DNA of 10,828 nt from the NCBI GenBank assembly GCA_030614005.1, contig JAUWKS010000092.1, forward strand, positions 1 through 10,828, read 5' to 3'. This document shows positions 1 to 10,828 of the stretch, in pieces; the stretch's first letter is position 1; every line of letters starts with the position of its first letter. The position numbers were made by a program, and so were the translations under genes. The notes beneath the pieces were generated by a model. The model saw only the letters and a program-made list of their open reading frames with translations. It did not search any database and was not told where the DNA came from. Origin of the DNA: Candidatus Heimdallarchaeota archaeon (GTDB lineage: Archaea; Asgardarchaeota; Heimdallarchaeia; JABLTI01).

Positions 1-101
1 TAAACGCTTGAAGATCAAGTAATTTTGTGTTAGCACGAGGAAAACTTTCAGCAATCTCCAGAGAAAAGGACTTTAAACAGGGAAGAAGCATAGTTCTTTA
101 C

Positions 102-236
102 TGACTACCAAAAAGTCAACAGCCTTCGAGGCTCCAACCCCGTGCCGTATACCGACTCGGGAATCCCCCACTCAACTGTTCCTAGTGGGGGCTCAGAGAT
201 GAACTGCACCAACAAATTGATCGCGGTGACTGGGAA
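102..236. ncRNA. Candidate structured non-coding element (GC-rich island); identity unknown, possibly the non-coding end of an IS110/IS1111-type element
   Basis: Hand count gives 68/120 G+C (57%) at 121-240 versus 23/120 (19%) in the intergenic stretch 581-700. Stems seen: CCCCCACT/AGTGGGGG (165-172/184-191, extendable with a bulge to 161-194), AGCCT/AGGCT (121-133), TGACT/AGTCA (102-118), CACC/GGTG (207-228). No ORF with a credible start covers it. No tRNA, SRP, RNase P or riboswitch core motif recognised. Confidence 0.45.
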
Positions 237-248
237 TGGATAAAAGAC

Positions 249-575
249 TCAGTGTCCCATTTGTCCATAAAAAAAGGAACGGTCGGGGCAATCAAATGGT
301 ACATCAAGAGTAAGTAGACCATCTTCATAATTGGCTTTCACTTTGCTGGTATTAGCATCGCAAAGAAATTTCAATTCACTAACATATTCAATGTTGATTC
401 CTTTCTTTGCATTTAGTCGCATACCGGATTTGATTACTTTCAAATCAATATCATTCTTTTTGACTCCAGGTAATGCTATTGAAATGTGATAATGATCTTC
501 ATCGATATCATTACAATCACACCCGCAATCCACACAGGGATATACCCAGATTTTTTTAGTGTCAGTTTCAGACAT
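249..575 (-). CDS. Small heat-shock protein, Hsp20/alpha-crystallin family (108 aa), Cys-rich N-terminus, possibly 3'-disrupted
   Basis: Alpha-crystallin-domain motifs YHISIALPGVKKNDIDLKV and VKANYEDGLLTLDVP. A TATA-like AT tract lies at about 598-612 upstream. No C-terminal IxI/V motif. Confidence 0.9.
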   Translation of the reverse strand: MSETDTKKIWVYPCVDCGCDCNDIDEDHYHISIALPGVKKNDIDLKVIKSGMRLNAKKGINIEYVSELKFLCDANTSKVKANYEDGLLTLDVPFDCPDRSFFYGQMGH

Positions 576-876
576 TAAAATTCATCTCGATTTAAATTGT
601 ATATATTAAAAATAATAAACTAAGTAAACATGGGTGTTAAAAAATTAAAGAATAGTGAATTAGAATAGTAAAAAAAATGGCATTATTTACTTAGAAAGAA
701 AGAAAGAAATCACAGATTAACTGGAAAATTCTTTTTCTTCTATTAAATGAAAATGATGTTAGCACGACGCACAAACACATAACCTTTTTGAACTTTAACT
801 CAAATGTAAAAATAGCTAGATTATTTGTAAAAAGTCTCATGACTTACAGTATAAAAGATATCAGGAGATAATACAA

Positions 877-2094
877 TTGACGAATGATGAGACGGAGAAG
901 GAAGAAACGAAAGTTAAAGTCAAAAAAGAAGAAGAAAAAAAAGAAACGAAAGAAACAGAAGAACTTACAGGTGCTCAAAAGAGAGGAAAAAGACAACAAG
1001 AACGAGCACAAAAACGCAGAGAAAGAAAGGAAAAAATTAAAGAAAAGAAATTTTATCACCCATTGAGAATTTTACGTGGTATAGGTCTTTTCTTCTGGAT
1101 AATAATAAAAATCATCATATTTCCATATGTTTACGCTTATTGGAAGATTAGAGATACCTTCAAATTTCTGTCCAGAAATGATAAAGAAGATTTGGATCGG
1201 ACTTTACTAAAAATAGAAGATGGCGATACGATACCAGAAGGATATATCAATGAAATGGGATTCTTAAGATCACTCCCTATGTTTTACTTTATTGCAGGAA
1301 CATTAGGAGCAGTTTTTGCAATATTCATTTCATTTGATTTCATGGACGACGTTTGGGCAGCAATTAGAGATTTCTTTGTTCATTTCGAATGGAGTATTGC
1401 CTGGGCGCTCTTTTTAGATATACTTGAAGCAATTTTTGTTACAGTAATCTGGGAATTTATCTTAGTGAACATCGGGAAAGGAATTGCAGCTGCTTTTAAC
1501 TTTCTATTCTCTGGAGATAGCTTTTGGATTCCATTAGTAATACTAATTGTATTGGGTGTTGGCATAACGATACTAGCAGTCTTAGTTAGTGAAGTAGATT
1601 TCTCAGGCAAATTTATGAAGAAAGTAAAAGCGTTCTTTATCGCAATTTTTACTTTCCCAAAGATTGTTTGGGGATGGATGAAAAGTGCCTATCATTCATT
1701 TCAAAGAGGTATTTCACGGTTTACCTTTGGTAATAATAAACTCCTACATTATCAAAAGCGATTCTTTTACAGAGTTGTTCTCTATAGTACAATAGTCACA
1801 TTTTGGATAATTGCTGCGGTTATAACGTTAGTTATCGCAAACGCAATAGATGGAAATGAAATTGTTAATGAAGCGCTTGTCTACCCAATAGTACTTCTCA
1901 TAATAGGGTTTGCAAATGGGGTATTGCTCTTAGCATTCCTCAGCTGGTTAATAGGATTAATTAGCGGTGAAAAATACATTGTAGATAAAGAGGGATATGC
2001 AAAATACATAGAAGAGAAAAGCAAAGCACAAGAAGAGAAAAAATTAGCAAGAGCAGAAAAACAAAAGAAAAGAATTTCTAAAAGATCAGGCTAA
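877..2094 (+). CDS. Hypothetical polytopic membrane protein (405 aa) with highly charged N- and C-terminal tails
   Basis: Long ORF with TTG start 8 nt after AGGAGA (863-868). Several hydrophobic segments (about 6-7 by eye) flanked by K/E/R-rich tails. No family recognised. Confidence 0.85.
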   Translation: MTNDETEKEETKVKVKKEEEKKETKETEELTGAQKRGKRQQERAQKRRERKEKIKEKKFYHPLRILRGIGLFFWIIIKIIIFPYVYAYWKIRDTFKFLSRNDKEDLDRTLLKIEDGDTIPEGYINEMGFLRSLPMFYFIAGTLGAVFAIFISFDFMDDVWAAIRDFFVHFEWSIAWALFLDILEAIFVTVIWEFILVNIGKGIAAAFNFLFSGDSFWIPLVILIVLGVGITILAVLVSEVDFSGKFMKKVKAFFIAIFTFPKIVWGWMKSAYHSFQRGISRFTFGNNKLLHYQKRFFYRVVLYSTIVTFWIIAAVITLVIANAIDGNEIVNEALVYPIVLLIIGFANGVLLLAFLSWLIGLISGEKYIVDKEGYAKYIEEKSKAQEEKKLARAEKQKKRISKRSG

Positions 2095-2099
2095 ATCTG

Positions 2100-2182
2100 G
2101 TTTTTTGGAAAAACGTTTTTCTTTTTAATCTTTTTTTGCATTTTAATAACCATTTTTTTGATTTCTTGTATTTTCGATTTTT
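2100..2182 (+). terminator. Oligo-T terminator region downstream of the membrane-protein gene
   Basis: Multiple T5-T8 runs immediately after the stop codon, between convergent genes. Archaeal intrinsic termination uses oligo-T tracts. Confidence 0.6.
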
Positions 2183-2223
2183 GTTAATATTATAGATATT
2201 TTAGAAGAAGAGTAGGGATTCCC

Positions 2224-4965
2224 TTACTCTACTCTAATTAATTCACTGGCAGATTTTCTGGAAATAACACGAGTAGCAATAAATGCACCAAATCCAGCTA
2301 GTACTATAGCAAAAGCAAGTGAAAGAATGCTTATCAATGGTGGAGCGACCAGTGGAATTTTCCATTCTTGTTCTATGGCATCAATCAAGTAAAGATAATA
2401 GCCAAGGAAGTAACCCATTAGTCCACCTAAAATGCAAGAACTTATAGTGAGAATTGTGGATTCCAGAATAAATATTCCATCGACATCACGATTTTTCAAG
2501 CCAATTGCTTTCAAGATTCCAATGGTTTTATGCGACTCAGCCACATTGCTGTATGTTGAAGCAAAAACCCCGAACAAAGCAATTACTATTGTAAATACCA
2601 TCATAACATTTACCAGTATTACTCTTGTTTGATTGTCTTCAGCTATTCTATCAACCAATTCCTTCTCGATAAGCACAAACAATGCATTACTTTCATATCT
2701 TCTTCGCAATTCTAGCCCCACAGTTTCTGCCGCTTCGGGGGATGTAGTTTCTAAGAAGATCCTATAAGCACTATTTTGAAAATCTAAATCGGTTAAATAC
2801 GACCAAGTATCTTCACCAATAAGAATAGTGGAACCCGAGGCAAAACGTTCTTGTTCATGGATTCCAGACATTCCAGGTAATTTTGATGCTATACCAACAA
2901 TGTCCAAAAATACATCGTGAGTGTACCCTAATTCAATCAATACAGGATTCAGAGTTAAAAGTTTGAGTCGTAGTGTGTCACCTATACCTAGTTCTAATTC
3001 TTTCGCTAATGCAGTGCTGATTATTACAGTATTATTTCCTTGCAAATCCTCAAACATTGCATCAGAACCTTCCGAATAAACTATAAGATCATCATAAAGT
3101 GGGTCAATAAAATTGGACGGCACACCCAAAACACTAACACCATACGATTCGAAAAATATTTGATCTCCAGCAACGCTCCACAAACCAGTTAATACAGAAC
3201 TGATTGGCAGAGTACTAAATGAACCGGTAACTACATCATCAAATTCTTCAATTATATCCTCCATTATTTCAGATCCATTAATATCATAGGTTGAATCGAA
3301 AAGAGTGATATCAGAACCAGTTAAAGAACCGATGTTTTCAATCAAACCTTGATCTTGAACTAGAAAAGTAGTTGAAATAACCATTGTGGATCCAAAGGAA
3401 ACGATGAACATCATAGCAGTTATTGCATTTCTTCTCCGATTTCGTTTTAGAAACATATGGACGATTTTGTAGGTCTTTTTGAAAATAGGTTTGATGATAA
3501 ATAAAAACAAGTTTTCAACTAACGGTTCAATTACCCCAACGAGGATTAGAGAAAGACCAAAACCAAATCCAAAGAACAACAGTAAGAGGATAGTGAAAAA
3601 TAAAGTATCTGAAGAAGAAACAGTCATAATTGGAATTAACAAAAATATTAAACCAGAAGCAACTGAAATTGAAAAACCTATCAAAAATAATGTTTTGTTA
3701 GGTCCTCGATCTCGCACAAGTTTTAAATCAGGTTCATCAGCTTTCAGTGGATTTAATCCACTGATAATACTCTTTCTCATTGCACGTAAAGCAGGGAAGA
3801 GAGAAGCAATTATCGCCACACCAACTCCTAAAAGAACGGAATAGAGCACCATTATTGGTGAAAGAGTAAAAGCTATATCAAGTCCATTACTCTGCAGAAA
3901 CAACTGCACCAAATAGGCTACCAAATAGCTAAAGCCTATTCCAATAACAGACCCGGATAAACAAGTAAAACTTGCTTCAAAAATAACCAAAATGAAAATT
4001 TGTCTTCGTTTTGCGCCAATGGTTCTATACAAAGCAAACTCTCGAGTCTTTTCTTCAACACTGACAGTCATTAAAGAAAAAATTAGAAAACCACTTACAA
4101 TCAAGCTTAAAGCAGCAAGAGAATTGAATAAAATGCGTAGAAAAACTAGCCCTGTTCCTCTGTTTTCGAGAGCACTAGCTATTGGCAAATATACTTGATA
4201 ACCAGGACCTATCGTATCTTGAACAAGCACACCAATCGTTTTTGCTTGAGCGATAGTTTCCTCGGGTTTATTGATATCATAAATTTCATCCCTATTAGCA
4301 AATTGAGCAACTACTTCAGTAGCAATGCCTGGACCACCAATAAATGGCTCTAATGTTTCAATATTAACCAGAATCGTATTCTCTTTAGCAGAAGGTAACA
4401 TACCTTTGTTTACAAATGTAGCATCCAATGTAAGATTTAATTTAGTAAAACTAATTTCAACTATATATTGTTCGCCAATTTCTAATTCTAAGGCTTGAGC
4501 AATTTCCTGTCGAACCCAACAATGATTAACTGGCAATACACCGATATCTATGGAAGAAGATAATTCAAGGTCACCAAAACCAATTGTTTTCTCTCGAACA
4601 GGATCAATCCCTAAGAAAGTCACTGTAAAATTTTTATTCGCACCTTGAAAACGAGCACCAGGTAATTCATAACGAGGTGACGCCCCCGCTACTTCAGAAA
4701 GATTGTTTATTGAATCAATCAGAGATTCATAATCATAAATAGGCGGAATATCTGTTATATTGTAGTTTTCTATTCGAATGTCAACCTGACCAGTTTGTTC
4801 TGAAATTCTAGGAAGATAAGACAAAGAGATTGCATCAATAATGACATTAGAAACGCCAAACATTCCGATAGCTATAGCTAGTGCTAACACTCCAAGGAAA
4901 AACCGGAATTTCTTTGCACGAATTGATTTAAGTGCATATTTTGGATAGGAAAGAAATTTCACCAT
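2224..4965 (-). CDS. ABC transporter permease, FtsX/MacB-like, two-repeat (913 aa)
   Basis: N-terminal TM, large extracytoplasmic domain, then a TM bundle, with the unit occurring twice. FtsX-type motifs SVEEKTREFALYRTIGAKRRQI and SHKTIGILKAIGLKNRDV. Starts 11 bp after the ATPase stop. Confidence 0.93.
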   Translation of the reverse strand: MVKFLSYPKYALKSIRAKKFRFFLGVLALAIAIGMFGVSNVIIDAISLSYLPRISEQTGQVDIRIENYNITDIPPIYDYESLIDSINNLSEVAGASPRYELPGARFQGANKNFTVTFLGIDPVREKTIGFGDLELSSSIDIGVLPVNHCWVRQEIAQALELEIGEQYIVEISFTKLNLTLDATFVNKGMLPSAKENTILVNIETLEPFIGGPGIATEVVAQFANRDEIYDINKPEETIAQAKTIGVLVQDTIGPGYQVYLPIASALENRGTGLVFLRILFNSLAALSLIVSGFLIFSLMTVSVEEKTREFALYRTIGAKRRQIFILVIFEASFTCLSGSVIGIGFSYLVAYLVQLFLQSNGLDIAFTLSPIMVLYSVLLGVGVAIIASLFPALRAMRKSIISGLNPLKADEPDLKLVRDRGPNKTLFLIGFSISVASGLIFLLIPIMTVSSSDTLFFTILLLLFFGFGFGLSLILVGVIEPLVENLFLFIIKPIFKKTYKIVHMFLKRNRRRNAITAMMFIVSFGSTMVISTTFLVQDQGLIENIGSLTGSDITLFDSTYDINGSEIMEDIIEEFDDVVTGSFSTLPISSVLTGLWSVAGDQIFFESYGVSVLGVPSNFIDPLYDDLIVYSEGSDAMFEDLQGNNTVIISTALAKELELGIGDTLRLKLLTLNPVLIELGYTHDVFLDIVGIASKLPGMSGIHEQERFASGSTILIGEDTWSYLTDLDFQNSAYRIFLETTSPEAAETVGLELRRRYESNALFVLIEKELVDRIAEDNQTRVILVNVMMVFTIVIALFGVFASTYSNVAESHKTIGILKAIGLKNRDVDGIFILESTILTISSCILGGLMGYFLGYYLYLIDAIEQEWKIPLVAPPLISILSLAFAIVLAGFGAFIATRVISRKSASELIRVE

Positions 4966-4976
4966 CTAGTTTCCCT

Positions 4977-5744
4977 CTAATCTTCAATAGAATCATCTAA
5001 AATAGAACCCTCAATACCTGGAGTGGTTTCTTCTTGAACGATTTTTCCATCTAACATATGCAAAATGCGATCACATACTTTTGCTGTTCTGCGATCATGA
5101 GTAACCATTAAAATCGTCATACCCATATCTTTGTTTAAGTCATTAAGAAGTTTCAAAATTACTTTTGCTGAAGCAGAATCTAAATCTCCAGAAGGTTCAT
5201 CGCAAATCATCAAATCAGGATTATTAGCCATGGCTCGAGATATAGACACTCTTTGTTGTTCTCCACCGGACAATTCAGTAGGTAAATGCTTTTCTCGACC
5301 TTTCAAACCAACTAATGCTAATAATTCTTTAGCTCTTTGTTCCCTTGAAGATTTTAAATCGCCTCGGAAGACCATAGGTACTTCAACATTTTCTTGAGCA
5401 CTTAAAAGGGGCAGTAGATTGTAAAATTGGAAAACAAAAGATATTTTATCTAAGCGCAAATCAGCGAGTTCATTATCTGATAAGCTGGTTAACTCGACAC
5501 CTTCAAATTGAACAAGACCTCTATCGGGACGATCTATTCCACCAATAATATTTAACAAGGTAGTTTTCCCGCAACCAGACGGACCCATAATCGAACAAAA
5601 TTCACCACGTTTTAAATCAAAATCAATACCACGAAGAGCAGGTATTGCAGTTCGACCTAAGAAATATGCTTTATGTAAATCCTCAACCTTAACAATTACA
5701 TCGGAACTATTGTTAACAGCTTCAGCTTGTTTCTCTGTTGACAT
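4977..5744 (-). CDS. ABC transporter ATP-binding protein, LolD/MacB-like (about 255 aa)
   Basis: Walker A GPSGCGKT, Q-loop VFQFYNL, signature LSGGEQQR, Walker B/D-loop MICDEPSGDLD, H-loop VTHD. ATG at 5744 is preferred to GTG at 5753 because GGGTG upstream serves as the RBS. Confidence 0.96.
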   Translation of the reverse strand: MSTEKQAEAVNNSSDVIVKVEDLHKAYFLGRTAIPALRGIDFDLKRGEFCSIMGPSGCGKTTLLNIIGGIDRPDRGLVQFEGVELTSLSDNELADLRLDKISFVFQFYNLLPLLSAQENVEVPMVFRGDLKSSREQRAKELLALVGLKGREKHLPTELSGGEQQRVSISRAMANNPDLMICDEPSGDLDSASAKVILKLLNDLNKDMGMTILMVTHDRRTAKVCDRILHMLDGKIVQEETTPGIEGSILDDSIED

Positions 5745-5860
5745 CTTCTTCACCCAAGAAATATAAGTAAAATATAATCACTTCAACAATTAATTTGTTA
5801 TTACATTAAGATATTGAATTAATACGGTTACTGATTTATATTCGTTTTCAAATTGAATTT

Positions 5861-6724
5861 CTATACGAAATCAAAACCTATTTCTTCTGCAGTTTTATCT
5901 ACAAGATCTCCGAAGTCCTTTTGGCGTCTTCGTAAAATTGGACGAAGAATTGCACGACGAATTAACATTCGAAGATATTTTATTTTATTAAATGGTTTGG
6001 CACAATGTAAACCTGAAGCCATAATCGCTTCTGCTTGATCACCATTTGGTTTTAGTTCTTGCATAATAACACCATTGTACCGAATTTTCTTGAGATAATT
6101 GAAAAAATCATCAAAAGGCATTTCTCCAAGTCCAAGAGGAAGATGTGAATCTTCAGTTTTTGTGCAATCGGAAATGTGAACATATTCAATATCTTTCTCC
6201 AACTCCTTAGGAAGATCCAACCATGTTTGCCAGTTATTGATGTATCTATGAGAAATGTCTAAACAATGACCTGCTAAATGGCTTCCTAGATAATCCTTAG
6301 CTTGTAAATAGAAATCCATAAATTCATCATCAGTTGGTCCGACAACATTTTCAAGTACAATAGGCGTATCTATCTGGGCAAGTCTGCTAAACATTAAATC
6401 ATAAGAACAGTTAGGATCTTCAGGAAAATGGGCAAGAGTATATGAGATATTGATATCCTTCTTTCTACTGTTAACAAATGAAGTAACTTCCTGCATTTGA
6501 ACTTCGAAAGTATTACTTTTTGTGGAGAAATCAAAACGATCTCTATTAAAAATTGGTAAATGAAAAGTAGTGGTTGATCTTCCCAGCGATTTGATAACTA
6601 ACTCCACTTTTGGAATAATGCGCCAATTAAATTCAAAATGTTGAATAAGTGTCATCTTCATAAGACGAACAATAAGATCCATAGGTAACCCTCGAATAGG
6701 TTCCAAACCAAAACCGATTTTCAT
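5861..6724 (-). CDS. Sugar-phosphate isomerase/epimerase, AP-endonuclease-2-type TIM-barrel metalloprotein (about 287 aa)
   Basis: Metal-ligand motifs LEN, LDISH, HISD, DSHLPLGLG and QEL in the expected order. ATG at 6724 (MKIGFG) follows GGTG; the ORF track extends to 6754. Confidence 0.85.
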   Translation of the reverse strand: MKIGFGLEPIRGLPMDLIVRLMKMTLIQHFEFNWRIIPKVELVIKSLGRSTTTFHLPIFNRDRFDFSTKSNTFEVQMQEVTSFVNSRKKDINISYTLAHFPEDPNCSYDLMFSRLAQIDTPIVLENVVGPTDDEFMDFYLQAKDYLGSHLAGHCLDISHRYINNWQTWLDLPKELEKDIEYVHISDCTKTEDSHLPLGLGEMPFDDFFNYLKKIRYNGVIMQELKPNGDQAEAIMASGLHCAKPFNKIKYLRMLIRRAILRPILRRRQKDFGDLVDKTAEEIGFDFV

Positions 6725-6856
6725 AGCACACCACTTGATATTATTAGTTAACAATTAAATAGTGGTTTATTAGATGACTAACAATATAAAAGCAGCTTCT
6801 ATAATCGTAAATGAACTATGAAAAATAGTCATCCATTTTTGATACATAATACACCA

Positions 6857-8635
6857 CTAAATATTCGTTATTTTCCATTTCTGATCATCATAATCATATA
6901 ATTCATGTAACGGAACATAATTGGATTTATGTAGTTTTATTGTGTAAAAAGAAGGGGAGAAATCTGCGTCAGTTAATACTTCTTCAATAATTTTTCGAAC
7001 AGGATGTTGATGAGAAACACCAGGAATATGAAAAAGAAATCGGTCATATAGATTTATTTGACCCAAAAAAGCAAATATCCGCAATTTGTCTACAATAGCT
7101 TGAAGTTTTCCATTCGTTTTTTCATCTACTATTGGAAGCTCAAAGGCTAAAACATCTGAACCAAATCTCACGAAATTTCTCATAAATAAAGAGAAAGACA
7201 ACAAATCTTTTCTTCGTGCTCTTAGCTCATTTTGATATAACAAATCTGTTTGAGATTTAACATCGGTTATTGGAATATTTTTTTCAAAAAAGAACTTTTT
7301 GAATTCATTAATATTGACAGCATATCTTGCTTGTAATAGATATTTGCCCTTTAGAACTGAAAGAAAATACAAAAGATTATAATCAAGAACAACAGGTTTA
7401 TCCGATATTGGAATAACTGAACTTCTTTTTTCATGATGGAAAGTAAATTTTCTTAAATATTGATCTCCTTGAGTGATTAATTTCTTGAAGATATTTAATG
7501 TTGGATTATAGGGAAAATTCGTAATAGCAAAATAACGATATTTTTCTCTAACTAATTGAATTGTATAACTAGAAATCAATCCGGAATCTTTCATTTTTCT
7601 GAAGCGTGTGCGGAGTTGATCACTAATTATATGAGGGCAGATAAGAGAAGGAGAATAGATTATTTGAGATTCACCATCATAGCCATTATAAAGTGATTTT
7701 AAATATGGAATCGTTAGAAGCAGAGAATTTATTTTCTGTACAAAAATGTCTTTAGTAGTTGTAATTTTTATAAAATAATTATGAAGGTTTATTTCTTCAT
7801 AATTTATATGGGCAATCCAATAAGTGGAATAATTTTCATTTAAAGCTTTGAATCGTTTAGCAATTGTCTTTTGCGACAATTTATCTTTCTTTGCAATCAT
7901 AGAAGTTGAACTCTTTTCATAACCGAATTCAAAAAGAGTTTCAATAAGATCAATTAATTTTTTATTTGTATAAATTGGTAAAATAACATTTTCTGCCTTT
8001 ACTGTAATTGAAGTGACCCATTGTGAGAAGTGTTTAACTTTCTCTTGAGTAGATTTTGAAAGATCATTTACTAAAACATAAAATTCATCAAAAACATCAG
8101 AAAAGGGAATGCTCTTCGATATTAATAGGATAAGTAAATTGTCCCAATAGATAGGACTTGCTCCAGCTATTTCCTCTGAATAAATTTTGGCTCTTATTGC
8201 GGAAAGCATTGGGTTATCAATAGTACTAATTCCGAGCACAGCAGTTAACAAAACAATAGTAATGATATTCAGTATCGCTTCTTCTTCTTCGCAAAAGTTT
8301 TTTTTGACAAAGTTCTTAAAACTTTGTTTTATTAGAAAGAAAGAGAGCAGATATCTTTTTGTGTTATACTGTAAATCCAATATCCATTTAGCAATAATTG
8401 TGCGTTCATTTATACAAGCAAGACCAAAATAGGGATTATAATCCCTCCTAACTTTCCCGAAAGCTAATTTTAGCTCATTATCAAATGCTGATTTCTTCAA
8501 AGAAATTGACAGTAAAGGTATAATTTCCTTAGATAGAGAACTAAGTGTTTTGGAAATCTCAGTCCCAGTTTTTTCTGCTATTTTATCTATGGCATCAATA
8601 GCATACAATACTTTCTCTCTGAGATCGTTGTTCAT
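6857..8635 (-). CDS. Large putative transcriptional regulator (592 aa): unexplained N-terminal domain (about 220 aa) plus Lrp/AsnC-like HTH-effector unit and a degenerate second unit
   Basis: HTH-like segment STSMIAKKDKLSQKTIAKRFKALNEN (aa 243-268) followed by INYEEINL (aa 277-284), like the Lrp linker. A second LDYNLLYFLSVL segment (aa 417-428) resembles an Lrp N-terminal helix. C-terminus LYDYDDQKWKI. The ORF is certain; the family call is by motif recognition only. Confidence 0.65.
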   Translation of the reverse strand: MNNDLREKVLYAIDAIDKIAEKTGTEISKTLSSLSKEIIPLLSISLKKSAFDNELKLAFGKVRRDYNPYFGLACINERTIIAKWILDLQYNTKRYLLSFFLIKQSFKNFVKKNFCEEEEAILNIITIVLLTAVLGISTIDNPMLSAIRAKIYSEEIAGASPIYWDNLLILLISKSIPFSDVFDEFYVLVNDLSKSTQEKVKHFSQWVTSITVKAENVILPIYTNKKLIDLIETLFEFGYEKSSTSMIAKKDKLSQKTIAKRFKALNENYSTYWIAHINYEEINLHNYFIKITTTKDIFVQKINSLLLTIPYLKSLYNGYDGESQIIYSPSLICPHIISDQLRTRFRKMKDSGLISSYTIQLVREKYRYFAITNFPYNPTLNIFKKLITQGDQYLRKFTFHHEKRSSVIPISDKPVVLDYNLLYFLSVLKGKYLLQARYAVNINEFKKFFFEKNIPITDVKSQTDLLYQNELRARRKDLLSFSLFMRNFVRFGSDVLAFELPIVDEKTNGKLQAIVDKLRIFAFLGQINLYDRFLFHIPGVSHQHPVRKIIEEVLTDADFSPSFYTIKLHKSNYVPLHELYDYDDQKWKITNI

Positions 8636-8760
8636 TGAAAATCAACTTGATTTACTAAATTAATAATATTAGTAATATTGTAACCAATATATTAAGCAAA
8701 TTATCCAATATTAATCTCCTTTACTTAAATAATTATCTAAAGTATAGACCTAATTCCTAG

Positions 8761-8783
8761 AGAAAAATAGAGGGTATTTTTCT
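8761..8783. promoter_or_regulatory. Inverted repeat, candidate operator in the divergent intergenic region
   Basis: AGAAAAATA-gaggg-TATTTTTCT: perfect 9-bp arms with a 5-bp spacer, between the regulator and the peptide gene. Confidence 0.4.
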
Positions 8784-8945
8784 ACCTCCACCTAAAGTCA
8801 CTTTATTCGATTCTAAAGAATCTAGATGAGGTTTTATGCATTTTAAACAAATGAAAACTATAACCTCAAAACTATTTTTGCCATTTGTATATAGAATGTT
8901 TTAGAGTTTAATTACTCGCAAATTGCCGAGACACGTCACTTGAAC

Positions 8946-9001
8946 TATAAAACAATCAACACATAATATATGGCAATAACTCTAAACAAAAAAATAAGGT
9001 G
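8946..9001 (+). promoter_or_regulatory. TATA box and ribosome-binding site for the small peptide gene
   Basis: TATAAAA at 8946-8952; AGGTG at 8997-9001, 7 nt before TTG at 9009. Confidence 0.55.
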
Positions 9002-9008
9002 TAAAAAC

Positions 9009-9146
9009 TTGAAAAAAATCAATCCAAAAATAATAGGCATAGTATTACTATTGCTATCTTCGTTGATAGCAGGTAGTTTAGCTGTTCAGGAAGGATACGG
9101 GGATCCAACATTAGTACCAGCATCCGATGATGACATGGGTGGATAA
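9009..9146 (+). CDS. Small secreted-peptide precursor, 45 aa (MKKINPKIIGIVLLLLSSLIAGSLA-VQEGYGDPTLVPASDDDMGG); not in the ORF track
   Basis: Manually translated. TTG start with AGGTG RBS; an in-frame ATG at 8970 gives a 58-aa alternative. Basic n-region, 15-residue hydrophobic h-region, S-L-A c-region, TAA at 9144-9146, followed by hairpins and a T8 tract. Confidence 0.75.
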   Translation: MKKINPKIIGIVLLLLSSLIAGSLAVQEGYGDPTLVPASDDDMGG

Positions 9147-9191
9147 TTGAAAGGAAATAATTGATTGTGGGTAATTAACAAAATATGAGAG

Positions 9192-9255
9192 GGTAAATAT
9201 CAATTTACCTGAGGAGTGTGCTGGAAATACACATTCCTCAAAACATCTTTTTTTT
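9192..9255 (+). terminator. Tandem hairpins plus T8 tract after the peptide gene
   Basis: GGTAAAT-atca-ATTTACC (9192-9209); GAGGAGTGTG-9 nt-CACATTCCTC (9211-9239, one G-U pair); T8 at 9248-9255; lies between convergent genes. Confidence 0.6.
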
Positions 9256-9283
9256 GACGAGCAGTATCTAATATTTCAATTCA

Positions 9284-10119
9284 TTATCCTAATGGTCCAT
9301 TAGAAATTATCTCTTCGAAAGAAGCTAAATCTCCTCTCCAGGGGTTTAAACATTCGACAAACCAATTTACACCCGTTTCTGAATAGTTTATTAGTACTTT
9401 CTTAAAGCCCTTATGGGCATTAAAATAAGTAGAAAAAACAACATCAAAGGCTCCTTTTTGTGTACGATATTTCTTAATGTAAGCAACAATTTCTCTATAT
9501 TCATCAGGTGTTAGTGGATCTACAGAACCAGCTTTCAATGGAAAAACGCCATCATATTTTGCAGCTCTACGGAATGGTTTTTTGTTAGGCCAAGTACCTC
9601 CAACCCATATTGGTATTCTTGGTTGTTGAGTAGATTTTGGTAAAAATAGCCTTTCCTCGACTTTGTAATGTTTACCAGAATAAGAGAACATTTCCCCGGA
9701 CCATAAACCTTGGAGAATATCTAAACTTTCATCAAGCATTTCACTGCGGAGTTTAGCATTACCCTCAATACCAAAAGGTTCAAACTCCTCTTTTGGATCT
9801 GCACCAAGCCCTACGCCTAATGTTAAACGACCATTTGACAATTGATCAATTGTAGCTGTTTCTTTAGCTACATCCCAAGGTTGCTTCCTAGAAAGAGGTG
9901 TTACTGTAGTACCAAATCGAATTTTCTTTGTATGGTTAGCTATTGCAGTCAAAACAGTCAATGGATCCAAAACATTAGCATCTTTCATAAAGATGCATAA
10001 ATATGATCCCAAAGATAGAAACCATCCCAACCATTTTTTTCAGCTATTTTGGCTAGCTTAATGATTGATTGTACACTCCAATTTGGACCATAATTAGCTA
10101 AATATACACCAAACTTCAT
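9284..10119 (-). pseudogene. LLM-class (luciferase-like) flavin-dependent oxidoreductase split by a one-base frameshift near 9986-9993 (pseudogene or assembly error)
   Basis: The track ORFs 9985-10170 (MKFGVYL...GWDGFYLWDHIYA) and 9284-10030 (KDANVLDPLTVLTAIA...GTTVTPLSR...GRLTLGVGLG) join into one protein of about 278 aa if one base is restored in GCA TCT TT ATG AAA. ATG at 10119. Confidence 0.85.
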
Positions 10120-10357
10120 ATTTCCAGATATCCTCTTGAAAAGAAACTGTGAATTAAACTTCAAAAGCATTATTTAATTCCATATCAATTATAGAGTTTC
10201 TAATTCATAAATTTGCTTTTTCATTTTGTTTATCTAAAGTACTTTAAGAGGAATGAAAAACGAGTTAAAAAAATTAAATAAGAATAAAAAAAACTAGAAT
10301 GAAAAATAACCTGTAAAGATTATATCTCAACTAGATTTCTTAATTAGGATATTATTT

Positions 10358-10516
10358 CTAATATCTTCTTGGCTTTCGTTTTTGGTAGCAATCGCGACAG
10401 TAAACTGGTCTTTCGCCATCTGGTTTGAAAGGAACTTCTGTTTCTATTCCACAGTCAGCACATGTGACTTTATGCATTTCTCTTGGTTCGCGGTTGTAAC
10501 CGTTATAGTTATTCAT
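10358..10516 (-). CDS. CxxC-x17-CxxC zinc-finger microprotein, 52 aa (MNNYNGYNREPREMHKVTCADCGIETEVPFKPDGERPVYCRDCYQKRKPRRY); not in the ORF track
   Basis: Manually translated. CADC and CRDC are separated by exactly 17 residues, with the family-typical VPFKP...RPVYC. GGTGA RBS at 10526-10530, 9 nt upstream of the ATG. Confidence 0.93.
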   Translation of the reverse strand: MNNYNGYNREPREMHKVTCADCGIETEVPFKPDGERPVYCRDCYQKRKPRRY

Positions 10517-10790
10517 TTTATTTTTTCACCGAATAATATTTTATTACACATAATTAGCTTAAAATAAGTCAAAAGATAAATTTTCATGAAATCAAACTTT
10601 GTTAATTGCCAAAAAGATACTTTATTCCTATCTCGATAATTTATGTATATTAGGAAAACAAGTTCATATATCATTTATAAAGATGTGGATATACAATAAA
10701 CGAACATTTTTTCAATAGAAAACTAGTGAAAATGAGTTAGAAAATGTAATGAATAATCAGAAAGTCAAATATTAGTACCAAACCTTCGCC

Positions 10791-10828
10791 TTACTTCTTT
10801 TTATAGTCCATTTTCCATTGTACTATGA
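10791..10828 (-). CDS. Possible 3' end of a gene entering from the right edge (...IVQWKMDYKKK*)
   Basis: One minus-strand frame is open from the window edge to TAA at 10791-10793, followed by an AT-rich intergenic region. Only 12 codons are visible. Confidence 0.3.
   Translation of the reverse strand, partial: IVQWKMDYKKK

What the first reader, a model, noticed from the sequence alone, without database searches (positions are those of the whole stretch)
102..282. GC-rich structured island next to hsp20: candidate ncRNA, possibly an IS110/IS1111 bridge/seek-type RNA
Seen: 57% GC against 19% in the nearby intergenic DNA, at least four stems, and no credible ORF. An alternative minus-strand fold gives stem (152-158 with 113-119, with G-U pairs), unpaired segment, small hairpin (130-139), unpaired segment, which is the topology of bridge-RNA binding loops. 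The plus strand has ATAC...GGGAATCCC...CAACTGTTC, and the island ends in GTCCAT (263-268). From memory these resemble IS110-family non-coding regions and IS1111 subterminal repeats; this was not aligned. Established knowledge: IS110/IS1111 elements encode guide RNAs in non-coding ends. Inference: this may be the right end of such an element with its recombinase left of the window, or else an unrelated ncRNA or cis-regulatory leader.
Basis: partly seen in the sequence, partly recalled or inferred. Interest (0 to 1): 0.65.

Follow-up and report, generated by a model that had tools for sequence, protein, structure and literature searches.

The report
TnpB guide-RNA scaffold in mini-transposon
The GC-rich island is the folded guide-RNA (omegaRNA) scaffold of a 333-bp gene-less copy of an 11-kb Cas1/TnpB jumping element of a Heimdall (Asgard) archaeon, not an IS110 bridge RNA; it is a known kind of mobile DNA that here landed in the tail of a small heat-shock gene.

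Summary
The island is real, but it is not an IS110/IS1111 RNA. Window 1-283 is the right part of a 333-bp repeat. The genome holds about 12 left and 10 right ends of it, with sharp borders and unrelated flanks.

The same two ends bound an 11.2-kb element on contig C9. That element carries an intact TnpB, a LAGLIDADG-HTH gene, a 1392-aa protein with a Cas1 fold and a helicase.

Window 97-240 is the relic of the last 50 tnpB codons. This stretch, up to base 283, is the TnpB omegaRNA scaffold. It forms five plus-strand helices and a 9-bp pseudoknot, supported by compensatory changes across 29 homologues from two Heimdall families.

Upstream, the mini-element keeps the tnpB promoter block and TATA box. 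It is therefore a promoter-plus-guide-RNA cassette, and its guide would be host DNA from base 284, inside hsp20.

No IS110, Y1 or serine transposase was found in the assembly.

Gene-less elements that carry only an omegaRNA, and Asgard Cas1-TnpB loci, are already described. Other agents in this scan reached the same reading on other copies. I class it as a new member of a known kind, of modest interest. Expression and use by TnpB are inferred, not shown.

The parts
1..283 (+). Right 283 bp of a 333-bp gene-less mini-element (element positions 52-333). The contig starts inside the repeat, and the left part lies on contig C1 (C1:125..1, reverse complement).
   Evidence: BLAST against the window's own genome, with a full copy at C124:1-333. 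Sharp borders and unrelated flanks. The C1 link comes from synteny with G004 and from the restored hsp20 reading frame.
39..58 (+). Conserved block (consensus AATACTTTCRGYAATCTC) that lies about 50 nt upstream of the tnpB start codon in full-length elements. Probably a promoter-proximal or operator element.
   Evidence: Nearly invariant in diverged mini-elements from four genomes, and found upstream of tnpB in C9, G010:C17 and G004:C286, with a variant (ATTATTTTC) in G004:C300.
71..78 (+). TATA-like box (CTTTAAAC). It aligns with the TATA box upstream of tnpB and predicts a transcription start near base 100.
   Evidence: Alignment A8. The start site is inferred from the usual archaeal spacing of about 26 nt.
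94..243 (+). Relic of the last 49-50 codons of tnpB (stop-to-stop frame, TAA at 241-243). It is the DNA that encodes most of the omegaRNA scaffold.
   Evidence: tblastn of TnpB residues 497-546: 60% identity, E 9e-18. Alignment with the C9 tnpB 3' end. Same frame in all copies.
121..133 (+). Helix P0 (121-125 with 129-133).
   Evidence: C-G to U-A compensatory change between mini-element and TnpB-linked copies. This is the weakest helix, at 70-83% paired.
139..161 (+). Helix P1 (139-142, 144, 146, 147 with 153, 154, 156, 158-161).
   Evidence: 98-99% of cells paired. 4 of 7 pairs changed on both sides in A2, and all 7 in A6.
165..191 (+). Helix P2 (165-172 with 184-191) with an 11-nt loop (173-183). 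Loop bases 175-183 form the 5' strand of the pseudoknot.
   Evidence: 97-99% paired, with 4 pairs changed on both sides.
193..233 (+). Helix P3, lower part (193-196 and 199 with 227 and 230-233) and upper part (204-207 with 223-226).
   Evidence: The upper part has 3 of 4 pairs changed on both sides. The lower part is mostly invariant or keeps pairing through G-U.
236..268 (+). P4, the right-end palindrome (236-244 with 260-268). It encloses the tnpB stop codon. Its 3' arm (253-269) is the inverted repeat of the element's left end.
   Evidence: 15-bp perfect hairpin in G004:C286. 85-89% paired. Inverted-repeat copies in the genome. It probably also serves as a DNA-level end signal.
275..283 (+). 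3' strand of the pseudoknot (AGGAACGGT) and last bases of the element. Pairs with 175-183.
   Evidence: 94.7% paired in 29 homologues, against 81.0% for the competing local helix. Compensatory C-G to U-A change in the C63-type clade and A-U to G-C in L067.
284..303 (+). Predicted guide segment, which is host flank. The length of about 16-20 nt is assumed from other TnpBs.
   Evidence: Conservation stops at T283 in every copy and the flanks are unrelated. That this stretch acts as a guide is inferred from the known TnpB mechanism.
249..575 (-). hsp20 gene, interrupted at its 3' end. Its last 11 codons and stop now come from the element.
   Evidence: Pfam HSP20, 32.7 bits. The uninterrupted orthologue in G004 ends ...DCPDPFKEVDPIKIS. 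Joining the C1 and C79 flanks through AGGGT restores ...DCPDPFKGQKSIKIS.

Best explanation
Window 102-283 encodes the omegaRNA (right-end RNA) scaffold of a TnpB RNA-guided nuclease. It is preserved in a 333-bp non-autonomous derivative of an 11.2-kb Cas1-like/TnpB transposon of a Heimdallarchaeota genome.

The mini-element has four parts: the left end; the tnpB promoter region (a conserved block plus a TATA box); the last ~190 nt of tnpB with the right end; and nothing else.

Inferred mechanism: transcription starts near base 100 on the plus strand and runs through P0-P4. The last nine bases (275-283) fold back onto the P2 loop as a pseudoknot. The transcript continues into host DNA from 284, which serves as the guide. 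TnpB made elsewhere (contig C9, or an unassembled copy) would bind this RNA in trans and cut a copy of the hsp20 site that lacks the element, next to a G-rich adjacent motif (about AGGGT). That would favour retention of the insertion.

Shown: repeat structure, homology to the tnpB 3' end, covarying structure, strand, promoter homology. Inferred: expression, TnpB binding, guide length, adjacent motif.
For: Multicopy repeat:
- 333-bp repeat with sharp borders and unrelated flanks.

Parent element:
- The same ends bound an 11.2-kb element at C9:140901-152079. Its TnpB ORF stops 32 nt before the right end.
- Homology between this element and its 83%-identical counterpart in G010 stops at the element ends.

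Link to tnpB:
- Window 112-283 aligns with the C9 tnpB 3' end at 76% identity.
- Window 97-240 still reads as TnpB residues 497-546.
- TnpB genes of 543-555 aa end 13-42 nt before the same right end in four relatives.
- The C9 protein passes NCBIfam guided_TnpB (109.9 bits against a cut-off of 100) and matches solved TnpB and Cas12f chains.

Structure:
- 96.5% of cells paired, 11 pairs changed on both sides, slid controls 29-51%.
- In 29 homologues: 90.3% paired, 30 pairs changed on both sides, 0/500 shuffles reach this.

Strand:
- 53 G-U cells against 14 C-A cells, which points to the tnpB sense strand.

Pseudoknot:
- 9 bp between the P2 loop and the element terminus, 94.7% kept, with two independent compensatory changes.
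- This matches the pseudoknot just 5' of the guide in the ISDra2 omegaRNA (PMC10097598).

Family spread:
- The covariance model finds the RNA in 15 of 82 genomes of the class, in two families. One hit lies directly behind a second TnpB of this genome at C63.

Promoter:
- The middle of the mini-element aligns with the region upstream of tnpB, including its TATA box.
Against: - No transcript data could be consulted, so expression, RNA ends and TnpB binding are not shown.
- The single-sequence folding energy is not better than shuffles (z = -1.0).
- In TnpB-linked copies the region is also coding, so part of its conservation is protein constraint.
- Alignment A6 was fitted to the model's helices, which inflates the counts for those helices. 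The pseudoknot was not in the model.
- The only assembled cognate TnpB (C9) has a scaffold just 76% identical to this copy, and it has an A-C mismatch in its own pseudoknot.
- Copies within this genome are 85-98% alike. Their similarity alone says nothing about function.
- No Rfam family matches.
Confidence: 0.85

Rival explanations
1. It is an IS110/IS1111 bridge or seek RNA at the end of an element whose DEDD recombinase lies beyond the contig start.
For: Multicopy, with sharp borders and subterminal inverted repeats, as in IS1111. The proposed minus-strand stem does form in this copy.
Against: - No PF01548 or PF02371 match in the 90%-complete assembly, although the same search rings in 6 of 14 control genomes.
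- A complete 333-bp copy (C124) has no gene to its left.
- Every full-length relative has TnpB overlapping this sequence.
- The minus-strand stem is lost in homologues (62.8% paired).
- G-U pairs favour the plus strand.
Confidence: 0.01
2. It is an inert relic. The mini-element is a recent deletion product whose tnpB tail still looks structured only by descent; no RNA is made or used, and only the DNA ends matter for mobilisation.
For: - Copies in this genome are young (85-98% identity).
- Folding energy is not exceptional.
- No expression data.
- The P4 palindrome and the inverted repeat are plausible DNA-level signals.
Against: - Gene-less copies in four genomes have diverged to 62% mean column identity. 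They still keep the promoter block, the TATA position and the scaffold helices through compensatory changes, while the linkers drift.
- G-U wobble pairs are strand-specific, which DNA-level duplex signals do not explain.
Confidence: 0.1
3. The cassette acts mainly on its host neighbour. Promoter-driven read-through from the element is antisense to the hsp20 mRNA 3' end and regulates, or simply damages, hsp20.
For: - The predicted transcript runs into hsp20 on the opposite strand.
- The insertion replaced the hsp20 C-terminal tail, which in the restored gene and in G004 ends in IKIS, an I-x-I motif.
Against: - Other copies lie next to unrelated genes in either orientation, so any hsp20 effect is a by-product of this one insertion.
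- It does not explain the conserved scaffold.
Confidence: 0.04

Closest known systems
TnpB omegaRNA / right-end RNA, e.g. ISDra2 (Karvelis 2021, PMC8612924; cryo-EM structure, PMC10097598)
   Same: - Encoded on the tnpB sense strand.
- Overlaps the tnpB 3' end and runs to the transposon right end.
- Multi-helix scaffold whose last bases form a pseudoknot with an upstream region, directly 5' of a guide taken from the flank.
   Different: - No sequence or Rfam similarity.
- The pseudoknot is 9 bp and uses a hairpin loop.
- The scaffold runs through an inverted repeat shared with the left end.
- The carrier transposon has no Y1 TnpA.
- The TnpB is larger (546 aa against 408 aa).
PATE-like gene-less IS200/IS605 derivatives that carry only an omegaRNA (Meers et al. 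2023, bioRxiv 10.1101/2023.03.14.532601)
   Same: A non-autonomous miniature that shares both ends with a TnpB element and keeps the omegaRNA. That RNA would have to be used in trans by a TnpB encoded elsewhere (for the paper; here).
   Different: - The parent is an 11-kb Cas1-like/TnpB element of Asgard archaea, not an IS605.
- The miniature also keeps the tnpB promoter, fused directly to the scaffold.
Asgard Cas1 (aCas1)-TnpB loci, groups Cas1H-Asgard-1/-2 (Altae-Tran et al. 2023, PMC10691335, citing Makarova et al. 2020)
   Same: - Asgard host.
- TnpB together with a Cas1-fold protein, between repeats.
- A conserved T followed by hypervariable DNA downstream of tnpB, proposed there to be the guide.
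   Different: - The conserved GTTCACTCA motif reported downstream of the variable region was not found within 150 nt of any right end here.
- Whether this TnpB belongs to those two named groups could not be checked, because no supplementary data are held.
- The paper does not describe the RNA fold or the miniatures.
IS621 / IS1111 bridge and seek RNAs
   Same: A transposon-end-encoded structured RNA that reads flanking or target DNA, and subterminal inverted repeats.
   Different: - No DEDD recombinase.
- A different partner protein (TnpB).
- A different strand and fold.
IS607 family (serine-recombinase TnpA plus TnpB)
   Same: - G-rich junctions. The element sits between ...AGG(G) and (G)GT..., with 0-2 bp duplicated, like the GG target described for IS607 (Kersulyte 2000, cited in PMC10691335).
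- TnpB lies at the right end.
   Different: - No serine recombinase in the element or the assembly.
- The NCBIfam IS607_TnpB score is far below its cut-off (46 against 350).

Membership tests
TnpB omegaRNA (OMEGA guide RNA) | Lies at or over the 3' end of tnpB and extends to the transposon right end, on the tnpB sense strand. | tested here: met
   In C9 and four relatives the homologous stretch covers the last ~50 codons of a 543-555-aa TnpB, and the stop codon lies 13-42 nt from the right end. G-U against C-A counts of 53:14 favour the sense strand.
TnpB omegaRNA (OMEGA guide RNA) | Conserved secondary structure supported by covariation. | tested here: met
   96.5% paired, 11 pairs changed on both sides, slid controls 29-51%. 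30 such pairs in 29 homologues.
TnpB omegaRNA (OMEGA guide RNA) | Pseudoknot formed by the last scaffold bases just 5' of the guide. | tested here: met
   175-183 pair with 275-283. 94.7% kept, two compensatory events, and it beats the competing local helix at 81.0%. Most columns are invariant, so support is moderate.
TnpB omegaRNA (OMEGA guide RNA) | Guide taken from the DNA flanking the right end, so it differs between copies. | tested here: met
   Conservation ends at T283 in all copies and the flanks are unrelated. That the flank is used as a guide is inferred.
TnpB omegaRNA (OMEGA guide RNA) | A cognate TnpB with RuvC and zinc-finger motifs is present. | tested here: met
   C9 TnpB: NF040570 at 109.9 bits against a cut-off of 100, plus Pfam OrfB_IS605 and Cas12f1-like_TNB. 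The motifs VDPG, IAIEDL, ADRDYNASVNI and CxxC...CxxC are read directly; they were not aligned to a structure.
TnpB omegaRNA (OMEGA guide RNA) | The RNA is expressed, processed and bound by TnpB, and directs DNA cleavage. | not testable with these tools
   No transcript data or biochemistry available.
IS110/IS1111 bridge or seek RNA | DEDD_Tnp_IS110 plus Transposase_20 recombinase in the element. | tested here: not met
   No match in the genome, while the control genomes ring. A full 333-bp copy has no gene.
IS110/IS1111 bridge or seek RNA | Conserved two-loop fold (target-binding and donor-binding loops) on the proposed strand. | tested here: not met
The structure favours the other strand.
Non-autonomous miniature (MITE/PATE-like) of a larger element | Shares both termini with a gene-bearing element, carries no gene, and is multicopy with varied flanks. 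| tested here: met
   Left-end 42 nt and right-end 172 nt are shared with the 11.2-kb C9 element. There are 12 left and 10 right ends, including those of the C9 element itself. No ORF beyond the tnpB relic.
Asgard aCas1-TnpB transposon (Altae-Tran 2023) | A Cas1-family protein is encoded with TnpB between terminal repeats. | tested here: met
   Residues ~760-1140 of the 1392-aa protein fold with pLDDT 78.6. The best PDB matches are all casposase or Cas1, with E down to 1.4e-7. E936, H1020, D1029, D1036 and E1039 are invariant. Sequence profiles alone do not detect Cas1. The ends are defined.
Asgard aCas1-TnpB transposon (Altae-Tran 2023) | A conserved T, then a hypervariable region, then a conserved GTTCACTCA motif downstream of tnpB. 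| tested here: inconclusive
   The conserved T283 followed by variable flank is present. The downstream motif was not found within 150 nt.
IS200/IS605 (Y1 TnpA) and IS607 (serine TnpA) | The cognate TnpA transposase is present in the element or the genome. | tested here: not met
   No PF01797 or PF00239 match in the assembly. The assembly is 90% complete, so absence is not proven.

The most novel reading that the evidence does not exclude
The promoter-plus-omegaRNA miniatures are not just debris. They may form a dispersed set of trans-acting guides that load the single TnpB of a Cas1-mobilised transposon. One archaeal element family would then combine a Cas1-type integrase, a Cas12 ancestor and many guide-bearing repeat units, making it a living analogue of a stage between transposon guide RNAs and CRISPR arrays. 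On this reading the pseudoknot uses bases that are fixed by the G-rich insertion site.
Probability: 0.15. Interest if true: 0.7.

Novelty: new member of a known kind. Interest (0 to 1): 0.35.

Why it matters
It settles what a conspicuous 'unknown structured RNA' in an Asgard genome is, and it removes a false IS110 bridge-RNA lead.

It also gives a covariation-backed fold, a promoter, element ends and an empty site for the omegaRNA of the Cas1-associated TnpB elements of Heimdall archaea. In the papers I could read, those loci are predicted only at gene level, so these details make the system testable. A bench test could combine the C9 TnpB, this about 185-nt scaffold and a guide, with a candidate adjacent motif near AGGGT.

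For genome annotation, it explains many contig breaks in this assembly, and it shows that hsp20 here carries a transposon-derived tail.

Tried and rejected
- Rfam 15 at gathering and at E <= 10, and ARAGORN: nothing in 102-283.
- IS110, Y1 and serine-recombinase searches of the genome: nothing.
- Single-sequence folding gave no significant z-score on either strand, so I did not use energy as evidence.
- Pairing left-end and right-end contigs by reading-frame continuity alone was inconclusive. Synteny with G004 resolved it.
- Clean empty site for the 11-kb C9 copy in G010: not found. G010 has about 305 bp between the two flanks that are missing in G000.
- Cas1 could not be detected in the 1392-aa protein by Pfam, NCBIfam or a 17-sequence profile against PDB sequences. 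Only the predicted fold showed it.
- A right end - spacer - left end arrangement, or the published GTTCACTCA motif, downstream of right ends: not found.
- An inner hairpin in P3 (210-212 with 217-219): not supported in that register (42.9% paired).
- The local helix 261-266/276-282 proposed by RNAalifold is less well kept than the pseudoknot.
- Supplementary data of PMC10691335 are not held, and Makarova et al. 2020 is not held.

Full report
**The observation.**
The window is the first 10,828 bases of contig C79 of a 3.62-Mb, 33.5% GC assembly. Titles of close relatives identify it as a Candidatus Heimdallarchaeota MAG.

Bases 102-282 are 50.3% GC, and the peak 100-nt window reaches 56%. The intergenic DNA beyond hsp20 is 23.6% GC, with 18-20% in its poorest windows. 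Rfam 15 and ARAGORN find nothing here. Single-sequence folding is not better than shuffled controls on either strand (z = -1.0 and -0.17).

**A repeat with sharp ends.**
BLAST against the window's own genome shows that window 1-283 recurs on about twenty contigs, mostly at contig ends, and that similarity always stops at base 283.

A contiguous copy on C124 defines a 333-bp unit. I counted 12 left ends and 10 right ends (including those of the 11.2-kb C9 element), with unrelated flanks. The left end carries TATGGACAAATAGGACA 24 nt from the tip. The right end carries its reverse complement 14 nt from the tip.

C79 begins inside the repeat. The matching left part is on C1, for three reasons:
- The G004 orthologue of hsp20 is followed by DNA homologous to C1:421-948.
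- Joining the C1 and C79 flanks through the five bases AGGGT restores an hsp20 ending DCPDPFKGQKSIKIS. G004 has DCPDPFKEVDPIKIS.
- The 74-nt overlap between the C1 and C79 repeat parts differs by one base.

**The parent element.**
The same 42-nt left end and 172-nt right end bound 11.2 kb on contig C9 (C9:152079 to 140901, minus strand). Read from left end to right end, it encodes:
- a 1058-aa DEAD-helicase/MZB/phosphoesterase fusion;
- a 1392-aa protein;
- a 542-aa LAGLIDADG-plus-HTH protein;
- a 546-aa TnpB on the other strand, whose stop codon lies 32 nt from the right end.

An 83%-identical element lies at another site in genome G010, and homology stops at the element tips. The TnpB passes NCBIfam guided_TnpB (109.9 bits against a cut-off of 100) and matches solved TnpB and Cas12f chains.

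Sequence methods fail to show it. However, residues 760-1140, folded with 17 homologues (pLDDT 78.6), match only casposase and Cas1 structures, with E down to 1.4e-7. Invariant E936, H1020 and D1029/D1036/E1039 are spaced like the Cas1 catalytic residues.

This places the element with the Asgard aCas1-TnpB loci described at gene level by Altae-Tran et al. 2023 (PMC10691335). The assembly has no IS110-type, Y1 or serine transposase.

**What the island is.**
Window 112-283 aligns with the 3' end of the C9 tnpB gene and its right end at 76% identity. Window 97-240 still translates to TnpB residues 497-546, at 60% identity and E 9e-18. Four relatives have 543-545-aa TnpB genes ending 13-42 nt before the same right end. 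The island is therefore the relic of the tnpB tail, which is exactly where TnpB elements encode their omegaRNA.

**Structure.**
Twenty-four copies from four genomes of the genus give a consensus fold on the plus strand. 96.5% of cells are paired and 11 of 23 pairs are changed on both sides. Pairing is 29-51% when the partners are slid. G-U cells outnumber C-A cells 53 to 14, which fixes the tnpB sense strand.

A covariance model built from these copies finds the RNA in 15 of 82 genomes of the class, in two families. One hit lies directly behind a second TnpB of this genome on C63. In 29 diverse members, 30 of 47 pairs are changed on both sides, and none of 500 shuffles reaches this. The caveat is that this alignment was fitted to the model's helices.

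In window coordinates the helices are:

| Helix | Bases paired |
|---|---|
| P0 | 121-125 with 129-133 |
| P1 | 139-147 with 153-161 |
| P2 | 165-172 with 184-191 |
| P3 | 193-207 with 223-233 |
| P4 | 236-244 with 260-268 |

In addition, the P2 loop (175-183) can pair over 9 bp with the last nine bases of the element (275-283). This pseudoknot was not part of the model. It is kept in 94.7% of cells and shows a C-G to U-A switch in the C63-type clade and an A-U to G-C switch in one further copy. It does better than the competing local helix, at 81.0%. A pseudoknot made by the bases just 5' of the guide is the hallmark of the ISDra2 omegaRNA and of Cas12 guide RNAs (PMC10097598).

**A promoter is retained.**
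The middle of the mini-element has no similarity to the tnpB coding sequence. It does contain a block, AATACTTTCRGYAATCTC (window 39-58), and a TATA-like box (71-78). Both are conserved in diverged miniatures of four genomes, and both align with the region about 50 nt upstream of the tnpB start codon in full-length elements.

The miniature is thus left end + tnpB promoter + omegaRNA + right end. With the usual archaeal spacing, transcription would start near base 100, where the GC-rich island begins. This start site is an inference.

**Mechanism proposed.**
By analogy with characterised TnpB systems (PMC8612924; Meers et al. 2023), the transcript would carry host sequence from base 284 as its guide. 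It would be used in trans by TnpB to cut the same site when it lacks the element.

The restored empty site reads ...TTTAAA-AGGGT-CGGGGC.... All left junctions read AGG(G/A), once GGGG, and all right junctions read CGGT. The duplication is therefore 0-2 bp, in a G-rich target. The occupied site differs from the empty site by C instead of G four bases before the guide. That is a possible basis for sparing the occupied site from cleavage, but this is speculative. Such a short duplication is unlike the 14-15 bp of casposons, so a role for the Cas1-like protein as the transposase remains unproven.

**Comparison and verdict.**
Three things are already described: omegaRNAs, gene-less elements that keep only an omegaRNA, and Asgard Cas1-TnpB loci.

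Earlier notes of this scan reached the same reading on other copies and in other genomes. I repeated the key tests independently and they hold.

This is a new member of a known kind. Expression and function still need experimental proof.

Noticed in passing
window 249-575 (minus strand), with G000:C1:126-160: The insertion removed the natural C-terminal tail of hsp20 (restored reading ...PFKGQKSIKIS, with an I-x-I motif as in G004) and replaced it with 11 element-derived residues (RSFFYGQMGH). The chaperone may be impaired, and the element's promoter points antisense into the gene.
   Followed up: partly
G000:C9:140901-152079 (L001:902-12080): 11.2-kb element carrying a helicase-MZB-phosphoesterase (best PADLOC match SngC), a 1392-aa protein with a Cas1/casposase fold, a LAGLIDADG+HTH protein and TnpB. 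It inserts with only 0-2 bp of G-rich duplication, unlike casposons, so the enzyme that moves it is unresolved.
   Followed up: partly
L001:12081 and L001:901 compared with L043:2238-2547 (G010:C17): At the C9 insertion site, G000 lacks about 305 bp of coding DNA that G010 has between the two flanks. Both breakpoints in G010 lie at GG. This suggests a deletion linked to the element, or recombination between two insertions.
   Followed up: partly
window 39-58; L001:2626-2645 (minus); L032:9644-9663: An 18-20-nt block (AATACTTTCRGYAATCTC) just upstream of the tnpB TATA box. It is conserved in full-length elements and miniatures of several genomes, and sits between the divergent LAGLIDADG-HTH and tnpB genes. 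It is a candidate operator.
   Followed up: partly
G000:C63:35155-35385 (L057:1856-2085) and L033:10079-10310: A second 547-aa TnpB has a related omegaRNA (113 bits). Here the ~70 nt after the pseudoknot strand are conserved between G000 and G010 and contain an inverted-repeat-like TTTGGACAATAGG. This subfamily either ends differently or is a fixed, non-mobile locus.
   Followed up: no
whole assembly (contig ends of C1, C5, C11, C26, C30, C35, C39, C45, C50, C66, C75, C76, C78, C79, C85, C116, C117, C124, C126): This one repeat family accounts for about 19 contig ends, so much of the assembly's fragmentation is due to it.
   Followed up: partly
window 877-2094 (+) and 6857-8635 (-): Two sizeable ORFs have no Pfam match: a 405-aa protein with a lysine/glutamate-rich N-terminus and hydrophobic segments, and a 592-aa protein. 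The rest of the window is ordinary: a MacB/FtsX-type ABC transporter, a TIM-barrel protein and a luciferase-like monooxygenase.
   Followed up: no

Follow-up and report, generated by a model that had tools for sequence, protein, structure and literature searches.

A 45-residue peptide with an export-type leader and, divergent from it, a 592-residue protein (P0002) with a predicted Lrp/AsnC-like fold are encoded side by side in Candidatus Heimdallarchaeota archaeon, at positions 6,857 to 9,255 of GCA_030614005.1 JAUWKS010000092.1:1-10828 (this whole stretch of 10,828 nucleotides is referred to as the window). Both are real genes. The pair is co-inherited, and its joint duplication has given at least three clades, each with a peptide type to match. 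We read the region as a copy of a two-gene module that stands on its own and is confined to a single Heimdallarchaeia family. We propose, with a probability of roughly 40%, that this module carries out peptide-dependent regulation which follows the logic of the RRNPP systems but is built from unrelated parts.

The peptide gene lies on the plus strand (9009–9146), where translation from a TTG start reaches a stop codon at 9144–9146. A Shine-Dalgarno-type site, AAGGTG (8996–9001, plus strand), can be read 7 nt 5′ of the TTG and is kept in six of eight aligned orthologues, while L013 carries GAGGTA and L014 is gapped there. The candidate TATA box TATAAAA (8946–8952, plus strand; 57–63 nt 5′ of the start codon) comes from sequence reading only, and the spacer alignment shows no conservation of this column in distant orthologues. 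Behind the gene, the peptide transcript may end at a candidate terminator (9210–9255, plus strand) that consists of a hairpin with 11-nt arms (9210–9220 and 9230–9240, 91% complementary) and a run of eight T (9248–9255); a consensus terminator scan did not flag the hairpin because the T-run begins 7 nt past the stem. An earlier note on this DNA had credited the open reading frame with its own TATA box, ribosome-binding site and terminator. The three motifs are present, but simple promoter and terminator scans of the region returned background level only. The description of the frame as unannotated holds for the raw window, whereas homologues are annotated as “hypothetical protein” of 43–60 aa in several public Heimdallarchaeota assemblies. 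ATG, GTG or TTG is found as start codon at one aligned position across the eight orthologues. A longer reading of 58 aa from the ATG at 8970 was rejected, as it lacks a ribosome site and its added residues are unconserved in orthologues. A crude scan of the 3.6-Mb AT-rich genome yielded 92 signal-peptide-like ORFs of at most 60 aa. On its own, a small ORF with such a leader would thus say little, as some 90 comparable ORFs have arisen by chance in the same genome; judged from sequence, the evidence for a real gene is comparative.

As the earlier note had described, the peptide consists of a leader and a tail of 20 residues. The leader (residues 1–25; 9009–9083, plus strand) begins with the basic n-region MKKINPK, which is followed by an uncharged h/c-region ending AGS-LA. 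The tail (residues 26–45; 9084–9143, plus strand) is acidic and rich in Gly, Asp and Pro, with the clade-specific motif G-D-P-T-L ... D-D-x-G-G. By eye, the alignment shows a basic n-region, an uncharged h-region and, in a −3/−1 pattern, small residues; the cleavage site was placed by the −3/−1 rule only. The leader is probably a Sec-type signal peptide or else a signal anchor, the uncharged span of 18–19 aa in 84 of 97 peptide family members being long enough for an uncleaved membrane anchor. Across the family, the N-terminus reads approximately MKK-I/V-NPK and is almost invariant; M1, K2, K3 and P6 are invariant in the peptide alignment. Orthologue comparison gave dN/dS values of 0.05–0.35 for the leader at saturated synonymous sites and more variation in the tail, which indicates strong purifying selection on the leader and speaks for a conserved gene. 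The 97 trimmed family members are 43–51 aa long (45 aa here), with 27% G, 10% D and 9% P in their tails, and a net tail charge of 0 to −6. In the peptide alignment, a G-G/S pair is frequent at positions 22–23. Open frames of 44–80 aa were found at 46 of 49 peptide-profile matches and the peptide nowhere belongs to a longer protein, so that it is not the remnant of a longer secreted one. Several other types of signal were considered and dropped. A type IV pilin-like (class III) signal would call for Gly or Ala before the hydrophobic stretch, which was not seen by eye, and a lipobox does not fit a peptide without Cys. The double-glycine leaders of ComC and class II bacteriocins are amphipathic, whereas the leader found here resembles a hydrophobic export signal. 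As to a double-glycine exporter, the nearby ABC transporter is of the MacB/FtsX type, lacks a C39 domain and does not stay with the pair from clade to clade.

P0002 is encoded on the minus strand (6857–8635), with only two open codons 5′ of its ATG, and stands head-to-head with the peptide gene across 373 bp, as had been noted before. The 34 close homologues and the 118 representatives among 1.84 billion proteins are all about 560–625 aa long. The structural model (pLDDT 83, pTM 0.76) suggests a cytoplasmic multi-domain protein. Its N-terminal domain (residues 1–215; 7991–8635, minus strand) is predicted to be helical with a small three-stranded sheet. Two putative Lrp/AsnC-type modules follow, the first at residues ~222–375 (7511–7972, minus strand) with a winged helix-turn-helix (wHTH) of three helices (225–268) and an alpha/beta RAM-like domain, the second at residues ~415–592 (6860–7393, minus strand) with a wHTH (419–475, modelled at lower confidence) and again a RAM-like domain. 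Secondary-structure order and alignments cover both the wHTH half and the RAM half, twice. Foldseek matched P0002 to Lrp/AsnC regulators such as Pyrococcus furiosus LrpA (1i1g) with probability 1.0 over 140–155 aligned columns, and AFDB clusters named Lrp/AsnC match residues 220–590. At the sequence level, LrpA was hit weakly at the HTH (E 0.055 and 0.11), and HTH_11 or HTH_24 appeared below threshold in some members. Searches of Pfam, NCBIfam and PADLOC with both proteins returned nothing above threshold, including the Lrp/AsnC models and LrpA, and Pfam found no TPR in P0002 or in 21 homologues. A member of clade C gave weak Csa3/CasR rows, which were set aside since only the wHTH was matched. 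The designation “HTH protein” thus has the predicted fold on its side but no Pfam model above threshold, while the proposal of an Lrp/AsnC-like receptor with an extra N-terminal domain and without TPR is matched by the model. According to this model, P0002 is a distant structural relative of Lrp/AsnC and not a recognised member of the curated family models.

Classical Lrp/AsnC members are amino-acid sensors of about 150 aa. P0002 resembles these feast/famine regulators (e.g. LrpA, 1i1g) in combining a winged helix with an alpha/beta RAM domain, but its single chain would hold two such modules, preceded by an extra domain of 215 aa. Its best solved match is the siroheme decarboxylase NirDL (NirDL / AhbA-AhbB; 4czc and 4ch7; E 4e-6 and 1e-5, ~350 columns, TM 0.5 by target, identity 11–12%), because NirDL is likewise made of two fused Lrp/AsnC-like modules. 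In contrast to NirDL, P0002 has an N-terminal domain without counterpart there and no haem or d1 genes nearby, and nothing suggests siroheme decarboxylase activity. Of the recognition helices, the first is basic and conserved. However, the predicted fold does not guarantee DNA binding, because NirDL, its best solved match, is an enzyme.

The N-terminal domain, modelled alone, reached a pLDDT of 87.6. In VIA-align its top rows were DPP III, thermolysin, M1 aminopeptidases, minigluzincins and BlaR1 (Z 5–7 over 100–190 residues), and weak rows in AFDB (E 0.1–0.25) and Atlas (TM 0.35–0.45) named M48, SprT, YgjP and IrrE-like proteins; Foldseek of this domain against the PDB gave no match. The assignment as zincin-(metallopeptidase-)like rests on these weak searches with one shared theme. 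An HExxH-type motif is absent from the domain in all 84 full-length members, the sole match being at residue 358 of P0041, so that the domain cannot be an active zincin protease. The helix at residues 90–109, the counterpart of the zincin active-site helix, holds one invariant Lys. The domain might be a degenerate, catalytically dead zincin-like domain. A zincin-like domain coupled to a helix-turn-helix is also known from ImmA/ImmR, IrrE/PprI and BlaR1/BlaI; in contrast to these peptidase-plus-HTH regulators, the N-domain of P0002 lacks HExxH, its fold scores are modest (Z 5–7), and the partner is a small peptide with an export-type leader rather than a cleavable repressor.

The peptide profile found 49 copies in all 12 genomes of one Heimdallarchaeia family, and the peptide is represented by 107 database clusters. 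Peptide and big protein have the same phyletic pattern, both occurring in each of the 11 further genomes of this family; in other families of the class the pair was not found, except in one doubtful bin. At about 34 of 38 assessable big-protein loci, one or two peptide genes lie within ~1.3 kb (gaps of 20–1020 bp), often two in clade C. Small ORFs with signal-type leaders thus accompany the regulator homologues, as the earlier note had envisaged. In a tree built from 29 big proteins, the well-supported clades each come with a tail type and a gene layout of their own. Tails end in DDGGG or TGTD in clade A, which is divergent, and in DTG-I/L-F/Y/W in clade B, and they are Gly-rich in clade C, where the peptide genes are located downstream and convergent. 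Big proteins of different clades share only 22–25% identity. The co-variation of peptide and regulator that had been suggested is seen in that tails follow the big-protein clades, whereas the comparison with the divergent layout of Rgg/SHP applies to the present locus but not to the module elsewhere, which is also found in same-strand and convergent arrangement. Three big proteins lack a nearby peptide gene. Peptide-less “orphan receptors” occur as a monophyletic clade, and about nine peptide genes lie away from any big-protein gene, beside unrelated neighbours.

No third gene is common to the pair across clades. The genes around it encode, among others, a TIM-barrel protein, an ABC transporter and an acetyltransferase. 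The MacB-type transporter and the downstream TIM-barrel gene were considered as parts of the module but are kept only among close clade A orthologues. A 772-aa TPR protein beside the genome's third peptide gene (contig C34) was considered as an RRNPP-like receptor and dropped, because orphan peptides elsewhere adjoin unrelated genes (LVIVD-repeat protein, M28 peptidase, enolase). There is no sign of viral origin, as tblastn against a phage collection gave no match. DNA of this stretch was also seen in metagenomes from marine sediments and cold seeps, whereas a look for RNA runs that contain it found none.

The 373 bp between the two genes (8636–9008) form a divergent control region. Its positions 8720–8760 are the sole long invariant stretch among eight orthologous spacers. 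This block reads TTTACTTAAATAAnTATCTAAAG, 6 nt, CCTAATTCCTAG, is situated 84–125 nt 5′ of the ATG of the big gene and is a candidate for promoter and operator. In clade A loci the block is located at −79 to −125, and it is absent in other clades. A regulon search found no second copy in the genome, and Rfam, run on the whole window, gave no match in the spacer. The palindromes that the earlier note had seen here did not stand up, being weak, AT-rich matches as expected by chance in such DNA.

RRNPP systems are recognised by five criteria, namely a propeptide of 10–100 aa, a Sec/SPI signal, a receptor of ~250–500 aa, a TPR domain and neighbouring genes (PMC10075063). The propeptide of 45 aa and the adjacency of the genes (~34/38 loci) agree with this signature, but the putative receptor is longer (592 aa; family ~560–625) and has no TPR. 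Like PapR/PlcR, NprX/NprR, Phr/Rap, AimP/AimR and AloP/AloR, the pair comprises a gene of 40–50 codons with a leader (Sec-type in those systems, putatively so here) and a pro-region of ~20 aa, adjoining a gene for a cytoplasmic regulator (PMC10075063, PMC7425212). Both here and in RRNPP systems, genomes hold many paralogous pairs, each with its own peptide, as well as orphan receptors; layouts are divergent, co-directional or convergent; and a C-terminal motif is kept within a subfamily (PMC10075063, PMC7425212). Because P0002 has no TPR, it is no RRNPP member. It also lacks an Xre-type HTH and is predicted to combine a dead zincin-like domain with two Lrp/AsnC units. Further differences are that the host is an Asgard archaeon and that the N-terminus of the leader is nearly invariant across paralogues.

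By analogy, we hypothesize that the peptide, once secreted and matured, is sensed by P0002. The uncharged segment of 18–19 residues would target the peptide to or through the membrane, and after export by Sec the peptide would be trimmed. P0002 would be a transcription regulator acting on the control region common to both genes, with the peptide or a fragment of it as the cue that sets its activity, either after re-uptake or via a membrane-embedded form. For import, the genome contains 9–10 SBP_bac_5 genes (Opp/Dpp-type binding proteins) above the Pfam cut-off. The several paralogous pairs per genome might serve as separate channels. Complex prediction with P0002 and the full 45-aa peptide, run on purpose-made alignments, gave a score of 0.01, which speaks neither for nor against binding. 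The co-diversification of the pair is equally expected if a regulator and its target are simply inherited together, and the leader heptad is conserved beyond the needs of Sec and beyond the receptor, which points to a role of the leader outside the signalling model. The wider claim would be that Heimdallarchaeia run peptide communication, cell-to-cell or autocrine, through several orthogonal channels in each genome, every channel having a Sec-exported pro-peptide and a cognate cytoplasmic receptor of a new type, in which a dead zincin serves as “pseudo-protease” peptide sensor ahead of a double Lrp DNA-binding unit, and thus the first peptide quorum sensing in Archaea with independently invented RRNPP logic; this we can put forward only tentatively and consider doubtful.

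Peptide-dependent regulation has to be weighed against rival readings. Lrp/AsnC regulators typically bind amino acids, and adjacent divergent genes are often under their control. With its Lrp/AsnC fold, P0002 might likewise sense another ligand, an amino acid or small metabolite in the RAM pockets, and switch on the peptide gene, whose product, an exported or membrane peptide, would then act extracellularly (at the surface, in antagonism, or by binding metals or minerals) without feeding back on the regulator. Duplication of the unit alone would give the co-inheritance and the clade-matched tails, and both the clade-specific, operator-like block and the occurrence of orphan peptide genes and orphan regulators fit a regulator with its target. 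We regard this as possible, if rather unlikely: a Cys-free Gly/Asp/Pro tail of ~20 residues has no obvious stand-alone activity, the peptidase-like extra domain would have no role, and it is left unexplained why a large three-part regulator should serve a single gene of 45 codons with no other gene travelling along.

The features of the leader bear on another reading, in which the leader stays uncleaved and the peptide sits N-in/C-out in the membrane. MKKINPK would then be held by P0002, perhaps in the dead-zincin groove, so that the regulator is tethered or released at the membrane as with anti-sigma factors or modulating small proteins like MgrB. The uncharged span can cross a membrane, the three lysines before it and the acidic tail behind it obey the positive-inside rule, and M1, K2, K3 and P6 are invariant, with synonymous changes beneath, across clades whose receptors share only 22–25% identity. 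Zincin folds bind extended peptides, which would suit such a contact, although the fold evidence for the N-domain is weak. However, seven cytoplasmic residues are a very small handle, most members have signal-peptidase-like small residues at −3/−1 after the h-region, and clade-specific tails are unexplained if the invariant N-terminus is the contact. We therefore consider a membrane-anchored partner improbable.

The similarity to NirDL raises the question of whether P0002 is a chaperone or a modifying or maturation enzyme, its Lrp fold having been taken over for catalysis as in that decarboxylase, with the small ORF as a RiPP-like precursor. Winged-helix domains recognise RiPP leaders, so the winged helices of P0002 could read the leader, and a conserved leader with a variable core is the RiPP pattern. 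This is nevertheless very unlikely, given that P0002 has no catalytic motif that we could find, HExxH included, that no further gene for biosynthesis, transport or immunity is kept beside the pair, that the leader is a hydrophobic export signal and not of the amphipathic RiPP type, and that the tail, besides having no Cys, contains few of the residues that are usually modified. That the small frame arose by accident in AT-rich intergenic sequence, leaving the big gene as the only genuine one, as the many signal-peptide-like ORFs of this genome and the failure to find RNA runs might suggest, is practically refuted by its conservation in every genome of the family and in the database clusters, with frame and start position kept despite saturated synonymous sites.

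In the literature searched, no peptide pheromone/receptor pair is described outside Bacillota and their mobile elements. To our knowledge, archaeal quorum sensing is known from small molecules only. The pair is a credible candidate for the first archaeal peptide-based signalling system. The module largely bears the genomic signature of peptide/receptor pairs, with unrelated components and in an Asgard lineage. Even without signalling, two linked families are defined, with ~107 peptide clusters and ~65 full-length receptor clusters, and P0002 may provide an example of a peptidase fold minus its catalytic motif, although the fold evidence is weak. Heimdallarchaeia are the archaeal lineage closest to eukaryotes. 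If peptide-dependent signalling holds true, it would mean convergent evolution of peptide communication in archaea together with a new receptor architecture, and it would offer a handle on the social behaviour of organisms that are almost uncultured.

The peptide gene and the large gene of the window lie as the earlier note described them, and all of the features were found: a 592-aa ORF at 6857-8635 (-), a spacer of 373 bp, a 45-codon ORF at 9009-9146 (+) with a TTG start preceded by AAGGTG at a distance of 7 nt, and a hairpin followed by T8 at 9210-9255. An alternative in-frame ATG start at 8970 was rejected; it lacks a ribosome site and would add residues that show no conservation. The window, with a G+C content of 27-40%, is AT-rich, and the palindromes reported for the spacer are ordinary for such DNA. 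The large gene and the spacer (6857-9008) have 27-31% G+C versus 33-38% in the flanking genes. The window is a contig of an assembly of 3.6 Mb in 126 contigs that is 90% complete; its proteins have public relatives labelled as Heimdallarchaeota or Asgard, and its DNA is also present in marine-sediment and cold-seep metagenomes.

Several neighbouring genes were characterized as well. Directly downstream of the large gene lies a xylose-isomerase-like TIM-barrel gene (5861-6754, -), followed by a MacB/FtsX-type ABC exporter consisting of a 258-aa ATPase (4977-5753, -) and a 913-aa permease with two FtsX domains (2224-4965, -). Inside the permease gene, a sub-threshold match to the Rfam C/D-box snoRNA model snoR41 (4564-4650, -; 33 bits versus a gathering score of 40, E 0.008) is probably due to chance. 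On the other side, a luciferase-like monooxygenase ORF with a TTG start (9284-10030, -) covers only positions 52-192 out of 314 in the Pfam model. Its N-terminus may be absent or lie in a different frame, and a 61-aa ORF immediately upstream (9985-10170) has no Pfam match. A 52-aa ORF at 10358-10516 (-) is an easily overlooked small gene encoding a clear treble-clef zinc finger (PF23477, E 1.6e-21). The Hsp20-family protein at 249-575 (-), of 108 aa, carries an unusual Cys-rich N-terminus, C-x2-C-x-C-x-C, before the alpha-crystallin domain.

The shape of the small ORF alone does not prove that it is a gene, because a crude scan of the window's genome returned 92 ORFs of up to 60 aa with a signal-peptide-like start. 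The proof comes from comparison. The same genome contains two further copies of this type of ORF, one of which (contig C112) is located directly upstream of a paralogue of the 592-aa protein with 39% identity. A profile built from 17 peptides matched 49 places in all 12 genomes of one Heimdallarchaeia family, 46 of them with open frames of 44-80 aa, and 107 clusters of 43-83 aa in a collection of 5.8 billion proteins, all named "hypothetical protein" and all from Heimdallarchaeota-type assemblies. Eight aligned orthologues place their start codon, whether ATG, GTG or TTG, at the same position, and the leader has a dN/dS of 0.05-0.35 at saturated synonymous sites, while the tail evolves faster. 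Judged by these sequence comparisons, the small ORF is a protein-coding gene, as the earlier note had assumed, and not the remnant of a longer protein.

M1, K2, K3 and P6 do not vary in the peptide alignment, and N5 and K7 hardly do. The N-terminus is followed by an uncharged span of 18-19 residues, usually containing A/G-G-G/S, and by a tail of about 20 residues (27% Gly, 10% Asp, 9% Pro) that is almost devoid of Cys and has a net charge of 0 to -6. In the window's peptide, small residues in a -3/-1 pattern, S-L-A, precede V26. This build suggests a Sec pre-pro-peptide and would also suit an N-in, C-out signal anchor.

The 592-aa protein has 34 close homologues. A search of 1.84 billion proteins gave 118 representatives, of which about 65, each 560-625 aa long, are full length. 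The protein occurs with 2-6 copies each in all 11 other genomes of the family, and in none of 70 genomes from six other families of the class, with the exception of one bin; the distribution of the peptide is exactly the same. The copy in the outside bin, L015, is almost identical to L021 of a family genome (branch lengths 0.008 and 0.010), so the contig was probably mis-binned or transferred very recently. A peptide gene lies 20-1020 bp away in about 34 of 38 assessable loci of the large gene, which bears out the expectation that homologues of the regulator have an adjacent small leader-bearing ORF. Three complete loci lack the peptide gene, and about nine peptide genes stand alone next to unrelated genes. 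L048, L049 and L050, which form a monophyletic clade, are full-length paralogues with no peptide gene for 3-4 kb around; such "orphan receptors" may respond to peptides from other loci or to none at all. In the window's genome, a third peptide gene on contig C34 (L007:6340-6492, +), with a clade C-like tail, is convergent with the gene of a 772-aa TPR protein (L007:6548-8866, -; TPR_12 E 3e-46, MalT-like TPR) and has no paralogue of the large gene nearby. This adjacency is probably a coincidence, because in other genomes the orphan peptide genes sit beside unrelated genes.

In a maximum-likelihood tree of 29 large proteins, the clades match peptide type and gene layout, and the anticipated co-variation of peptide and regulator is thus borne out by the tails. 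In clade A (8 proteins, including that of the window) the tail has the core G-D-P-T-L/V and ends with DDGGG, TGTD or DDMGG, and the peptide gene is divergent and upstream. Clade B (10 proteins) has tails ending with D-T-G-I/L and then F, Y or W, and a mostly divergent layout with two co-directional cases. Clade C (8 proteins) has Gly-rich tails and a downstream, convergent peptide gene, often with a second copy upstream, and clade D (3 proteins), monophyletic with 100/100 support, is without a peptide gene. At the clade C loci L019, L039, L040 and L041 the large gene often lies between two peptide genes that are nearly identical: the upstream copy is on the strand of the large gene, and the downstream copy is convergent and ends only 20-47 bp from its stop codon, a spacing that invites antisense or transcriptional interference. 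Contig C45 of genome G072 carries two large genes in tandem with a peptide gene for each. The TIM-barrel and exporter neighbourhood is kept in the clade A loci L036 and L038 and not in other clades, and no third gene common to loci of different clades was found. The two genes are inherited as one unit, a co-diversifying, self-contained pair. The gene pair is confirmed, on evidence much stronger than sequence alone had given.

The large protein has no Pfam or NCBIfam match above threshold. In its predicted structure (pLDDT 83, pTM 0.76), residues ~220-590 form two successive Lrp/AsnC units. Among solved structures, NirDL, an enzyme of two fused Lrp modules, matches best (E 4e-6), followed by many single Lrp/AsnC regulators at probability 1.0; AlphaFold-DB clusters annotated as Lrp/AsnC or wHTH regulators cover 220-590 with E down to 1e-14. 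LrpA of P. furiosus is a weak profile-search match, and archaeal HTH_24/AsnC proteins make up the nearest language-model clusters. Its distant relatives in structure are large HTH_24/AsnC-type proteins from Thorarchaeota and further archaea. According to the predicted structure, the receptor is remotely related to Lrp/AsnC, and no curated model recognizes it; by context as well as by sequence, it is not a siroheme decarboxylase. The first 215 residues, modelled alone (pLDDT 87.6), gave no Foldseek match in the PDB. Exhaustive structural alignment ranked zincin metallopeptidases highest (Z 5-7), with DPP III, thermolysin, M1 aminopeptidases, minigluzincins and BlaR1 in the top rows, and two other structure libraries returned weak rows for M48, SprT/YgjP-like and IrrE-N-like proteins. 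Due to these fold matches and the absence of an HExxH-type motif in this domain from all 84 full-length members, we tentatively regard it as zincin-like and catalytically dead. Lacking that motif, the receptor cannot be an active zincin.

Eight orthologous spacers, otherwise diverged, share one invariant block (8720-8760), an AT-rich TATA-like element followed after 6 nt by CCTAATTCCTAG. In clade A it is located 79-125 nt upstream of the ATG of the large gene; it is single-copy in the window's genome and absent from the other clades. The block is a candidate promoter with a paralogue-specific operator.

The pair consists of an export-type peptide and a predicted cytoplasmic protein with two Lrp-type DNA-/ligand-binding units and a peptidase-like domain. 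By analogy with the RRNPP propeptide/receptor pairs of Bacillota, we propose, with a probability of roughly 0.4, that the large protein would regulate transcription at the spacer shared with the peptide gene and that the peptide, whole or as a fragment, would be the signal it reads; 9-10 Opp/Dpp-type binding proteins in the window's genome could serve in uptake. Of the pheromone/receptor reading in the earlier note, the conserved, co-diversifying pair holds, and signalling by the peptide is what we infer. Three rival readings stay in contention. A plain regulator with its target gene, somewhat unlikely, would account for the co-inheritance equally well but explains neither the peptidase-like domain nor the single tiny target. 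Only a membrane-anchored peptide partner would explain why conservation is higher in its seven N-terminal residues than in the receptor, and we consider this model improbable. An enzyme and its substrate, as the NirDL match and the pattern of conserved leader and variable core might suggest, are highly improbable given that catalytic motif and accessory genes are lacking.

Sec-dependent RRNPP propeptides are encoded by small genes and comprise a leader and a pro-region of ~20 aa (PMC10075063, PMC7425212), and the Heimdall peptide gene matches them in size, in the length of its tail and in having a putative export-type leader. RRNPP systems have a C-terminal motif conserved per subfamily, many pairs per genome, orphan receptors and varied gene orientation (PMC10075063, PMC7425212), and so do the Heimdall pairs. 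From the five-criterion RRNPP signature, the Heimdall pair has the small propeptide and the adjacent genes, but not the TPR domain or the receptor size; as to the fifth, a Sec secretion signal as called by SignalP, the leader has a build that may be that of a signal peptide or of an anchor. The module may resemble an RRNPP pair in its working, but it is not a member. The limited literature searched contained no paper on this family and no archaeal peptide pheromone system, an absence that is not proof. What would be new in this cassette of propeptide and cytoplasmic regulator is that its parts are unrelated to the known ones and that it occurs in another domain of life.
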